A stretch of 56,191 nt of DNA, from NCBI GenBank assembly GCA_045598025.1, contig JAZLLH010000059.1, forward strand, positions 1 through 56,191, read 5' to 3'. This DNA is from Bacteroidales bacterium (GTDB lineage Bacteria; Bacteroidota; Bacteroidia; Bacteroidales; WCHB1-69). The notes under the pieces are model-generated. The model did no database searches. It had not been told where the DNA came from and was given only the letters and a program-made list of their open reading frames with translations. Positions 1 to 56,191 of the stretch are shown here, in pieces. The position numbers were made by a program, and so were the translations under genes. Numbering within the stretch: position 1 is the first letter of the stretch; each line of letters opens with the position of its first letter.

Positions 1-216
1 CATGCCGACAGATCCCGTCATGGCACAGTTCAGACAGCAGTCGCCCAGTGTTTCTAGCATCCGTCCGAAAACAGCCCTGGCTGTTTCTTTGATGTCGGTG
101 TTGTGGCGTCGGTAGTCTGTAAACAATATCTGTCCTTCATCGTCCGTAACAATCATTTTGAAAGTGGTGGATCCGATGTCTATGCCTGCGTGGTACAAAG
201 GAATACTTCTGTCCAT
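1..216 (-). CDS. Acyl-CoA dehydratase activase-related protein (BadF/BadG/BcrA/BcrD ATPase family), 5' part only; runs off the window start
   Basis: Hand translation from ATG at 216: MDRSIPLYHAGIDIGSTTFKMIVTDDEGQILFTDYRRHNTDIKE...MTGSVGM. GIDIGSTTxK and TGSxG are the ASKHA/activase motifs. Not in the ORF track because it is truncated. Confidence 0.8.
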   Translation of the reverse strand, partial: MDRSIPLYHAGIDIGSTTFKMIVTDDEGQILFTDYRRHNTDIKETARAVFGRMLETLGDCCLNCAMTGSVGM

Positions 217-350
217 AGATATTATGATTAATATTAACAACTAACCCGGATAAAATGCTTTTATTGTCTTTTCAGGATATATATTTCCTTGTTGTTGAAA
301 GGTATTGTACGAAATGAGACGGAAATTGTCCGATTTTTCCTCATCGTTTG

Positions 351-1304
351 TCACCTGGGGAAATTCAGACCTTCTTTTTCGGCATATTGCTGTAAAATTC
401 TCATTACGGCTTCCAATTTCCGGTCAAAATCCAGACATCCGTCAATAGGGTGAAGAATGAATCCTTTCTTTTCCATATGACGGAACCATGTTTCCTGTCT
501 TTTGGCGAACTGGTGTATGGCCGTATTGAGTCGAAGTACCATATCTTCATAGGAAAGTTCCCCTGTCAGGTAAAGGGTGATGAATTTGTATTCCAATCCG
601 TAGTAGGTCAGCTGTTCTTTTGTCAGTCCGTCTTTCATCAGGGTCTCCACTTCTTCCACCATTCCTTCTTTTAATCTTGCGTGCAGGCGCTGGGTAATTC
701 GTTCTCTTAATATTTCCCGCGGATATGACATTTTGAAAATCAGATGATTAGGTCTGATATTCTGCCTTTGCAACTGATTTTTTCTGTAAAATTCCTGTAT
801 TTCAATGGCTCTAAGCAGGCGTTCCCGGGTTTCTGTATCACTGTTGTTGTGCAGATGTATATAGGATTTCAGAATTTCTGTCAGTTCCTCCATGTCTTTG
901 TTGGCGAGAGTGTCTCTCAGGTCTTGGTTCCAGGGAACTTCCTCCAGGGTGTAATTCTCAAGCACGGATTCTACGTACATTCCGCTTCCACCGCACAGCA
1001 CAGCATTTTTCCCTTCTTTTTGGAGTTGCCGGTAGATACGATCAAAATCCCGTCGGTATTCGAATACATTGTATTCTTCTCCGGCATCGCGTATGTCAAT
1101 CATATAGTAGGGAATCTGTCGTCCTTGGAATGTGTATTCCGAAAGGTCTTTTCCTGTTCCTATATCCATCCGGCGGTAGACCTGCCTGGAATCGGCGCTG
1201 ATAACGGCTGCTGACAGATGTCCTGCAACAGCAGCTGCCAATCGGGTTTTCCCGGTGGCGGTCGGTCCGGTGATGCATATGAGCGGCAGCATGTTATTTC
1301 TCAT
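351..1304 (-). CDS. miaA: tRNA dimethylallyltransferase
   Basis: P-loop GPTATGKT, SADSRQVYRRMDIGTGK, LCGGSGMY, C-terminal FAKRQETWFR. The start overlaps the upstream stop (ATGA). Confidence 0.93.
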   Translation of the reverse strand: MRNNMLPLICITGPTATGKTRLAAAVAGHLSAAVISADSRQVYRRMDIGTGKDLSEYTFQGRQIPYYMIDIRDAGEEYNVFEYRRDFDRIYRQLQKEGKNAVLCGGSGMYVESVLENYTLEEVPWNQDLRDTLANKDMEELTEILKSYIHLHNNSDTETRERLLRAIEIQEFYRKNQLQRQNIRPNHLIFKMSYPREILRERITQRLHARLKEGMVEEVETLMKDGLTKEQLTYYGLEYKFITLYLTGELSYEDMVLRLNTAIHQFAKRQETWFRHMEKKGFILHPIDGCLDFDRKLEAVMRILQQYAEKEGLNFPR

Positions 1305-2086
1305 TTTTTTTTGCTGTATACATTGTATGCTTCCCTAACCATTCTTTCGATTTCCATTTCGTCGGATTGTACCAAACGGTAATAGGAAAATGAACAGTAG
1401 GCCATGAATTCTTCCAATTCGTTGCCTTCCAAGCCTGTCCATTTGGATACAAGTCCAGGATTGTATCGGTTTCCCAATTGTTCCACTTCTGCGTCGTGCT
1501 GTGCCATGTAGGCATAAATCCGGTTGAGTTTGGCTTTTTTGCTGAATGTTTCGTACAGATAGGTTATGGGATGGGTGGTCAGCATATTGGGAGAGGGTTT
1601 CATACAAGCATCGGCCTTTTGCAACTCAGTCAGAGTAATAGGTTCTGCTGTGTGTACGGCATCTGATGCTACGTCCTCCAGAAAAAGCGGATATGGTTTC
1701 AATGCATAAAAAGTCAATTCTTTCAGCATGATACTTTTCATTTCCATGTGAATGATGCAACGGTTTTGTATGGCCAGCAGGGAGTCGTTCAGTATGATGT
1801 TTCCCATGGAATAACCTACCCGCGTCATGATAAGGGTATCATTTCCCCTGACAATCATAGCGAAATTACCATCGGAAGAAGAAAATGTAGCCCTGCCTGT
1901 ACTGATATTGTGAATGCACACATTTTCCAGCGGAGTGTTGGATTGAAGGTCTCTGATATTGCCTTTCCAAATGTTTCGGTGCTGTGCCCATACGGATGAG
2001 TACGGCATGAACAGCAATATGATGTAAAGTGCGCGGAATCTCATGTATGAAAAACGGAGCAGTATCTTTCTTATTGCCGTATACAA
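1301..2086 (-). CDS. Secreted carboxypeptidase-like regulatory domain protein; true start probably ATG 2044
   Basis: Signal peptide ending VWA|QH, then GNIRDLQSNTPLENVCI...ATFSSSDGNFAMIV..DTLIMTRVGY, a CarboxypepD_reg-like sandwich pattern. The track's TTG start at 2086 lies against a terminator U-tract. Confidence 0.65.
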   Translation of the reverse strand: MYTAIRKILLRFSYMRFRALYIILLFMPYSSVWAQHRNIWKGNIRDLQSNTPLENVCIHNISTGRATFSSSDGNFAMIVRGNDTLIMTRVGYSMGNIILNDSLLAIQNRCIIHMEMKSIMLKELTFYALKPYPLFLEDVASDAVHTAEPITLTELQKADACMKPSPNMLTTHPITYLYETFSKKAKLNRIYAYMAQHDAEVEQLGNRYNPGLVSKWTGLEGNELEEFMAYCSFSYYRLVQSDEMEIERMVREAYNVYSKKK

Positions 2087-2088
2087 TC

Positions 2089-2117
2089 AAAAAAAAAGCC
2101 CCTTGAAGGGGCTTTTT
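2089..2117 (-). terminator. Rho-independent terminator downstream of the T9SS repeat gene
   Basis: AAAAAGCCCC-TTGAA-GGGGCTTTTT hairpin; the A9 run at 2089-2097 gives a U-tract on the minus strand. Confidence 0.8.
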
Positions 2118-2134
2118 AGAGTAGCATTCTTTCC

Positions 2135-4210
2135 TTAGTTCTCACCATTTCCGTTGATGATGACCAACTTCTTGATGATATTCATCTTCTCCGTCGATAC
2201 TCTAAGGAAATATTCTCCGCTGGGGTAATCTGCTGTGGAAAAACGCACTTCCTGATGATCGTCGGTGATGCGGATGCTTTCCTGATGAAGGATATTTCCT
2301 GCCGCATCGGTAATGCGGATGATATTCTCGCCTTTCATGTCATTGAATTCGACGGTGAAGTGATCATTGGTGAAGGTGGGGTTCGGATAAATACGGATGG
2401 CCGTATTTATATAGGATTTGATGTGTTTGGTAATCACAGCAGATTCTCCGCAGTCATTGATTGCCTGTACGGTCAAATCAGCTTCTCCATAGCCCATGCG
2501 ATTGGGAATTTCCAGATAGATGCCGTTGCCTTCACGGTTGTGGTTAACGATGTTCCAGTAAGGATTACTGCAGGTCCATTCGTAATGAGTGGTCGGGAAA
2601 TTGTTATCCACAAGTTCTGTGGCATATTTGAATACACCTTCTTTACCGATTTTTTCATCTCCGTATATGGAGTCGGGATCAGCAGGAACGAAATGTTCGT
2701 TGATGCGCAACAGTATGGTGCTATCACATCCGTTTACTGTCTGCATGACGACAGTGTAATATCCTCCTTGCTGGAAGAGACTGTCACCGTAGCGGAACGG
2801 AAAATCCTGTTCGTGGCACAAGGTCACTTCGTCCATATGTGTATAGGTTGGGTTGACGGAAAAGTTTACGTGGACGATGCTGTCACATCCATTGATTGTT
2901 CTGTAACTGATGGTGTGTTTTCCCTGGTTGGTGAAAATGTTGTTTGCATCGAAGGTGTAGGGAAGGGCATCTCCACAAACCGACAACTGTACATTCTTTT
3001 CATAGGAAGGATAAACGGTCAGGTTCAGATGGATGATACTGTCGCAGCCATTCTGAGAGTAAAATTGCACATCATGTACACCGGAGGCAGTGAATTCCTG
3101 GTTGCCGTAGCGGTAGGGAAGATCTTTCTCGCAGATGCTGGCGTCCACTTTGCGCTCATAGGCTGGAAGCACTTTAAGATAGAGTGCAATGATGCTGTCG
3201 CATCCGGACTGGCTGGTCAGGAATGCCGTGTCGCGTATGCTGCTGTAGTAATTTCCCCCATTGAAGATATAAGGAGCTTCGTTGGCACAAATGGTGACTT
3301 CTCTGTTTTCGAAATACAGACGTCCTTCGTTTACTTTCAAGGTGACCACGCTGTCGCATCCGTTGGTGGCGGTAAAATGTACGTTGTAGATACCGATTTT
3401 GGTAATGGTGTCATTTCCGTAAACAAAGCCTTCTTTCAGTTCATCCGCACATACGGTTTTCTGATCGGAGGAGGAGAAAGACGGATTGACGCTGAAATCT
3501 ATTTGAAAGACACTGTCGCAGCCTTGTTTTGTGTAAAAATTCTGTTTGTAGTTTCCGCTGGTGTACAGGTTGATGCCGTGCCAATTGTAGGGAAGGGAAC
3601 TTTCGCAAACCTGCAGCGTTTCATTCTGATTGTATGCGGGCTTGACTACGATGGTAGCATTGATGACACTGTCGCAGTGACAGCCGAAGGTTTTCAGTTG
3701 CAGCGTCTTTTTGAAAGTGCCCACTTTCTGTCCGTAGATGTCGCCTCCGAACTCGTAGGCCTCCCCTTGACAGAGATCAATGTCAACATTTCTGTTGTAG
3801 GTATTGTAACTGTTGATGGTCAGTTGAATGATGCTGTCGCATCCGTAGACTGTGCGCAGTGTATCTGTGTAGATTCCGCTCTGCTTGTAGGTCTTCCCAT
3901 TGTAGGTGTAACCCGTGGATTTCAGAGTGTTTTCACACAAACCTGCCCAAAGTTTGTTCACATGACTATCGTGTACAGACAATGACAGGCGGCAGACCGA
4001 ATCCTGCCCGCTACTACCTACAAAGTGCACGTAGTATATGCCGGCTTTGTAGTATTTCTGACCACCATAGGAGTAAGGCAGATCATTGCTGCAGATTGTT
4101 ACTCCGGGAAGGAAATTGGTATCCGGCTTTTGGGCCGCAACCTGAGAGTGGAAGCACAGCAACAGGAGTGCGCACCCGATTCCGAAAAACTGTTGTATAG
4201 ATTTTTTCAT
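2135..4210 (-). CDS. T9SS type A sorting domain protein with nine ~53-aa Cys-paired repeats and a PKD-like domain
   Basis: Signal peptide (VAA|QK); repeats C..xLPY.YG...G.Y...F...GCDS(I/V); C-terminal IYPNP...ITDAAG...YPSGEYFLRV...KKLVI sorting domain. Confidence 0.85.
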   Translation of the reverse strand: MKKSIQQFFGIGCALLLLCFHSQVAAQKPDTNFLPGVTICSNDLPYSYGGQKYYKAGIYYVHFVGSSGQDSVCRLSLSVHDSHVNKLWAGLCENTLKSTGYTYNGKTYKQSGIYTDTLRTVYGCDSIIQLTINSYNTYNRNVDIDLCQGEAYEFGGDIYGQKVGTFKKTLQLKTFGCHCDSVINATIVVKPAYNQNETLQVCESSLPYNWHGINLYTSGNYKQNFYTKQGCDSVFQIDFSVNPSFSSSDQKTVCADELKEGFVYGNDTITKIGIYNVHFTATNGCDSVVTLKVNEGRLYFENREVTICANEAPYIFNGGNYYSSIRDTAFLTSQSGCDSIIALYLKVLPAYERKVDASICEKDLPYRYGNQEFTASGVHDVQFYSQNGCDSIIHLNLTVYPSYEKNVQLSVCGDALPYTFDANNIFTNQGKHTISYRTINGCDSIVHVNFSVNPTYTHMDEVTLCHEQDFPFRYGDSLFQQGGYYTVVMQTVNGCDSTILLRINEHFVPADPDSIYGDEKIGKEGVFKYATELVDNNFPTTHYEWTCSNPYWNIVNHNREGNGIYLEIPNRMGYGEADLTVQAINDCGESAVITKHIKSYINTAIRIYPNPTFTNDHFTVEFNDMKGENIIRITDAAGNILHQESIRITDDHQEVRFSTADYPSGEYFLRVSTEKMNIIKKLVIINGNGEN
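2696..4102 (-). repeat. Nine tandem ~53-aa protein repeats ending in GxDS(V/I/T)
   Basis: Cores GQDSV, GCDSI, HCDSV, GCDSV, GCDSV, GCDSI, GCDSI, GCDSI, GCDST counted in the translation. Divergent at DNA level; boundaries approximate. Confidence 0.85.
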
Positions 4211-4263
4211 ATAATAACTGTGTTTTTATCTAATAATGTATTTTATCAATAATATATATGTTA

Positions 4264-6237
4264 TCAAGCATCAATTTGTGCGAAAGTGGCGTTGCGTTCA
4301 ATGAATTCCCTTCTGGGGCCCACTTCGTCACCCATCAGCATGGAGAATGTGTGATCGGCTTCAGCCGCATTTTCCAGTTGGACCTGGCGCAGCATTCTGT
4401 TTTTCGGGTCCATAGTGGTTTCCCACAGCTGGTCATCGTTCATTTCACCGAGACCTTTGTATCGCTGTACGCTCACGTTTTTGTCTTTACCGGCTTCCTG
4501 GTATCTGTTCAGAATGGAGATGCGTTCCTCCTCTGTCCAGCAGTACTGGTGTTCATTCCCTTTTTTGATAAGGTAAAGAGGAGGAGTGGCGATGTATACG
4601 TGCCCGTTTTCGATCAACTCGCGCATATAGCGGAAGAAAAATGTCAGCAACAGTGTAGCGATGTGGGCTCCGTCCACATCGGCATCGGTCATGATGATCA
4701 CCTTATGATATCTCAGTTTGGAAAGATTCAGGGCTTTGCTGTCCTCTTCCGTGCCGATGGTAACACCAAGGGCGGTATAGATATTTTTGATTTCTTCACT
4801 TTCAAAAGCTCTGTGTTGCAGTGCTTTTTCTACATTTAAAATTTTACCTCTCAGCGGAAGTATAGCCTGAGTGCGGTTGTCGCGACCTTGCTTTGCTGTT
4901 CCTCCTGCAGAATCACCCTCAACGAGAAAGAGTTCGCAAACGGAGGGATCCTTGTCTGAGCAGTCGGCCAGTTTTCCAGGCAGTCCGGAACCGCTCAATA
5001 CGTTTTTGCGCTGCACCAGTTCTCTGGCTTTGCGGGCGGCGTGACGGGCCTGGGCTGCCAGAGCTACCTTATCGACAATGTTTCTGGCTTCTTTGGGATG
5101 TTCTTCCAGATAATTGGTCAAGGCTTCGCTGACCATTTGGCTGACGATACCTTCCACTTCGCTGTTTCCCAACTTGGTTTTCGTCTGTCCTTCAAACTGA
5201 GGCTCAGCCACCTTGACGGAAATGACGGCAGTCAATCCTTCACGGAAGTCATCACCGTTGATTTCTATCTTCTGCTTGTCTAATTTTTCCAACAACTTAT
5301 TGTCGTCGGCATATTTTTTCAGTGTGCGGGTCAAACCTCTGCGGAATCCGGAAAGGTGAGTGCCGCCTTCATGAGTATTGATGTTGTTGACATAGGAATG
5401 CAGGTTCTCCGAATAGGAGTTATTGTACTGCATGGCAATCTCAATGGGCACCCCGGATTTTTCCCCTTCAATGTAGATGGGTTCTGCACTCAAATGCTCC
5501 CGATTGTCATCCAGGTATTTGATAAAGTCAATCAGGCCTTTTTCAGAATGGAAAGTTTCGGAGTAGAACTCGCCGTTTTCCTTCGCATTGCGCCGGTCTG
5601 TAACACTCAGTGTAATGCCCTTATTCAGAAAAGCCAACTCCCGCATCCGGGTAGCCAGCGTGCTGTAATCGTATTCGTGAACGACAAAAATAGAGTCGTC
5701 TGGAGTGAATTTCATGTAGGTTCCCGTCTTGTCGGATGTGCCTACCACTTTGACCGGATAAAGGGGTTTCCCATAGGCATATTCCTGCTGGAAGTGTTTC
5801 CCATCGCGGAAAACCTCCACCTGCAGGTGTTTGGACAAGGCGTTGACGCATGACACACCGACACCGTGCAGACCTCCGGACACTTTGTAGGAACCCTTGT
5901 CGAATTTACCTCCTGCGTGCAGTACGGTCAATACGACTTCCAAAGCAGAGCGGTGTTCCTTTTCGTGCATGTCGGTGGGAATACCACGTCCGTTGTCCAG
6001 TACGGAAATCGAATTGTCCTCGTGGATGGTGACTTCGATGTGGTCACAGAAACCCGCCAAAGCTTCGTCTATGGAATTGTCCACTACTTCGTAAACCAAG
6101 TGGTGCAGACCTCTTTCGCTGATGTCTCCGATGTACATGGCCGGACGCTTGCGAACCGCTTCCAAACCTTCCAATACCTGGATGTTGTCAGCAGTATAGG
6201 AAGCCTGTGTCCCCTTTTTCTCTTCTAACTCACTCAT
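4264..6237 (-). CDS. gyrB: DNA gyrase subunit B
   Basis: GLEAVRKRPAMYIG, EVVDNSIDE, GGLHGVGVSCVNALS, TOPRIM EGDSAGG, PLRGKILN, MTDADVDG, QRYKGLGEM. Confidence 0.97.
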   Translation of the reverse strand: MSELEEKKGTQASYTADNIQVLEGLEAVRKRPAMYIGDISERGLHHLVYEVVDNSIDEALAGFCDHIEVTIHEDNSISVLDNGRGIPTDMHEKEHRSALEVVLTVLHAGGKFDKGSYKVSGGLHGVGVSCVNALSKHLQVEVFRDGKHFQQEYAYGKPLYPVKVVGTSDKTGTYMKFTPDDSIFVVHEYDYSTLATRMRELAFLNKGITLSVTDRRNAKENGEFYSETFHSEKGLIDFIKYLDDNREHLSAEPIYIEGEKSGVPIEIAMQYNNSYSENLHSYVNNINTHEGGTHLSGFRRGLTRTLKKYADDNKLLEKLDKQKIEINGDDFREGLTAVISVKVAEPQFEGQTKTKLGNSEVEGIVSQMVSEALTNYLEEHPKEARNIVDKVALAAQARHAARKARELVQRKNVLSGSGLPGKLADCSDKDPSVCELFLVEGDSAGGTAKQGRDNRTQAILPLRGKILNVEKALQHRAFESEEIKNIYTALGVTIGTEEDSKALNLSKLRYHKVIIMTDADVDGAHIATLLLTFFFRYMRELIENGHVYIATPPLYLIKKGNEHQYCWTEEERISILNRYQEAGKDKNVSVQRYKGLGEMNDDQLWETTMDPKNRMLRQVQLENAAEADHTFSMLMGDEVGPRREFIERNATFAQIDA

Positions 6238-6270
6238 TATTAGTATCTATGTTAAAACATATACGCTGTG

Positions 6271-6278
6271 CAAAAATA
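6271..6278 (-). promoter_or_regulatory. Bacteroidota -7 box (TATTTTTG) for gyrB
   Basis: Matches TAnnTTTG ~35 nt upstream of the gyrB ATG; divergent partner box at 6349. Confidence 0.55.
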
Positions 6279-6348
6279 GGAAAAAATTCAATACGCTCAA
6301 GTCGAAAAACGGACTTTTTTTTACGAAAAATGATATTGGAAAAATAAC

Positions 6349-6356
6349 TACTTTTG
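6349..6356 (+). promoter_or_regulatory. Bacteroidota -7 box (TACTTTTG) for the murD-like gene
   Basis: TAnnTTTG followed by CA, upstream of the ORF. Confidence 0.6.
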
Positions 6357-6378
6357 CATTTCCCGTCCGAAATGGCGG

Positions 6379-7770
6379 ATGGTGTGCAAGGAATCGGATT
6401 CCCATAAAAAGAAATCTATGGATGTAATGGAATACAATTCAGTGAAAATCAAAAAAATGCTTGACGGAATCAAGGGTAAGAAACTGTTGATACTGGGCTT
6501 TGGCAGGGAGGGCCGTTCCAGTCTGCACCTGTTGAGAAAATTTTTGCCGGATGCCGATTTTGCCGTAGCAGATGCCAATACGGCTTTGGCTTCCGAGTTG
6601 TCAGATCTGTTGCCGAAGGATCGTATTTTTCTGGGACCGGATTATTTGCAGGCCGTACCTCGTTTTGAGGTAGTGTTGCAGTCTCCGGGAATCTGTTTGA
6701 AAGACTGCATGCCGCTTTTTGAAAAGGTGAGGCTGACTTCGCAGACGGAATTGTTTCTGGAGGCTTATCGAGACCAATGCATAGCAGTGACGGGTACCAA
6801 AGGAAAGAGCACCACTTCTTCCCTGATTGCCCATTTGCTCAAAGAAACGGGTCACGAGGTGGTCTTTGGCGGGAATATAGGCCTGCCTCTGTTTGAACTG
6901 CTATCGCAGATTACTCCGCAGACACATATTGTGTTGGAACTTTCCTGTCATCAGCTGGAATTTGTAAACGTCAGTCCGCACGTGGCCGTGCTGCTGAATC
7001 TGTTCGAAGAACATTTGGACCATTACCGCAGTTACGAAGCCTATCAGGAAGCCAAGTATCAAATAGCTCGGCATCAGCATTCAGAGGACGTCTTTATCTG
7101 TTCAGGGGAAGATGAACGCATCGCCCGACTGATGGAAAAGTTTCCGCCCCGTGCACACTTGCAGACTTTTTCCTCGGGCAATCTGCCGTCGGTACTGCGG
7201 ACAGAGAATTTTCCGCTGCCGGGGGAACACAACCGTCTGAACGCGATGGCTGCGCTACTGGCCGTACAGGCCATGGAGCCTTCCGTAAAACCGGAGCAGT
7301 GGCAGTCCGCACTGAACTCTTTCCGGAGTTTGCCGCACCGTATGGAATATGTGGGTGAAGTGAAGGGCATCCGTTTTTTCAACGACAGCATCTCTACCAT
7401 ACCTCAGGCCGCTGTTGCTGCCGTGAATGCCTTGAAGGATGTGGAAACTTTGATTTTGGGAGGAATGGACAGAGGTATTGATTATACGCCTCTGATACCT
7501 CTGTTCGCCAGTTCTTCCGTGCGTCACTTCCTCTTTACTGGCGCTGCGGGAAAACGGATGATGGGTCTGGCCAATCCATCGGACGGGCGGACTTTTGCCT
7601 TTTTTGAACAATATGAGGATATTGTGGAAGAGGCTTTTCGCAGAACGTCTCCCGGAAAAATCTGTCTGCTGTCGCCGGCGGCCCCCAGTTACGATGCCTT
7701 CAGGAATTTTGAAGAGAGGGGTGAAGTGTTCAGAAAATTGGTTTTGAACAGGAAATCTTCAAAAAAATGA
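6379..7770 (+). CDS. murD: UDP-MurNAc-L-Ala:glutamate ligase, MurD2-like motif set; start may be 6418 or 6427
   Basis: ILGFGREG, SPGI, AVTGTKGKSTT, GGNIG, LELSCHQL, EEHLDHY, FFNDSISTIP, GGMDRG, LLSPAAPSY. Confidence 0.88.
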   Translation: MVCKESDSHKKKSMDVMEYNSVKIKKMLDGIKGKKLLILGFGREGRSSLHLLRKFLPDADFAVADANTALASELSDLLPKDRIFLGPDYLQAVPRFEVVLQSPGICLKDCMPLFEKVRLTSQTELFLEAYRDQCIAVTGTKGKSTTSSLIAHLLKETGHEVVFGGNIGLPLFELLSQITPQTHIVLELSCHQLEFVNVSPHVAVLLNLFEEHLDHYRSYEAYQEAKYQIARHQHSEDVFICSGEDERIARLMEKFPPRAHLQTFSSGNLPSVLRTENFPLPGEHNRLNAMAALLAVQAMEPSVKPEQWQSALNSFRSLPHRMEYVGEVKGIRFFNDSISTIPQAAVAAVNALKDVETLILGGMDRGIDYTPLIPLFASSSVRHFLFTGAAGKRMMGLANPSDGRTFAFFEQYEDIVEEAFRRTSPGKICLLSPAAPSYDAFRNFEERGEVFRKLVLNRKSSKK

Positions 7771-7813
7771 ATTTTTAATTTGCTTCTGGAACGGAATATA
7801 CCGAAAAAATGGC

Positions 7814-7821
7814 TACTTTTG
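7814..7821 (+). promoter_or_regulatory. Bacteroidota -7 box (TACTTTTG) for the S9 peptidase
   Basis: TAnnTTTG 30 nt upstream of ATG 7851. It overlaps the track's 7809 start, which supports the later start. Confidence 0.6.
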
Positions 7822-7850
7822 CAATTTTAAGCAAACTTAATATATGGAAT

Positions 7851-9986
7851 ATGCGGAGAATATCTTTTGTGATGTGTATGTGCTTCTTGTCTTTCGGCTT
7901 GTATGCACAGGATAAAGTGTTTGATTTGGGTGACCTGTTCTCCAACGGCAATCTGGCCGCAGGAAAGGTAAACCAGTGGCAATGGTTGCCTCAGAGCAGC
8001 GATATGGTGTATGTGCAAGGCAGTTCGCTGATGAAACGCACTATGCCTTCTGGCAAGGAAACTGTGTTCGTTACTTTGGAAGAAGTGAATGCTGCCTTGA
8101 AAACCGCCGGTTTGGGGACTTTGCGGAGTTTTCCGGGTATGGCGAAATGGACTTCTTCCACGGAGTGCTATTTCCGTGTTAAGGAAGGTTATGCCGCTTA
8201 TGATTTGGGTACAGGAAAAATCTCCCGTGTCATGAAAACATCGGTACCGGATGCTGAAAATCTGAAAGTGGATTTTGCTCATGCCCGTTTTGCCTATACC
8301 ATTGGTGACCACCTGTTTGTCTGTAAAGCAGGGGAAGAAGCGGTGCAAATTGACAAGGACGGGGCCAAGGAGGTGAGGTACGGACATGTGCCTCATCGCA
8401 ACGAGTTTGGAATAGAAAGCGGTTCTTTCTGGTCGCCTGGCGGCCGCTGTCTTGCCTTCTACCGCATGGACGAAAGCATGGTGACGGATTATCCGTTGGT
8501 AGAGGCTCAGGGCCGCATTGCAAGTCTAAAGAACATCAAGTATCCGATGGCCGGTATGACTTCTCATGAGGTTACATTGGGTGTGTACGATCTGGAAACG
8601 GGTACAACGGTCTACATGCAGACGGGCGAGCCCCGGGAGCAGTTTCTGTGCAGTGTCACTTGGACACCGGACGAACAGTATATCCTGATTGCCTTGCTGA
8701 ATCGGGAACAGAACCATTTGAAATTGAATAAATATAATGCGAAAACGGGTGCTTTTGTGCAGACTTTGTTCGAAGAAACAAACGACCGTTACGTAGAACC
8801 TTCCGATCCGATGTATTTTCTTCCGAAGCAACCGGATCAGTTTTTGTGGGTCAGCCGTAGAGACGGTTGGAAGCATTTCTATCTGTATGATCTTTCCGGC
8901 AAATTGTTGAAACAGCTGACTTCCGGACCTTGGGAAGTGAAGAGTTTTGCCGGTTTCGACCAGACGGGAAGCAAATTGTTCTTCACCTCCAATAAAAACG
9001 AAATCACGGGAGAGCAGTTCTATGTACTGGATATGAAGAAAGGAAAGATGCAGTGCATTACCCCTGAAAACGGAACGCACAATGTGCAGCCCAATGCTTC
9101 CGCTGATTATTTCCTGGATGTGTACAGCAGCATTTCCCAGGAATCCCGTTACGTGCTCCGTGGAAAAAACGGGGAAGTAAAGGAAACACTATTGGACAAC
9201 AAAGGGTATCTGAAAGCGTATGCCATTCCGGAAACCCGTATTTTCTCCATTAAAAATGCAAACAATGACGATTTGTATTGCCGCATGATCCTGCCCGTGC
9301 ATTTCGACAGCACCCGAAAGTATCCTGTGTTTTATTATGTCTACGGTGGCCCCCATTCCCAACTGGTGACGGATAGTTGGCTGTCCGGAGGCTGGTTCCT
9401 GCAGTATATGGCACAAAAAGGCTATATCGTTTTTACCTTGGATAATCGGGGTACCAGCAATCGGGGATTTGAATTCGAAAGCTGCATTCACCGTCATCTC
9501 GGCGATTATGAAGTGGAAGACCAGATGTGCGGTGTGAATTATCTGCGCAGCCTGTCCTATGTGGACACTTCCCGCATGTCAGTGGATGGCTGGAGTTACG
9601 GAGGATTCATGACATTGAGTCTGTTTACCCGTCATCCCGGTGTGTTCAAAAAGGCAACGGCCGGTGGCCCTGTCATTGACTGGAAGTATTATGAAGTGAT
9701 GTACGGAGAGCGCTACATGGATATGCCGCAGGAGAATGCCGAGGGCTATGAGAACGCCTCTCTGCTCAACCGGGTGGATTCCATACAGGGCGATCTGCTG
9801 ATTTTTCACGGAGCTCAGGATGGAACGGTGGTGTGGCAGCATACGTTGCAGTTCATTACAAAATGTATTGCCAAGGGGAAACAGGTGGATTATTTCATCT
9901 ATCCGACTCATGAACACAATGTGATGGGAGCGGAGCGCCTGCATTTATGGAAAAAGATAGAAAAATTCCATCAGTATGAAAATTAA
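7851..9986 (+). CDS. S9B family peptidase (dipeptidyl peptidase IV / prolyl tripeptidyl peptidase-like)
   Basis: Signal peptide LYA|QD; DPP-IV N-terminal propeller (NEFGIESGSFWSPGG, YPMAG); catalytic GWSYGG, QDGTV, YPTHEHNV. Confidence 0.92.
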   Translation: MRRISFVMCMCFLSFGLYAQDKVFDLGDLFSNGNLAAGKVNQWQWLPQSSDMVYVQGSSLMKRTMPSGKETVFVTLEEVNAALKTAGLGTLRSFPGMAKWTSSTECYFRVKEGYAAYDLGTGKISRVMKTSVPDAENLKVDFAHARFAYTIGDHLFVCKAGEEAVQIDKDGAKEVRYGHVPHRNEFGIESGSFWSPGGRCLAFYRMDESMVTDYPLVEAQGRIASLKNIKYPMAGMTSHEVTLGVYDLETGTTVYMQTGEPREQFLCSVTWTPDEQYILIALLNREQNHLKLNKYNAKTGAFVQTLFEETNDRYVEPSDPMYFLPKQPDQFLWVSRRDGWKHFYLYDLSGKLLKQLTSGPWEVKSFAGFDQTGSKLFFTSNKNEITGEQFYVLDMKKGKMQCITPENGTHNVQPNASADYFLDVYSSISQESRYVLRGKNGEVKETLLDNKGYLKAYAIPETRIFSIKNANNDDLYCRMILPVHFDSTRKYPVFYYVYGGPHSQLVTDSWLSGGWFLQYMAQKGYIVFTLDNRGTSNRGFEFESCIHRHLGDYEVEDQMCGVNYLRSLSYVDTSRMSVDGWSYGGFMTLSLFTRHPGVFKKATAGGPVIDWKYYEVMYGERYMDMPQENAEGYENASLLNRVDSIQGDLLIFHGAQDGTVVWQHTLQFITKCIAKGKQVDYFIYPTHEHNVMGAERLHLWKKIEKFHQYEN

Positions 9987-10014
9987 TCATGTTTAAACAT
10001 AAAAATCTATCAAA

Positions 10015-10506
10015 ATGAAAAAGTTAGTATGTGTGCTGTGCCTTTGTGCACTGGCCTTTGCTTCCTGCAAAGAAGAACCGAATGATGACGGAACTCCCAA
10101 AGTGTCGTATAACGGAACCTATGTAGGTGAGTATACTTTTGGAAAAGGTGATTCCACCAAAAACGGGAACATCGTGGTTATCAATAATCCTGTGAACGAC
10201 GGCATATTGTTGTACGGAATACTCCCCTTCAAGAAAACCGATACGACGGGATTTTTCCGTGCCAGTTCAGCTACTACAGAAACTATGGTGAAGGTACTGA
10301 CGGCTATTGGTATACATCTGCCCGCCGGAACGTCGGATGCATTGAGAAACCTGGATGCGACGGCTGCTTTCCGAGACGGAGTGCTTACCATGAAAATGTC
10401 TTATTCTATTGAAATTCTGGAAGCCCAAGTGGATGTAAATATGCTGCAGTTCGTTGGAACCAAAAAATCCAAATTGGCTGACGAAGAAAGCGAAGGAAAC
10501 GAATAA
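10015..10506 (+). CDS. Hypothetical lipoprotein
   Basis: MKK + hydrophobic stretch + lipobox FASC; A-rich initiation region; own terminator downstream. Confidence 0.75.
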   Translation: MKKLVCVLCLCALAFASCKEEPNDDGTPKVSYNGTYVGEYTFGKGDSTKNGNIVVINNPVNDGILLYGILPFKKTDTTGFFRASSATTETMVKVLTAIGIHLPAGTSDALRNLDATAAFRDGVLTMKMSYSIEILEAQVDVNMLQFVGTKKSKLADEESEGNE

Positions 10507-10530
10507 TTTCCATCGTTTGTTACCAAAGTC

Positions 10531-10574
10531 AAAAAGAGAGTCAGGTCGGCTTAAGCCGACCTGACTCTCTTTTT
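10531..10574. terminator. Bidirectional terminator; perfect 44-bp palindrome
   Basis: AAAAAGAGAGTCAGGTCGGCTT|AAGCCGACCTGACTCTCTTTTT between convergent genes, with U-tracts on both strands. Confidence 0.88.
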
Positions 10575-10592
10575 ACGCTTATCGGTTCGAAT

Positions 10593-11525
10593 TTATATTC
10601 TTTCTTTGATTTTGTACTGGTTGCGGGTAGGAGAGTTCCGGCAGATGAGTTCACCGAGGAATCCGGCCAGGAACAGCATGGTACCCATCAGTATGAACAG
10701 CATGGATACGTAGAACCACACACTATTCGTCAGAGCGATACGACCACACAGACGCATCGCGCACACAATAGCGAAGGCTATGAATCCGAGCAGGAAGGAT
10801 GTAGTGCCTATCAGACCGAAAAAATGCATGGGCTGCTTTCCGAATTTGGAAATGAACATGATGGTAAACAGGTCTAAATAGCCGTTGACGAAGCGGTTCA
10901 AGCCGAATTTGGTGGTGCCGTATTTGCGTTTTTGGTGTTTGACTACCTGTTCACCGATTTTGGTAAAGCCTTCCCATTTGGCGATAACTGGAATGTATCG
11001 GTGCATTTCGCTGTACACTTCAATGTTCTTGACGACTTCCTTTCGGTAGGCTTTCAGTCCGCAGTTGAAATCATGCAAGGGAATTTTCGACATGCGTCGG
11101 GTGGTCCAATTGAAAAATTTGGACGGAATATTTTTGGCTATTTTGGAATCGTAGCGCACCTTTTTCCATCCGGAAACCAAATCGTATCCATCTACGGTGA
11201 TTTTATGGTACAGACCCGGAATTTCCTCGGGACTGTCCTGCAGATCGGCATCCATGGTGATGACGACTTCACCTTGCACAGCCTCAAATCCGACATTCAG
11301 TGCGGCCGATTTGCCGTAGTTCCGTTGGAAACGGATGCCGTGGATGTTGGGGTTTTCCTGTTGCAGGCGGCAGATGGTTTCCCAAGAATGGTCGGTGCTT
11401 CCATCGTCCACCATGACGATTTCGTAGGTAAATTGGTTTTCCTTCATTACCTTATCTATCCATGCACTCAGTTCGGGCAGGGATTCTTCCTCGTTCAAAA
11501 GGGGTACGATTACTGAAATATCCAT
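10593..11525 (-). CDS. Glycosyltransferase family 2 (ArnC/DPM1-like polyprenyl-phosphate glycosyltransferase)
   Basis: MDISVIVPLLNEEESL, VDDGSTD, RNYGKSAAL, TMDADLQD, HDFNCGLKAYR, two C-terminal TM helices. Start moved to ATG 11525, downstream of the -7 box. Confidence 0.9.
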   Translation of the reverse strand: MDISVIVPLLNEEESLPELSAWIDKVMKENQFTYEIVMVDDGSTDHSWETICRLQQENPNIHGIRFQRNYGKSAALNVGFEAVQGEVVITMDADLQDSPEEIPGLYHKITVDGYDLVSGWKKVRYDSKIAKNIPSKFFNWTTRRMSKIPLHDFNCGLKAYRKEVVKNIEVYSEMHRYIPVIAKWEGFTKIGEQVVKHQKRKYGTTKFGLNRFVNGYLDLFTIMFISKFGKQPMHFFGLIGTTSFLLGFIAFAIVCAMRLCGRIALTNSVWFYVSMLFILMGTMLFLAGFLGELICRNSPTRNQYKIKERI

Positions 11526-11553
11526 GTTTTTTTTCTTAAATTTTTTGAAAGTG

Positions 11554-11561
11554 CAAAAGTA
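11554..11561 (-). promoter_or_regulatory. -7 box (TACTTTTG) for the GT2 gene
   Basis: TAnnTTTG on the minus strand ~30 nt from the ATG. Confidence 0.6.
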
Positions 11562-11604
11562 ATAAAAAATCAGATAGGATATGCAAAGATGTTGTATTTT
11601 CAAT

Positions 11605-11612
11605 TATCTTTG
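11605..11612 (+). promoter_or_regulatory. -7 box (TATCTTTG) for the MoxR operon
   Basis: TAnnTTTG followed by CA; divergent partner of the 11554 box. Confidence 0.6.
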
Positions 11613-11683
11613 CAGTTCTGTAAAAAAGGTGATCTTTTTTCTGACAAATAATTAATACATAAACAGATAAGAGAAGACTATCC

Positions 11684-12661
11684 ATGGTATCGTATGCATC
11701 GGATGTGGAAGCGGTGAAGGCGTTCACAGAAAAATACGCTCAGTTGAAGGAAGAAGTAGGCCGTGTCATCGTCGGGCAGGATGAAGTGTTGAAAAATATC
11801 CTGATTACGATTTTCGGTCGGGGACATGTGCTGCTGATCGGTGTGCCAGGTTTGGCCAAAACATTGATGATTACTACGATAGCTAAAGCTTTAGGTTTGT
11901 CGTACACCCGTATACAGTTTACACCCGACCTGATGCCTTCCGATATCATGGGTACGGAAATCCTGGACGAAAACCGAAATTTCAAATTCGTCAAAGGACC
12001 GATTTTTTCCAACATCGTATTGGCCGACGAAATCAACCGTACTCCGCCCAAAACCCAGTCCGCCTTGTTGGAGGCCATGCAGGAACGCAGCGTTTCCGTT
12101 GCGGGAGAAACCCGTCTGCTGCCGGAGCCCTTTTTCGTCTTGGCCACTCAAAACCCGATTGAGCAGGAAGGTACCTATCCTTTGCCGGAAGCTCAGTTGG
12201 ACCGCTTTATGTTCAACATTTACCTGGATTATCCGACTTTTGAAGAAGAAGTCAACATTGTGAAAGGAACTATAGGTGGTGCATTGTATGAACCGAAGCA
12301 GGTGATTGACAAGGAGGAAATTCTGTATTATCAGCATCTGTTGCAGCGTATTCCCGTGGCCGACAATGTGTACCGGTATGCTGTCCGTCTGTCGGTGATG
12401 ACACGTCCGGGTACGTCCAATGCCCATGCCTGGGCTGACAAATATCTGGCCTGGGGAGCCGGCCCTCGCTGTTCTCAGAATCTGATTGTAGCGGCCAAAT
12501 GTCATGCTGTGCTTTCCGGAAAACTTTCGCCCGACATTGAGGATGTGCAGGCCGTTGCCTGTTTGGTGATGCGTCATCGTATAGTGAAGAATTACCGCGC
12601 TGAGGCAGAGAATATTTCCATAGAATCCATCATTGACGAATTTTTGAAAGTGCGCGAATAA
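11684..12661 (+). CDS. MoxR family AAA+ ATPase
   Basis: GVPGLAKT, RIQFTPDLMPSDIMG, LADEINRTPPKTQSALLEAM, ATQNPIEQEGTYPLPEAQLDRF. Confidence 0.93.
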   Translation: MVSYASDVEAVKAFTEKYAQLKEEVGRVIVGQDEVLKNILITIFGRGHVLLIGVPGLAKTLMITTIAKALGLSYTRIQFTPDLMPSDIMGTEILDENRNFKFVKGPIFSNIVLADEINRTPPKTQSALLEAMQERSVSVAGETRLLPEPFFVLATQNPIEQEGTYPLPEAQLDRFMFNIYLDYPTFEEEVNIVKGTIGGALYEPKQVIDKEEILYYQHLLQRIPVADNVYRYAVRLSVMTRPGTSNAHAWADKYLAWGAGPRCSQNLIVAAKCHAVLSGKLSPDIEDVQAVACLVMRHRIVKNYRAEAENISIESIIDEFLKVRE

Positions 12662-13122
12662 TGGATGCTTCGGATGACCGACCGTGCCGGGTGCGCACGC
12701 AGAATGGAAAAAAGGAGATATACGATCCGGTACGTCGCCGTTTCGTTGCATTGACACCGGAGGAAACCGTTCGGCAGTCCTATCTGCACTACCTGATTGA
12801 TGTTCTGAATTTTCCGCGAATTTCGCTTTCCGTTGAGAAAAAAATCGTGTACAACGGGCTGACCCGGAGGTATGACATTGTGGCTTACCGTCCGGATGCT
12901 TCGGCACTACTATTGGTGGAGTGCAAGGCCGAGTCGGTACCACTTTCCGGTGATACTCTTTACCAGGCGGCCATGTACAATCATGAATTGCAGGCGGATT
13001 TTGTGGTGCTGTTCAATGGAAAACGACAATGGGTCTGTGCCCGCGGGAAAGATGGATATCACCCGCTCTCTCAGTTGCCATCCTATGAGGAGGCTGCGGC
13101 TTATACCCATTCCGAAAAATGA
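12661..13122 (+). CDS. Type I restriction enzyme HsdR N-terminal domain-containing protein (stand-alone PD-(D/E)xK-like)
   Basis: IYDPVRRRFVALTPEETVRQ, RYDIVAY...LVECKA, YQAAMYN. TAATG overlap with the MoxR gene. Confidence 0.8.
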   Translation: MDASDDRPCRVRTQNGKKEIYDPVRRRFVALTPEETVRQSYLHYLIDVLNFPRISLSVEKKIVYNGLTRRYDIVAYRPDASALLLVECKAESVPLSGDTLYQAAMYNHELQADFVVLFNGKRQWVCARGKDGYHPLSQLPSYEEAAAYTHSEK

Positions 13123-13160
13123 TATAGAATAAAAAATAAATAAATAAAAACAGAAAACAT

Positions 13161-14075
13161 ATGCAACAGAAACCTGCTTTATTGGTATTGGCTGCCGGCA
13201 TGGGTAGCCGTTATGGCGGACTCAAGCAGATCGACAAACTGGGTCCGAACGGAGAAACCATTATAGACTATTCCATTTATGATGCGCTTCAGGCCGGCTT
13301 CGGGAAGGTCGTCTTCGTTATCCGCAAGAGCATAGAGGATGATTTCAAAGAAGTGATTTTCAATAAATACAAAGATAAGGCGGAAGTCGATTACGTTTTG
13401 CAGGAGTTAGACAGTCTCCCGGAAGGATTCCGTTGTCCGGAAGATCGGGTAAAGCCCTGGGGTACGGCCCATGCCATTTTGATGGCCAAGGATAAAATCG
13501 ACACTTTTTTTGCTGTCATCAACGGGGATGATTTTTACGGTCGTCATGCTTTTCAAACTCTGGCAGATTACCTGAAGTCTCTTTCTTTGACAAAGGATGT
13601 CGACATGTACAGCATGGTAGCCTACAAGCTCGCCAACACTCTCTCCGATAACGGGAGCGTATCCCGCGGTGTTTGTCGGAAAGATGCGCAGGGCTTTTTG
13701 AGCGGTGTCAAGGAACATACCAAAATCCAGGAAATCGAAGGAAATATCATCCATACCAATGAGGATGGAAGCATTGTTCATCTGGAACCGGATACCCTGG
13801 TCTCCATGAATTTCTGGGGATTCCATCCGTCTCTGTTTGCCCATTTGGAACGCATGTTCAAGGAATTTCTGAAAGAAAACATCAATAAGCCCAAGGCTGA
13901 ATGCTATATTCCGATGGTGGTCGATACGCTGATCCAGAACGGACAGGCTCGGGTGAAAGTGCTGAAGACGGATGCCGAGTGGTTTGGCATTACCTATCAG
14001 GAAGATCGTCAGGGAGTGGTGGATGCGTTCCGTCAGCTGTATGCGGACGGAGTGTATCCGGAATACCTCTGGTAG
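13161..14075 (+). CDS. Sugar-phosphate nucleotidyltransferase (NTP_transferase family)
   Basis: LAAGMGSRYGGLKQ, KPWGTAHA, VINGDDFYG, SMNFWGF, WFGITY. Confidence 0.85.
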   Translation: MQQKPALLVLAAGMGSRYGGLKQIDKLGPNGETIIDYSIYDALQAGFGKVVFVIRKSIEDDFKEVIFNKYKDKAEVDYVLQELDSLPEGFRCPEDRVKPWGTAHAILMAKDKIDTFFAVINGDDFYGRHAFQTLADYLKSLSLTKDVDMYSMVAYKLANTLSDNGSVSRGVCRKDAQGFLSGVKEHTKIQEIEGNIIHTNEDGSIVHLEPDTLVSMNFWGFHPSLFAHLERMFKEFLKENINKPKAECYIPMVVDTLIQNGQARVKVLKTDAEWFGITYQEDRQGVVDAFRQLYADGVYPEYLW

Positions 14076-14097
14076 AGGCTCGGACTATCCGGACTTG

Positions 14098-14871
14098 TCA
14101 TTGAACGTTCTGGATTTGTTTGTCCGGACATTCTGTCTGCTCGGAGTCAGCAGTCAGTTTTCTCAGACAGACGGAAGCGCACCAGCAGCCGAAAAGGGCA
14201 GTGAGGTAGGATATGCTTCCGATGCCTTCCGACGCCGGGGCATCCGCAGGACGTGCATGCTTGGTCTCGTCGGAAAAAACGACTTCCACACCCTTGCTGA
14301 TGCCGGCTTTGCGAAGTCGGGTCCGTACAGCGGCAGCGAGACCGCATTGGTAGGTTTTGGAAATGTCGCAGCAGCGAATGCGGGAGGGATCCGTTTTTTC
14401 ACCGGCTCCCATTGCACTGACAACAGGCAGTCCTCTGCGGACGCAGCATTCCAGCAGTCTGACTTTGGGTCCCACACTGTCAATAGCATCGATGACATAG
14501 TCAAAAGCACCGGCCTGCAGCACTTCATCCATGCGTTCTTCATTCAAAAATTCAGTCAGTAGGCGAATGTCCGCTTCCGGATTGATGTCATGGAAGCGAT
14601 CACGGAGAATTTCGGTCTTATAGCATCCAACGGTGGATTGCAAAGCCGGCAGTTGACGGTTGCGGTTGGTGTCGTCAATCCGGTCACCGTCTGCGAGCGT
14701 CAGCGTCCCGACGCCTGCGCGGCAGCACATTTCGGCTGCATAGGCACCGACACCGCCTAAACCCACTATCAATACGTGAGTCCGATTCAGTTGTTCTGTC
14801 TTTTTCTCACCCAACAGCAGTTGGGTTCTTTCCTGCCAATGTTTCTGCATGTTTTGGTTTTTTGCTTGCAT
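14098..14871 (-). CDS. tcdA: tRNA threonylcarbamoyladenosine dehydratase (ThiF family)
   Basis: VGLGGVGAYAAE, DGDRIDDTNRNRQL, IDAIDS, SAMGAG..DP.RIR..DISKT..CGLA..VR. Confidence 0.85.
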   Translation of the reverse strand: MQAKNQNMQKHWQERTQLLLGEKKTEQLNRTHVLIVGLGGVGAYAAEMCCRAGVGTLTLADGDRIDDTNRNRQLPALQSTVGCYKTEILRDRFHDINPEADIRLLTEFLNEERMDEVLQAGAFDYVIDAIDSVGPKVRLLECCVRRGLPVVSAMGAGEKTDPSRIRCCDISKTYQCGLAAAVRTRLRKAGISKGVEVVFSDETKHARPADAPASEGIGSISYLTALFGCWCASVCLRKLTADSEQTECPDKQIQNVQ

Positions 14872-14928
14872 TTCTTCCTTTCAGGGAAGGCTTTTTCTTG
14901 TCTTTAGAGTGATAGCCGCTCTGTTTTT

Positions 14929-17190
14929 TCAGAATTTCATACCCCAGTGCAGACTCCACAGGAAGGGGAGCTGATAGATTTTTTCATTGGTTTTCCGGCT
15001 GACGTAGAAAATATTGGCGTAATTATACACATTGGTCGCACCGATGCCGATTTCGGAACGTACTTTGTCGGAATGAATGAAGGTCCGGTTGAGGTTGATG
15101 TCCAAACGGTGATAATCCGGCAACTGTCCCTTGTTGAGCTCATCCAGCACTATGCCGGGGGTTTCGTTGACAGGGATGATGTCGGAACCTATGTCTGTGA
15201 TGTTGTCTATGTTGGGATACCATGCCTTGGTCTGTGTAAAGGGGAAGCCGGAACCGTAGTTCCATCTCAGACTGGCTTCCCAACGGTCGTTGCGTCCCCA
15301 GTGGAAGGTGGATGTGAGATTCAGGTTGTGGCGGCGGTCGAAGTGGGTCCGGTATACAATATTGCCGTCGTTGCGGTGAACCCAGTTCAAGGAGTATGCC
15401 AGCCAGATGTAAAGCTTTTTGTGATCGTATTTGAGGGAAATGTCTCCTCCGTAGGAGTTTCCTGTTTCCAACATGAATTCATCGTCCTCTTCAAACATCT
15501 GGTAGCGGTTGATGTTGGTCAGACGTGAGAAGTTTTTGTAGTAGGCTTCTATATTGGCGATCAGGTACTCGGTGACATCGAATTCCATACCGCCAACCAC
15601 GTGCTGACTTTTTTGCAGGCTATTGCGGATATTCTTTCCGGAAAGGGTTTCGGATTCCGGTACGGTGAGAAATCCGTAGAAAAGGTTGACCACATCCTGA
15701 TCCGAGGTGGCCCCAATGATATTCTGGGAATACAATCCCCCTGCCATTTTGAAACGTAATCGCTTGCTTGCCAAATATTTAATAGCAAAACGGGGTTCCG
15801 GTGAGGTTGCGTTTTGGGATGCATAGTTGTCCAATCGGAAGCCGGGTTCAAAAATCCACTTGTTCAATATCCATTTGTATTTGATATACAAGGCAATTTC
15901 GCTGTTGAAACTTCTTTGTCCGCAATCCACTCCATAGGCATTGGTAAATTCATAATCCAGCCAGGTCCCGGTCAGTTCTATCCCATACTTGAAGGCGTTT
16001 TTTCCCAGCAGGTAGGTGAATCCTGTGGAGAAAGAGAAGTCTTTAATGCTGCTGTGTCTGCCGAAATCAGTATATTCATCCAGATTCATTCCGTAGTTGG
16101 AATAGGCGAGTGTGCCGTCAACAATCAGGTTGGACGAAGAAGGAAGAATCATGAAATTGCTTCCCATTCCCCAGGAATTCCATTGATATCGGGCGATTTC
16201 AGGATAGTTCACCTGATCTGTGAAACAAAATCCGAATACATTGATACGGCTGGATTCGGATGTTTCAAAAGTAAGCTTTCCGTATCCGTCAAAGTAGTTA
16301 TAGGGAAGTCCGTCTTCTCCCGCATAAGGGTATAGGACTTTGGAAGTCTGTTCCAGGTATGAACCCTTGAGTGAGGTTAGAAAGGATATGGAGGTTTTGT
16401 CTTTTTTTGTGATTTTTTTCAGAGGACCCTCCAGGAGCAGTTTGGCTCCGAAGGTGCTGATATCGAATTTTCCTCCGAAATCCTTTTTGTTTCCGCTTCG
16501 GGTTTCAATATCCATTATGGAAGAGGTGCGTCCACCGTATTCTGCATTGAATCCGGCTGTGAAGATTTCCGCATCTTTCAGAATGTCTGTGTCGAATACG
16601 GAGAACAGGCCGATGGAGTGAAAAGGATTGTAAATGGTCATGCCGTCCAGCATGACTTTGTTCTGTATGGGCGTGCCTCCCCTAACGTAGAGTTGTCCTC
16701 CCTGGTCACCTGTGGAAACAATGCCGGGCAGAATCTGCAGGTATTGGGCCAGATCCGGTATGCCTCCGATATTGGGAATCTGTGTGATTTGTTTGGGCAC
16801 AACATACTGAACGGAGGCTCTGACTTCGGTCAGGCTGATCATGCGGTCGGCCGTGACAGTGGTGCCTTCCAACTGATACACGGAAGGCGATAGCCGATAA
16901 GTGTTTTTGATGATTTCGTCTTTCTGTATGCTGATCTGCGTAATCAAAGAATCGTATCCCACACAAAATATACGCACCTTGTAGGTCCCGGCCGGAATTT
17001 TGACGATGGAAAAGTGTCCATTGTCATCAGAAATGCTTCCTACTCCCAATTCCGGCAGGTATATGGAACAGTAGGAAATAGGCTCCAGAGTGGTTTCTTC
17101 AATGATATTTCCTCTGAAAATTCCTCCCTGTGCCATCAGGATGGAATGGAAAAGCAAGCTTAGTGCGGTCAGGCAGAGGATTTTTTTCAT
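14929..17190 (-). CDS. TonB-dependent receptor with N-terminal carboxypeptidase-like domain
   Basis: Signal peptide LMA|QG; plug motif QILPGIV..GGQLYVRGG...VMLDGMTIYNPFH; barrel motifs FDRRHNLNL, LPDYHRLD; terminal Phe. ATG 17190 overlaps the rnc stop (ATGA). Confidence 0.88.
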   Translation of the reverse strand: MKKILCLTALSLLFHSILMAQGGIFRGNIIEETTLEPISYCSIYLPELGVGSISDDNGHFSIVKIPAGTYKVRIFCVGYDSLITQISIQKDEIIKNTYRLSPSVYQLEGTTVTADRMISLTEVRASVQYVVPKQITQIPNIGGIPDLAQYLQILPGIVSTGDQGGQLYVRGGTPIQNKVMLDGMTIYNPFHSIGLFSVFDTDILKDAEIFTAGFNAEYGGRTSSIMDIETRSGNKKDFGGKFDISTFGAKLLLEGPLKKITKKDKTSISFLTSLKGSYLEQTSKVLYPYAGEDGLPYNYFDGYGKLTFETSESSRINVFGFCFTDQVNYPEIARYQWNSWGMGSNFMILPSSSNLIVDGTLAYSNYGMNLDEYTDFGRHSSIKDFSFSTGFTYLLGKNAFKYGIELTGTWLDYEFTNAYGVDCGQRSFNSEIALYIKYKWILNKWIFEPGFRLDNYASQNATSPEPRFAIKYLASKRLRFKMAGGLYSQNIIGATSDQDVVNLFYGFLTVPESETLSGKNIRNSLQKSQHVVGGMEFDVTEYLIANIEAYYKNFSRLTNINRYQMFEEDDEFMLETGNSYGGDISLKYDHKKLYIWLAYSLNWVHRNDGNIVYRTHFDRRHNLNLTSTFHWGRNDRWEASLRWNYGSGFPFTQTKAWYPNIDNITDIGSDIIPVNETPGIVLDELNKGQLPDYHRLDINLNRTFIHSDKVRSEIGIGATNVYNYANIFYVSRKTNEKIYQLPFLWSLHWGMKF

Positions 17191-17894
17191 ACGGGGATAC
17201 TCAATTGTTCGCATGCTACAATGGATGCGTGCTGTTCCGCATTCTTAATGATGGTGTCGCATCCGTTGGCAATCCATTCATTATTGACATATAGTGATAC
17301 CACATACAGATTCCGGTTGTTGTATTTCAACTCTTTACTGATTTGGTACCGTATTTCGCTTTTGTTTTTCTGCCCCCAGGCCATTACTTTTCCTTTGAAA
17401 TTGGAAGTGGATTCCGCTATTTCTTTGAATGCCGTTTGTTGTTCCAACAGGTAGTTCAGGATGATTTTTTGGGTAAAATCTCCTCCTTTGTCCAAATAGA
17501 GGGCTCCCAAAAAAGCCATCAGAATGTCACTGTTGATGTAATCCCTCAGTAACAGAAATTTTTCGTCAGTCTGAGGATAACAATCCATCTTCAGACGCTG
17601 GGCAATGCGGCTCAGGTAGGCGTGGTGCGTGACTTTCTGATACAGGTCCTGAATCTGTTCTGAGGTAGAAAGCAGGTATTTCCGATAGAGGAAAAGGCAG
17701 AGCGAACTTCTCAGTATGGTTTCACCCAGGCAACTCAGCCTTTCGTTATTTTCCGATAGGGAGGGTTCCAATAGCGGAATGGCCCATGCTTTTCTGTAAG
17801 TGTGCAAGCGGTTGCGTTTCGGCCTGAAACCGCAAATGGTTTTAAGATATGCCTGAAATTCCTTGTCTTTTGCAAATATCGGTTCGTTTGGCAT
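17187..17894 (-). CDS. rnc: Ribonuclease III homolog with degenerate catalytic signature and a dsRNA-binding domain
   Basis: Position directly after fabF; NNERLSCLGETIL (canonical NERLEFLGDAIL); DILMAFLGALYLDKG (canonical DAFEALIGAIYLD); C-terminal NFKGKVMAWGQK...KNAEQHA dsRBD. Confidence 0.8.
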   Translation of the reverse strand: MPNEPIFAKDKEFQAYLKTICGFRPKRNRLHTYRKAWAIPLLEPSLSENNERLSCLGETILRSSLCLFLYRKYLLSTSEQIQDLYQKVTHHAYLSRIAQRLKMDCYPQTDEKFLLLRDYINSDILMAFLGALYLDKGGDFTQKIILNYLLEQQTAFKEIAESTSNFKGKVMAWGQKNKSEIRYQISKELKYNNRNLYVVSLYVNNEWIANGCDTIIKNAEQHASIVACEQLSIPV

Positions 17895-17896
17895 AT

Positions 17897-19147
17897 TTAA
17901 CGATTCTCGTGCTTTTGAAAAAGTATGGAGGTGTTGTGTCCACCGAATCCGAACGAATTGGATATGGCAACCCGAATTTCTTTTTTCAAGGGATGGTCAA
18001 GTACAATATCCAGATCGGAAGGGATGTTTTCATCTTTTTGGTCTACATTGAGTGTGGGCGGTACCATGCCATGCTGTATGGATAATATGGCGGAAATGGC
18101 TTCGACCGCTCCGGCTGCACCCATCAGATGCCCAAATACGGATTTGTTGGCTGTCAGTGCCAGATGATCAGTATGCCCTGCAAATAATTTGCAAATGGCG
18201 CGAATTTCAGCGAGATCACCGGCCAAGGTGGAGGTGGCATGGGCGTTGACGTGGTCCACTTCCTCCGCACGGACGCCAGCTTCTTCCATCGCATAACGCA
18301 TGGACAATTCGGCGCCTATGCCTTCCGGATGCGGGAGGGTGATGTGATAGGCATCCGCAGAAAGTCCGACACCTCCTATTTCCGCATATATCCGTGCCCC
18401 TCTTCGAAGGGCGTGTTCCCTTTCCTCCAAAACGAGGGCTCCCGCGCCTTCTCCCATGACAAAACCATCCCGGTTCGCATCAAACGGACGGGATGCCGTC
18501 TGCGGACTTTCATTCCGAGTGGAAAGAGCCCGGGTGGAATTGAATGCGGCTATGCTCACAGCATTGATAGGAGCTTCCGAACCTCCGGTAACGATGACGT
18601 CCGCTTTTCCGAGACGGATATGGGCGGTTGCATCGGCAATGGCATTGGCAGAGGAAGCGCAGGCAGAGGAAACGGAGTAGTTGACTCCCATGTATCCGTG
18701 TCGGATGGCAATCTGCCCGGAGGCTATATCGGAAATTACTTTGGTGACGAAAAAGGGAGAAATTCTGGGGTCTTCCAATTCCAGCAACCGGCCTTCTTCA
18801 TAAAAGGTGGTAGAACCACCCATTCCGGTACTGAAAATGACTCCTACACGCGCTTTGTCAACTCCATCTTCCTCCAATCTGGCATCCCGTATGGCCTCGT
18901 CCGAGGCCGCGATGGCAAACTGGGAGAACAAATCAAGTTTGCGTGCTTCCTTGCGGTCAATATACTGAAGGATGTCAAAATCCTTCACTTCGCAGGCGAA
19001 GCGGGTCTTGAAATGTGAAGCGTCAAAACGGGTGATGGGGCCGGCACCGCTTACACCGGACAACAGATTGTCCCAGAAAGAGGAACAGTCATTGCCTATC
19101 GGTGTAAGGGCCCCCAAGCCGGTAACAACAACTCTTCTTAATTCCAT
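17897..19147 (-). CDS. fabF: Beta-ketoacyl-ACP synthase II
   Basis: RRVVVTGLG, SSACASS (catalytic Cys), VNAHATST, KSVFGHLMGAAG, SNSFGFGGHN. Confidence 0.95.
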   Translation of the reverse strand: MELRRVVVTGLGALTPIGNDCSSFWDNLLSGVSGAGPITRFDASHFKTRFACEVKDFDILQYIDRKEARKLDLFSQFAIAASDEAIRDARLEEDGVDKARVGVIFSTGMGGSTTFYEEGRLLELEDPRISPFFVTKVISDIASGQIAIRHGYMGVNYSVSSACASSANAIADATAHIRLGKADVIVTGGSEAPINAVSIAAFNSTRALSTRNESPQTASRPFDANRDGFVMGEGAGALVLEEREHALRRGARIYAEIGGVGLSADAYHITLPHPEGIGAELSMRYAMEEAGVRAEEVDHVNAHATSTLAGDLAEIRAICKLFAGHTDHLALTANKSVFGHLMGAAGAVEAISAILSIQHGMVPPTLNVDQKDENIPSDLDIVLDHPLKKEIRVAISNSFGFGGHNTSILFQKHENR

Positions 19148-19165
19148 AAGAAGGGAAGTTTGAAA

Positions 19166-19405
19166 CTATTTTTCAGCGACAGCGGCTGATACGAAATTGA
19201 TAGCGTCCTGAATGGTTTGGATCTTTTCCTGTTCTTCTTCCGGAATTTTGATTTTGAATTCGCTTTCGAAAGCCATCAGCAGTTCTACATTGTCCAAAGA
19301 ATCGGCGCCGAGGTCGTTAACGAAACTTTTTTCGGGCGTGATTTCTGCAACATCTCTTCCTAATTTGTCTGCAACAATGGCAATAACTTTTTCTTCAATG
19401 TTCAT
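19166..19405 (-). CDS. acpP: Acyl carrier protein
   Basis: [12 protein letters not shown] phosphopantetheine motif; 79 aa from ATG 19405; upstream of fabF. Confidence 0.95.
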
Positions 19406-19438
19406 AATAAGCGTTTTTAAAAGTTTTGTTTTAGAGTG

Positions 19439-19446
19439 CAAAATTA
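19439..19446 (-). promoter_or_regulatory. -7 box (TAATTTTG) for acpP-fabF-rnc-TBDR-tcdA
   Basis: TAnnTTTG ~35 nt upstream of the acpP ATG. Confidence 0.6.
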
Positions 19447-19481
19447 ACACTTTTTGGAACATCTGACGTTTTTTTTTGTCT

Positions 19482-19489
19482 TAATTTTG
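19482..19489 (+). promoter_or_regulatory. -7 box (TAATTTTG) for the YfcC gene
   Basis: TAnnTTTG; divergent partner of the 19439 box. Confidence 0.55.
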
Positions 19490-19547
19490 CCTAAAAATTG
19501 TAACATATTGATATTTTGAATATTTTTGCAAAAAAAAATACGCAGTC

Positions 19548-21158
19548 ATGAAAAAAGGCAAATCAGGGATACCCCATACTTTCACCATCGTGTTTTTTGT
19601 GATTTTGGTAGCAGCATTGCTCACCTGGTTGCTTCCGGGTGGAGAGTTTGTTCGGACTTCGGTGGAGGTTCCGGGAAGCGGCACCCGTGAGGTGGTAGTT
19701 CCGGGTTCCTATCATTCGGTCGGTCATCAGTGGCAGACATGGCAGGTTTTTTCTTCTTTGTATGACGGATTTGTCCGGACGTCCCACATCATCGTATTCA
19801 TTTTTATGATAGGCGGAAGTTTTTGGATTGTCAATCACACCCGAGCGGTTGAGGTGGGGGTTTCTTCTTTTTTGAGCAGTGTCAGCCGTTGGCAACAAAA
19901 AAAACTGTTTCGTAATTTCCGGGCGGATTCGCTTATAATAATACTGATTATGCTGATGTTCAGTTTGTTTGGAGCGGTATTCGGAATGAGTGAAGAAACT
20001 TTGGCTTTCATGGCGGTGTTCGTTCCTTTGGCCGTTTCCATGGGTTATGATTCTTTGGTCGGCATGGGCATGTGCTATTTGGCTGCTCATGTCGGTTTTG
20101 CCGGTGGCATGCTGAATCCTTTTACCATCGGGATAGCACAGGGTTTGGCCGAGTTGCCGGCATTTTCGGGATTGGGGTACCGTTTTCTGTGCTGGGGTAT
20201 CTTTACTGCAGCGGGTATTTTTTTCGTGCTCCGTTATGCTTCCCGCTTACGCAAAAATCCCCGTCTGTCACCCATGTATGAAGCGGATGCATACTGGCGG
20301 GAACGTCTGTCCGGGAAAGAGGATTCCGAAATGGTGAAGCCGGCGGGACCTTTTGCCTGGGCTGTGTTCGCTGCCGTGTTCCTGACGGGCATTCTGCTTT
20401 CTTTTGCATTTCCCATGACGGAAATCAGTCTGAGTCAAAGTGTGTGCCGTCTTCCATTGGTGCCCGTATGCACGGGATTGTTTCTGTTATCGGCCGTTCC
20501 GGCACTGAAAAAAAATGTTCAGCTGTTTATTATGGATTTGCTGCTGACAACCATATTGGCCCTCGTCGTGGGTGTATTGGGCTATGGCTGGTACATCCGC
20601 GAAATAGCGGCTTTGTTTCTGGCGCTCGGCATATTATCCGGAATTGCCTATCGTTGTTCTTTGGATGCCATCATGCGTCTGTTCCTGGAAGGGTGCAAGG
20701 ATATGTTGACCGCAGCGCTGGTAGTGGGTCTGGCCGGAGGTATCATTGTAATATTGCAGGACGGCAAAGTAATAGATACTATGCTGTATGCCATGTCTGA
20801 GGCTGTGAGCGGAGCCGGACGCGTGGTCTCCGTCGGAGGAATGTATCTGTTTCAAAACGGCTTGAATCTGGCTATTCCCTCCGGATCGGCCAAGGCAGCA
20901 TTGACCATCCCTATCATGGCTCCGTTTTCCGATTTGTTGGACATATCCCGGCAAACGATGGTCCTTGCTTTTCAGTTCGGCGACGGTATTACCAATATGG
21001 TAACTCCTGCTTCCGGTGTGCTGGTCGGATGTCTCGGCGTGGCCAAAGTGCCGTACTCCGTATGGATGAAATGGATTGGCAGATGGATTATCCTGCTGTT
21101 CGTCATCGGTTTTCTGTTGCTGTTGCCCACTTTGTATTTTCCAATCAGCGGATTCTGA
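19548..21158 (+). CDS. YfcC/DcuC-family (AbgT-like) membrane transporter
   Basis: IPHTFTIVF, FGAVFGMSEE, GMLNPFTIGIAQ, IPSGSAKA, AFQFGDG.TN..TP.SG; many TM segments. Confidence 0.85.
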   Translation: MKKGKSGIPHTFTIVFFVILVAALLTWLLPGGEFVRTSVEVPGSGTREVVVPGSYHSVGHQWQTWQVFSSLYDGFVRTSHIIVFIFMIGGSFWIVNHTRAVEVGVSSFLSSVSRWQQKKLFRNFRADSLIIILIMLMFSLFGAVFGMSEETLAFMAVFVPLAVSMGYDSLVGMGMCYLAAHVGFAGGMLNPFTIGIAQGLAELPAFSGLGYRFLCWGIFTAAGIFFVLRYASRLRKNPRLSPMYEADAYWRERLSGKEDSEMVKPAGPFAWAVFAAVFLTGILLSFAFPMTEISLSQSVCRLPLVPVCTGLFLLSAVPALKKNVQLFIMDLLLTTILALVVGVLGYGWYIREIAALFLALGILSGIAYRCSLDAIMRLFLEGCKDMLTAALVVGLAGGIIVILQDGKVIDTMLYAMSEAVSGAGRVVSVGGMYLFQNGLNLAIPSGSAKAALTIPIMAPFSDLLDISRQTMVLAFQFGDGITNMVTPASGVLVGCLGVAKVPYSVWMKWIGRWIILLFVIGFLLLLPTLYFPISGF

Positions 21159-21294
21159 GCCAGCCGCTCTAAGTTTCCTCGTCGGCGGATGCGGTGGCTG
21201 GAATGTCCGGATAGGGAAAACGTAAATTTTTATGTCTCCGCATGGAATTTGTATTGGAATTTTATGGAAATTTGCATTTTATTATTATAATGGA

Positions 21295-22749
21295 ATGAAA
21301 GGTACGAGCAGATGGATCCGGTACGTGAAGGTGTGTGCAAGCATGCTGTTTGTTTGGAGCGTTCTCTGTATGGGCGGATGCCGGAAGGATACCCGTTTCG
21401 AAGGAGAGGCGGAATTGCATTTTTCTTCGGCCAGCGTTACGTTTGATACCGTATTCACGTCGCTTTCTACCGTGACAGAGCGTTTGATTGTAACCAATCC
21501 CTATCCCGGAGATGTGTATACGGACGTGTTTTTGCAGGGCGGGGCGAATTCCTGTTTCTCCGTCAATGTGGATGGTGTTCCCTGCACTTCTTTGAAAAAT
21601 GTGTGCATTCCCGCGAAGGACAGTATTTTTATCTTCATCAAGGCCAATGTCATGCCCAACGGCCAGGATACTCCCCTGCTGGTAGTGGATACCCTGCGTT
21701 TTATGACCAATGGCGGCCGTCAGGATGTGCCTTTGTTTGTGTACGGTCAGGATGCACATTTCATCGTGGCCGATAGCCGGGTGGGCTCCATTCCGTACAA
21801 AATCGTGGCAGCCGAAGGAGAACACCGTGTGTGGAAAAACGACAAACCGTATGTCATATACGGGTTTGCCGTGGTGGATTCGGTCGGCAAACTGGAAATC
21901 GAAGCGGGAACCCGCATCTATATTCATAAGAACGGCGGACTGTGGGTTTATAAAGGCGGCTGTCTGAAAGTGCGGGGCACGGAAGATGAACCGGTTGTAT
22001 TCCAAGGTGACAGAACGGAGGATTTCTATCAGAAGGACTATGAACAGTGGAGCCGCATCTGGATTAATGAGGGAACAGAGGATAACGAAATTGATCATGC
22101 CGTGATAAAAAACGCATATATCGGGATACAGGCGGAGATTCTGGACGGCAGTATGGGCAACCGGCTGCTGCTTTCCAATACCTGGATTCAAAAATCGGCC
22201 GGAATCGGGTTCCTGGGGCGCGGCTATACCGTGGAAGCCCGGAACAATGTTTTTTCCGATTGCGGACAATATGCACTGGCTCTGGTGCAGGGCGGAAACT
22301 ACACTTTCGAGCACAATACAGTGTGCAATTTTTACCGCCTGGCAGCGCGCAAGACACCTTCCGTCTTTTTCAGCAATTATTATGATGTGGGGAATGTGCG
22401 ATATGTAGCGGATTTCAAGGCAAATTTCGTCAATAATGTCATTTGGGGAAGTCAGAAGCGGGAATTCTCCTGCAGCAAGGAGGAGTCGGCCCGTTTTGAG
22501 GCTTCCATGCGCTATGGTCTGCTACGTTGCGACACGGTGTATCCCGATGTATTTGAGGCTGGTCTGTTGCGGAATAAGGACCCGATGTTGGAAAACTATT
22601 CCAAGGATATTTTTGAGCCCAAAGAAGGTTCTCCCTGTCTGGGAGCCGGATTTTATTTGCAGACCTGTCCTTATGACAAAAAAGGGATTGCCCGGAGCAA
22701 CCCGCCCACTTTGGGAGCTTATGAACAAGTATACAAAAACGAAGAATAA
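21295..22749 (+). CDS. Putative lipoprotein with Ig-like domain and right-handed beta-helix
   Basis: Lipobox-like MGGC; FSSASVTFDTVFT, FSVNVDG, GQDAHF, W.NDKPYVIYG, IFQGDR.E, IKNA..GI turns. Start moved to ATG 21295. Confidence 0.65.
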   Translation: MKGTSRWIRYVKVCASMLFVWSVLCMGGCRKDTRFEGEAELHFSSASVTFDTVFTSLSTVTERLIVTNPYPGDVYTDVFLQGGANSCFSVNVDGVPCTSLKNVCIPAKDSIFIFIKANVMPNGQDTPLLVVDTLRFMTNGGRQDVPLFVYGQDAHFIVADSRVGSIPYKIVAAEGEHRVWKNDKPYVIYGFAVVDSVGKLEIEAGTRIYIHKNGGLWVYKGGCLKVRGTEDEPVVFQGDRTEDFYQKDYEQWSRIWINEGTEDNEIDHAVIKNAYIGIQAEILDGSMGNRLLLSNTWIQKSAGIGFLGRGYTVEARNNVFSDCGQYALALVQGGNYTFEHNTVCNFYRLAARKTPSVFFSNYYDVGNVRYVADFKANFVNNVIWGSQKREFSCSKEESARFEASMRYGLLRCDTVYPDVFEAGLLRNKDPMLENYSKDIFEPKEGSPCLGAGFYLQTCPYDKKGIARSNPPTLGAYEQVYKNEE

Positions 22750-22764
22750 ATCCATAAATCACCT

Positions 22765-24717
22765 ATGATGAAACATCTATCCATTTTTCGACTGCTGTTG
22801 CCGTTGCTCTTTGTTCTGCCGATGATGCAGTCAACGGCCCAGGATGTCAAGTCGTCCACCAACAAAAAAGCTATCAAACAGTATCAGAAAGGCTACGAGT
22901 ACATCCGCAACCGCCAGTTTGCCGATGCCATACATTATGCAAAAATGGCCATACAGGAGGATCCTTCTTTCACCGAGGCCTACATCATGGTGGCTGAGGG
23001 TTATTCGATTATCGGAGAGTCGGATCTGGCCGTGTTATACTATACCAAAGCCATCTATGTTGACCCGGATTTTTCTCCCAAGTTCTACTATTTTACAGCC
23101 CGGGAATATATGCGTTGCAACAAGTACAACGAAGCGCTGGATTTTTTTGCCCAGTATTTCGAGCATGCGGGTATCGACAAATCCAAGGCTTCAGCCGATG
23201 AGCGCAGCTATTATGACCAGTGCGTGTACAGAGCCAAACTGATGACGGATTCCAACCACATCCGGCTGGTCAATATGGGGCCGAATATCAATTCGCCCTT
23301 GGATGAGTATCAGCCGTCGTTCACAGCGGATGAATCTGAACTTATCTTCACCGTTCTGCGTCCGGCGGATGCTCTGACCGAGTGCAAGGGCTGTTCTACG
23401 GAGGAGGATTTGTACATCAGTCGTTTGCAGAACGGGGAATGGCAGCCGAGAAGGCCTTTGGGTGCTCCGGTAAATTCCCATTTCAACGAAGGGGCGCAAT
23501 GTATTTCCCCCGATGGAAAATATGTGCTTTTTACTGCCTGTAACCGTGATGACGGATACGGAAGCTGTGATTTATACTGGTCGAAAAAAGTAGGAGATCA
23601 ATGGACTGTTCCCCAAAATATGGGGAAACCTGTCAATACCCAGTATTGGGAATCCCAACCGACTTTCGGTGCGGACGGGAAAACCATCTATTATACTTCC
23701 AATCGTCCCGGGGGAAAAGGTAAATGCGATATTTGGATGACCACCATGAAGGAGGACGGTGTCTTTACGGATCCTGTCAATGTCGGGGAACCTATCAATA
23801 CCAACGGGGACGAGACGGCTCCGTATCTGCACCCCAACGGAATGGTGCTCTATTTCGTTTCCAACGGACATCCGGGTATGGGAGGTCAGGACTTGTTCTA
23901 TAGCCTCCAGAGCAGTAACGGGAAATGGAATCAGCCTATCAATATGGGGTATCCCATCAATACTGAGGCAGATGAATCCAATATCGTGGTCAATGCCAAG
24001 GGTACCCGCGGCTTTGTTTCTTCCAGCAAGGATGGGGGAAAGGGGCGCATGGATATCTACTGGTTTGAGATGCCGGAGAAATTGAGACCCCAGCCGATAA
24101 CCTATCTGAAGGGACGTATTTTCAATGCCAAGGATTCTTCCGCCCTTTGCGCCAAATTCAAAGTGATTGACTTGGAAACCGGGAAGGAAAGGGTAATGTC
24201 TACTTCCGATCCGGAAACGGGAGAATTTCTGGTATGTATTCCTACGAACGGAAGCTATGCACTGCATGCCCACCATCCGGATTTTCTGTTTTATTCCGCC
24301 AATTTTGAATTGGATTCCTCCTATAGCCTGAAACCCTATATAAAGGATATCTACATGAGTCCTATAGCTTTGGGACAGAGCATTGTGCTGAACAATGTGT
24401 TCTTCGACACGGACAAGGATAATTTGAAACCGGAGTCGGAAGTCGAATTGAACAATCTGGTGGAACTGATGCGCAACAATCCGAAAATGCGCGTTGAAAT
24501 ATCCGGACATACGGACAATCAGGGAAGCCGGGAACACAATACCACACTGTCCCGCAACCGGGCAAAAGCTGTGTATGATTATCTGGTATCCAAAGGAATC
24601 AAGGCCGACCGCATGCGTTATAAAGGATACGGATTCGATCAGCCCGTGGCAGATAACGCCACGCCGGAAGGCAGGGCGTTGAATCGTCGGACGGAATTCA
24701 AGATTGTCGGTTATTAG
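22765..24717 (+). CDS. OmpA family protein with TPR, PD40 propeller and carboxypeptidase-like domains (PorE-like architecture)
   Basis: N-terminal TPRs; repeated N..P.NS...E..P...DG PD40 units; C-terminal LNNVFFDT...ISGHTD...LSRNRAKAV...NRRTEF. Confidence 0.9.
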   Translation: MMKHLSIFRLLLPLLFVLPMMQSTAQDVKSSTNKKAIKQYQKGYEYIRNRQFADAIHYAKMAIQEDPSFTEAYIMVAEGYSIIGESDLAVLYYTKAIYVDPDFSPKFYYFTAREYMRCNKYNEALDFFAQYFEHAGIDKSKASADERSYYDQCVYRAKLMTDSNHIRLVNMGPNINSPLDEYQPSFTADESELIFTVLRPADALTECKGCSTEEDLYISRLQNGEWQPRRPLGAPVNSHFNEGAQCISPDGKYVLFTACNRDDGYGSCDLYWSKKVGDQWTVPQNMGKPVNTQYWESQPTFGADGKTIYYTSNRPGGKGKCDIWMTTMKEDGVFTDPVNVGEPINTNGDETAPYLHPNGMVLYFVSNGHPGMGGQDLFYSLQSSNGKWNQPINMGYPINTEADESNIVVNAKGTRGFVSSSKDGGKGRMDIYWFEMPEKLRPQPITYLKGRIFNAKDSSALCAKFKVIDLETGKERVMSTSDPETGEFLVCIPTNGSYALHAHHPDFLFYSANFELDSSYSLKPYIKDIYMSPIALGQSIVLNNVFFDTDKDNLKPESEVELNNLVELMRNNPKMRVEISGHTDNQGSREHNTTLSRNRAKAVYDYLVSKGIKADRMRYKGYGFDQPVADNATPEGRALNRRTEFKIVGY

Positions 24718-25655
24718 TGGATGCTCTTTCGGCAACATCGGAAGAACGGATTCGTCGCAAAGCGTCGGAACTCGGTTTTTCGGCCTGCGGATTCGCGGAT
24801 TGTGCAGATTTTTCTTCAGAAGTGTCCTACTTCGAGCAATGGCTGCAGGAAGGGAATCAGTCGGAAATGGAATATCTCTCCCGCAACAGGGAGTTGCGTT
24901 ATCATCCGTCCCTGCTGTCGGAAGGCTGTCATTCAGTGGTGGTACTGCTGTTGAATTACCACCGAAAGGATTATGCCTCTTTGAAGAGTTCTTCCTATTG
25001 TGTTTCCGAATATGCATTGGGAAGAGATTATCACCTGGTGATGCGAGAACGGCTTCATCTTCTGTCCGCATACATGCAGACTTTGGGCAAGGATGTCCGT
25101 TGCCGTTGCTGCGTAGACACGGCTCCTGTACTGGAAAAAGCCATGGCAGCCCGGGCCGGTTTGGGCTGGATCGGGAAAAATACGCTCCTTCAAACAGATT
25201 CCGGCAGTCGCTTCTTCATAGGCGAGGTCTTCACGAGCCTTCCGCTTCAGGCCGGACATCCCATCGAAAATGCTTGCGGAAGTTGCAGGGCCTGCGTAGA
25301 TGCCTGTCCCACACATGCTCTGTCGGAGCCTTACCGCTTGGACGCCCGTCGCTGTCTGTCCTGTCAGACGATTGAGCGTCGTTCGCTGCCGTTGCCGCCT
25401 TTTCTCCGGAAGGCTATGTCCAAAACGATCTACGGTTGCGATGTGTGCCAAAGGGTTTGTCCTTATAATGCGCATTCAAAAGAAACAGAAATAAGTGATT
25501 TTTTGAGAGTTCCAAATTGGTTTTCGTGGACGGATTCCGATTGGGAGCAGATGGATGCTTCCGATTTCAAAGCCGCATTTGGAGATTCGGCTATGCAGCG
25601 TGCGGGTTGGGAACTTTTGCGCGAAAATATTCAAGCTGCATCGGAAAACCACTGA
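24717..25655 (+). CDS. queG: tRNA epoxyqueuosine(34) reductase
   Basis: YALGRDYH, VDTAPVLEKA, GLGWIGKN, CGSCRACVDACPT, GCDVCQRVCPYN. Confidence 0.93.
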   Translation: MDALSATSEERIRRKASELGFSACGFADCADFSSEVSYFEQWLQEGNQSEMEYLSRNRELRYHPSLLSEGCHSVVVLLLNYHRKDYASLKSSSYCVSEYALGRDYHLVMRERLHLLSAYMQTLGKDVRCRCCVDTAPVLEKAMAARAGLGWIGKNTLLQTDSGSRFFIGEVFTSLPLQAGHPIENACGSCRACVDACPTHALSEPYRLDARRCLSCQTIERRSLPLPPFLRKAMSKTIYGCDVCQRVCPYNAHSKETEISDFLRVPNWFSWTDSDWEQMDASDFKAAFGDSAMQRAGWELLRENIQAASENH

Positions 25656-25710
25656 TATTAAATCTTTGTGCTTTTATTGTCGGGGAAGGAATTCCTATTG
25701 TTTTTTTTTG

Positions 25711-25718
25711 TATCTTTG
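25711..25718 (+). promoter_or_regulatory. -7 box (TATCTTTG) for secA
   Basis: TAnnTTTG ~60 nt upstream of the ATG. Confidence 0.6.
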
Positions 25719-25779
25719 CGCTCCATGTCCTTTGGACAAAGGAAAAACATAACTGATTGAAATATTGAACTGAATAGAT

Positions 25780-28700
25780 ATGGCAGATTTTTTGAAGAAA
25801 CTGTTCGGTACAAAATCGGACAGGGATATGAAAGAATTGAATCCGATTGTGGACGGAATTCAGAAAGTGTACGAGCAGATTGCCCTGCTTTCCAATGATG
25901 AATTGCGGGCGAAAACTGCATCCTTCAAACAGCAGATAGCCGATGCCACACAGGAGGAAAGATCCCAGATCAGGCAGATGCGGGAACGTTTGGATAACGA
26001 ATACGACATGCCTGTGGAAGAAAAGCGTCGTCTGTACGAATCCATAGAGAAATCAGAAGATTCCATTTATCAGGTTTCGGAGGATGTATTGAACGAAATT
26101 CTTCCGGAAGCTTTTTCCGTGATGAAGGAGACGGCTCGCCGTTTCAAGGAAAATGCGGAAGTCCGGGTGACGGCCACCGATTTTGACAGGGATTTGGCTG
26201 CCCGTTACGACAATGTAACCATAGAAGGCGAACAGGCTGTATACCAGAATCATTGGATGGCCGGTGGAAACGAGATCACATGGGATATGTGCCACTACGA
26301 TGTGCAGTTGATCGGCGGCACCGTCCTGCATCAGGGAAAAATCGCCGAAATGGCCACGGGTGAAGGAAAAACTCTCGTGGCCACGCTTCCTGTCTATCTG
26401 AATGCTCTGACGGGTGAGGGAGTGCATGTGGTTACCGTGAACGATTATCTGGCCCGACGTGACTCCGAATGGATGGGCATGCTCTATATGTTCCACGGTT
26501 TGTCGGTAGACTGCATTGACAAACACGAACCGAACTCCGAAGAACGCCGTCAGGCCTACCTGGCTGACATCACTTTCGGAACCAACAACGAGTTTGGTTT
26601 CGACTACCTGCGCGACAATATGGCGCGCAATGTGGGTGAACTGGTACAGCGTCGGCACAACTACGCCATCGTGGACGAAGTGGATTCTGTGCTGATTGAT
26701 GACGCCCGTACGCCTTTGATTATTTCAGGCCCCACACCCAAAGGGGAAGATCAGGATTTCGACAAATACAAACCCATTGTCGAAAAACTGTATAATGCCC
26801 AGCGTCAGCTCGTGAATATGCTGTTGTCCGATATTCGCCGTCTGTTGGCAGACAAGAGCAATCCGAAAAACGAGGAAGAGGCCGGAAAACTTCTGCTTCG
26901 CGCCCACAGGGGGCTTCCCAAAAACAAGGCGCTGATCAAGTTGTTGAGCGAGCCAGGTATGAAGCAACTGCTGCTGAATACGGAAAGTTTCTATATGGCG
27001 GAGCAGAACAAGAACATGTACATCATTGATGACGAGCTCTATTTTGTGATTGAAGAAAAGCAGAATTCGGTGGATATCAAGGATAAAGGTATCGATTTGG
27101 TAGCCAGTGACACCCAGGATCCCAAATTCTTCATCATTCCCGACATCGGCAGTGAAATTGCCGATATGGAGCAGCAACATTTGAGTGCCGATGAGATGCT
27201 GGAACGCAAGAGCAAATTGTACAGCGAATTTTCTGCGGCATCCGACCGTATCCATACCATTCAGCAACTGCTGAAGGCCTACACCATGTTCGAACGGGAT
27301 GTGGAATACATCATCACGGCCGACAATAAGGTCAAAATCGTGGACGAGCAGACCGGTCGTGTGATGGAAGGACGCCGTTACAGCGACGGACTGCATCAGG
27401 CCATTGAAGCCAAGGAAAACGTAAAAGTCGAAGCCGCCACCCAGACCTATGCGACCATCACCCTGCAGAACTATTTCCGTATGTATCGCAAATTGGCGGG
27501 TATGACGGGTACGGCTGAAACCGAGGCCGGCGAACTGTGGAATATCTACAAGTTGGATGTGGTGACTATTCCGACGAACAAACCTGTCATCAGGGAAGAT
27601 AGGGACGATTTGATATACCGAACCAAACGTGAAAAATATGCGGCCGTCGTAGACGAAATCATCGCCTTGCACGAGCAGGGCCGGCCGGTACTGGTAGGTA
27701 CAACTTCTGTAGAGACGTCCGAACTGTTGTCCGCCATTCTGAATCGTCGGAAAATCAAGCACAATGTTCTGAATGCCAAATTGCATAAAAAGGAGGCCGA
27801 CATTGTGGCAGAAGCCGGTCGTCTGGGTACGGTAACCATTGCCACCAATATGGCCGGTCGTGGAACCGATATCAAGATTTCTCCGGAGGTGAAGGAATTG
27901 GGAGGTTTGGCCATCATAGGTACGGAACGTCACGACTCCCGCCGTGTGGACCGTCAGCTCCGTGGCCGTTCTGGCCGACAGGGCGATCCGGGCTCTTCCC
28001 AGTTCTATGTGTCACTGGAAGACGACCTGATGCGCTTATTCGGTTCCGAACGTATTGCCAAAGTGATGGACCGTCTCGGATTTCAGGAAGGTGAAGTAAT
28101 TCAGCACAGCATGATTTCCAAATCCATAGAGAAGGCCCAGAAGAAAGTGGAAGAGAACAATTTCGGTATCCGTAAGCGCCTGTTGGAATACGACGATGTG
28201 ATGAGCAAGCAGCGTGAAAGCATTTATCGCAAGCGTCGGAATGCTCTGTACGGAGATAAATTGGCTGTGGATATTGCTGAAATGTTCCAGAGTATGAGTG
28301 ATTTTATCACGACTTCGTATCAGGAAACCAAAGATTATGTAAGCTTTGAGAGAGCCTGTGTGTCCATCATGGGTTGTGAAGCTCCGGTGAGCGAGCAGGA
28401 ATTTCTCCAGATGAAATCGGCTCCCATTATTGAATCCCTGAATCAGCAGGCCTATGCCAATTACAAGGAACGCATACTGAAACTGTCAGAAAATGTGATT
28501 CCCATTATTCAAATGGTATACGACAGGGAAGGTTCCCGGTATGAAAATATCGCCATTCCGGTGACAGACGGGAAGAAGACCCTGACCATTATCGCACCCA
28601 TGAAACGCTGTTTGGAAAACGGTGCCCGCGAAGTGGCCCTGTCCATTGAAAAATGCCTGGTGTTGGCCGTGATTGACGATGCTTGGAAGGAGCATCTTCG

Positions 28701-29070
28701 CGCCATGGACGATTTGAAGCAGTCTGTGCAGAATGCTTCTTATGAGCAGAAGGATCCCTTGCTGGTATACAAATTCGAATCCTATGACCTGTATTCCAAT
28801 ATGCTGACGGACATTTACCGCGATGTGGTCACTTTCCTTTGCAAGGGTCAGGTGCCTGTTCGCGAGCCACAGAATATGCGCTCTTCCAATGTTCCTAAAC
28901 AGGATGTCCGACTGAAAGAAGGTCGGGAAGAGGTGAATTCCAACACCAATGCTCCCCAGCAGAGGGAAGTCACTCAGCCAATCAAGGTGGAAAAAAGAGT
29001 GGGAAGAAATGATCCCTGCCCTTGCGGCAGTGGAAAAAAATACAAGAACTGTCACGGGAGGGTCAGTTAA
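25780..29070 (+). CDS. secA: Preprotein translocase subunit SecA
   Basis: [54 protein letters not shown] motif [18 protein letters not shown]. Confidence 0.98.
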
Positions 29071-29076
29071 GGCAGC

Positions 29077-30213
29077 ATGAAACGCGTTGTCCTTTCCGTC
29101 ACTAACGATTTGTACACCGATCCGAGGGTAGACAAAGTATCCCATAGCCTGGAAAAAATGGGCTGTCGGGTTCTTCTGTTGGGGAGGCGTTATGCCGATT
29201 CTCCTGCTCTGCAGGCTCGTACGTATCAGACGGACCGTATGCGTATGTTCTTTCGTAAGGGACCTCTGTTTTATGCAGAATTCAATATCCGTTTGTTTTT
29301 CCGTTTGCTGTTTACTCCCTGCGATATTCTGGTTGCCAATGATTTAGATACTTTATTGCCCAATGTGCTGGTGAGCCGTCTCCGTCGCAAGCCCTTGGTG
29401 TATGACAGTCATGAATATTTTTGTCAGGTTCTGGAGGTGGTATCCCGCCCCAGAGTTCAGGCGGTATGGCATCGCATTGAGCGGTATTGTTTCCCGAAAC
29501 TGGAACGGGTAATCACGGTATCGGATTCCATTGCCGAAGCGTATGCAAAGGAATACGGAAAAAAGGTTGAGGTGGTCCGGAATGTTCCCGTGCGCAGCAC
29601 GAATGTGTCTCCGTGCTGCCGTAAGGATTTGGGACTGCCCGAAGATAAGAAAATCATCATATTGCAGGGCAATGCCATTCATAAAGACAGAGGCGGCGAA
29701 GTCCTGGTGGAAGCCATGCCCTGTCTGCCGGATGAAGTCCTGCTGTTGGTCGTGGGTTCCGGAGATGCCCTGCCGTGGATGCGGCAAAGGGTGGAGGAAC
29801 TGCATATACAGGATAGGGTCCGTTTTGTCGGAAGAGTTGCTCCGGAGCGTTTGTCGGATTACACCCGCTGTGCGGATGTGGGCGTATCATTTGACCGGAA
29901 TGTATGTTTGAATCATTATTTCAGTTTGCCGAACAAACTGTTCGAGTACATTCAGGCCGGCCTTCCTTTGTTGGTGTCCGATTTGCCAGAGAGGCGCCGT
30001 ATCGTGGAAACCTACGGTGTCGGAATGGTCTTGGACGATTTGCGGCCTCAGGCAGTAGCTGCTTCCGTTCGGAAACTGCTGTTGGATGACGTTTTTTATG
30101 CTTTGTGCAAAAAGCATTGTCTGGAAGCTGCGCAGGTGTTGCATTGGGAAAATGAAGAGAAAATTTTAAAAAAGATATACATTCCTTTGATTAATACAGA
30201 AAAAAATATTTAA
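29077..30213 (+). CDS. Glycosyltransferase family 4
   Basis: NDL..DPRVDK, VANDLDTL, VYDSHE, SLPNKLFEYIQAGLP. Confidence 0.88.
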   Translation: MKRVVLSVTNDLYTDPRVDKVSHSLEKMGCRVLLLGRRYADSPALQARTYQTDRMRMFFRKGPLFYAEFNIRLFFRLLFTPCDILVANDLDTLLPNVLVSRLRRKPLVYDSHEYFCQVLEVVSRPRVQAVWHRIERYCFPKLERVITVSDSIAEAYAKEYGKKVEVVRNVPVRSTNVSPCCRKDLGLPEDKKIIILQGNAIHKDRGGEVLVEAMPCLPDEVLLLVVGSGDALPWMRQRVEELHIQDRVRFVGRVAPERLSDYTRCADVGVSFDRNVCLNHYFSLPNKLFEYIQAGLPLLVSDLPERRRIVETYGVGMVLDDLRPQAVAASVRKLLLDDVFYALCKKHCLEAAQVLHWENEEKILKKIYIPLINTEKNI

Positions 30214-30221
30214 ATCAATCC

Positions 30222-31202
30222 ATGAGATATACAGTTGTCACTGGGGCAGCCGGTTTTATAGGAAGCTGCATGATTCAAAAATTGCATGAGGACGGTGTGG
30301 AAAACATCGTGGCAGTAGACGATTTTTCAAAAACGGAAAAACTCCGGAACACGGAAGATAAATCCTATATTCATAAGGTCAGTCGAACAGAATTTTTTTC
30401 GTGGTTGGAAATGAATTCCAATCAGGTGGATTTCGTTATACACCTGGGCGCGCGGACTGACACGACGGAAACCCGCTGGGAGATTTTCCAGGAATTGAAT
30501 CTGAACTATACCAAAGAGGTATGGTCAGCCTGTACCTATTACCGGATTCCTATGATTTATGCTTCATCGGCAGCCACATACGGAGCCGGAGAACACGGAT
30601 ATGGGGATAGTCATTCCGTAGTGGAAAAGCTGGAGCCCCTCAACCTCTATGGCATTTCCAAAAATGAATTTGACAAATGGGCACTCGCCAAAGATGACGA
30701 AGAAGAAACACCTCCTTTTTGGGCCGGTTTGAAGTTTTTCAATGTGTATGGGCCGAACGAATACCACAAGGGACGTATGGCTTCCGTTATATTGCATTCT
30801 TTCCATCAGATCAATGAGAGTGGCAAGGTAAAGCTGTTCCGTTCGCATCGTTCTGATTATAAAGATGGTGAACAGCTACGTGATTTCGTGTATGTCAAGG
30901 ACCTGGTAAAGGTGATTCGTTTTCTGATGCTCAATCGGCCGCACAATGGTTTGTACAATCTGGGTACAGGTCATGCCCGCTCGTTTTATGATTTGGCTGT
31001 GGCCACCTTCAATGCCATGGGAAAGGAAGTGCACATCGAATTTGTCGATACGCCTTTGGACATCCGTGACAAGTACCAGTATTTTACGGAAGCGGATATG
31101 GATAAACTTCGCAAAGCCGGGTACGAAGAGGATTTTTATACTTTGGAAGAAGGTGTGTCCGACTATGTGCGCAACTATCTGATTCCCGATAAGTGCTGGT
31201 AA
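30222..31202 (+). CDS. rfaD: ADP-L-glycero-D-manno-heptose 6-epimerase
   Basis: TGAAGFIGS, YASSAATYG, YGISK, LKFFNVYGPNEYHKGRMAS, QLRDFVYV, YQYFTEAD. Confidence 0.9.
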   Translation: MRYTVVTGAAGFIGSCMIQKLHEDGVENIVAVDDFSKTEKLRNTEDKSYIHKVSRTEFFSWLEMNSNQVDFVIHLGARTDTTETRWEIFQELNLNYTKEVWSACTYYRIPMIYASSAATYGAGEHGYGDSHSVVEKLEPLNLYGISKNEFDKWALAKDDEEETPPFWAGLKFFNVYGPNEYHKGRMASVILHSFHQINESGKVKLFRSHRSDYKDGEQLRDFVYVKDLVKVIRFLMLNRPHNGLYNLGTGHARSFYDLAVATFNAMGKEVHIEFVDTPLDIRDKYQYFTEADMDKLRKAGYEEDFYTLEEGVSDYVRNYLIPDKCW

Positions 31203-31233
31203 TACGGCAAACTCAAAGTATTCCGAAAGAAGG

Positions 31234-32139
31234 TTACGTCGTTTGTTTCCGGTAGTGTTTCGGTGAACATCCCACGTGTTCCTTGAAGTATTTCCCAAAG
31301 AAAGACTGACTGCAGAAATTCAATTCGTCGCTGATTTCCTGTATGGTTTTTCCTGTGTTTTTCAACAGGTTTTTTGACTCGTTGATTACTACTTCATTTA
31401 TCCAGTCGGAAGCATGGTATCCGCTGACTTCATGTACAATGGTTGAGAGATATTTAGGCGTGATATGGAGTCTTTCCGCATAGTATCGGACGCTTCTCTC
31501 CTGCTTGTAGTGGGAGGAAAGTTCCTGAAGAAAGGATTCTACATATTCATCTTTTCGGTTTTTTTCCCGTTTGGGCTGCTTTTCGATAAGACGGCTGGCA
31601 ATGTCACACAATTCGTAGGTCAACCCCAGGAGCATGTGCCGTATCACATCGTTATTGAAGGCACCCTTGGGAAGTATTCTCCTTTTTTCAAAAAAATCCT
31701 GGTATTCACGGATGATGCTGATTTCTTCCGGAGAAAGATGATTGCATGGGTTTTTGCGCAGAAATAGGAAAAAATTTAGGAATCCTTGAATCTGTATTAG
31801 TTGCATGGATATTTCAGGTGTGAGAATAATGCAACTGCAGTGGAAACCGTTGTTTTTTACCATGGAAATCCATTGGTCCGGTAGCAGAACCATCAAATCG
31901 TCCTTGCGGATATCATAATCCTTCAGATTGATGCGTAATGTGCAGGAACCGCTGGTGCAGCATCCGATGATGGTGACTTTGTTGACAGCCGTTTCTTCAA
32001 AATCGTGAATACCTCCGAAATCACTGACAATGACCAGATGGTCGTCAACGATTTCCGTTTCGATTTTGTCTCGGTGCGAGCGAAGTTCCTGTTGAACCGT
32101 CTGTATGTCCCAAAGTAGCGGCGTTTTCGATGTATTCAT
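31234..32139 (-). CDS. AraC family transcriptional regulator
   Basis: C-terminal YYAERLHITPKYLS...IQEISDELNF..QSFFGKYFK..G.SP..YR. Start moved to ATG 32139, 4 nt after the RND stop. Confidence 0.92.
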   Translation of the reverse strand: MNTSKTPLLWDIQTVQQELRSHRDKIETEIVDDHLVIVSDFGGIHDFEETAVNKVTIIGCCTSGSCTLRINLKDYDIRKDDLMVLLPDQWISMVKNNGFHCSCIILTPEISMQLIQIQGFLNFFLFLRKNPCNHLSPEEISIIREYQDFFEKRRILPKGAFNNDVIRHMLLGLTYELCDIASRLIEKQPKREKNRKDEYVESFLQELSSHYKQERSVRYYAERLHITPKYLSTIVHEVSGYHASDWINEVVINESKNLLKNTGKTIQEISDELNFCSQSFFGKYFKEHVGCSPKHYRKQTT

Positions 32140-32143
32140 TTTT

Positions 32144-35100
32144 TTATCGTATTTCTCTTCCGTTGGCCTGCAGGTATTGCTGATAGGCTGTCCGCAGGCT
32201 TGCTTTTGCTTCAGTGACGGCAGCACAGGCATTCTGCCATACGCTCTGTGCTTCCAGATATTCGGATAGACTGATCATGCCGGCTTCGTAATAATGCTTG
32301 CTTTCTTGCATGTTTTCAGCAGCTTGAGAACGGGACTCCTCCCGTATGGCGAGTTCATCGCAAAGTTTTTCCACTTCGTCGGCTGTCTGTCGCATTTGCA
32401 GAGACATCATTTCGCTCATTTCCAGCTTTTTGTTTTCTGCCATCTGAAGCTCAATCTTTTGTTTCCGGTACTGATGGGAGTTTCCCCACCAGGCACTCAG
32501 CGGTATTTTGGCTGTCGCGAAAAGGAAGGCGTTCCCCATGTCGGCTCCCAAGAGGTTGTAATAAAGCGCGGCTGCGCCGATTCCTATTTCGGGAAGGCTT
32601 TCTCCCAGTACCATTTTAGCTTTCAGTTCTTCGGCTTTTACATTCAGATCCAGCAATTTATATTCGTTGCGCAGTCTCAGGGATTCATCCAGGTCAAAAT
32701 CTGTTTTCAGCATTTCCGGATGTATATCCAGAGAATCTGTGAGGACAATGCTGTCCTGATATGGTATACCGATACTTTGACAGAGTGCCATGGTCGCCAG
32801 GCGAATCCCGTTTTCCAAGGTATTTCCGGCGCTTCGGATTTCGTTGCGTTTCAGTTGTACTTTGAGTTTGTCCGTCTTTGTGGCTACGCCGGCTTCGTAT
32901 GCGGCATCCACATCGCGTGACAGAGTGTCGAGCAGGGTGGACAGGCTGCGGATAATCTGTCGCTTTTCTGTCAGCGAAACGATCAGCCAATAATTCTGTT
33001 CCACTTTGATCAGGGCATTCTGTCCGGACATATTCTGCTGGCATTCGGCTGCCTCTACACCGATTTGGGCCAGGCGGTTGCCGTTGATGATGCGTCCGCC
33101 AGCAAAAATTGGCTGAATGGCGGTAAGCATGGCAGTCGCACCTTGATCAAGAGCTTTGATGTCGACCTCGTAGGAAAAGTCTTTTGCATAGGCAGCGAAG
33201 TCGCGCAGGTCAACATTCAGCATTTTCAGAACTGCGCCCAATTGCGAATTTTCCAAATCTGCCACCAGACTGTTCAAATCGTTGTCTTTATATTTGATTT
33301 TCAAATCAATATCTGCGTTATCCCTTTCGGAATTCGCATCCAGTAACGGACTGGCTGTCTGGAAGGCCAAAGCGGAGGCACTTATAGTGGGGAAGTAGCG
33401 GGTAAAGGCGTATTTTTTTGTTTCTTTGGCCGATTCTATGGCTAATTGGCTGTTTTTTACATCATAGTGATTGCGCAATGCCAGGCTGCGGCAACTGTCC
33501 AAAGAGAGGCGGAGAGGTTGCTGCGCATAGGAGGCAGAAGGCACACACAGGCAGCATCCGACGAGAAGTGCTCCCAAAGCACGGTTCGTTTTGCGGCGAT
33601 TGATTTTTTCATTTTTCTCGAAAATTTTCCAATAAGCGATGGGCAGCACGGTCACAATCAGAATGAAGGAGAACAGCATTCCGAAGCAGATGATGATACC
33701 CATGGGCATCCATAAAGTGCTGCGGCTGATGATCATGGGAATGACTCCGGCTGCAGCGCAGGCACATGTGAGGAAAATAGGCCGCATTCTCCGTTTCCCG
33801 GCTTCGAGTGCGGCTTCCTTTACCGACATGCCTTCCCGTATGCGTTCTTCTGCATATTGGAACATAATGATGGCGTTGCGGACTACAATGCCGACCAGGC
33901 TCACTATTCCCAGTATGGAGGTAATGCCGAAGTCTGTGTGGAAAATTTTCAGTCCGATGACGGCTCCCAACAGGCAGAGCAGGGTAGAAGCCAGTGAAAG
34001 AAGTGCCAGACTGATTTTTTTCAATGCGTATACCAGACAGAAGAAAATGATCAGAATCATCAGAATGAAACCGGAAATCAGTTCAGGGCGCAGTTCGTTG
34101 TTGGTTTCTTCCAGACCTCCGTAAGAAAATTCCATTCCTTCTGGCAGAATGTTGGAGAATTCTTTCCGCATATAGTGTTTGATCCGTTTCATTACGACGG
34201 GCTGGCTTTGTCCATAGCGCAGGTCGGCACTGACGGTGATGCAGTGTACGCCGTTCCGGCGGACAATCTGTACGGGTTCCCATACCGGAGTAACGCTCGC
34301 AACCTGGCTGAGAGGCACCCATACACCCGGCAGCAGGGTGGGTACGAGTTCTTCCTTTAGGGATGCAATGTTTTGGTTACTGTCGCGTCCGGTTTTCAGT
34401 GTGACAGGAATGGCGTAGTCGTCTTCCCAAAGGGTAGTCAGAGGTGTCCCTCCGTATTGGGAGGCCAGGCTCAGACCCAATGTGGTTTGGGTGATACCCA
34501 GGCGGGAAGCCTCAATCGGATCCATCCGAACGTTGGCATAGGTTTGAAAACCTTCAAAATCCGTGTGTATCCAGGATAGCCGGTCATCCATGGTGTGAAG
34601 GAAACGGGTCAGGGTGTCGGCATAATCCTTCAAAGTGGCGATATCGTCCCCTTTCAAGCGGATTTCAATGGCATTTTTGGCTGATTGATAGTCCAGGTGT
34701 TTGAAGCGCAGCAATGCATTGGGGAAATGATGTTCCAAGGAGTCCGAGTATTTGGACAAAATCCTTTCGGTGGCTTGTACGGAGCGGGTGTTGACAATAA
34801 ATTGGGCATAATTTTTACCGGGCAGGCTAGGGGCATATGTAATCATGAAACGGGGAGATCCGCTGCCGTAAAAGGCGGTGATGGCTTCCACGTCCTTGTC
34901 TTTTTTCAATATGGATTCCAGACTGTCGCAGACCGAGATGGTCTGTTGTAGGGAACTGCCTTGCGGCAGACGTATTTCCAGAGCGAAACTGTCCCGTTCT
35001 GCCTGCGGCATCATCTGAATATTGGTATGGAAGAGAAACATCCAAACAGCAAGAAAGATGGTTCCAATGCCTAAACACAGCGTCAGGAAAGGGTGTCTGA

Positions 35101-36694
35101 AGCATTTCTCGAGTATCCATTCGTATCCTCCCTGCAGCAGTTTGAAAAATTGGTTTTGGGCGCGGACGGCTCTGGAAATTTTTTCTTCCTCCACAGGCAT
35201 GGGACGGATGAATCTGGCGGCCCAGTACGGAATCAGCAGTACGGCTACCAAAAGTGAAATCAGCAGAGCAAAGGTAAAAGGCCAGGGAAAATGCTGGACA
35301 AATTCGCCTATGGGTCCTGTCATGGTGACCATGAAGGGGAAAAAGGCCAGTGCCATGGCCAGAGTGGCCACGAGTAGCGGCTCGAAGTAGGTGTCGGCAC
35401 TCTGTATGGCGGCTTCCTTGGGAGACATGCCATGCTCCGTATTGTGGATGAATCCGTCTATGATCACAATGGCATTGTCTACAATCATTCCCAATACCAC
35501 AATCAGAGAGGCCAGAGTGACCGTATTGATTTCCATTTTGAAGGCATACATCAATGCCCAGGTGATAGTGATAGTGACGGGAATGCTGGATGCCGTGACC
35601 ATAGCGGATCGGAAGGGAAACAGCATCAGCATGACGAAAATGACAACGAGGACGGCAACCAGTAAATCGCGCAGGAAGGAATACACCGACGAACTCACTA
35701 CTTTGGGAAGGTCGGTAATGCGGTAAAGCCGAACATCGTCCGGAAGAGTGCTCTGGAATGCGGCCAGCCGTTTTTCAATCTGTTTCCCGAATGTGACAAT
35801 GTTGTTGCCGGACTGCATTTCTACGGAAAGGACCAGCGCGTTTTCTCCGTCTTTGCGTATGAAGGACGAAGGATCTTCATATTGCCGGACGATTTGAGCC
35901 ACGTCCTTCAGCCGGATGATACGTCCCATGGGATCTGAGTATACAATCTGTTCTCCGATTTCTTTCTCATTGCTCAGAGGACTTTCGATGTGTATGGGAA
36001 TAATGTTGTTTTCGCTTTTCAGCGTACCTCCGGTAGGAATGAGCCCCTGTGTGAAAAGTTCTGCCATCAGCGTTTTGTTGCTGATACCGTAGGAGGCCAG
36101 TTTTTCCTGATCAATAATGACATTGATTTCTTCTTTCTGTTCACCATATACTTTGATGTTTCCCACCGCCTTGACCGTGCGCAGTTGGTCGCACAATCCA
36201 TCCATATAGCGGTGCAACTCTTTGTAGGTCTTGTCTTTGGATTGAATGGTAATCAGCAGGGAGGAGGTGTTTCCGAAATCGTCATTTACGACAACGGCCA
36301 ATACGCCCGAAGGCAGTTTGGATTTGAAGTCTTTGAGCCCGTGCCGTATTTTGGACCATACTTCGGTTTTGTCGTTCACGCTTTTTTCCAGAGAAACGAA
36401 AATATAGACAATACCATTCTGTGAATAGGAATATGTTTTCTCCTTGCAGACTTCGGGATAGGTAAAGAGAAAGTTTTCCAAGGGTTTGGTTACCTGGAAT
36501 TCCATTTCTTCCGGAGTGGCTCCCGGGTATGCAGCTCCTACGATTCCTTCTCTCAGGGTGAATTCCGGGAATTCCTGTTTGTTCATACCAATCAGTCCGT
36601 AAATGCCGTATGCGACCATCAGCCCGACAACAAGGTACACTATGTTCCGTGAACGCATCACGGATTCCACTATGCCTGATTTTTTCTGTTTCAT
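32144..36694 (-). CDS. RND efflux permease (AcrB-like, ~aa 1-1025) fused to a TolC-family outer-membrane factor (~aa 1058-1516)
   Basis: EFPEFT, VNDDFG, GMIVDNAIV, GIVVRNAI, RMRPIFLT; then a signal-peptide-like linker and a TolC pattern LSLDSC..LA..N, YFPTISAS, QPIFAGG, YEAGM...EYLEAQ. One uninterrupted ORF. Confidence 0.9.
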   Translation of the reverse strand: MKQKKSGIVESVMRSRNIVYLVVGLMVAYGIYGLIGMNKQEFPEFTLREGIVGAAYPGATPEEMEFQVTKPLENFLFTYPEVCKEKTYSYSQNGIVYIFVSLEKSVNDKTEVWSKIRHGLKDFKSKLPSGVLAVVVNDDFGNTSSLLITIQSKDKTYKELHRYMDGLCDQLRTVKAVGNIKVYGEQKEEINVIIDQEKLASYGISNKTLMAELFTQGLIPTGGTLKSENNIIPIHIESPLSNEKEIGEQIVYSDPMGRIIRLKDVAQIVRQYEDPSSFIRKDGENALVLSVEMQSGNNIVTFGKQIEKRLAAFQSTLPDDVRLYRITDLPKVVSSSVYSFLRDLLVAVLVVIFVMLMLFPFRSAMVTASSIPVTITITWALMYAFKMEINTVTLASLIVVLGMIVDNAIVIIDGFIHNTEHGMSPKEAAIQSADTYFEPLLVATLAMALAFFPFMVTMTGPIGEFVQHFPWPFTFALLISLLVAVLLIPYWAARFIRPMPVEEEKISRAVRAQNQFFKLLQGGYEWILEKCFRHPFLTLCLGIGTIFLAVWMFLFHTNIQMMPQAERDSFALEIRLPQGSSLQQTISVCDSLESILKKDKDVEAITAFYGSGSPRFMITYAPSLPGKNYAQFIVNTRSVQATERILSKYSDSLEHHFPNALLRFKHLDYQSAKNAIEIRLKGDDIATLKDYADTLTRFLHTMDDRLSWIHTDFEGFQTYANVRMDPIEASRLGITQTTLGLSLASQYGGTPLTTLWEDDYAIPVTLKTGRDSNQNIASLKEELVPTLLPGVWVPLSQVASVTPVWEPVQIVRRNGVHCITVSADLRYGQSQPVVMKRIKHYMRKEFSNILPEGMEFSYGGLEETNNELRPELISGFILMILIIFFCLVYALKKISLALLSLASTLLCLLGAVIGLKIFHTDFGITSILGIVSLVGIVVRNAIIMFQYAEERIREGMSVKEAALEAGKRRMRPIFLTCACAAAGVIPMIISRSTLWMPMGIIICFGMLFSFILIVTVLPIAYWKIFEKNEKINRRKTNRALGALLVGCCLCVPSASYAQQPLRLSLDSCRSLALRNHYDVKNSQLAIESAKETKKYAFTRYFPTISASALAFQTASPLLDANSERDNADIDLKIKYKDNDLNSLVADLENSQLGAVLKMLNVDLRDFAAYAKDFSYEVDIKALDQGATAMLTAIQPIFAGGRIINGNRLAQIGVEAAECQQNMSGQNALIKVEQNYWLIVSLTEKRQIIRSLSTLLDTLSRDVDAAYEAGVATKTDKLKVQLKRNEIRSAGNTLENGIRLATMALCQSIGIPYQDSIVLTDSLDIHPEMLKTDFDLDESLRLRNEYKLLDLNVKAEELKAKMVLGESLPEIGIGAAALYYNLLGADMGNAFLFATAKIPLSAWWGNSHQYRKQKIELQMAENKKLEMSEMMSLQMRQTADEVEKLCDELAIREESRSQAAENMQESKHYYEAGMISLSEYLEAQSVWQNACAAVTEAKASLRTAYQQYLQANGREIR

Positions 36695-36705
36695 ACAGAT
36701 GCCTC

Positions 36706-37731
36706 CTACTGGATTTTGATTTGGGTATCCTCACATACTTTCGGTGCACCTTCCGTGATTACCAGGTCGCCATCCTGCAATCCTTCGATGATGCGTACTC
36801 CGTTTTCAGTGAATCCTTCCGTGCGAATGTAAGCTTTGTGTGCTTTCCCGTTCTGGCAAATCCATACGAACTCGCGTCCGTCATTGCTTATCTGAACAGC
36901 CTGCATGGGAATGTCGTATCCGGCAGTAGTGTCGGAAGCAGAGTAAATACTTACGCGACATACCATGCCGGGAAGCAGTTTCTGGTCAGGTTCCAGAATG
37001 CGTAGGCTGACGGGGTAGGCGTGGGAGAGAGGGTCTGCCACGACACCGATTTCTGTTATTTCAGCATCAAATGATGCCTGCAGTGCATTTACCTGTACTT
37101 TGGCTTTCTGGCCGATGCGAAGCGAGGCTATCTCGTTTTCGGGGATATGGGTCTGTACGGAAATCCGCCCCATGTCCAGCAATTGCATGACCGATTGGAA
37201 TGGCATGACGTTCATTCCGGCTTCCACATTCATGTTTCCGATAGTGCCGCTCTGTGGAGCATACATTTTGCAGTTTTCAAGGCTTTTTTTGCAGATGTCC
37301 GCCATGGAGCGGGCCTGATTCAGCTGGGTCTGTATTTCCACCCATTTGACTTCGGGGAGACTCCCTTTCTTATAAATGCTTTCAGCGCGACGATATCCGT
37401 CTTCAGCTTGATCCAATGTAACTTTTGCTGCGTTGTAGGCATTCAGAGCAGTCCTGTTGTCCAATTCGGCCAGCAATTGACCCTTCTGTACTTTCTGGCC
37501 TTCCCTGACATGAATACAGCGGATACAACCTCCGCTTTCAAAACTGAGAACAATGGATTTATCGGCCGAAATGGTGCCGACGTAACTGCTGTTGCTTCCC
37601 ATGGTATCGGTGACGACTTCCGTTACCCGGACGGGAATGACAACATCCTGTGATGATTTTCTGATTTCTTTGCAGCTTCCCAACAATAAAGTTGATACTG
37701 CCAGTCCGAATAAAAACTTTTTCATATACAA
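36706..37731 (-). CDS. RND efflux periplasmic adaptor (membrane fusion protein), lipoprotein
   Basis: Lipobox LGSC; LSFESGG.I..I.V.EGQ.V.KGQLLA.LD; APQSG.I; LLPGM; GL..GD.VITEG. Confidence 0.92.
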   Translation of the reverse strand: MYMKKFLFGLAVSTLLLGSCKEIRKSSQDVVIPVRVTEVVTDTMGSNSSYVGTISADKSIVLSFESGGCIRCIHVREGQKVQKGQLLAELDNRTALNAYNAAKVTLDQAEDGYRRAESIYKKGSLPEVKWVEIQTQLNQARSMADICKKSLENCKMYAPQSGTIGNMNVEAGMNVMPFQSVMQLLDMGRISVQTHIPENEIASLRIGQKAKVQVNALQASFDAEITEIGVVADPLSHAYPVSLRILEPDQKLLPGMVCRVSIYSASDTTAGYDIPMQAVQISNDGREFVWICQNGKAHKAYIRTEGFTENGVRIIEGLQDGDLVITEGAPKVCEDTQIKIQ

Positions 37732-37822
37732 AAAATGCTAATATGGAAGTGGCAAAGCAACAAATTGTGTTCCAAAAAAAGATGAATTCTCCTATTTTGG
37801 AATTATGAATGTTAAAAAACGA

Positions 37823-37851
37823 CAAATAGACTACTTTTTTTGGTCTATTTG
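37823..37851 (-). terminator. 9-bp inverted repeat: terminator of the cysS transcript and/or operator of the efflux operon
   Basis: CAAATAGAC-N11-GTCTATTTG; followed on the minus strand by TCGTTTTTT. Confidence 0.45.
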
Positions 37852-37880
37852 GAAAAACATCAAAGAGAAAAGGAAATTTC

Positions 37881-38807
37881 CTATGGCAGAAAAGATTGAC
37901 CGTAGCCGGTGAAAATGGTATCGGTGTTGCCGTATTGGCGGATATAATTTCCGTTGAGCCATGTGGCGAAACATGTGATGGAAGTGGCACCCAAGCATCT
38001 GTACGCGTGAATGTCGCGAGTGCACTCTGCGGCTTCAAACCGCATGGGAGTCAATTTGTCGCACTGCCAGTGGGATTGCATGGATTCGTCCAGCCAGTAT
38101 TCCAGTATATGCAGGCTGTGACAGGGAAATGCGGTGATGTTTTCGCGCAGTTGCTGTTCCAATTCCGTGTCGAGTGGATGGGTGTAATCCCGGAAAATGG
38201 GGGCAAATTCCAAAAAAATTCCTTCCTTGGCCTGTACCTTGAGTGGGGCAGATTTTGTCTGGTGATATGCAAGATGTGCCAATGTGGCTTGAGAATCGAA
38301 TTCCCTGAGCAGTTCCAATAGCCGGTTTTCGTACATCAGAGCTTGTTCTGAAGGATTGTAGCCCTGACAGGCGTCACAATGGCAGAACATATTCTGCTTG
38401 TCATCGGTCCAGAAAAAGTAGCGATGGGTAGTGGGTTTCATCCATCGGAGGATGGAGGCAAGCTGCGGCCGTATGGCCTCCATGACGGAATCGTTGGAAA
38501 AACACAGATTGTATTTTTGTACGCGTTGTCCGTTGGTGTCTGCGCGGAAATATTCCGGATGGGTGTCAAAAAGTTCGCGGGGCAGCAGGAATTGCAGGGC
38601 GTGGACTTCATATTCTACATCAACTTGCAGCTTTTTGCACAGTTTGAGAAAAGATTGTCCGAAGCGGCTTTTGACAAAAGCTTCCAGCGTATCCAGTGGG
38701 TCATTGGATGTGGCGGCATGTATGCCAATCAGGTTGATTCCGCTCTGACGGATGCGTTTTTCCCATTCCTGCAGACCGACGGAGGTAATGTCGTTGGGGT
38801 ATACCAC
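37881..38807 (-). CDS. DUF4838-like protein; probably the C-terminal part of a frameshifted larger gene
   Basis: VVYPNDI, GINLIGIH, VEYEVHAL..LLPRELF..HPEYFR....G.R...NLC.SN, FFWTDD...CHC..C, LAHLAY..T, LEYWLD.S. GTG start with no signal peptide. Confidence 0.6.
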   Translation of the reverse strand: MVYPNDITSVGLQEWEKRIRQSGINLIGIHAATSNDPLDTLEAFVKSRFGQSFLKLCKKLQVDVEYEVHALQFLLPRELFDTHPEYFRADTNGQRVQKYNLCFSNDSVMEAIRPQLASILRWMKPTTHRYFFWTDDKQNMFCHCDACQGYNPSEQALMYENRLLELLREFDSQATLAHLAYHQTKSAPLKVQAKEGIFLEFAPIFRDYTHPLDTELEQQLRENITAFPCHSLHILEYWLDESMQSHWQCDKLTPMRFEAAECTRDIHAYRCLGATSITCFATWLNGNYIRQYGNTDTIFTGYGQSFLP

Positions 38808-39184
38808 GACCTCTGTATTCGGGTTTGGGCGTCATCCGGCAGGGAAAGAGAACTCCGGGTTTGTGAAAGTCCGGTACCGTATCTTTTGTGGGAATGAGGG
38901 AATACCAATGTACGTTTCCGTCTGTTCGGAAATCGTCTTGAAATACCCCCATCCAGAATACCTTATCCAGGGATAGTCCCAAACTTTCCAGTTCGCTTCG
39001 GCTGATGCTGCCATGGATGCGGTAACCCCAGGGAGTGGTATAGGCTTCCGTCTGAAGAGTGGAGAAGTTCCAACTGTAGTCCAGCTGTCGGTAAAATCGG
39101 GCCCGGTAGCGCCCGAATTGCTGATATACCCAGACAGAAAAAAATCAGGAAAAGACCGGGAAACCTATATTTCCCAAGTCGCAT
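38808..39184 (-). pseudogene. Frameshifted 5' part (signal peptide plus CBM9-like fragment) of the DUF4838-like gene
   Basis: Signal peptide [22 protein letters not shown] in one frame; YRARFYRQLDYSW...WYS...PDFHKP...EYRG in a second frame with no upstream start of its own; VVVYPND continues in a third frame. Confidence 0.55.
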
Positions 39185-40634
39185 GATCTTTTCCATCTTT
39201 GACGGTGATGCCGATTTCCTGCAAGCGGTTCCGGATTTGGTCGGAAGTGGCCCAATCTTTTTCGGATTTGGCTTTTTGACGGATTTCCAGTATCATGTCC
39301 ATCAGCCCGCCGAGAATTTCTGCCTGATTGGAGTCCTTTTCATCCTTCAGTCCCAGAATCTGGAAAGCAAAAGTATCGAACACCTTTCTATAGGAGTCAA
39401 TATCCTGTTGGGTCAGAGACATTTTTCCGTCTTTGGCGGCGTTGATGTGTTTGGTCATTTCAAAAAGTTCAGCAATGACCATGGCGGCGTTCAGATCGTC
39501 GTTCATGGCTTCCATGCATTTCTTGAAACTGTCGCCTTCCGGAAGAGTGGAAGTGGCAGACGGCTTCAGGGAAAGAAGGTTATGATATCCTTGCATCAGC
39601 CGTTCCAACCCTTTTTGAGCGGAAAGCAAGGCCTCATTGGAAAAATCAACCGTGCTGCGGTAGTGGGCCTGCAGTATGAAGAATCGGATGGTCATGGGTG
39701 AGTAAGCCTGCTGCAGCAGCTCATGCTTCCCTGTGAAGAATTCATTCAGGGTGATGAAATTACCCAGAGATTTTCCCATTTTCTGTCCGTTGATGGTAAT
39801 CATGTTGTTGTGCACCCAAAACCGGGCGGAAGGGCATCCGTTGGCTATCTGGCTCTGACAGATTTCCGATTCGTGATGGGGGAACATCAGGTCAATGCCG
39901 CCACCATGAATGTCAAAGGTTTTTCCGAGATATTTGGTGCTCATGGCTGTACATTCTATATGCCATCCAGGGAAACCGTCGCTCCAGGGAGATGGCCAGC
40001 GCATGATATGCTCCGGAGCCGCTTTTTTCCACAAGGCGAAATCAGCAGGATGCCTTTTTTCCTCCTGTCCGTCCAATGTGCGGGTATTGGCGTAAAGTTC
40101 TTCCAGTATGCGGCCGGACAATTTTCCATATCCGAAGTCCTTATCGAATTTGGGAACGTCAAAATATACCGATCCGTCGGAGATATACGCATAACCCTTG
40201 TCCAAAATTTCCTGTACGACAGCCATCTGTTCGATGATGTGCCCGGAGGCGCGGGGCTCTATGGAAGGTCTCATCACATTCAGTCTGTCCATGGCATCAT
40301 GATAGGAATCCATGTAATACTGTGCTACTTCCATGGGTTCCAATTGTTCAATACGGGCTTTTTTGGAAATCTTGTCCTCTCCAGAATCGGCATCGTGTTC
40401 CAGATGGCCGACATCGGTGATGTTGCGAACGTAGCGGACCTTGTATCCCAAAAATTTGAGGTATCGGAACAGCAGGTCAAAAACAATGGCTGGCCGTGCA
40501 TGCCCCAAGTGAGGTTCTCCGTAGACGGTGGGACCGCATACATACATTCCTACGAAGGGAGAGTGCAGCGGTTCAAAGGTTTCTTTTTTGCGGGTCAGGG
40601 TGTTGTATAATTTGAGTGGATTTTCCATGAGCAA
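39165..40634 (-). CDS. cysS: Cysteine--tRNA ligase
   Basis: [12 protein letters not shown] (HIGH), [41 protein letters not shown]. Confidence 0.97.
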
Positions 40635-40636
40635 CC

Positions 40637-41740
40637 TTAATTTTCTTTTACTGTTCCTACAATTCTCAGCGTGATTTTCGGTTGTTCCGGATCATTGACA
40701 ATAAGATAGATGTCTTTTGCTTGTCCGCCCCGTTTGCCACCGGTGTTGAAGATGGCTTTGATTTTGGTGGATTCACCGGGAGCCAGTGTGTCTTTTTCCA
40801 ATTTTCCGGTTGTGCAGCCGCAGGATGTTTTGATGAAGTGGAATACCAGATCACTCTTTCCGATGTTGGTCAATGTAAAATCGTGTTTGATTTCCGATCC
40901 CTTGGCGCATTCCCCGAAATTGTATTCCTCCTGGTCCACGAGTACATGGGGCGCATTTTTGAGCTGCTCCGGCGTCCAACTGTCAAAGTCATCGAATATT
41001 TCGCCTAAAATATAGAAACTTTTGGTTCCTTTGTGGCTGGGAGGTTCGGGATCATTGGTTGAGATGTTGAAGCGTTCGTATACGTTTCCCCATTCGTGTT
41101 TGACGGATGCATCGTAGGAAAATACGACGATGCCTTCTTCCTTCGGTTGCAGTTTGGGCGTGACGTACAGGATTTTGATGCAGGCAGGAGCATTTCCCTT
41201 CTGCAGCGTCATGACGGAATCCCACACATTGTACACCCGGAAGGTATCGGTTACAACGGAATTCGGGGTCAATCGGTGAAGGGTGGTGCAATTATTGATA
41301 TATTTCAGATTGCCTTCCTGCATGCTGAATTCCTCTTCCTTGGTGGTAGGAGCAGGGTATACATAGCCTTTCAATCGGAGTTTGTAGACTACGGTATCTT
41401 TGTTTTCCAGTACTTTCAACTGAGCCGGAAAATCGAATGAGTAGCGCATGTTTTTGGGGTTCAGTGCGACGTTCAGACGCGCGATATCATGTTTTTTCAG
41501 CGTGCTCTTGTTCCAGGAAAAGGAAAGTTGAGCGTATTTCGAGGTGCATTCCAGAATTTTCACATCTTTTTCTCCAAGATTGGTCAGCAGAATATCGTGT
41601 CTGACAATGCCTTTTTCTTCCTTGATTTGGTAAAAGTCATAAGTCGATTCGTTGATTTTCAACTGTTTTTCTGAATTTCCCTGTGCAAAAAGATTTCCCC
41701 ACAAGCCGAAAACTCCCATAATTAATAATAACTTCTTCAT
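40637..41740 (-). CDS. DUF1573 multi-domain periplasmic protein
   Basis: Signal peptide LFA|QG; three Ig-like units, the last with F.L.N.GKSDL....KTSCGCT....LAPGES. Start moved to ATG 41740. Confidence 0.85.
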
Positions 41741-41783
41741 TGTATGCTGTTTTTTGTTTTTTGTTCCAATGCAATACAATCTG

Positions 41784-41791
41784 CAAAGATA
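41784..41791 (-). promoter_or_regulatory. -7 box (TATCTTTG) for DUF1573-cysS
   Basis: TAnnTTTG on the minus strand ~45 nt from the ATG. Confidence 0.6.
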
Positions 41792-41863
41792 ATGCAAAAA
41801 TGCATACACCTTGCTTTTTGAGAATTTTTTTTTCTCTTTTGCCGTATGTTTTGAAAAAATGCG

Positions 41864-41871
41864 TATCTTTG
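41864..41871 (+). promoter_or_regulatory. -7 box (TATCTTTG) for the small lipoprotein-VOC genes
   Basis: TAnnTTTG followed by CA. Confidence 0.6.
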
Positions 41872-41932
41872 CAAATGGAACTGAGGATGCCGAAAATCAG
41901 ACAGAGTAGGCCTTTTACTAAAAAAAAGTGAT

Positions 41933-42145
41933 ATGAAAAAAGTTATTTTTTTCTTTTCCATCGTGCTTATGGTTGCCTTTTTTTCTTCTTGTGAAAAGAC
42001 CTGTACCTGCAAGACATACGTCAATGGAGAGGTGAAAGCTACCGTTGAAGATGTAGAATTGGATAAGGATAATTTCAGCAAATGTTCCGATATGGACTCC
42101 TACGTTGAGTTGGATAGTGAAAAAAACGGCACAAAATGCAGATAA
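41933..42145 (+). CDS. Small Cys-rich lipoprotein (70 aa)
   Basis: MKK + hydrophobic stretch + FSSC lipobox, then EKTCTC and two further Cys; has its own promoter box. Confidence 0.75.
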   Translation: MKKVIFFFSIVLMVAFFSSCEKTCTCKTYVNGEVKATVEDVELDKDNFSKCSDMDSYVELDSEKNGTKCR

Positions 42146-42163
42146 AATAACATTTGTAATTAT

Positions 42164-43225
42164 ATGGAATTATATAATAGTGGCATACAGCAAATAGGCA
42201 TCGGTGTCCCCAATGCGGATGATGCTTGGCGGTGGTATAAAGAATTTTTCAATGCGGATGTCGTCATTATTGACGAATACGCCAAGGCGGAATACATGCT
42301 TCCCTACACGGACGGGCAAGTGTGCGATCGGCACACCATTCTGGCAGTCAGTTTGCAGGGAGGCGGAGGTTTTGAAATATGGCAGCATCGCAGCCATGTG
42401 CCGACTTTTCCCGTTTTTGAAATCAAACCCGGTGATCTGGGTATATATGCCTGCAAGATCAAGTGCAAGAATGCTTCGGCTGCTTACCGTTATTACAAAC
42501 AGAAAAAATTGGACTTGTCTCCTGTTTATACTTCGGTAAACGGAGGTAACTACTTCTACCTGAGGGATCCATACAAGAACGTATTCCAGATTGTGGAAAG
42601 CAATGATTTCTTCCATCCGAGTCTGCATCCTTCCGGAGGAGCATATGGCGCCGTCATTGGTGTGAGCGATATGGAAAAGAGCATTGCCTTTTATCGTAAC
42701 CTGTTGGGATATGATCAGGTGTTGTCCGATCAAACCGGTGAGTTTGACGATTTGGCCTATCTCGGGGCTTCCCATACCACTTTTCGCAGGGTAGTGCTGA
42801 CTCATTCCAAACCAAGAGCGGGTGCTTTTTCCCGTCTGTTCGGGACTTCTCATTTGGAACTGATTCAGGCAAAGGATGTCCCTGTTCGGAAAATTTACGA
42901 AGGACGCTGGTGGGGAGATCCCGGATTCATCCATCTCTGCTTTGATATCCGTGGCATGAAGAAAATGCGCGAACGTTGCCAAAAAGAAGGCTATCCGTTT
43001 ACCGTGGATACGGAATCCATATTGGAAGACAACTTCGATATGGGAGAAGCGGCCGGTAATTTTGCCTACAACGAAGATCCGGACGGAACGTTGATAGAAT
43101 ATGTGGAAACGCATCGCATTCCCATTATGCAGAAGTGGGGTATTTTTCTCAATCTGCGCAAGCGGAAACCCGGCAAGGCCCTTCCGGACTGGATGCTGCG
43201 ATGCCTCCGCTTTATGAGGAAGTAA
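42164..43225 (+). CDS. VOC (glyoxalase/bleomycin resistance) family protein, tandem domains
   Basis: QQIGIGV, GGFEIWQ, AVIGVSDMEKS..FY..LLG, HLELIQ, HLCFDI, DPDGTLIEYVE. Confidence 0.85.
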   Translation: MELYNSGIQQIGIGVPNADDAWRWYKEFFNADVVIIDEYAKAEYMLPYTDGQVCDRHTILAVSLQGGGGFEIWQHRSHVPTFPVFEIKPGDLGIYACKIKCKNASAAYRYYKQKKLDLSPVYTSVNGGNYFYLRDPYKNVFQIVESNDFFHPSLHPSGGAYGAVIGVSDMEKSIAFYRNLLGYDQVLSDQTGEFDDLAYLGASHTTFRRVVLTHSKPRAGAFSRLFGTSHLELIQAKDVPVRKIYEGRWWGDPGFIHLCFDIRGMKKMRERCQKEGYPFTVDTESILEDNFDMGEAAGNFAYNEDPDGTLIEYVETHRIPIMQKWGIFLNLRKRKPGKALPDWMLRCLRFMRK

Positions 43226-43245
43226 TGTGATTCCCGATTATATCC

Positions 43246-43270
43246 GGCAGGCGGCAATACCGCAGCTGCC
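43246..43270. terminator. GC-rich hairpin between convergent VOC and peptidase genes
   Basis: GGCAG-GCGG caata CCGC-ag-CTGCC; U-tract weak. Confidence 0.35.
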
Positions 43271-43282
43271 GTTGATTTGAAC

Positions 43283-46261
43283 TCAGCGTCTGATGATTTT
43301 GCAGACGCTGCTTTTTTGTTCTTCGTTCGTGATTTGGAGGAAGTACATTCCCTTGACGAAGGAAGATATTTCCAATGTAAAATGACCTTCTGTCGCTTTT
43401 CCTTCCAGCAGCAGGCGTCCGACAGCATCGGTGAAACGGTAGGTGCAGTTACCCGTATTTTCCGGAATGACGACATGCAATTGTTCGTATGCCGGATTCG
43501 GATACGCGAGGATGTTCAAGGGATTGTTGGTGTTTGATATTCCTAGTTCGCATGCGATTCCCAGACTTTTGCGAACGATGTATCCGCATTCGTCCGTGAT
43601 GTCAACATACAGCGTGTCCAAGCCGCTGCTGTTGATCTGCATTGTCACCCAATTCAGGCTGCTGTCGCTGCAGATGTCCCAATCCGATGAGCCGGAGAGG
43701 AACCAGCGGTATTTTTGGGCAAAAGGAATGGAATCCAGAGAGTAGATGGCGTAACTTTTTTTGTTGAAGTGCGTCTGCCCATTTATGCCGGCTGATGTGT
43801 TACCCATGCTGTCGCAGAAAATGAATCTCAGGCTGCGGAATTCATGGCAGCCTCCGTGTGTACTGTATGCGTGAAATCCCAACACTCCCTGTCCTTTTTC
43901 GGAGATGTGCAGCATGCAGCAGAGGGAGTCTTCGTTCTCCAGGGACCATTGAGGACTTTCCAGTATCCAGCGATAAGAGGCTGCGCCTGTTACCGGAGTT
44001 GTACAGAATGTGTAATCACCCAGTCCTTCCGGACGTTCTCCATGTATCTGTCCTACCTTTCCTATGGGGTCATCGCAGGTGATGTGCAGCACAACGATGC
44101 TGTCTTTTCCGTCAGCAGCCGTAAAAACCTGACGGTAGTCTCCATTTTCGGTGATTTGTATGCCGTTCCAATTCGTGCTTCCGCAAAAAGCCGTGTCCAA
44201 TTCCGTGTAGGCGGAAACCGGAATGGTGTTGCAACGGAAATGGTATTCCCATTGAGGCAGCAGGCGGGCGGAAGGTGCGTAGCAGCGGTCGGATGAATCG
44301 TTTCCCATGCGGTAACGCAGCGAGGTCCCTTCCATCAGAGCGGCATTTCTGCCTGTGCGGTCTGAAAAAGAAGTATTTTCCTTATAAAGACAGGCCAGAG
44401 AGAAACAGTTGCGGATGTATATGCTGTTCCCGTTCTCAACGAGGCACAGGGTGTCTCCGTCTCTGTACTTTCCGGCTGGGACATAGCGGATCATGGTATT
44501 CAGCACGGCGTTTTCCGGTACATCAAAACCCAGGGCCGTCGCCTTTCCGTAATTGATGGGAATGCTCAGTTGGTTTTTCTGCGCATCTGTTTCCGTCAAC
44601 AGGTAGCGGATGCAGGTGCTGTTCAGGGTCTGCGGGCGGGTCGGGCCGGACAGGACTTTCGGGCTGAGGTAATGGCTCCCGTCGCTGACGACATCGCGAT
44701 AATTGGTGTCGGTTCCGGGGATATAGTACGACAGGTATATGTATAGGGTGTCGGGAGCCGAGTCTTCGCTGTGCATGCTTCCCATGCGGTACTGGTACCG
44801 GATACGCAGACTGTCCATGCGGTAAGGATTCTGGAACAGTTTATCGGAGTGGGCCGTTCCGAAATCATCGGCTGTGGGGTCAAATACCGTGCCTATGCTA
44901 TGGATTTTGGCGCAATGACTGCTTTCCTTCGAGTAAACATGCTGCAGGGTATCCGGTTGCAGGCTGATATAGCAGAGGGTGTCCGGAGATACGCTGCTGT
45001 AGGCATCCGAGGAAACCCATCCGAAATTCTGTTCTTCCTTATAGGGATTCAGGTTGATCACTACGGACTGGTCTTTGGAGTAGTTGCCGTTTCCGCCGCC
45101 GGTGCCGATTCCGCCCGGACAGAGACTGTCGATTGTGCAGTAGCAATTGTAAGAACCTCCCCATCCCCAATTGAAATGGAAGAGGTCGTTCTTGTCGAAT
45201 CCGTCGCATACGAAAGCGTGACCGGCACCTCCTCCGGAAGGACTGTATCCGGAAAAAATCACCGGCTGCCGTTCCCTCAGTTGAGACTTGAGCAGGTTCT
45301 TCCATTGGGTGTCGTTGAAGTTGATTTTCCGTTCACCAGATGCCGAGCGGTATCCGAAGTAGTTTCGGAAGGCGTTCCGTGCGTCCTGTGCGTTTTCGTT
45401 CCAATATGCGTATACGTAGGCTCCGCTTCCTGTCGGGGAATAGGTCATGTCTGTGGCTACGCCGCAATGGTACAGCAGTTGTGCTGTGGCAGACCGTTGG
45501 TAGGCCTTGGGCAGCGCACCGAAATATTCGGGCATGTTGGCATATTTATAGGTAGTGTTTCCGAAATTGGCAGAAAGCAATCCATAGGTAGAGTGGCGGT
45601 AACTGTGGGAACCATAACCGTGGATGGGATATTTCCAGTATCGTATGACAATGGCCATGGCGGTTGCTGTACATCCTGCCGGACAACGTCCGCCGTAGTA
45701 TACGGAACTCACCTTGCCGTCTTTAGGACAGGAATCGTTGTAATAAGGCCACTGGTCCCACATGATTCGGGAGGTGAGAGGCTCCACACTTTCCGCTTTT
45801 TCATTGAACTGTATTCCGGCAGTGGGCTGCAGCAGCAGATCCCAACGGGAACTTACGCTTTCCGATGCTGGAATTTGCCGGACGACGGCATCGGTAATTT
45901 CCTCACGCATGGCGTCCAGCAGATATCTGAAATTGGTCGGCATGCCAGCTGTATCGAATCGTCCTTCCGTAGCATAGGCCAATACAGGGAGAATGTTTCG
46001 GGATGCAGACACGATGACAAAGCCTCCTCCTTTGACATTAAAAACGTAGTAGCAGGCATCTCCCGAACTTTTATGGAGTTCGTCGAGAGGTGCAATATAG
46101 GCTAATTCCAGATTGATGGCAGATTTCTGCCGATAGGAAGTGGTGAATTGGTTCAAAAAAGCACTTCCTGCCACAGCCGCATCCTGAGGCGTGACATTTT
46201 GGGCCCGTCCGCTCCATGCGAGGGCCATCATTACCAATATGGAAACAATCGGTTTTTTCAT
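43283..46261 (-). CDS. C10 family cysteine peptidase (streptopain/interpain-like) with prodomain and T9SS type A sorting domain
   Basis: Signal peptide GRA|QN; prodomain YYVFN..GGFVIVS...PVLAY; WDQ..YYN, catalytic AGCTATAMA and GHAFVCDG, HFNWGWGG; C-terminal YPNPA...GMYFLQI. Start moved to ATG 46261. Confidence 0.92.
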   Translation of the reverse strand: MKKPIVSILVMMALAWSGRAQNVTPQDAAVAGSAFLNQFTTSYRQKSAINLELAYIAPLDELHKSSGDACYYVFNVKGGGFVIVSASRNILPVLAYATEGRFDTAGMPTNFRYLLDAMREEITDAVVRQIPASESVSSRWDLLLQPTAGIQFNEKAESVEPLTSRIMWDQWPYYNDSCPKDGKVSSVYYGGRCPAGCTATAMAIVIRYWKYPIHGYGSHSYRHSTYGLLSANFGNTTYKYANMPEYFGALPKAYQRSATAQLLYHCGVATDMTYSPTGSGAYVYAYWNENAQDARNAFRNYFGYRSASGERKINFNDTQWKNLLKSQLRERQPVIFSGYSPSGGGAGHAFVCDGFDKNDLFHFNWGWGGSYNCYCTIDSLCPGGIGTGGGNGNYSKDQSVVINLNPYKEEQNFGWVSSDAYSSVSPDTLCYISLQPDTLQHVYSKESSHCAKIHSIGTVFDPTADDFGTAHSDKLFQNPYRMDSLRIRYQYRMGSMHSEDSAPDTLYIYLSYYIPGTDTNYRDVVSDGSHYLSPKVLSGPTRPQTLNSTCIRYLLTETDAQKNQLSIPINYGKATALGFDVPENAVLNTMIRYVPAGKYRDGDTLCLVENGNSIYIRNCFSLACLYKENTSFSDRTGRNAALMEGTSLRYRMGNDSSDRCYAPSARLLPQWEYHFRCNTIPVSAYTELDTAFCGSTNWNGIQITENGDYRQVFTAADGKDSIVVLHITCDDPIGKVGQIHGERPEGLGDYTFCTTPVTGAASYRWILESPQWSLENEDSLCCMLHISEKGQGVLGFHAYSTHGGCHEFRSLRFIFCDSMGNTSAGINGQTHFNKKSYAIYSLDSIPFAQKYRWFLSGSSDWDICSDSSLNWVTMQINSSGLDTLYVDITDECGYIVRKSLGIACELGISNTNNPLNILAYPNPAYEQLHVVIPENTGNCTYRFTDAVGRLLLEGKATEGHFTLEISSFVKGMYFLQITNEEQKSSVCKIIRR

Positions 46262-46291
46262 ACGAAAAATTTTGTGGTTTAAATGAGACTG

Positions 46292-46299
46292 CAAAAGTA
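46292..46299 (-). promoter_or_regulatory. -7 box (TACTTTTG) for the C10 peptidase
   Basis: TAnnTTTG overlapping the track's upstream start; ~30 nt from ATG 46261. Confidence 0.6.
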
Positions 46300-46342
46300 C
46301 AAATTATTTGGATATGTCGGAAAGCGGAACGAGAAATTTGAC

Positions 46343-46350
46343 TACTTTTG
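46343..46350 (+). promoter_or_regulatory. -7 box (TACTTTTG) for kdsA
   Basis: TAnnTTTG ~20 nt from ATG 46372. Confidence 0.6.
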
Positions 46351-46371
46351 CATTTCAAAATACGATTTTTT

Positions 46372-47205
46372 ATGCAGAACGATGTTTTTTCTACACTCCC
46401 AACTTTGAAGTACACGGACAAAAATCATTTTTTTCTGATTGCAGGACCCTGTGTGATTGAAAACGAGCACATGCCTATGGAAATAGCCTCCCGTATCGCG
46501 GAGGTGTGCGACCGTTTGGAGATTCCTTTTATATTCAAGGCATCCTATAAAAAAGCCAATCGTTCCAGTCTGCATTCGTTCACGGGAATAGGAGACAGGC
46601 GGGGGTTGGAATTGCTGGCAGAGGTAGGCCGAAGCTTGCACATTCCCACTCTGACGGATGTTCATTCGGTGGCGGAAGCTTCCATGGCTGCCGAATATGT
46701 GGATGTGCTGCAGATTCCAGCTTTTCTGTGCCGTCAGACGGAGTTGCTGGTAGCTGCTGCGGAAACCGGGAAGTGGGTAAACATAAAGAAAGGGCAGTTT
46801 GTCTCTCCGGAAGCTATGTGCTTTGCTGTTGAAAAAGTGAGGGCGGAGGGCAATGATAAGGTGATGCTGACTGAAAGGGGCTCCTCTTTCGGTTATCAGG
46901 ATCTTGTCGTTGATTTTACAGGACTGCCCGTTATGCAGCGCAATCACTGTCCGGTAGTGCTGGATGTTACCCATGCGTTGCAGCAGCCGAATCAAAGCAG
47001 CGGCGTGACAGCAGGGAAACGAGACCGCATTGATGTGCTGGCCCGGGCCGGAGTGGCTGCCGGTTTTGATGGCCTTTTTATGGAAACCCATCCGAATCCG
47101 GATGAGGCTCTTTCGGACAAAACGACCATGCTTCCTTTGGATTGTTTGGAATCTCTTTTGGAAAAATTATTGCTCATACGGAAAACTTTGAACGGGTTCC
47201 GATAG
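46372..47205 (+). CDS. kdsA: 3-deoxy-8-phosphooctulonate (KDO8P) synthase
   Basis: IAGPCVIE, KASYKKANRSS, QIPAFLCRQT, NIKKGQF, ERGSSFGY, LFMETHP.P..ALSD. Confidence 0.95.
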   Translation: MQNDVFSTLPTLKYTDKNHFFLIAGPCVIENEHMPMEIASRIAEVCDRLEIPFIFKASYKKANRSSLHSFTGIGDRRGLELLAEVGRSLHIPTLTDVHSVAEASMAAEYVDVLQIPAFLCRQTELLVAAAETGKWVNIKKGQFVSPEAMCFAVEKVRAEGNDKVMLTERGSSFGYQDLVVDFTGLPVMQRNHCPVVLDVTHALQQPNQSSGVTAGKRDRIDVLARAGVAAGFDGLFMETHPNPDEALSDKTTMLPLDCLESLLEKLLLIRKTLNGFR

Positions 47206-47277
47206 AATCTGTGGGAGGCCCCTAAGATTTTTTATGATTTTTTTTGTATAAAAACTGCTGCAAACTGAAAAAATGTA

Positions 47278-47285
47278 TATCTTTG
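47278..47285 (+). promoter_or_regulatory. -7 box (TATCTTTG) for the giant secreted protein, leaving a ~215-nt leader
   Basis: TAnnTTTG followed by CA, in the AT-rich kdsA-giant gene spacer. Confidence 0.55.
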
Positions 47286-47505
47286 CAAACTGAAAGCATT
47301 CGTTCTTTTATATTATCATTTGTTTTGATAAAGCATTGGAACAATTGAGTCTGTGGCATTATTACTTCGGCATACAGATATTTTCTTGAACAGATAAAAA
47401 GAGCAATTTGTAAAGAATTATGTATTTTGGTTGCGGTCATGTAACCCCGCTGCTGCCAGAAGTGTAAAACAGAAATTGGGGTTGCCTTATTAAATTTTTT
47501 CAGTT

Positions 47506-50500
47506 ATGAAGAAGTTCATCTTTATGATGCTGGTGGTGTTTTTGGCACTGCCTTTCGGCTTTTCGCAAAGCCGAATCGTAATCTCGGAGAACTTCGACGG
47601 AGGCACTCAGAGTTTCACTGTTTCGCCCAGTACGGGTTGGGAACGTGACACTCTTCTGAGTGTGAGCGGTCGCCGTTCCATGTGGGGCATAGTTCCCAAT
47701 GCGGAAGGCGATTCTGTCGAACTGATTTCTCCGATGTACGACTTGAGCAACTACGCCTACGCGTACTTGCGCTTCTCCCATATCTGCAAGGTATCCGAAG
47801 ATGACGAAGTCTCTGTCGAATACCGGGAAGATTACATGGGAGCAAAGTGGACGAAGATTCCTGTAGGGGACTACAAAGGAACGACGCCCACGTACAAAAA
47901 ATCCCGCTGCTTCCACCAAGGAAGCTACAATACATGGGTCAAATCCGACCTGATGTATCAGCCGGACAATTCCTGGTGGAAGACAGAGTCTTTTGATGTA
48001 AGCCAGGAAGTTTCCTTCGCAAACGTGCAATTCAAATTCAAAATCAAGAAAGGCAGTTCGCTGGGTACCAATTTTGCCTGGGGCTGGTTTATCGATAATT
48101 TTGAATTGACAGCAGCTGTGACCCAAATAGCCCCTCCTGTAGTGGTATTGTTGGATCCTGTCATATCCGGCCAGGTATTCGGAGCCGGTCCTTATGACAT
48201 TACGGCAAAATGTGCCAAGCGCACTTTGTTGGCGCTGCAAAATCCGGTCCTTCGTTACACTTGCACCGAGTTGAGCGGACAAATCCATCAGGATTCTGTG
48301 CTGATGAAAGCCAAGGAAGGCGACAGCATCTGGGTGGCAACCATTCCTCAACAGAAAGTGGGAACGCAGGTCGCTTATACGGTATATGCCAGCGATACGG
48401 CCGGTAACAACGGCAGTGTGTTTTCTTCTTATCAAATCGGTCGTGAGTGGGGCTTTGACAGCAACTGCGTAGCTCTCATCGCTATTGATACTCCGCAGAG
48501 AGGTGCTCTCGCCGGCAAAACCAATAAAGTGGTTGTGGATATGCAGAACCGTGGATTGAAAACCCTGTCCAGTGCGGACATCAACTGGTCAGTGAATGGT
48601 GTACAGCAGTCTACTTATCACTGGAAAGGTTCTCTGATAGAAGGTTTCAATGAAAAAGTGGCTATCGGAACTTTCGTGGCCAGAGCCGATCAGTATGATA
48701 CCATCGTAGCATGGGTCTCCAATCCCAACGGAGTCACCAATACGACGGAAGATACCATGGTAACTCGTCATACCTATGGTTGCAATCAAATATTCAACGG
48801 TTCCTACACTGTGGGTGCCAGTGGCAATTTCAAGGACATCCAGTCTGCCTTGGATGCAATCAATCTGTGCGGAACGGGCGGAAACGTTATCTTGAATGTG
48901 GCATCCGGTACCTATATCGGTGGATTGGATTTCACGGGTTACATGGATATCATCGGTTCGAATGACCATCTGACGATACAGGCTTCTACCGGAAATCCTG
49001 AGGACGTTGTCATTATGTCAGACACAGCTAATCCTACGTCTTCCGTGGCTGTTTTTTCCAATGCTCATAACATCACCCTGCGCAATCTGACGATGAAGGG
49101 TATGGGAACAGCCATTCCTATCACGGATACCAACAGCAACATTACCATTGAGGGCTGCCGTATTTATTTGGATACCGAGACAACGACGACTTATGCCGGT
49201 GTGGCCATCGATGGTAGGGCAGAAAAAATCCGTATCCTCAACAACTTCATAGAGGGAGCCTATTATGGCCTGTATACCCGTGGCGTCAGCGCAACTCAGA
49301 AATTGAAAAACATCACGTTGAGAAACAATGATGTCATGTCTTCCTACTATGGTACATATTATTATTATACGGATTTCGACTATGTCTGCAACAACCGCGT
49401 CTATAACCGTACTTTAGAAGTTTCTAGTGGGTCATTTTATGGAATAGATATGTCCTATTGCGATGCCGAAGAAGTGAGTAACAACCGTGTGTGGACACGT
49501 TCAAAAGTCAGCGGCGGTCAGGGTATGTACATTTATTATTTCAATCAGGACAGTCTGCGTCGTGGATTGGTCGCGAATAACGAAGTCATTTACAATGCCA
49601 CAGGCACGGCATACGGTATCTATACCGGTTATTCTGAATGCGAATTCGTGAACAATTCTGTGCTGATGAATGGATCGGGAGCTTCTCGTGCCGTGTATTG
49701 CAACAACTATACGCAGGGCATGTCCATGCATTTCTATAACAATAACTTCGTATGCTATAACGGAGGTTATCCCATGTATTTCGTGTACAATTACTACATG
49801 GGCACGGATATACTGCTGGATTACAACAACTGCTATGGAAATGATTATATAGGATACATCGGCAGTGCTCAAACTACTTTGAGCGGATGGCAGGCGATTT
49901 CCATGGATGCCAATGCCACCAATATCAATCCTGTATTCAAGGATCCTACGGTTTCGGCTGTCTGTCTGCATTACAATGGCTTGAACTGTCCCAAATTCAC
50001 AGGTGTGGATTATGATATTGACGATACGCTGCGTACGTCTCTGACGACTTTGGGGTGCTATTCCGAAACCCCGAAAAGTTTTGATGCCGCTCTGATCGGA
50101 TTCTACGATTTGAAATCTTCCTATACGATGGGAGTAAACAATCCGCTGTATGTGATTCTGATGAATTCCGGTTCCAAGGATACGCTGAAATCCTGCGATA
50201 TTCAGTGGAGCGTCAACGGCGTTGCTCAGACACCGATGAGCTGGAATGGTCTCCTTCTGCCTTTCGAAACGGATACCGTGTATATCGGTACTTTCCAAGT
50301 GGTGGATGGAGCAGTCCACGGAAGCACTCGTCTCGCTGCCAATTTGAGCAAGCAAAACGGCATGCGTTCCGATATGAAACCGTTTAATGATTCCGTTAAA
50401 GCTTCTACTTACGGCTGTCAGTCTGCCATGGCAGGAACGTATACTATCGGTGGTACTTCAGCCAATTTCGCTTCCTTGTCAGATGCTTTGGATATTCTGG

Positions 50501-53500
50501 GAATCTGCGGTGTAAGTGGAAATGTGGAATTCCAATTGAATCCTGGAACCTATGCTCCCATTTCTTTGGGTACTATTCCGGGATTGTCCGCTACCAGTAC
50601 TCTGACCATCACTTCGGCTACCGGTAATGCGGCCGATGTAATTATTACCGGTTCCGGTACTTTGGTGAATCTGAGCGCTACCTCTTTTGTGCGCATCAAG
50701 AACCTGACTCTTGATGGATTGTCAGCTACTTATGGTGTGTACATCAATGGTGCATGCAATGACATTCAGGTGAAATACTGCAACATCAAGATGAATCCGG
50801 CCAGTACATCTACCATTTATGGTGTCTATTGTGCCAGCGGATTTGTCCGTAACGATATCCACATCGTAGGAAATAGCATCGATGGCGGTTATTACGGCAT
50901 ATATATGTACAACGGAACGGGTTCTGCTGCAGCTCAGCACGGTCTCGGACACCGCGTGGACAGCAACACGATTACCAATCCGTATTACTATGGAATGTAT
51001 GGTTATTATACCGATTTCGAAAGTGTTTCCCACAACCGTATCATAGCTCGCCGTGCCAATGCAAACACGTATTGTTACGGTATCTACACTTACTATTGTA
51101 ACCATAGATATATTGTCGGTAACTACGTAGACGCTTTGCGTAAATCCTTCAACTACAGCTATGGTATTTATGTGTATTATTCCAACTATTCAACCTATGC
51201 ACAGAATACGACGGATACCACCTACGTGTTGGACAACGATGTGCGCTGCATAGGTCAGACGGGTTACGCATATCCTATCTATATGTACTACGGTAACCAA
51301 CAGGTTCTCCACAACAGTGTGTATGTGGAATGCATGTATGACAACAGTTACGGAATCTATGTATATGAAGCATCTCCCTATCATGCGGATCTCAAAAACA
51401 ACAATGTATACATAGTGAACGGTCGTAATGCTTATCCCATTTACGCCGGAGGAACCATTAGCTGTTACAACATTGATGGCAATAATATCTACCATCCGAT
51501 GACCGGAAGCGGTTTGACGACAGCTCCTTATTTGGCATACTATAACGGAGCCCGTTCGGATTTGGCCGGTTTGAAATTGTATGATACAAATGCTACGATT
51601 CTGGAACCTGAACTCATTGACATTCAGAGAGACGGTATGGTGTGTGCCAACACCGGCATCACTACCAAACCCGTAAGCAATGTTTATTACAACACCTACG
51701 GATACAGAGATCATACCGGCGCACTCCGTGCAGCAGTTCCTACCCGTGGTGCTTACGAACCCGTTGCTCTGATCAACAATGCACAGTTGTTTGCTTTCTC
51801 CGCTCCGACGGCCGTTGTAATGATGAACGGTAGCAGTACCGATGTGAGAGTAATACTGAAAAACAGAGGTGACAGCACCTTGCGCAGTTGCACCATCGCA
51901 TGGGATGTGAATGGAATCAGCCAGACTCCTGTTCAATGGACCGGAAACTTGAGCAAAACGGATACCATGTCCGTCTTTTTGGGTAGAGTTTATGTTTTTG
52001 ACAGTTCGTATACCATTACGGCATACGTTTCCAATCCAAACGGAAAAACGGATGACCTTGCTGTGGATGACACTATTCGCACGGAACTGATCGGATGTTC
52101 CACTATGTTGAACGGCACCTATGTGGTGGGCAGCAGTGCGGCAGCCGACATGGATTTCAACAAAGCCATGCAGGTTATGAGCAAGTGCGGAGTATCCGGG
52201 GCTGTGGAACTGCAACTGGAACCCGGTGTGTATTATGCCAATCTGGACTTCACGGGAATTATCGGAATGACCAATTCCAACGTATCCGTGACCATTACTT
52301 CCACAACCGGCCACGACAGCGATGTGGTAATAGAAGCCTTGGCAGAAGAACCCACCTTCAGAATTGCCAATACCTATAATTTCACTTTGAAAAACGTGAC
52401 GGTAAGAGGTTATATGAGAGGTGCCACTTCCAATGCCATCACTTTGGACGGTAACAACAAGAACTTGACAATCCGTAATTGTATTTTGGTTACGAATAAA
52501 GTCAATTCTTCCGTAACTTCCGATGTGGCTATTTTTTCCAAACCGTCCAGTGCGGATACGGTGATGGTGATTGCCAACAACACCATTATCGGTAACGGAG
52601 GTATCTATCTGTATGGAACCAGCGGTTCCCGCAGCCATGATGTGCGTATTGACAGCAACACTATCTTGAGTCCGTACTACTATGGTATCTATACCTACTA
52701 TTACGATATCCGTACGCTCAATGCCAATTTCCTCCATAAGGATAAAAACGAAAGCGTTTGCTATTACGGACTTTATCCGGTGTATACCTACGGTGTGGAT
52801 GACCAAGCAACGAGTTTCAGTTTCAACCGCGTGCATGGAGCCTACAATAACGCACTGTATATGACCGGACAGTATTCCAATGGTGTGAGCAGTTCGAATG
52901 TAAATAATCCTGTTGTTATCTGCAACAACGAGTTCATCTGTACCGGCAGTTCAACCAGTTACAATGTGACCATGTGGAACAGCGGTGGTTATATTCTGTT
53001 CAACAATAACTCCATCATTGTTCCTCAAGGAGCATCCCGTACTTATATGTTCTCTTCCTATACGTATAATCCGGGACACTTCAAATTCATGAACAATAAT
53101 TTTGTCAACTACGGAACTGTTACCAATGTGTATTATACCAACATGGCTAACCAGATTACCACCTATGCGGATGCTTGGGACTATAATAACTATTGGCATG
53201 GTTCAGCCGTATTCAATATCAACGGTTCGGTTGCCAATACGTTGGCAGGTTTCGCCAGTCTGATACAGAATGGCAGGGATGCCCATTCTACGGAAGCGGA
53301 TCCGATGATCCCGAATGCGGATTCCTGCGCCAAGCCGGGTAAATGGGCCGGCATGCTCTGTCCTATGGCCGATTCTGCGACTACGGACATCATGGGCGTA
53401 CTGCGCAGTTCAATGACGTATAAAGGATGTTATTCCGAAACCTTCCATCTGGATGCAGCTCTGCTTAGTTTCGATGAACCTTCTTACGAAGCGGTCGTGG

Positions 53501-56191
53501 CTGGTGTTTCTTCCGATGTGAAAGTTAATCTGATGAATGTCGGAAACGAAACCATTGACAGTCTGACTATCCGTTGGACAAGAGATGGAGTGGCTCAGAA
53601 TCCTGTGAAACTGACCAATCTGAATCTGACATCCTATGCATCAGTTGTTATTCCTTTGGGCAGTTTCATTCCGGATACCAGCTCGCCTTCGACTACCCTC
53701 GTGGCATGGTGTGAAAATCCGAACGGCCGCATGGATAACAATACTTCTACAGATACCATTGTCAAGGAGTTGGTCGTCTGTGGAACTGCTTTGTCCGGAA
53801 GCTATATTGTCGGTAACAGCAGCAAGGCCGATTTCAATTCTCTTGAACAGGCTATCAGCCTGTTGAATTACTGCGGCGTTCGCGGACCTGTGGACATTCT
53901 GCTGGAAACGGGTGATTATGCTGGCTTTGAATTGGGTGTTATTCCCGGAACCAGCAGCACCAATATCGTAACCTTCACTTCCTATATGCACAGTGCGGAT
54001 ATGGTGACCATCGGCAATGCGGAACCTACAGCCATTAAATTGGATGGAACCTGCCATGTGTATTTCAAGGATTTGACCATAGGTGGAATAGACTCCAAAA
54101 ACTCTGTTGCCGTTGATATGGTCGGCTATATTGAAGACGTGTTCTTCCATCACTGCAAACTGTACGCCAGCAATACGACGACGAACAGTTCTTCACATGT
54201 GGTGAATTATGCCAACACCAACAATACGACGATTTATTTGAGTAATGTCCGCTTCATCGGCAACGAAATCCGCGGCGGTTACTATGGTCTCTACCTGTAC
54301 TATGCAGGCGGTGCCGCAGACAACTGCAAACCGGGTGCGGCCAAACGTGCTTCCGTTGTCATTGACAGTAACTACATCTATGATCAGTACTATTACCCGC
54401 TGTATTCGTACTACTACACCTACATACCGAGCTGTTCCTACAATGTGGTGAAGAGCCGTTCCGGTGCCAGCTACAACTACGGCCTGTATTTCTACTACTA
54501 CAACCTGGTGGACAAAATCGTGGGTAACCGCATCAACATCAACGTGAGCAGTTATGCCTACAGCGGTATCCGTCTGTATTATTACACCAACTATCCTTCC
54601 ACTTTCGGAACTACCACTACCGAACCGGTATTGGTTGCGGATAACGAAATTGTGAGCATCGGCGGAACCTATGCCTATGGTATTTATGCCTACTACTATG
54701 TGAATGCCAATATCCTGCACAATTCGGTGTACTGCAAGGCCCCGACGAACTACGGTATATACACCTATACTCAGGTGGCCACCTGCAACCTGAATGTGCA
54801 GAACAACATTTTCATGCTGGAAGGCGGTGCCACGACCAACTACTTTGCGTATGTGAGTGCAACAGCCACGCTGACGTCCTATCCGACTGTGTTTGACTAC
54901 AACGACTACTACACGACGAATACGGGCAAGAATACCTTCTATGTAGCCGCGGCTACGACGTATGCCAACTGGCAGTCAACCTACGGCATGGACGGTCATT
55001 CTGTAAGCGTGAGACCGGACTTCAAGAATCTTCCGAACGACCTGAGCATCGGTCAGTTCAGCGATTTGTTGAAGTGCAACCGTCAGCGCATGGTGCTTAA
55101 GGACATCAACGATGATGCCCGTACGAGCCTGACCATTATGGGTGCTTACAGCACGCCTCTGTTCGAAGGCAACGACCTGCAGCTGGAAGCTTATGCGGAA
55201 CCGGTTGTGGGCGGCATACAGTGCTTCCCGAACCAGACTCCGGTGAAGGTGACCCTCTACAACATGGGCACCAGCGATGTGGATTTTGCAGCAGCTCCTG
55301 CCAAACTGTACCTGAAGTGTGAGAGCGATTCCGTGAACTTTACGGTCAACGTTCCCGTCAATCAGGGCGGTATCGGCATCATGAAGCGCGATACCTTCGA
55401 AATCATTCCGAACATGGACATCACCTATCCGGGTCTGTACAAACTGACGGCCTGGCTGGAATGGAGCAAAGATCAGTTGTCGGATGACGACACGCTGAGA
55501 CTGGACTACTACGTCGACAAGACGGTTCTTCCTTACGACAACGACTTTACGGGTGCTTTTGCCGGTGTGGCCACGAACCAGGCCTACGGAGACATCAGTT
55601 GGGAAGTGTCTGCTACCAATCCGGTGCTGAATCCTGTGTACGGAACGGGCAGCCTGCTGTTCCGTTCATCGGAGGCCCGCGGATCCATCAGCCATGCACT
55701 GTTCACTTCCGTGAGCCTGCAGGGCACGTACAATCCGCAGCTGTACTTCTGGTATGCACACGACAATGCGAATCCTTATCTGCGCGACCAGATGGAAGTG
55801 CGCATTTCACAGGACGGCGGAGCTACCTTCAAGACGCTCCAGACGCTGTACCGTTACGATGCGAAGTGCACCCAGCCTACGTGGAAGCAGTATCAGATTG
55901 ATCTGAATCCGTACCGCAGCGGCAGCTGCATCATCATCGCCTTCACGGGCTACAGCTACGGTGGCGGCGACCAGACGGTGGACCGCGTGAAGATCATAGC
56001 CCAGCAGGATATGCAGGTGCTTGTGGACGTACCTTCGGATACGGACTTCACCGCCTGTAATCTGACGGGCCGCAACCTGACGGTATACCTGGAGAACCTC
56101 ACTTCTCAGGAAGTGCCGTTCAATGCAGGCGATTCCCTGACGGTCATGATGAGCGGAGCCTCTAACTTTGTGTACAAGCAGGCCTTGAGCG
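47506..56191 (+). CDS. Giant secreted adhesin-like protein (at least 2,895 aa, truncated by the window end): MAM/cleaved-adhesin-like domain, 4 x [CARDB/Ig-like + parallel beta-helix], then Ig and adhesin-like domains
   Basis: Hand translation of frame +1: MKKFIFMMLVVFLALPFGFS|QSR.... I saw no in-frame stop up to 56191, and none of the track's small plus-strand ORFs here use this frame. Absent from the track because it has no stop in the window. Confidence 0.92.
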   Translation, partial: MKKFIFMMLVVFLALPFGFSQSRIVISENFDGGTQSFTVSPSTGWERDTLLSVSGRRSMWGIVPNAEGDSVELISPMYDLSNYAYAYLRFSHICKVSEDDEVSVEYREDYMGAKWTKIPVGDYKGTTPTYKKSRCFHQGSYNTWVKSDLMYQPDNSWWKTESFDVSQEVSFANVQFKFKIKKGSSLGTNFAWGWFIDNFELTAAVTQIAPPVVVLLDPVISGQVFGAGPYDITAKCAKRTLLALQNPVLRYTCTELSGQIHQDSVLMKAKEGDSIWVATIPQQKVGTQVAYTVYASDTAGNNGSVFSSYQIGREWGFDSNCVALIAIDTPQRGALAGKTNKVVVDMQNRGLKTLSSADINWSVNGVQQSTYHWKGSLIEGFNEKVAIGTFVARADQYDTIVAWVSNPNGVTNTTEDTMVTRHTYGCNQIFNGSYTVGASGNFKDIQSALDAINLCGTGGNVILNVASGTYIGGLDFTGYMDIIGSNDHLTIQASTGNPEDVVIMSDTANPTSSVAVFSNAHNITLRNLTMKGMGTAIPITDTNSNITIEGCRIYLDTETTTTYAGVAIDGRAEKIRILNNFIEGAYYGLYTRGVSATQKLKNITLRNNDVMSSYYGTYYYYTDFDYVCNNRVYNRTLEVSSGSFYGIDMSYCDAEEVSNNRVWTRSKVSGGQGMYIYYFNQDSLRRGLVANNEVIYNATGTAYGIYTGYSECEFVNNSVLMNGSGASRAVYCNNYTQGMSMHFYNNNFVCYNGGYPMYFVYNYYMGTDILLDYNNCYGNDYIGYIGSAQTTLSGWQAISMDANATNINPVFKDPTVSAVCLHYNGLNCPKFTGVDYDIDDTLRTSLTTLGCYSETPKSFDAALIGFYDLKSSYTMGVNNPLYVILMNSGSKDTLKSCDIQWSVNGVAQTPMSWNGLLLPFETDTVYIGTFQVVDGAVHGSTRLAANLSKQNGMRSDMKPFNDSVKASTYGCQSAMAGTYTIGGTSANFASLSDALDILGICGVSGNVEFQLNPGTYAPISLGTIPGLSATSTLTITSATGNAADVIITGSGTLVNLSATSFVRIKNLTLDGLSATYGVYINGACNDIQVKYCNIKMNPASTSTIYGVYCASGFVRNDIHIVGNSIDGGYYGIYMYNGTGSAAAQHGLGHRVDSNTITNPYYYGMYGYYTDFESVSHNRIIARRANANTYCYGIYTYYCNHRYIVGNYVDALRKSFNYSYGIYVYYSNYSTYAQNTTDTTYVLDNDVRCIGQTGYAYPIYMYYGNQQVLHNSVYVECMYDNSYGIYVYEASPYHADLKNNNVYIVNGRNAYPIYAGGTISCYNIDGNNIYHPMTGSGLTTAPYLAYYNGARSDLAGLKLYDTNATILEPELIDIQRDGMVCANTGITTKPVSNVYYNTYGYRDHTGALRAAVPTRGAYEPVALINNAQLFAFSAPTAVVMMNGSSTDVRVILKNRGDSTLRSCTIAWDVNGISQTPVQWTGNLSKTDTMSVFLGRVYVFDSSYTITAYVSNPNGKTDDLAVDDTIRTELIGCSTMLNGTYVVGSSAAADMDFNKAMQVMSKCGVSGAVELQLEPGVYYANLDFTGIIGMTNSNVSVTITSTTGHDSDVVIEALAEEPTFRIANTYNFTLKNVTVRGYMRGATSNAITLDGNNKNLTIRNCILVTNKVNSSVTSDVAIFSKPSSADTVMVIANNTIIGNGGIYLYGTSGSRSHDVRIDSNTILSPYYYGIYTYYYDIRTLNANFLHKDKNESVCYYGLYPVYTYGVDDQATSFSFNRVHGAYNNALYMTGQYSNGVSSSNVNNPVVICNNEFICTGSSTSYNVTMWNSGGYILFNNNSIIVPQGASRTYMFSSYTYNPGHFKFMNNNFVNYGTVTNVYYTNMANQITTYADAWDYNNYWHGSAVFNINGSVANTLAGFASLIQNGRDAHSTEADPMIPNADSCAKPGKWAGMLCPMADSATTDIMGVLRSSMTYKGCYSETFHLDAALLSFDEPSYEAVVAGVSSDVKVNLMNVGNETIDSLTIRWTRDGVAQNPVKLTNLNLTSYASVVIPLGSFIPDTSSPSTTLVAWCENPNGRMDNNTSTDTIVKELVVCGTALSGSYIVGNSSKADFNSLEQAISLLNYCGVRGPVDILLETGDYAGFELGVIPGTSSTNIVTFTSYMHSADMVTIGNAEPTAIKLDGTCHVYFKDLTIGGIDSKNSVAVDMVGYIEDVFFHHCKLYASNTTTNSSSHVVNYANTNNTTIYLSNVRFIGNEIRGGYYGLYLYYAGGAADNCKPGAAKRASVVIDSNYIYDQYYYPLYSYYYTYIPSCSYNVVKSRSGASYNYGLYFYYYNLVDKIVGNRININVSSYAYSGIRLYYYTNYPSTFGTTTTEPVLVADNEIVSIGGTYAYGIYAYYYVNANILHNSVYCKAPTNYGIYTYTQVATCNLNVQNNIFMLEGGATTNYFAYVSATATLTSYPTVFDYNDYYTTNTGKNTFYVAAATTYANWQSTYGMDGHSVSVRPDFKNLPNDLSIGQFSDLLKCNRQRMVLKDINDDARTSLTIMGAYSTPLFEGNDLQLEAYAEPVVGGIQCFPNQTPVKVTLYNMGTSDVDFAAAPAKLYLKCESDSVNFTVNVPVNQGGIGIMKRDTFEIIPNMDITYPGLYKLTAWLEWSKDQLSDDDTLRLDYYVDKTVLPYDNDFTGAFAGVATNQAYGDISWEVSATNPVLNPVYGTGSLLFRSSEARGSISHALFTSVSLQGTYNPQLYFWYAHDNANPYLRDQMEVRISQDGGATFKTLQTLYRYDAKCTQPTWKQYQIDLNPYRSGSCIIIAFTGYSYGGGDQTVDRVKIIAQQDMQVLVDVPSDTDFTACNLTGRNLTVYLENLTSQEVPFNAGDSLTVMMSGASNFVYKQALS
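48463..55160 (+). repeat. Four tandem ~540-575-aa super-repeats within the giant ORF
   Basis: Units begin near 48463, 50080, 51772 and 53450. Each has N.G...L.S..I.W..(N/D)G..Q.P, then C....G(S/T)Y.(V/I)G, then A...(L/M/I)..CG..G.V...L..G.Y, then Tyr-rich beta-helix turns, and ends with a T..G(C/A)Y motif. Boundaries approximate. Confidence 0.85.

Follow-up and report, generated by a model that had tools for sequence, protein, structure and literature searches.

A catalytically degenerate ribonuclease III ortholog, probably non-cleaving, is kept under purifying selection in a genus of rumen Bacteroidales

To our knowledge, ribonuclease III (RNase III, Rnc) is regarded as nearly universal in bacteria, and the debate on whether its catalysis-independent, binding-only effects carry physiological weight has drawn mainly on the E. 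coli rnc70 mutant. Pseudo-RNase IIIs with degenerate catalytic residues, i.e., the mitoribosomal mL44, the maize chloroplast RNC1, and the trypanosome KREPB4/5, are kept for binding RNA or ribonucleoprotein. Our literature search for a natural dead Rnc found none in bacteria; the cases described were eukaryotic or organellar, or were mutants made in the laboratory. Exchange of E117 (E117K/A/Q; rnc70) removes cleavage in vivo and in vitro with binding retained (PMC8708148, Table 1), while a deep mutational scan showed that E41, D45, and E117 tolerate no substitution (PMC10037077), which bears out the E. coli knowledge quoted in an initial sequence-only reading of the locus described here. Mutants of this type are described in PMC8708148 (citing Dasgupta 1998) and in PMC10037077 as binding dsRNA uncut and as able to regulate gene expression by binding alone. 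Deinococcus radiodurans was reported to be without RNase III (PMC8708148).

The window analyzed in this study, a stretch of 56,191 nucleotides, contains an open reading frame at 17187..17894 (minus strand) that had been described from its letters as a full-length rnc, apparently dead in catalysis and coupled to both neighbors. Length and coupling were confirmed: the frame encodes 235 aa with 0 internal stops, 2 nt separate the fabF stop codon (17897-17899) from the rnc ATG, and the rnc TGA overlaps the start of the next gene as ATGA at 17187-17190. On the same strand, the gene string starts with acpP (acyl carrier protein, 19166..19462), followed by fabF (beta-ketoacyl-ACP synthase II, 17897..19147), rnc, and a TonB-dependent receptor with CarboxypepD_reg and Plug domains (14929..17190), the likely true start of which reads MKKIL... 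The frame is the positional ortholog of rnc (acpP-fabF-rnc) and descends from bacterial Rnc; fabF precedes rnc in 30/30 canonical Bacteroidales loci as well as in all loci of the clade to which the gene belongs. This clade corresponds to one genus of uncultured rumen Bacteroidales, with 11 known sequences from rumen MAGs and metagenome contigs. The adjacency of rnc and receptor is clade-specific: the receptor (69–72% identity) follows rnc in clade contigs that reach far enough, a seventh contig has a partial match (55% identity), and it is absent from the region after rnc in the four canonical relatives examined.

The protein has the class 1 architecture of a single RNase III-like domain (RIIID) and one dsRNA-binding domain (dsRBD) within ~220–250 aa. 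The RIIID covers residues 47–151 (17442..17756, minus strand; Ribonucleas_3_3, PF14622, 44 bits; Ribonuclease_3, PF00636, 32 bits) and the dsRBD residues 167–231 (17202..17396, minus strand; dsrm, PF00035, 25.7 bits). Against TIGR02191, the class 1 Rnc equivalog, it reached 82.3 bits, below the NCBIfam curated cut-off of 166.25, and genus members scored 79–95 bits versus 150–190 bits in the other genera of the family. It is not a Mini-III (MrnC) either, a protein defined by an RIIID without dsRBD and by intact catalytic residues, as here the dsRBD is present and the catalytic residues are gone. In the AF2 model (mean pLDDT 81.6), an alpha-beta-beta-beta-alpha unit comes after the helices (H10-H162); as a Foldseek query, the model retrieved as top matches the RNase IIIs of T. 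maritima, E. coli, and Aquifex together with mL44, with a probability of 1.00 versus 1o0w, 7r97, and 2nug. The mL44 chains occupied ranks 2–4 and were also among the best sequence matches. The model indicates that the RNase III fold is retained in this protein, in which the signature helix still has its hydrophobic core (L..LG).

At the E. coli positions E41, D45, E65, and E117, the protein carries S, E, S, and M; the ~135 nearest canonical representatives and 34/34 order-level relatives carry E/D/E/E, which speaks against chance. The signature motif (E. coli E38-D45; 17721..17744, minus strand) reads ERLSCLGE versus the canonical ERLE[FY]LGD, with E41S, F42C, and D45E. The second motif (17490..17528, minus strand) reads DILMAFLGALYLD versus G[DN]AFEAxxGAxYLD, with D114 kept and E117 replaced by M. 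The site of the N-terminal H-x-S motif (17772..17789, minus strand; E. coli H29/S31) reads AWAIPL, i.e., I-P-L at the motif itself, and neither residue occurs in the clade (H 0/9, S 0/9), whereas 33/34 canonical relatives have the H and 34/34 the S. All three losses had been noticed from the letters, and the alignments with relatives bear them out.

E41, E65, and E117 are absent in 11/11 clade sequences, position 117 being K in 10/11 and M only in this protein. E65 is here better termed shifted or lost because a glutamate sits one residue after its position (S78-E79), and it is clearly lost in 7/9 aligned clade members. Among these, E41 is kept in 0/9 and D45 in 1/9, compared with 34/34 for both in canonical relatives, and the replacements vary (S/A/V/I at 41, E/H/G/D at 45, E/D/G/A at 38, K/M at 117). 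Neither the signature motif with E41 and D45 nor the D114/E117 pair with E65 is present in this protein. D114 is invariant in the clade, E38 is kept in 5/9 aligned members, and D123 is the one acidic residue that never varies in the clade RIIID, where ~15 canonical positions (≥ 90% conserved) have been lost; G122 and D135 of canonical RNase III are also missing in this protein. The F42 “ball” residue is C here and in one further genus genome (G001), and F42G/D/R are inactive in E. coli. The RNA-binding motif RBM3, located in the RIIID around E65, is remodeled, and RNA affinity or specificity may therefore differ from rnc70. We also asked whether the degenerate RIIID had changed in net charge, with a basic valley in place of an acidic one, but it showed no overall difference from canonical proteins. 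Judged by published mutagenesis, Mg2+-dependent dsRNA cleavage is predicted to be absent (PMC8708148, PMC10037077).

The clade is monophyletic (UFBoot 100), and, for the RIIID, no internal branch of the tree exceeds its stem (1.08 substitutions per site). Four genus genomes and at least five further metagenome lineages carry an intact gene; all genomes are MAGs, and the clade is small, with ~10 distinct sequences that fall into 3–4 representatives at 50% identity, out of 1.84 billion. Another genus member (G002) had appeared to lack rnc, but a real loss was rejected, as this 89%-complete assembly lacks the orthologous acpP-fabF locus as well, its only fabF match being a 41%-identical paralog in a fabH-fabF-fabZ-fabG cluster.

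No second RIIID gene was found in the genome carrying the window with the PF14622, TIGR02191, and PF00636 profiles, nor was another one found across five genus genomes (PF00636) or by an unfiltered hmmsearch over all six-frame ORFs. The sequence-only reading had reasoned that a dead enzyme would imply either a second active rnc or RNase III-independent rRNA processing; the former is excluded, with no further RNase III or Mini-III in this genome or in the five genus genomes, which leaves the latter. As there is no other RNase III-family gene in the genus, a pseudo-nuclease as the sole rnc would mean that rRNA processing there is independent of RNase III, and that RNase III cleavage plays no part in the maturation of rRNA and mRNA, the turnover of antisense RNA, or type II CRISPR RNA biogenesis. 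Only one genus genome (G004) has an assembled rRNA operon, with the 23S truncated by the contig end, and the best 16S leader-trailer duplex of this single operon (-53.7 kcal/mol) was not significantly better than shuffled sequences (-47.5 ± 4.8 kcal/mol). The RIIID is missing altogether from five other Bacteroidales genomes, two of which keep acpP-fabF without rnc downstream. Lineages living without RNase III cleavage show that the activity is dispensable, and the outright deletions indicate that a dispensable gene is normally removed, not preserved.

Selection on the gene is strong. For close pairs, NG86 omega was 0.08–0.12 (RIIID 0.08–0.16, dsRBD 0.035–0.06, fabF 0.107), and the ML codon model gave 0.088 overall, 0.119 for the RIIID, 0.033 for the dsRBD, and 0.092 for fabF; as dS was saturated for most pairs (many NaN values between genus species), omega rests mainly on the P0002-P0005 subclade and the ML codon model. 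Conservation is concentrated in the dsRBD, where 7/7 canonical positions (≥ 90% conserved) are kept in 9/9 clade members and 24/38 clade-invariant columns are located, and which shares 49–51% identity with the sister genus versus 28–32% for the RIIID. The residues conserved specifically in the clade include W37, R96, R100, L116-R117-D118, S122, K126, W207, N210, and C212.

We consider it probable (roughly 0.7) that this pseudo-nuclease is an rnc ortholog retained as a non-cleaving dsRNA-binding protein. In the ancestor of the genus, rnc lost the Mg2+-holding carboxylates (E41, E65, E117, and usually D45), and purifying selection has maintained the gene thereafter, on this reading as a non-cleaving protein. 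Since the residues for cutting are lost and purifying selection is nevertheless strong, the protein most likely binds RNA without cutting it; it is from the conservation of the dsRBD only that we infer this binding of RNA or ribonucleoprotein. By analogy with the E. coli rnc70 (E117K) protein, it most likely still dimerizes and binds dsRNA, and it would act by occupancy instead of cutting, i.e., by stabilizing, masking, or chaperoning structured RNA, with pre-rRNA stems, antisense duplexes, and mRNA hairpins as examples of candidate targets. More tentatively, and at a little short of even odds, a free-living gut genus may have abandoned RNase III-type cleavage and turned its sole rnc into a neofunctionalized, non-catalytic RNA-binding factor with newly fixed surface residues, serving as a dsRNA/pre-rRNA chaperone or regulator, a natural “rnc70” kept by selection and, within bacteria, a parallel to mL44. 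If so, the binding-only function of RNase III would by itself be worth keeping.

Several other explanations of the same observations were weighed. Simple decay after loss of function, caught before the frame was disrupted, would agree with an RIIID evolving ~3 times faster than the dsRBD in the clade (crown depth 1.0 vs. 0.33) and with an rnc dN of 1.6–2.5 times the fabF dN, compared with ~1.1 times in the sister genus. It is nevertheless effectively refuted by an omega of ~0.1 that does not exceed that of fabF, by newly fixed clade-specific residues, and by the finding of no stops or frameshifts in at least nine lineages with saturated synonymous sites, as a fully randomized 235-codon frame would, by a rough estimate, stay open with a probability of ~1e−5. 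Of the two fates that the sequence-only reading had proposed, the dsRNA-binding pseudo-nuclease thus stands, supported by intact retention, an omega of ~0.09 like that of fabF, and the conserved dsRBD, while the gene under relaxed selection does not. The opposite idea, an endoribonuclease still active through a rearranged, non-canonical active site, could call on the invariant D114, on E38 in 5/9 aligned members, and on the glutamates at position 45 and adjacent to 65 in this protein. We regard it as highly improbable, as the replacements differ among members, no alternative acidic constellation is conserved, D123 standing alone as an invariant acidic residue, and in E. coli and Aquifex the E-to-K exchange at position 117 is by itself enough to remove activity (PMC8708148; PDB 1rc7, 1yyo).

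The overlap of the rnc stop with the receptor start and the tightly conserved, clade-specific adjacency of the two genes could instead suggest a retention unrelated to RNA, either as a protein-protein scaffold or as a frame on which the TonB-dependent receptor relies for translational coupling and expression. Coupling, however, needs only translation up to the stop codon and can account neither for the dsRBD omega of 0.03 nor for the preservation of every canonical RNA-contact position there, which makes this account very unlikely. A role in ribosome biogenesis or as a ribosome-associated structural factor, in which the dead fold binds rRNA or pre-rRNA permanently or transiently as a bacterial analog of mL44 and not as a general dsRNA-binding regulator, seems unlikely too. 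The place of mL44 among the best sequence and fold matches would fit such a role, as would the fact that pre-rRNA stems are the main ancestral substrate of Rnc. In E. coli, moreover, rnc mutants, rnc70 included, lose the nucleoid localization of pre-rRNA (PMC8708148). However, the likeness to mL44 is that of any protein with RIIID and dsRBD, and the leader-trailer duplex in G004 does not significantly exceed its shuffled controls.

Under the favored reading of a retained, non-cleaving dsRNA-binding protein, the genus would have come to live without RNase III cleavage in a second way, by converting the gene instead of deleting it. Its sole rnc ortholog combines an rnc70-type change and further losses with selection that equals that on fabF in strength, and such selection on a dead rnc would be direct evolutionary evidence that a non-catalytic function has value. 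The protein could also serve as a natural means of separating dsRNA binding from cleavage, and the automated label “ribonuclease III” of the gene is probably wrong with regard to activity.

Compared with bacterial class 1 RNase III (Rnc; TIGR02191; E. coli 7r97, Aquifex 2nug/2ez6, T. maritima 1o0w), the protein has the same RIIID and dsRBD, the same length of ~235 aa, the same fold, and the same position after acpP-fabF, but it is without E41, E65, E117, H-x-S, G122, and D135, carries D45E, and is predicted to be non-cleaving. The E-to-K change of E. coli rnc70 (E117K) and Aquifex E110K has its equivalent at the same position in 10/11 clade sequences (M here). Those are single-site laboratory mutants, and the E. 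coli mutation costs ~25–29% of the growth rate, whereas in the clade the change is natural, is joined by three more active-site losses and a remodeled RIIID, and has become fixed throughout the genus, where it is maintained. With mL44, RNC1, and KREPB4/5, the protein shares an RNase III fold in which the catalytic residues are degenerate, and with mL44 also the combination of RIIID and dsRBD. Pseudo-RNase III is, however, a functional class and not a clade; an RIIID fold, non-functional catalytic residues, and purifying selection place the protein in this class, while by descent it belongs to bacterial Rnc. The eukaryotic and organellar members have independent origins and coexist with active RNase IIIs or sit in large complexes, unlike the protein described here, the sole RNase III-family member of a bacterial genome. 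Finally, Deinococcus radiodurans and the five Bacteroidales genomes have the gene deleted, whereas this genus has kept a version, predicted to be non-catalytic, under selection.

The rnc gene at 17187-17894 (reverse strand) encodes a 235-aa protein without internal stops; it starts 2 nt after the stop of the upstream fabF, and its own stop shares an ATGA with the start of a TonB-dependent receptor gene (MKKIL..., with a signal peptide, is the likely true start of this receptor). Direct reading of the DNA gave ERLSCLGE for the signature motif (codons 17721-17744, reverse strand) and DILMAFLGALYLD for the second motif (codons 17490-17528, reverse strand). In E. coli RNase III numbering, E38 and D114 are retained, while E41 is replaced by S, F42 by C, D45 by E, E65 by S (with a Glu at +1) and E117 by M. 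The N-terminal H-x-S motif is missing as well, and all the factual statements of the sequence-only reading (degenerate motifs, lost HxS, a stop-free ORF, coupling to both neighbours) hold. Pfam recognized an RNase III-like domain (RIIID, residues 47-151; PF14622, 44 bits; PF00636, 32 bits) and a dsRNA-binding domain (dsRBD, residues 167-231; PF00035, 25.7 bits), and the NCBIfam equivalog TIGR02191 scored only 82 bits at a cut-off of 166. In a PDB sequence search, T. maritima RNase III aligned with the protein end to end, with S opposite the E of NEKLEFLGD and M opposite the E of DAFEAL. An AlphaFold2 model (nine-sequence alignment as input, mean pLDDT 81.6) had an all-helical N-terminal and an alpha-beta-beta-beta-alpha C-terminal domain, and Foldseek matched it, each time with a probability of 1.00, to RNase III of T. 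maritima, E. coli, and Aquifex (E110K and D44N mutants included), as well as to Drosha and mitoribosomal mL44. At 0.4-0.5 the TM-scores were modest, in line with a flexible linker between the two domains.

These substitutions were compared with published mutagenesis. Replacement of E117 by K (the E. coli rnc70 mutant), A or Q abolishes activity in vivo and in vitro and leaves dsRNA binding intact, E41A and D45E/N are weak, and E65A is inactive in vivo (PMC8708148, Table 1). A deep mutational scan found that E41, D45, and E117 tolerate no substitution, while D114 is a tolerant position (PMC10037077); the protein is substituted at all three intolerant positions, and the tolerant one carries its single conserved acidic residue.

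The same losses were found throughout a clade of 11 sequences. Among 61 related genomes searched with TIGR02191, the genus has five, all MAGs of uncultured rumen Bacteroidales from cattle and water buffalo, and four of these (G000, which carries the window, G001, G003, and G004) had a stop-free copy of 79-95 bits, while all other genera of the family and order that possess rnc reached 150-210 bits. The protein database held five more members from metagenomes (P0002-P0006, 42-47% identity), and two near-duplicates came from a profile search against 1.84 billion representatives, in which scores then dropped from 363 bits to 203 bits for the best canonical protein, i.e., one with intact catalytic residues. 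In the clade, position 38 is E/D/G/A, 41 is S/A/V/I, 45 is E/H/G (D in one), 65 is S/A/V/T, and 117 is K in 10/11 (M in the G000 protein), with D114 invariant. Alignment with canonical relatives (~135 nearest representatives and 34 order-level relatives) gave E/D/E/E at 41/45/65/117 with zero exceptions, and D or N at 114. Most canonical Bacteroidales Rnc have N there (motif GNAFEA), in agreement with the mutational tolerance of D114 (PMC10037077), while the clade invariantly has D.

The clade was monophyletic in the ML tree (UFBoot 100), and by sequence score its nearest canonical relatives belong to one genus (G008, G029, P0010). All 30 canonical loci have fabF directly upstream of rnc, and every clade contig that was long enough kept the order DcuC / acpP-fabF-rnc-TonB receptor. 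The receptor (14929-17190, reverse strand; 753 aa, CarboxypepD_reg and Plug) is 69-72% identical within the clade, where it is better conserved than rnc and in every case adjoins or overlaps the stop of rnc; none of the four canonical relatives examined has it downstream of rnc. The gene for a DcuC-family C4-dicarboxylate transporter (19548-21158, forward strand) is divergent from the adjacent acpP, a position kept in clade contigs.

Simple decay, proposed by the sequence-only reading as relaxed selection, ranked last of four alternatives and was rejected, since omega is at the level of fabF and new residues are fixed. Synonymous sites were saturated in most species pairs, so NG86 values were taken from the closer subclade P0002-P0005, where omega was 0.08-0.12 for the whole gene, 0.08-0.16 for the RIIID and 0.035-0.06 for the dsRBD (fabF 0.107, one pair, P0002-P0005). 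A GY+F3X4 codon model of nine sequences gave 0.088 for rnc (RIIID 0.119, dsRBD 0.033) vs. 0.092 for fabF, so the gene is constrained and not decaying; in the canonical sister pair G008-G029, the values were 0.145 and 0.105. The stem branch of the clade measured 0.81 substitutions per site for the whole protein, 0.54 for the dsRBD and 1.08 for the RIIID, in which it is the longest internal branch of the tree. Crown depth was 1.0 in the RIIID vs. 0.33 in the dsRBD, with equal total tree lengths, and G000 shared 28-32% (RIIID) and 49-51% (dsRBD) identity with the sister genus, vs. ~50-55% in either domain for canonical pairs of similar depth. The nuclease domain thus underwent a burst of change and then a lasting partial relaxation. 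All seven dsRBD positions conserved in ≥ 90% of canonical proteins (N165, K167, Q175, G211, K217, Q221, A223) are kept in 9/9 clade members, while the RIIID lost ~15 such positions, including H39/S41 (H-x-S), E54 (E41), D58 (D45), E78-G79 (E65-G66), R85, S86, G122, E126 (E117), and D135, and retained its hydrophobic/glycine framework (L53, L56, G57, L94, A127, A131, G137). Residues rare or absent in canonical proteins became fixed (C21, W37, S95, R96, R100, L116-R117-D118, S122, K126, L189-K190-Y191, W207, N210, C212, N218), and the overall pattern points to new constraint, not mere relaxation.

The product is thus most likely a pseudo-nuclease, the other branch of the sequence-only reading, as judged from substitutions at E41, D45, and E117 in a gene under constraint. 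It is probably a dimeric dsRNA-binding protein that would act by occupancy like rnc70, which is dominant for the regulation of lambda N expression (PMC8708148); RNA binding is proposed here from conservation alone. The strongest rival is a dedicated ribosome-assembly factor resembling mL44, followed by a non-RNA role or a role in coupling translation to that of the receptor gene downstream, and, less probable again, residual non-canonical catalysis. No description of a bacterial Rnc that is naturally dead in catalysis and also the sole copy was found in the literature covered, which was not exhaustive.

The sequence-only reading had expected either a second active rnc or RNase III-independent rRNA processing. 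Neither PF14622, TIGR02191, and PF00636 searches of G000 (1.9-Mb assembly, 97% complete) nor a local unfiltered hmmsearch of its 24,389 six-frame ORFs with a canonical Bacteroidales Rnc profile found another Rnc or Mini-III, the gene itself being the sole match in the latter. The degenerate copy is the only RIIID gene in each genus genome that has one; in G002 no rnc was found, yet the entire acpP-fabF-rnc locus is unassembled there. With a pseudo-nuclease as sole Rnc, the genus would therefore process rRNA and turn over duplex RNA without RNase III, which is plausible because most bacteria can dispense with the enzyme (PMC8708148), and which fits five other Bacteroidales genomes that lack any RIIID (G012, G056, G042, G048, G014; three ≥ 99% complete). 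Two of these (G012 and G056, loci L054 and L053) have an intact acpP-fabF followed by unrelated genes, while rnc is normal in G031, a congener of G012. Complete loss of rnc thus recurs within Bacteroidales, and the contrast with its conservation here is an argument for a useful function of the dead protein. The only 16S rRNA gene assembled in the genus (L063 on G004:C19, 4110-5538) covers Rfam model positions 1-1533 in 1429 nt. The sequence at the annotated 5' end is unlike a typical 16S start, and the gene may be shortened or misassembled.

Outside the window, G000 carries an intact type II CRISPR-Cas9 locus (contig C56:1-6793) with a 1463-aa cas9 open frame (2405-6793, reverse strand), two downstream ORFs that are possibly cas1 and cas2, and an array of 47-nt repeats cut by the start of the contig. 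Each repeat contains TACTTTTG, which matches the Bacteroidetes TAnnTTTG promoter motif and lies ~15 nt ahead of the spacer on the opposite strand from cas. In this genome, crRNA biogenesis would have to be independent of RNase III, as it is in type II-C systems with promoters inside their repeats.

Follow-up and report, generated by a model that had tools for sequence, protein, structure and literature searches.

How can a single reading frame supply both the pump and the exit channel of a tripartite efflux system, when the two belong in different membranes? The locus that raises this question lies in a window of 56,191 nucleotides (the whole stretch of DNA analyzed) from a rumen or gut Bacteroidales bacterium. 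Its features are as follows, the two flanking genes being taken from the ORF list.

36706..37731, minus strand: MFP (periplasmic adaptor) gene, first of the operon; a lipoprotein with signal MKKFLFGLAVSTLLLGS/C
32144..36694, minus strand: fusion gene, a single ORF of 1516 codons with no internal stop; RND permease, predicted internal signal peptide and OMF channel; precursor of 170 kDa
33620..36694, minus strand: RND permease domain, aa 1-1025 (PF00873), with the C-terminal TM12 ending LPIAYWKIF
32147..33523, minus strand: predicted mature TolC-type OMF, aa 1058-1516, 459 aa, 51.4 kDa, N-terminus QQPLRLSLDSCR; stop codon at 32144-32146
31234..32139, minus strand: AraC/HTH_18-type regulator, just downstream of the fusion; translation probably begins at the Met at 32139 and not at 32232

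The order MFP lipoprotein, fusion, AraC-type regulator agrees with the statement of an earlier note on this DNA that the operon has no separate tolC. Independent assemblies from ENA, Logan and NCBI contain close homologs with the same operon, the MFP gene (RND-MFP Pfam domains) lying directly upstream of the fusion. In two close homologs an HTH_18 gene of 307-309 aa starts 4-5 nt past the fusion stop. The three components, their Pfam families (ACR_tran/OEP) and the gene order are those of the mfp-rnd-omf operons of AcrAB-TolC, MexAB-OprM and Bacteroides BmeABC. In contrast to those operons, RND and OMF here form one frame; the OMF lacks its own start codon and has an internal signal peptide, placed behind 12 transmembrane helices. 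Elsewhere in the genome there are ordinary split RND/OMF pairs, and four stand-alone OMFs each have an N-terminal signal peptide ending A/Q.

The frame runs for 1516 aa without a stop and is matched by both ACR_tran and OEP, so the RND::TolC fusion described in the earlier note is indeed one ORF. ACR_tran (PF00873) spans aa 14-1023, covering model positions 7-1019 of 1021 (E 2.4e-162), which is a full-length family match. The RND domain scores 458 bits against NCBIfam RND_permease_2, under the subfamily cut-off, and is therefore a divergent member. The proton-relay residues of AcrB in TM4 and TM10 are D-D and K; the residues that may correspond to them here are D-N and R (GMIVDNAIV at 402 and GIVVRNAI at 935). 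OEP (PF02321) matches in two stretches that correspond to two tandem repeats, placed at 32768-33502 and 32162-32686 by a profile search of the whole genome.

A single-sequence phmmer search of the PDB with the OMF part gave no match. Its AF2 model has a pLDDT of 83 and contains four beta-strands, at model residues 80-89, 161-174, 346-358 and 361-373. Foldseek aligned the model with TolC, OprM, CmeC and CusC over ~460 columns, with target-normalised TM scores of 0.69-0.78 and E ~1e-15. As modelled, the OMF part holds the complete TolC fold, with long helical hairpins and four beta-strands per protomer. The codon of Gln1058 occupies 33521-33523, and therefore the predicted mature channel of 459 aa begins at 33523, where a complete TolC-like domain of about this length had been placed from the sequence.

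Between the two domains the protein reads LPIAYWKIF (to residue 1025), EKNEKINRRKTNR, ALGALLVGCCLCV and PSASYA, followed by QQPLRLSLDSC. The segments of this junction are:

33581..33619, minus strand: cytoplasmic tail and n-region EKNEKINRRKTNR, aa 1026-1038, net positive, with the basic stretch RRKTNR
33542..33580, minus strand: h-region ALGALLVGCCLCV, aa 1039-1051, 13 residues, with an incidental lipobox-like LVGC (Cys1047)
33524..33541, minus strand: c-region PSASYA, aa 1052-1057 (-6 Pro, -3 Ser, -1 Ala); signal peptidase I is predicted to cut between 33524 and 33523

The n-, h- and c-regions read exactly as first described. All the elements of the Bacteroidota Q-rule are present, i.e. a basic n-region, an h-region of ~7-15 residues, small residues at -3 and -1, and Gln at +1. 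The usual N-terminal location is not, as the signal peptide begins only at residue 1026, with the 12 transmembrane helices in front of it. In other respects the segment works like a signal peptide. The earlier note spoke of a 13th TM, but the hydrophobic stretch has the 13 residues of a signal-peptide core and is not a true thirteenth transmembrane helix. The pattern of the eight N-terminal (A/S)/Q signal peptides that the note counted in the window was found again; a crude scan gave about six, and the figure of eight, although plausible, was not reproduced.

A scan of the genome (586,321 residues) for the n/h/c+Q module returned 90 N-terminal and nine 'internal' matches. Given how few of the matches are internal, a chance origin of the junction module is very unlikely. 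Five of the eight other internal matches were looked at: two are transmembrane helices of transporters, one is a mis-called start, one is apparently another such start (judged from the printed context), and one is a BatB::BatC-like fusion.

We consider it likely, on the basis of sequence comparison, that the gene product is a 170-kDa precursor polyprotein that is cut at the internal signal peptide into RND and OMF. Four other readings have to be weighed against this.

The first is that what are really two genes were joined by a fault of assembly or sequencing, for example an indel in the A5 or A6 runs at 33600-33612. There are homopolymer runs and an out-of-frame ATG at the junction, and the genome is a 74-contig MAG. 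Yet the protein aligns residue by residue through the runs with fused homologs (FEKNEKINRRK here, FEENEKINQRK and others there), and fused homologs use AAC GAA at this place, with neither homopolymer nor ATG. The fused homologs number in the hundreds, are ~1480 aa in length and include independent assemblies. The fused frame is common to 115 of the best 120 database matches (>1400 aa, Pfam ACR_tran and OEP, 37-70% identity). Of 79 named genome loci in one OMF clade, 60 have the fusion, some of them in records deposited as whole MAG chromosomes. The protein of the window itself falls within a clade of seven fused entries with 100% support. The earlier note had called for homologs to be checked for the absence of a stop; the fused frame recurs in them, and eight close ones are stop-free in the OMF. 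An artefact is thus extremely unlikely.

The conservation of the junction is informative. Among 107 fused homologs the residue at -1 is Ala in 97, Ser in seven and Gly in three, that at +1 is Gln in 102, and -3 is almost always small or aliphatic. The median uncharged run is 16 residues and the median net charge of the n-region is +3; otherwise the junction is hypervariable in sequence. The conserved A/Q is the Q-rule signature of Bacteroidota signal peptidase I, as read from the sequences. Identity to the eight closest fused homologs is 91% in TM12, 79% in the RND domain and 66% in the OMF, compared with 27% in the h- and c-region stretch (aa 1039-1055), within a junction where -1 and +1 are 100% identical. 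The segment therefore evolves like a signal peptide and not like a membrane helix.

These data bear directly on whether the chain could remain uncut, with the hydrophobic segment as a permanent thirteenth anchor and the OMF tethered to the RND, either non-functional or in an unknown architecture. Fused domains are normally taken to stay fused. However, the hydrophobic core is only 13 residues long and drifts freely in sequence, an invariant -1 Ala and +1 Gln would have no reason to persist, and the OMF is 66% conserved with a full TolC fold including its beta-barrel strands. The geometry also forbids a chain held in both membranes at once. In the AF2 model the first structured element of the OMF lies three residues past the predicted cut, and the N-terminus in the TolC structure sits a long way from the inner membrane; a chain left uncut would thus be unable to occupy the outer membrane as well. 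On the model and the geometry of TolC, at most ~9 residues separate the anchor from the first folded element, too few to span the distance between the membranes. We regard a permanently uncut chain as very unlikely.

Split and stand-alone relatives also bear on the predicted cleavage site. All but one of 36 such OMFs, like the four stand-alone ones of this genome, have an N-terminal signal peptide that places Gln at +1. Where the LSLDSC/YTLEQC helix can be aligned, the site is mostly 1-6 residues ahead of it, in the same register as the fused site. Mass spectrometry has proven a cut at the equivalent position of one stand-alone relative, the 'OM Efflux protein' Tanf_07615 of Tannerella forsythia, which has the signal peptide MKQFIFLWMAVILPFCAMA/Q and gave the peptide pyroGlu-QEVLTLDQCR (PMC5837995, supplement). 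The Q-rule of Bacteroidota signal peptides is described in the same paper. Tanf_07615 (PMC5837995) and the fusion are alike in signal-peptide anatomy and mature N-terminus (A/Q, two or three residues, then LTLDQC or LSLDSC). They differ in that the signal peptide of the former is N-terminal on a separate gene product, whereas here it is residues 1026-1057 of a longer chain.

Another reading is that the OMF is translated separately from an internal start, for example the TTG at Leu1041, the open junction then being a lost stop without consequence. An in-frame TTG does open the h-region, a Met near the signal-peptide start is kept in 23 of the 107 fused homologs, and split relatives often have an in-frame stop and start 0-39 nt apart. 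Nevertheless in-frame ATG, GTG and TTG are all absent from the whole junction of two close homologs, P0002 and P0005, and the aligned position varies between M, I, V, A and L, so no internal start is conserved. Initiation at Leu1041 would moreover give a signal peptide lacking a basic n-region. Ribosomes in the RND frame still run into the OMF, and the fused chain is therefore made in any case. Separate initiation seems to us highly improbable, marginally more so than an uncut chain. The comparison supports what had first been proposed from this one gene, an internal signal cleavable by signal peptidase I: A/Q is invariant in the closest homologs, split orthologs share the register, and Tanf_07615 is cut.

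A different processing route is suggested by the sequence L-V-G-C(1047). Lgt and signal peptidase II acting there would yield a lipidated OMF of aa 1047-1516 (52.5 kDa), comparable to the OprM/NodT type. LVGC matches the lipobox consensus and is preceded by a stretch of eight hydrophobic residues and a basic n-region; a lipobox-like motif is visible by eye in four of the ten closest homologs, and many proteobacterial OMFs are lipoproteins. Across all 107 fused homologs, however, such a motif is found in only five, whereas A/Q is nearly universal. Among the 102 N-terminal signal peptides of the genome that end (A/G/S)/Q, 72 contain a Cys and seven an incidental lipobox. The lipoprotein-like signals of this genome mostly have their Cys where the uncharged run ends or close to that point, but another ten uncharged residues come after Cys1047, as does a canonical signal peptidase I site. 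LVGC is neither at the end of the h-region nor conserved among orthologs. Lipidation is distinctly unlikely, if the least improbable of the four.

We return to cleavage by signal peptidase I, an enzyme encoded in the genome, and infer the following course of events. First the RND permease would be inserted co-translationally in the inner membrane, its C-terminus left on the cytoplasmic side. Next, the basic tail and 13-residue core would serve as a conventional Sec signal peptide (N-in, C-out), threading the 459-aa channel into the periplasm, and signal peptidase I would cut after Ala1057 (PSASYA/QQ). Cyclisation of the exposed Gln to pyroglutamate, known from other exported proteins of Bacteroidota, would probably follow. 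The freed 51-kDa OMF would fold into the outer membrane and trimerise, while the 119-kDa RND would keep the signal peptide attached, as a short hydrophobic extension of its C-terminus. A normal tripartite efflux pump would result once these two products join the MFP lipoprotein, which has its own gene.

Precedents exist for parts of this scheme. FbcH, the cytochrome b-c1 precursor of Bradyrhizobium japonicum associated with the 1991 work of Thony-Meyer, James and Hennecke, is reported to be made as one chain in which a polytopic inner-membrane protein precedes an internal signal sequence and an exported member of the same complex, and to be cut into two subunits. RND permeases have an N-in/C-in topology. 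Given that topology, the domain order and the positive tail, the fusion shares the FbcH-type layout: its inner-membrane part is polytopic and ends in the cytoplasm, and behind it come a signal peptide and the partner to be exported. Both products of FbcH remain at the inner membrane, however, whereas the second product of the fusion would have to cross the periplasm into another membrane. In viral glycoprotein polyproteins, internal signal peptides likewise set topology and mark signal-peptidase cuts within one translation product; bunyaviruses are an example (see PMC7926653). There the enzyme is the eukaryotic ER signal peptidase complex of the host, whereas here the gene is cellular and bacterial and the predicted enzyme a LepB-type signal peptidase I.

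The fused state has changed at least six times within the order. Since fusion and fission recur, being fused may be close to neutral, perhaps with no advantage of its own. A 1:1 pump:channel stoichiometry is something that we can only infer from the fusion. It is doubtful that the fusion is a selected biogenesis device and not a neutral lost stop, with each RND protomer delivering one channel protomer into the periplasm, strict 1:1 synthesis, assembly in cis at the insertion site and a leftover signal peptide that serves as a functional thirteenth membrane segment (e.g. in trimer or adaptor contacts).

If cut as predicted, the protein would be a natural cellular polyprotein with halves destined for two different membranes. 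Such a biogenesis route is absent from textbook accounts of tripartite efflux pumps, and our literature search found neither a paper on a fused RND-OMF precursor nor proteomic or western data for any fused member. Some fused homologs carry the JGI name 'AcrB/outer membrane protein TolC'. NCBI names fused proteins only 'RND permease', which hides the exit channel and means that TolC-like channels are undercounted in Bacteroidota. For studying how signal peptidase I deals with a signal peptide behind 12 membrane helices, the family is a simple natural system; it also lets one ask whether co-synthesis aids the assembly of trans-envelope machines.

A junction of this kind also occurs in the BatB::BatC-like ORF, which lies on contig C17, and the logic of an internal signal peptide may be used more widely in this genome.

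The gene lies on the minus strand as one uninterrupted open frame, in an operon of three genes with the order adaptor (MFP) lipoprotein, fusion and AraC-type regulator, with the following features:

36706..37731: MFP lipoprotein, first gene of the operon
32144..36694, minus strand: RND::OMF fusion ORF, 1516 codons, uninterrupted
33524-33526, minus strand: codon of Ala1057
33521-33523, minus strand: codon of Gln1058
31234-32232, minus strand: AraC-type regulator, longest ORF, overlapping the 3' end of the fusion by 89 nt

The positions of the Ala1057 and Gln1058 codons show that the junction coordinates and the 459-aa channel proposed in the earlier note were exact, and the operon lacks a separate OMF gene, as was also proposed there. 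In homologs the regulator begins 4-5 nt past the fusion stop, so that here translation probably begins at the Met at 32139, without overlap onto the fusion. In Pfam, ACR_tran covers a full-length RND permease (aa 14-1023, E = 2e-162) N-terminal to OEP, which is matched in two stretches; an OEP search of the whole genome places these in the fusion frame at 32768-33502 and 32162-32686. The interdomain sequence runs from ...LPIAYWKIF through EKNEKINRRKTNR, ALGALLVGCCLCV and PSASYA to the predicted cut, followed by QQPLRLSLDSC. The RND part scores below the NCBIfam subfamily cut-offs, and is a divergent RND permease. Its TM4 contains GMIVDNAIV (aa 402-410, 35465-35491) and its TM10 GIVVRNAI (aa 935-942, 33866-33889); the charged proton-relay residues would here be D-N and R, where AcrB-type pumps have D-D and K. 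The parts are the same as those of AcrAB-TolC/BmeABC-type pumps, but the gene architecture differs, and hence the biogenesis route.

Sequence comparisons make a solid case that the fusion is a real feature. In a search with the junction region as query, 115 of the 120 best matches were longer than 1400 aa and carried both Pfam domains, at 37-70% identity. Several fused homologs are labeled 'multidrug efflux pump subunit AcrB/outer membrane protein TolC' by JGI; the NCBI label is only 'efflux RND transporter permease subunit'. The closest homologs were assembled independently (ENA, Logan and NCBI) and have the same operon layout. A scan of named genomes for one OMF clade, using a tight 5-sequence alignment as query, found 60 of 79 loci fused, some of them on MAG records submitted as whole chromosomes. 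Two cultured species, Maribellus comscasis (WP_246222749.1) and M. maritimus (WP_238768127.1), also carry the fusion. The A-rich stretch at the junction might have suffered an indel that created the fused frame artefactually. This is very unlikely, because the protein aligns residue by residue with homologs across the stretch (FEKNEKINRRK compared with FEENEKINQRK), and in them this place holds neither a homopolymer nor an out-of-frame ATG. The gene is one of many RND::OMF precursor genes, which form a large class that is still uncharacterised. At 33600-33612 on the minus strand there is an out-of-frame ATG between runs of A5 and A6 (gagaaaaATGaaaaaatc), resembling the ATGA overlaps of split relatives. 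We considered this as a fossil stop/start overlap or a frameshift site, but close homologs have AAC GAA and align through it, and the ATG is probably incidental.

The junction sequences of 107 fused homologs defy alignment; what is kept are the features of a signal peptide. Position +1 is Gln in 102 of the 107, position −1 is Ala in 97, Ser in seven and Gly in three, and position −3 is almost always small or aliphatic (L, A, V, S, G, T). The uncharged run is 12-26 residues long (median 16), and the tail before it carries a median net charge of +3. In the eight closest fused homologs, TM12 is 91% identical, the RND domain 79% and the OMF 66%; identity drops to 44% for the tail and 27% for the h+c stretch, with 100% at positions −1/+1. 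The drift of the h+c stretch argues against a structural thirteenth helix, and the retention of A↓Q against a functionless linker. The earlier note had proposed a thirteenth transmembrane segment acting as an internal signal; the signal role is supported by these features, but the drifting sequence does not fit a structural helix. On every measure that its sequence allows, the junction is a signal peptide.

In Bacteroidota, substrates of signal peptidase I are marked by Gln at +1, the 'Q-rule' (PMC5837995). This genome has a signal peptidase I gene, and (A/G/S)↓Q ends 102 of its N-terminal signal peptides. Those of its four complete stand-alone OMFs end ...ANA↓Q, ...VSA↓Q, ...AGA↓Q and ...AGA↓Q. 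A search for the plant-type glutaminyl cyclase only (PF05096) found none in the genome. A crude module detector (a basic stretch, then 12-26 uncharged residues that include a hydrophobic core, permissive −3, small −1 and Gln at +1) gave 90 N-terminal and nine 'internal' matches in the 586,321 residues of this genome's ORFs. With so few internal matches it is improbable, even leaving conservation aside, that a module would fall by chance exactly at the RND/OMF boundary. Four of the eight other internal matches were inspected fully; they comprise two transporter TM helices, one mis-called start and one BatA_N-VWA-TPR ORF. A fifth resembles a mis-called start from its printed context. The BatA_N-VWA-TPR ORF lies outside the window:

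contig C17:14647-16429, plus strand: BatA_N-VWA-TPR ORF, 594 aa

It has BatA_N, VWA, a membrane helix and the module WLNKK VFCVLFLLSFLPAVSA↓QTSSEW near aa 368, then TPR repeats and a poly-Gln tail. From its sequence it looks like either a BatB::BatC-type fusion with the same internal-signal-peptide logic, or a second gene started at TTG.

Two other origins of a free channel bear on this segment. The OMF might be translated separately from an internal start, for which the window offers an in-frame TTG at Leu1041. Against this, the junctions of two close fused homologs (P0002 and P0005) contain no ATG, GTG or TTG at all, a Met near the signal-peptide start occurs in just 23 of the 107 fused homologs, and the aligned position varies between M, I, V, A and L. 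We therefore consider separate translation highly improbable. Lipoprotein processing at LVGC (Cys1047), which would release the channel all the same, is a minor possibility. The lipobox-like motif is not conserved, occurring in five of the 107 fused homologs. Moreover, an h-region rich in Cys is nothing unusual for this organism (72 of 102 A↓Q-type signal peptides), and seven of the 102 contain an incidental lipobox, e.g. MMKRIGLSLLFIAACLFGTTSYA↓Q, which likewise ends SYA↓Q.

We compared the junction with separately encoded channels at 50 loci from 301 same-order genomes. Computed open-frame lengths (~1500 aa) are misleading for counting fusions, because they fail to separate fused genes from genes split in frame; at loci G006 and G244, for instance, the RND and OMF halves are separated by an in-frame stop. 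Each locus was therefore re-translated, giving 17 fused genes, 13 split genes whose OMF is read in a different frame, many of them overlapping through an ATGA stop/start, and four or five split in frame with a stop-to-ATG gap of just 0-39 nt. Gln occupies the predicted +1 position after an N-terminal signal peptide in 35 of 36 split or stand-alone OMFs. Where the first-helix motif LSLDSC/YTLEQC is alignable, this site is mostly 1-6 residues ahead of it; the internal A↓Q is 2-4 residues ahead of it in 92 of the 107 fused proteins. A cut at A↓Q would therefore give the same mature N-terminus as that of separately encoded OMFs. For one separate-gene OMF this cut is documented experimentally: the 'OM Efflux protein' Tanf_07615 of Tannerella forsythia is listed with the signal peptide MKQFIFLWMAVILPFCAMA↓Q, and the peptide detected was pyroGlu-QEVLTLDQCR (PMC5837995 supplement). 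It is the sole OM efflux protein in that supplement, which has no fused RND entry. Among the fused homologs, two loci in named Bacteroidota MAGs (L112 and L123) have a long Pro/Gln-rich low-complexity spacer, e.g. QTPTPNPQSPIPNPQ..., between A↓Q and the first OMF helix.

The AF2 model (pLDDT 83) shows the channel as a complete protomer of the TolC type, four beta-strands included, and its first structured element starts three residues past Gln1058. In a fold search it superposes on TolC, OprM, CmeC and CusC across ~460 columns; single-sequence phmmer of the OMF part against the PDB gave no match at E ≤ 0.01. By the known architecture of TolC, this N-terminus sits at the equator of the periplasmic barrel, >100 Å from the inner membrane. 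Were the chain to stay uncut, a linker of about nine residues would have to span this distance, which is impossible with the barrel in the outer membrane. We regard an uncut chain as very improbable. The subfamily of the window has a ~60-residue insert between OMF beta-strands 1 and 2 (33050-33240, ~aa 1118-1181), presumably an enlarged surface loop in the model, where pLDDT falls below 50 at model residues 95-113 and 146-158. In other subfamilies its place is taken by the short motif GGNLPVYDGNPANL.

The cleavable internal signal put forward in the earlier note is thus the best-supported reading, on the basis of junction conservation, the register with split OMFs and the lack of a conserved internal start. 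Because the C-terminus of RND permeases is cytoplasmic, the hydrophobic segment that follows would insert N-in/C-out. Sec-dependent translocation of the OMF part would ensue, and signal peptidase I would cut the precursor of about 170 kDa at A1057↓Q1058 to give products of 118.7 and 51.4 kDa. The new N-terminal Gln would become pyroglutamate and the freed OMF would be transferred to the outer membrane, the RND keeping a 32-residue tail that includes the signal-peptide core. From the sequence evidence, cutting of the chain at the junction is very probable, and cutting by signal peptidase I at exactly the predicted site is probable. RND and OMF each function as trimers. The closest precedent known to us is FbcH of B. 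japonicum, reportedly a cytochrome b-c1 precursor whose two products both remain at the inner membrane. We found no account of RND-OMF fusions or their processing in the open-access literature, where absence is not proof.

In a maximum-likelihood tree of 56 OMF domains, the channel of this gene falls with 100% support in a clade of seven rows, all fused, inside a 22-row clade that includes nine split genes. Two further fused groups without a split member (11 and 15 rows) appeared in an earlier tree of 53 rows, with SH-aLRT values of 92 and 80 that fall under the threshold of 95 for strong support. Eight changes between the fused and split states are needed, at least six of them forced by well-supported branches, and a single fused clade is rejected (AU test, p = 0.0002). 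Given such frequent reversals, a strong advantage of the fused state should not be assumed. The sequences of split forms suggest two routes to fusion, namely point mutation of an in-frame stop with the OMF start within 0-39 nt, and a 1-nt indel at an ATGA overlap. With such stops and overlaps at hand, fusion would arise easily, and its persistence in many families indicates that the fused product works.

Follow-up and report, generated by a model that had tools for sequence, protein, structure and literature searches.

A giant secreted surface protein with four Ig and beta-helix super-repeats, encoded at a contig end of an uncultured Bacteroidales bacterium

General features of the gene

What kind of protein is encoded by a frame of 8.7 kb that runs off the end of its contig, and what might it do for the cell? 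The window, the whole stretch of 56,191 nucleotides analyzed here, is a complete contig (C59) of a genome of 74 contigs and 1.9 Mb that belongs to an uncultured gut or rumen Bacteroidales bacterium. In an open-ended ORF listing, one unbroken frame of 2,895 codons occupies 47506..56190 on the forward strand, starting with ATG and free of stops up to the contig end. A giant continuous frame of at least 2,895 aa, missing from the ORF track, had been proposed originally, and both points are correct; the frame is absent from the track because the default listing omits frames that run off the source. The window closes within a genuine gene of ~3,270 codons. Its product is a giant protein secreted to the cell surface, with the following features.

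47506..47565 (+): Sec (SPI) signal peptide, aa 1-20, sequence MKKFIFMMLVVFLALPFGFS, cleavage FS|Q, no lipobox Cys
47566..48120 (+): N-terminal beta-sandwich "head", aa 21-205, with 46 invariant columns in 9 relatives
48121..48456 (+): Ig-like domain, aa 206-317, AF2 strands at 212-311 with pLDDT 75-89
48457..50076 (+): super-repeat 1, aa 318-857 (unit HMM envelope 318-857; AF2 pLDDT above 90), made up of a CARDB-like Ig domain (aa 318-425), a Cys-bracketed cap (426-455) and a beta-helix (~457-857)
50077..51768 (+): super-repeat 2, aa 858-1421, by unit HMM and alignments A1 and A2
51769..53448 (+): super-repeat 3, aa 1422-1981, by unit HMM, not the ortholog of unit 3 in most relatives
53449..55161 (+): super-repeat 4, aa 1982-2552, by unit HMM, holding the GC3 change-point at nt ~54385
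55162..55521 (+): Ig-like domain, aa 2553-2672, by alignment A3 and AF2 of an 81%-identical ortholog
55522..56031 (+): choice-of-anchor-J (MAM-like jelly-roll) domain, aa 2673-2842, by NF038128, with 48 invariant columns in 11 sequences
56032..56190 (+): first part of a further Ig-like domain, truncated where the contig stops and continued in orthologs

The gene adjoins kdsA and a gene for a C10 protease. No sprF/porP-like partner adjoins it, and the gene has no PUL or SusC/D context. The relatives share no conserved gene neighborhood, the surroundings of the orthologs being unrelated housekeeping genes. Lysine-fermentation genes lie downstream of the gene in three relatives and are absent downstream here. 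The 3' 1.3 kb is covered by metatranscriptome contigs at >=95% identity, a match that concerns the conserved 3' end only and may derive from related strains or paralogs.

Signal peptide and N-terminal head

The predicted cleavage of the signal peptide (MKKFIFMMLVVFLALPFGFS|QS) falls ahead of a conserved Gln, and the F-[SA]-Q junction is kept in most aligned relatives, which upholds the GFS|QS site of the original prediction. The head that follows is modeled by AF2 as beta strands at pLDDT 30-86, a moderately confident beta-sandwich. It has no match in Pfam, NCBIfam or the PDB; in particular, the HMMs for MAM (PF00629) and cleaved adhesin (PF07675) do not match it, and the label "MAM/cleaved-adhesin-like" once given to this domain is not confirmed. 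A sequence search of the PDB with the N-terminal 320 aa gave nothing usable. Profiles of the head and of the C-terminal jelly-roll domain show no similarity to each other (hhalign probability 0.5%); the idea of two adhesin-like domains of one kind is therefore unsupported.

Four Ig and beta-helix super-repeats

The bulk of the protein consists of four super-repeats of ~550 aa with a mutual identity of 27-32%, each running from a CARDB-like Ig domain through a Cys-bracketed helical cap into a right-handed parallel beta-helix. This layout, proposed from the letters of the sequence, is recovered in all its parts: the four units by the unit HMM and by alignment, the cap by two cysteines (C426 and C455) that are invariant across 49 aligned units, and the divergent beta-helices by the AF2 model of unit 1 together with Pfam matches of homologous units. 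At pLDDT above 90 over most of aa 320-857, the model comprises an Ig sandwich, a capping helix (445-455) and ~11 coils with three short strands each. The same 49 units share a ladder of five invariant asparagines (N660/N692/N717/N746/N774) spaced 25-32 residues apart.

None of the four units in the window reaches a Pfam threshold, and none matches PF13229 or PF05048 even at E <= 1. Among the homologous units of relatives, PF13229 (Beta_helix) is matched by 9/49 (best E 1.9e-16) and PF05048 (NosD) by 7/49; the homology of the window's units to these families is therefore transitive. CARDB (PF07705) matches weakly at aa 328-415 (16.3 bits against a gathering score of 22.7), and five of the 49 units of relatives pass E <= 0.01. 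Against the PDB, the unit profile finds the CARDB-like 2kl6 at E 0.003 and, weakly, the GH87 alpha-1,3-glucanase 7c7d (E 0.007) and the pectate lyase 5olp (E 0.27), while a sequence search with the 4-unit profile gave nothing usable. Foldseek with the unit 1 model matches 2uve (GH28) and, among phage proteins, tailspikes or others with a pectin-lyase fold. The Foldseek queries were multi-domain models, and their matches, mostly to generic Ig or macroglobulin strings at low TM-scores, suggest a fold class only, not a function.

C-terminal module and the missing end

After the units, the original prediction placed an Ig domain and a second adhesin-like domain. The Ig domain is there (residues 19-131 of the AF2 model of the 81%-identical ortholog, at pLDDT 80-90) and the second domain matches choice-of-anchor J; on it, MAM (PF00629) scores 13.8 bits (below 26.4) and cleaved adhesin (PF07675) does not match. 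NF038128 scores 31.2 bits (cut-off 30) on positions 55123-56190 alone and 25.5 bits on the whole 2,895-aa protein, and the choice-of-anchor-J match is therefore borderline. Sequence searches of the PDB with the last 350 aa and with profiles A4 and A5 gave nothing usable. The choice-of-anchor-J domain is the best conserved part of the protein: its aa sequence is 87-92% identical to that of orthologs even though synonymous sites have almost reached saturation. It is likely a functional hot spot.

How the protein ends can be read from its relatives. All 17 full-length relatives measure 3,210-3,268 aa, align at 39-59% identity over 98-100% coverage and carry PF18962. The C-terminal module is exactly 718 aa in 7/7 fetched subfamily genes. 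It runs from an Ig and a choice-of-anchor-J domain through three more Ig domains to a T9SS sorting domain of type A, the family of TIGR04183 and PF18962, with matches to Por_Secre_tail, CARDB and choice-of-anchor J. Because the relatives are of near-constant length and their module of constant size, ~375 aa are missing from the window. Contig C8 of the same genome adds 28 nt past the window end, which read ...SGRLENREID as in an ortholog, and Logan contigs from public runs also extend over it. Another contig end of this genome (C21) opens with the last 29 aa of a CTD, NVSDLSNGIYYYSMEYQGQRIVRKMNVAR*, followed by a terminator-like hairpin and a T-run. The CTD of the giant gene, which lies outside the assembly, is thus predicted from the orthologs and this unlinked contig end. 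K-mer pairing of contig ends found nothing that continues from C59 or precedes C21. Most contig ends overlap by 141 nt.

Conservation and mosaicism

Near-invariant positions make up 30% of the head and 45% of the C-terminal module, and 10-17% of the units. Strong purifying selection acts on the head and on the C-terminal module. Rapid divergence and exchange by recombination mark the beta-helix modules. In the window copy a segment has been swapped at ~aa 1200-2200: unit 3 shares 24-28% identity with its counterpart in six related genes and 60% with that of a further one, L004, and it groups with units 3 and 5 of L009 (SH 0.997). At nt ~54,385, GC3 jumps from 0.526 to 0.713 (LLR 35; none of 200 permutations exceeded 8.9). 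The gene as a whole is 59% identical to its best relative, whereas that relative's housekeeping neighbors are 89-96% identical to this genome.

Recent gene conversion was considered for the conserved 3' end and rejected. Four-fold sites there are 0.4-0.6 identical to those of three orthologs, about the same as elsewhere, and the conservation relative to these orthologs is therefore due to purifying selection rather than recent exchange. The last 138 nt of the window are an exact repeat of C8:29-166(-), where they are joined to unrelated sequence. The C8 fragment is a separate deletion-derived pseudogene, and the contig breaks at this two-copy 3' repeat.

Distribution of the super-repeat family

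Representative proteins that match the super-repeat number 20,064. Many have longer tandem arrays than the window protein, and some, with many units, reach 7,800 aa in total length (largest 7,814). Unit number is three in a paralog from the same genome (C29), four in the window copy and six in L009. There are 3 or more copies in this genome, 5-14 in genomes of the genus and 52 in one related genome of the same taxonomic family, within which the number ranges from 0 to 52. In the 52-copy genome the conserved C-terminal domain is found in ORFs of 1,000-4,700 aa, most above 2,000, and these ORFs take up roughly a tenth of the genome DNA. Where relatives are named, the annotation is generic only, with NCBI names such as "right-handed parallel beta-helix repeat-containing protein" and "T9SS type A sorting domain-containing protein". 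Some distant homologs join Beta_helix with SprB repeats (PF13573).

This protein family is very large and widespread, and no member appears to be characterized. The novelty first claimed for the tandem architecture was overstated, given how many proteins share the super-repeat. T9SS cargo of Prevotella intermedia with 1-3 pectin-lyase-fold domains has already been noted (Open Biol 2025, PMC11969387). The architecture itself will not surprise a specialist, and the window protein adds to a known, uncharacterized kind.

Secretion and probable O-glycosylation

Secretion by the T9SS, suspected from the start, gains support from the Por_Secre_tail in all complete relatives and from the genome itself, which encodes SprA (2,448 bits), GldM (297 bits) and 46 CTD-bearing ORFs. 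Among the gliding-specific lipoproteins, GldB at 253 bits, GldD at 201 bits and GldH at 81 bits clear their cut-offs. Taken alone, GldJ reaches 446 bits, under the cut-off of 458.2 bits, and 458.5 bits together with neighboring in-frame stretches. The giant protein contains 24 O-glycosylation sequons (D[ST][AILVMT]), against 11.5 +/- 3.3 in shuffles, and judged by these motifs is probably O-glycosylated.

A proposed model of function

The best explanation, to which we assign a probability of roughly 0.6, is a giant T9SS-secreted, surface-anchored, non-catalytic beta-helix fiber or adhesin. Following established T9SS biology, the protein would first be exported by Sec, and its CTD would then guide the folded protein through SprA/Sov. 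PorU would cut off the CTD and join the protein to anionic LPS, so that the C-terminal Ig stalk would sit at the outer membrane and the head would point outward. Fully extended, the chain of ~18 domains would measure some 60-70 nm. Its four distinct beta-helix faces and two conserved jelly-roll domains may bind polysaccharide or glycoprotein surfaces, for which plant fiber, mucus and other cells are candidates.

We infer a binding or adhesin function because enzyme signatures are absent. No Pfam family of lyases, hydrolases or esterases, and none of CAZy type, is matched by the 49 units at E <= 0.01, nor is any of CAZy type matched by the window's own units at E <= 1. A match of the units to a characterized enzyme family with an intact active site, which would have spoken against the original prediction, did not turn up. 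Apart from one D and one R in the C-terminal cap, the 15 residues that never vary between units are all N, C, G or Y. The units have no conserved cluster of acidic or basic residues in common, and among orthologs the conserved charged residues are scattered, 3-6 per helix body. Absence of a shared catalytic constellation leaves room for active sites specific to single units.

The protein might instead be a mobile gliding adhesin, carried like SprB or RemA by the gliding motor, with its paralogs giving traction on different surfaces. The gliding lipoproteins, GldM and SprA agree with this, as do the multi-copy family and the distant homologs that combine Beta_helix with SprB repeats. However, the CTD of the orthologs is type A and that of SprB type B, the window protein has no SprB repeat (PF13573), and it has neither an adjoining sprF/porP-like gene nor, in its orthologs, anything but housekeeping surroundings; we consider a gliding role unlikely.

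No fold is commoner among polysaccharide lyases and the GH28, GH49 and GH87 hydrolases than the beta-helix, and the pectin-lyase fold in particular is typical of PL1/3/6/9 and GH28/49/55/87. A multi-catalytic surface polysaccharide degrader, in which every beta-helix has diverged as a lyase or hydrolase with its own glycan substrate, would suit a plant-fiber-rich habitat. It would also fit the weak profile matches to 7c7d and 5olp and the Foldseek match to 2uve, which likewise has an N-terminal Ig-like domain. Against it stand the missing CAZy-type families, the lack of a charged cluster conserved across units, the few scattered charged residues that orthologs conserve in each helix body, and a gene without PUL or SusC/D context, which together make such an enzyme quite unlikely.

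Two readings start from the variability of the gene. According to one, which is quite doubtful, it would be part of a recombining surface-variation system of gliding gut Bacteroidales, in which interchangeable Ig and beta-helix cassettes and a common, conserved 3' anchor module move between full-length genes and silent, truncated copies, of which the C8 remnant would be one. If true, shuffling would give a mobile adhesin a new specificity or antigenic face. Compatible with it are the swapped segment, the mosaic GC3, the exact repeat at the 3' end and the 0-52 copies per genome. The other, that of a variable protective coat or decoy against phages, protozoan grazing or host immunity instead of substrate binding, is very unlikely. 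The low identity of the gene beside its housekeeping neighbors, its segmental replacement and GC3 mosaic, and gene birth and death, seen in the C8 deletion derivative and in copy number within the family, speak for a coat; but adhesins would be expected to diversify just as much, no sign of an invertase or shufflon was noticed adjoining the gene, and the strong conservation of the two jelly-roll domains suggests a specific conserved ligand.

Finally, an assembly artefact or pseudogene, that is, a chimeric or decayed frame without a protein product, might be suspected where a contig ends inside a gene and its last 138 nt recur next to unrelated sequence, but it is extremely unlikely for 8.7 kb without a stop, collinear over 98-100% with 17 relatives of near-identical length, with unit boundaries and 718-aa tail in exact register and the C8 fragment accounted for as a separate deletion derivative.

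Comparison with known systems

Giant genes of this kind are among the largest in the small (~2 Mb) genomes of gut and rumen Bacteroidales, and because they break short-read assemblies, they have been deposited mostly as fragments labeled "hypothetical". The domain map, the choice-of-anchor-J domain and the full set of gliding genes provide constructs and testable hypotheses on how uncultured fiber-associated Bacteroidales attach to substrates or move over them.

The closest comparators are uncharacterized Bacteroidota proteins of the type of MGI6291234.1, MBR4511269.1 and RPH33061.1, which share the super-repeat, the choice-of-anchor-J module and the type A CTD. They differ from the window copy in unit number, which varies, and in its swapped middle segment and GC3-shifted 3' end. 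SprB and RemA are T9SS-secreted gliding adhesins of Flavobacterium johnsoniae. The likeness to them lies in giant, repetitive, multi-paralog T9SS cargo that forms surface filaments, read here from genes, with gldB/D/H/J present; SprB, however, carries SprB repeats and a CTD of type B and has SprF encoded next to it, and none of these features was found here. Phage tailspikes and depolymerases and the GH28 exopolygalacturonase 2uve have, by Foldseek, the same arrangement of an Ig or FN3 domain followed by a pectin-lyase fold, but at TM-scores of 0.15-0.41 and 9-14% identity, and neither a catalytic motif nor an HMM match at family level goes with it; in the window protein the units stand in tandem instead of being trimerized. 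Cargo of P. intermedia with pectin-lyase-fold domains, or with FN3 plus choice-of-anchor-J, has been regarded as putative adhesins by domain content only (PMC11969387). Compared by the domains described, the likeness is that of T9SS type A cargo built of tandem beta-helices or choice-of-anchor-J, while the window protein holds both domain types in one chain of ~3,270 aa, with four regular Ig and beta-helix units.

Reading frame and genomic context

The genome is assembled in 74 contigs (1.9 Mb, 97% complete), one of which is the window in full. The giant gene, which the original prediction had reported as missing from the ORF track and as beginning with a signal peptide, is indeed a single frame of 2,895 codons at 47506..56190(+), with an ATG start and free of stops up to the contig end in an ORF listing that allowed open ends. 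Its N-terminus, MKKFIFMMLVVFLALPFGFS/QS, reads as a classical signal peptide, and the F-[SA]-Q junction is kept in most of the aligned relatives. The upstream neighbour is a kdsA-type gene (DAHP_synth_1, 46348-47205), followed by a 300-nt AT-rich spacer. Two genes upstream and divergent, at 43283-46294 (-), lies the gene for a C10 cysteine protease (streptopain/PrtT-like) secreted by the T9SS; in addition to a Spi inhibitor pro-domain it carries a PKD-like domain and a type A T9SS sorting domain (CTD).

Domain architecture

The following features lie between the conserved N-terminal head and the C-terminal module; units were delimited with an HMM derived from the protein's own four internal repeats.

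aa 206-317, + strand: Ig domain, directly C-terminal to the head
aa 318-857, + strand: unit 1 (unit HMM)
aa 857-1421, + strand: unit 2 (unit HMM)
aa 1421-1981, + strand: unit 3 (unit HMM)
aa 1981-2552, + strand: unit 4 (unit HMM)

The four units of Ig domain, cysteine-bracketed cap and beta-helix correspond to those originally predicted, and are 27-32% identical to one another. Only 15 positions are invariant in an alignment of 49 units from the window gene, three paralogs of its own genome and eight genes on six related contigs. Among them are the cap cysteines C426 and C455, glycines, tyrosines and five asparagines spaced 25-32 residues apart (N660, N692, N717, N746 and N774); the C-terminal cap carries an invariant D...R...G.Y motif. 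An AlphaFold2 model of aa 1-857, built with the unit alignment, has a mean pLDDT of 83.9 (>90 across most of aa 320-857) and a pTM of 0.68. Unit 1 is modelled as an Ig sandwich (aa 322-426), a short strand and capping helix (aa 445-455) and about 11 coils, each made of three short strands, a stack that is a predicted right-handed parallel beta-helix.

The window's own units fall below every Pfam threshold; matches among the 49 homologous units are to Beta_helix PF13229 (9/49, best 1.9e-16), NosD PF05048 (7/49) and CARDB (5/49). Against the PDB, the unit profile weakly matched a CARDB-like domain (2kl6, E 0.003), the beta-helix of a GH87 alpha-1,3-glucanase (7c7d, E 0.007) and a pectate lyase (5olp, E 0.27). 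Foldseek returned chiefly generic Ig strings; its other matches included GH28 2uve and, from phages, proteins annotated as 'pectin lyase fold', tailspike or 'right handed beta helix'.

Adhesin-like domains had been predicted at both ends. C-terminal to unit 4, an Ig domain is followed by a jelly-roll domain that scores 31.2 bits with NCBIfam choice-of-anchor J (cut-off 30) and just 13.8 bits with MAM. The head (N-terminal 205 aa) has 46 invariant columns across 9 sequences and is modelled with modest confidence as a beta-sandwich, but Pfam, NCBIfam and PDB searches gave it no family match, and a profile comparison detected no relatedness to the C-terminal jelly-roll.

The missing C-terminus and the contig break

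Of the 342 relatives found in a homology search with the window protein, the 17 closest full-length proteins (3,210-3,268 aa, 39-59% identity, 98-100% query coverage) all end in a type A CTD with PF18962 (Por_Secre_tail), and most also carry PF07705. In 7 of 7 fetched subfamily genes the C-terminal module is exactly 718 aa long. It opens with an Ig domain and choice-of-anchor J, and three further Ig-like domains then lead to a type A T9SS sorting domain; an AlphaFold2 model was made of the 81%-identical ortholog. Because this module is constant, the window protein is about 375 aa short, which puts its expected full length at about 3,270 aa. SprA (2,448 bits), GldM and 46 CTD-bearing ORFs are present in the genome; with the CTD in relatives, these make the predicted T9SS export of the giant protein well supported, its own CTD being outside the assembly.

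Two contig ends of the same genome fit the predicted missing end. C8 carries the window's last 138 nt exactly plus 28 nt extra, reading ...SGRLENREID as in the ortholog. C21 opens (21099-21186 (-), locus L013) inside a matching type A CTD, of which it retains the final 29 aa (NVSDLSNGIYYYSMEYQGQRIVRKMNVAR, then a stop), probably from the 3' end of either the window gene or a paralog on C60; beyond the stop, a terminator-like hairpin with a T-run can be read in the sequence.

At C8:1-560 (-) (locus L014, downstream of gdhA), frameshifted T9SS CTD remnants come first, then what is left of the signal peptide and N-terminus of a giant gene, LALPFGFSQSRTTFTENFN, with ~85% DNA identity to window 47545-47598. 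This piece is joined out of frame to an exact copy of window 56054-56191, and the fusion point coincides with a domain boundary and a short (A/C)TTCA microhomology. The locus is an internal-deletion pseudogene of a second paralog, with aa ~34 joined to aa 2848 (~8.4 kb lost), and the 3' end of its source paralog is identical to the window gene's.

Most contig ends overlap by 141 nt in a k-mer comparison, which points to assembly from a de Bruijn graph with k=141. That the 3' ~1.1 kb exists in two exact copies accounts for the contig break and for the absence of the 3' piece from the bin; the depth of the 3' end in one DNA run, ~2-3x that of neighbouring genes, is consistent with two copies. 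A 1,895-aa N-terminal paralog fragment at C60:1-5685 (-) and a 2,024-aa C-terminal fragment with CTD at C44:1-6072 (+), each cut by a contig end, represent one further paralog or two. Genes of this family systematically break the short-read assembly.

Mosaic history and rates of change

Units cluster by position across genes in the unit tree, so the four-unit layout is ancestral. The exception is unit 3 in two genes, that of the window and the related gene L004: it is just 24-28% identical to unit 3 in six others and falls with units of a six-unit protein (SH 0.997). Against the related gene L005b, low identity extends over aa ~1200-2200; this segment is 24-40% identical to the six related genes, compared with 50-70% elsewhere in the gene. 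The pattern indicates segmental replacement with breakpoints within helices. Window ~51100-54100, which takes in the whole of unit 3, is non-orthologous to the six genes and shared with L004 alone.

GC3 rises from 0.526 to 0.713 at nt ~54,385 (codon ~2293, inside the beta-helix of unit 4), with a change-point LLR of 35 versus at most 8.9 in 200 permutations. No such shift was found in the relatives compared, where GC3 is high throughout. The 3' end is thus a mosaic, which suggests that the 3' ~2 kb came from a higher-GC3 relative. Public gut metagenomes and metatranscriptomes contain the last 1.3 kb of the gene at ≥95% identity and little of what precedes it.

The window protein is just 59% identical to its best relative, whose housekeeping neighbours are 89-96% identical to proteins of the window's genome. 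In the head 30% of positions are near-invariant and in the C-terminal part 45%, but only 10-17% in the units; with four-fold sites near saturation throughout the gene, the conserved ends reflect purifying selection.

Family size and distribution

The conserved C-terminal domain occurs in 19 of 24 related genomes of the window's family versus 1 of 16 from other families of the order, in 1 to 52 copies per genome, on ORFs of ~1,000-4,700 aa, most >2,000. G006, a 3.9-Mb genome of the same family with 52 separate choice-of-anchor-J matches in frames of this size, devotes roughly a tenth of its length to them; other genera of the family carry 0-14. Members of the subfamily defined by the 718-aa tail are found in uncultured Bacteroidales and Lentimicrobiaceae MAGs, some rumen-labelled, with several copies per genome. 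Unit number varies from 3 (the paralog on C29) through 4 (window gene) to 6 (L009, a relative). On two related contigs (L005:64-19792 and L006:1-19768), two ~3,255-aa paralogs each stand head to tail with spacers of ~170-270 nt. Lysine 5,6-aminomutase genes lie 3' of the gene in three relatives, a synteny that the window's genome does not retain.

Function

The gene encodes a Sec/T9SS-routed protein of ~18 domains, in which the ends are conserved and the four beta-helices evolve fast. From known T9SS biology, PorU would remove the CTD and the protein would then be anchored to anionic LPS, its Ig stalk proximal and its head distal, as a fibre of roughly 60-70 nm. Searches for catalysis came out negative: none of the 49 units checked matched a lyase, hydrolase or esterase family, and no acidic cluster is conserved across units. 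The helices are therefore read as probable binding or structural modules rather than enzymes. O-glycosylation sequons number 24, versus 11.5 +/- 3.3 expected, which suggests a glycoprotein. We regard a surface adhesin or fibre as the best explanation (probability roughly 0.6). The original prediction, which had proposed this, described the protein accurately; its functional step was reasonable but unproven.

The first rival is a gliding adhesin. Besides its T9SS genes, this gut or rumen Bacteroidales genome encodes Gld homologs at C74:19653-20618 (GldB), C33:35412-35960 (GldD), C29:24969-25388 (GldH) and C56:18892-20355 (GldJ). GldB, GldD and GldH pass curated cut-offs; on its own GldJ reaches 446 bits (cut-off 458.2), and 458.5 only with neighbouring stretches summed. 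By gene content the lineage may be gliding-capable, but the CTD is of type A, and SprB repeats and a sprF neighbour are absent. A multi-catalytic glycan-degrading enzyme is the second rival. A variable protective coat and, last, an artefact are the other rivals to the adhesin or fibre.

Comparison with known proteins

The protein is less novel than first thought: the unit profile matches 20,064 representative proteins at E <= 0.001, of which 5,924 pass E <= 1e-30; proteins as long as 7,814 aa, with many units in tandem, are among the matches. Named members are without exception MAG proteins, labelled 'hypothetical', 'right-handed parallel beta-helix repeat-containing' or 'T9SS type A sorting domain-containing', and these generically annotated relatives are the nearest known things. 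Next closest is T9SS cargo of Prevotella intermedia with 1-3 pectin-lyase-fold domains, listed along with putative adhesins that combine FN3 with choice-of-anchor-J domains (PMC11969387). SprB and RemA resemble the window protein as functional analogues only. The window gene joins a known yet uncharacterised kind.
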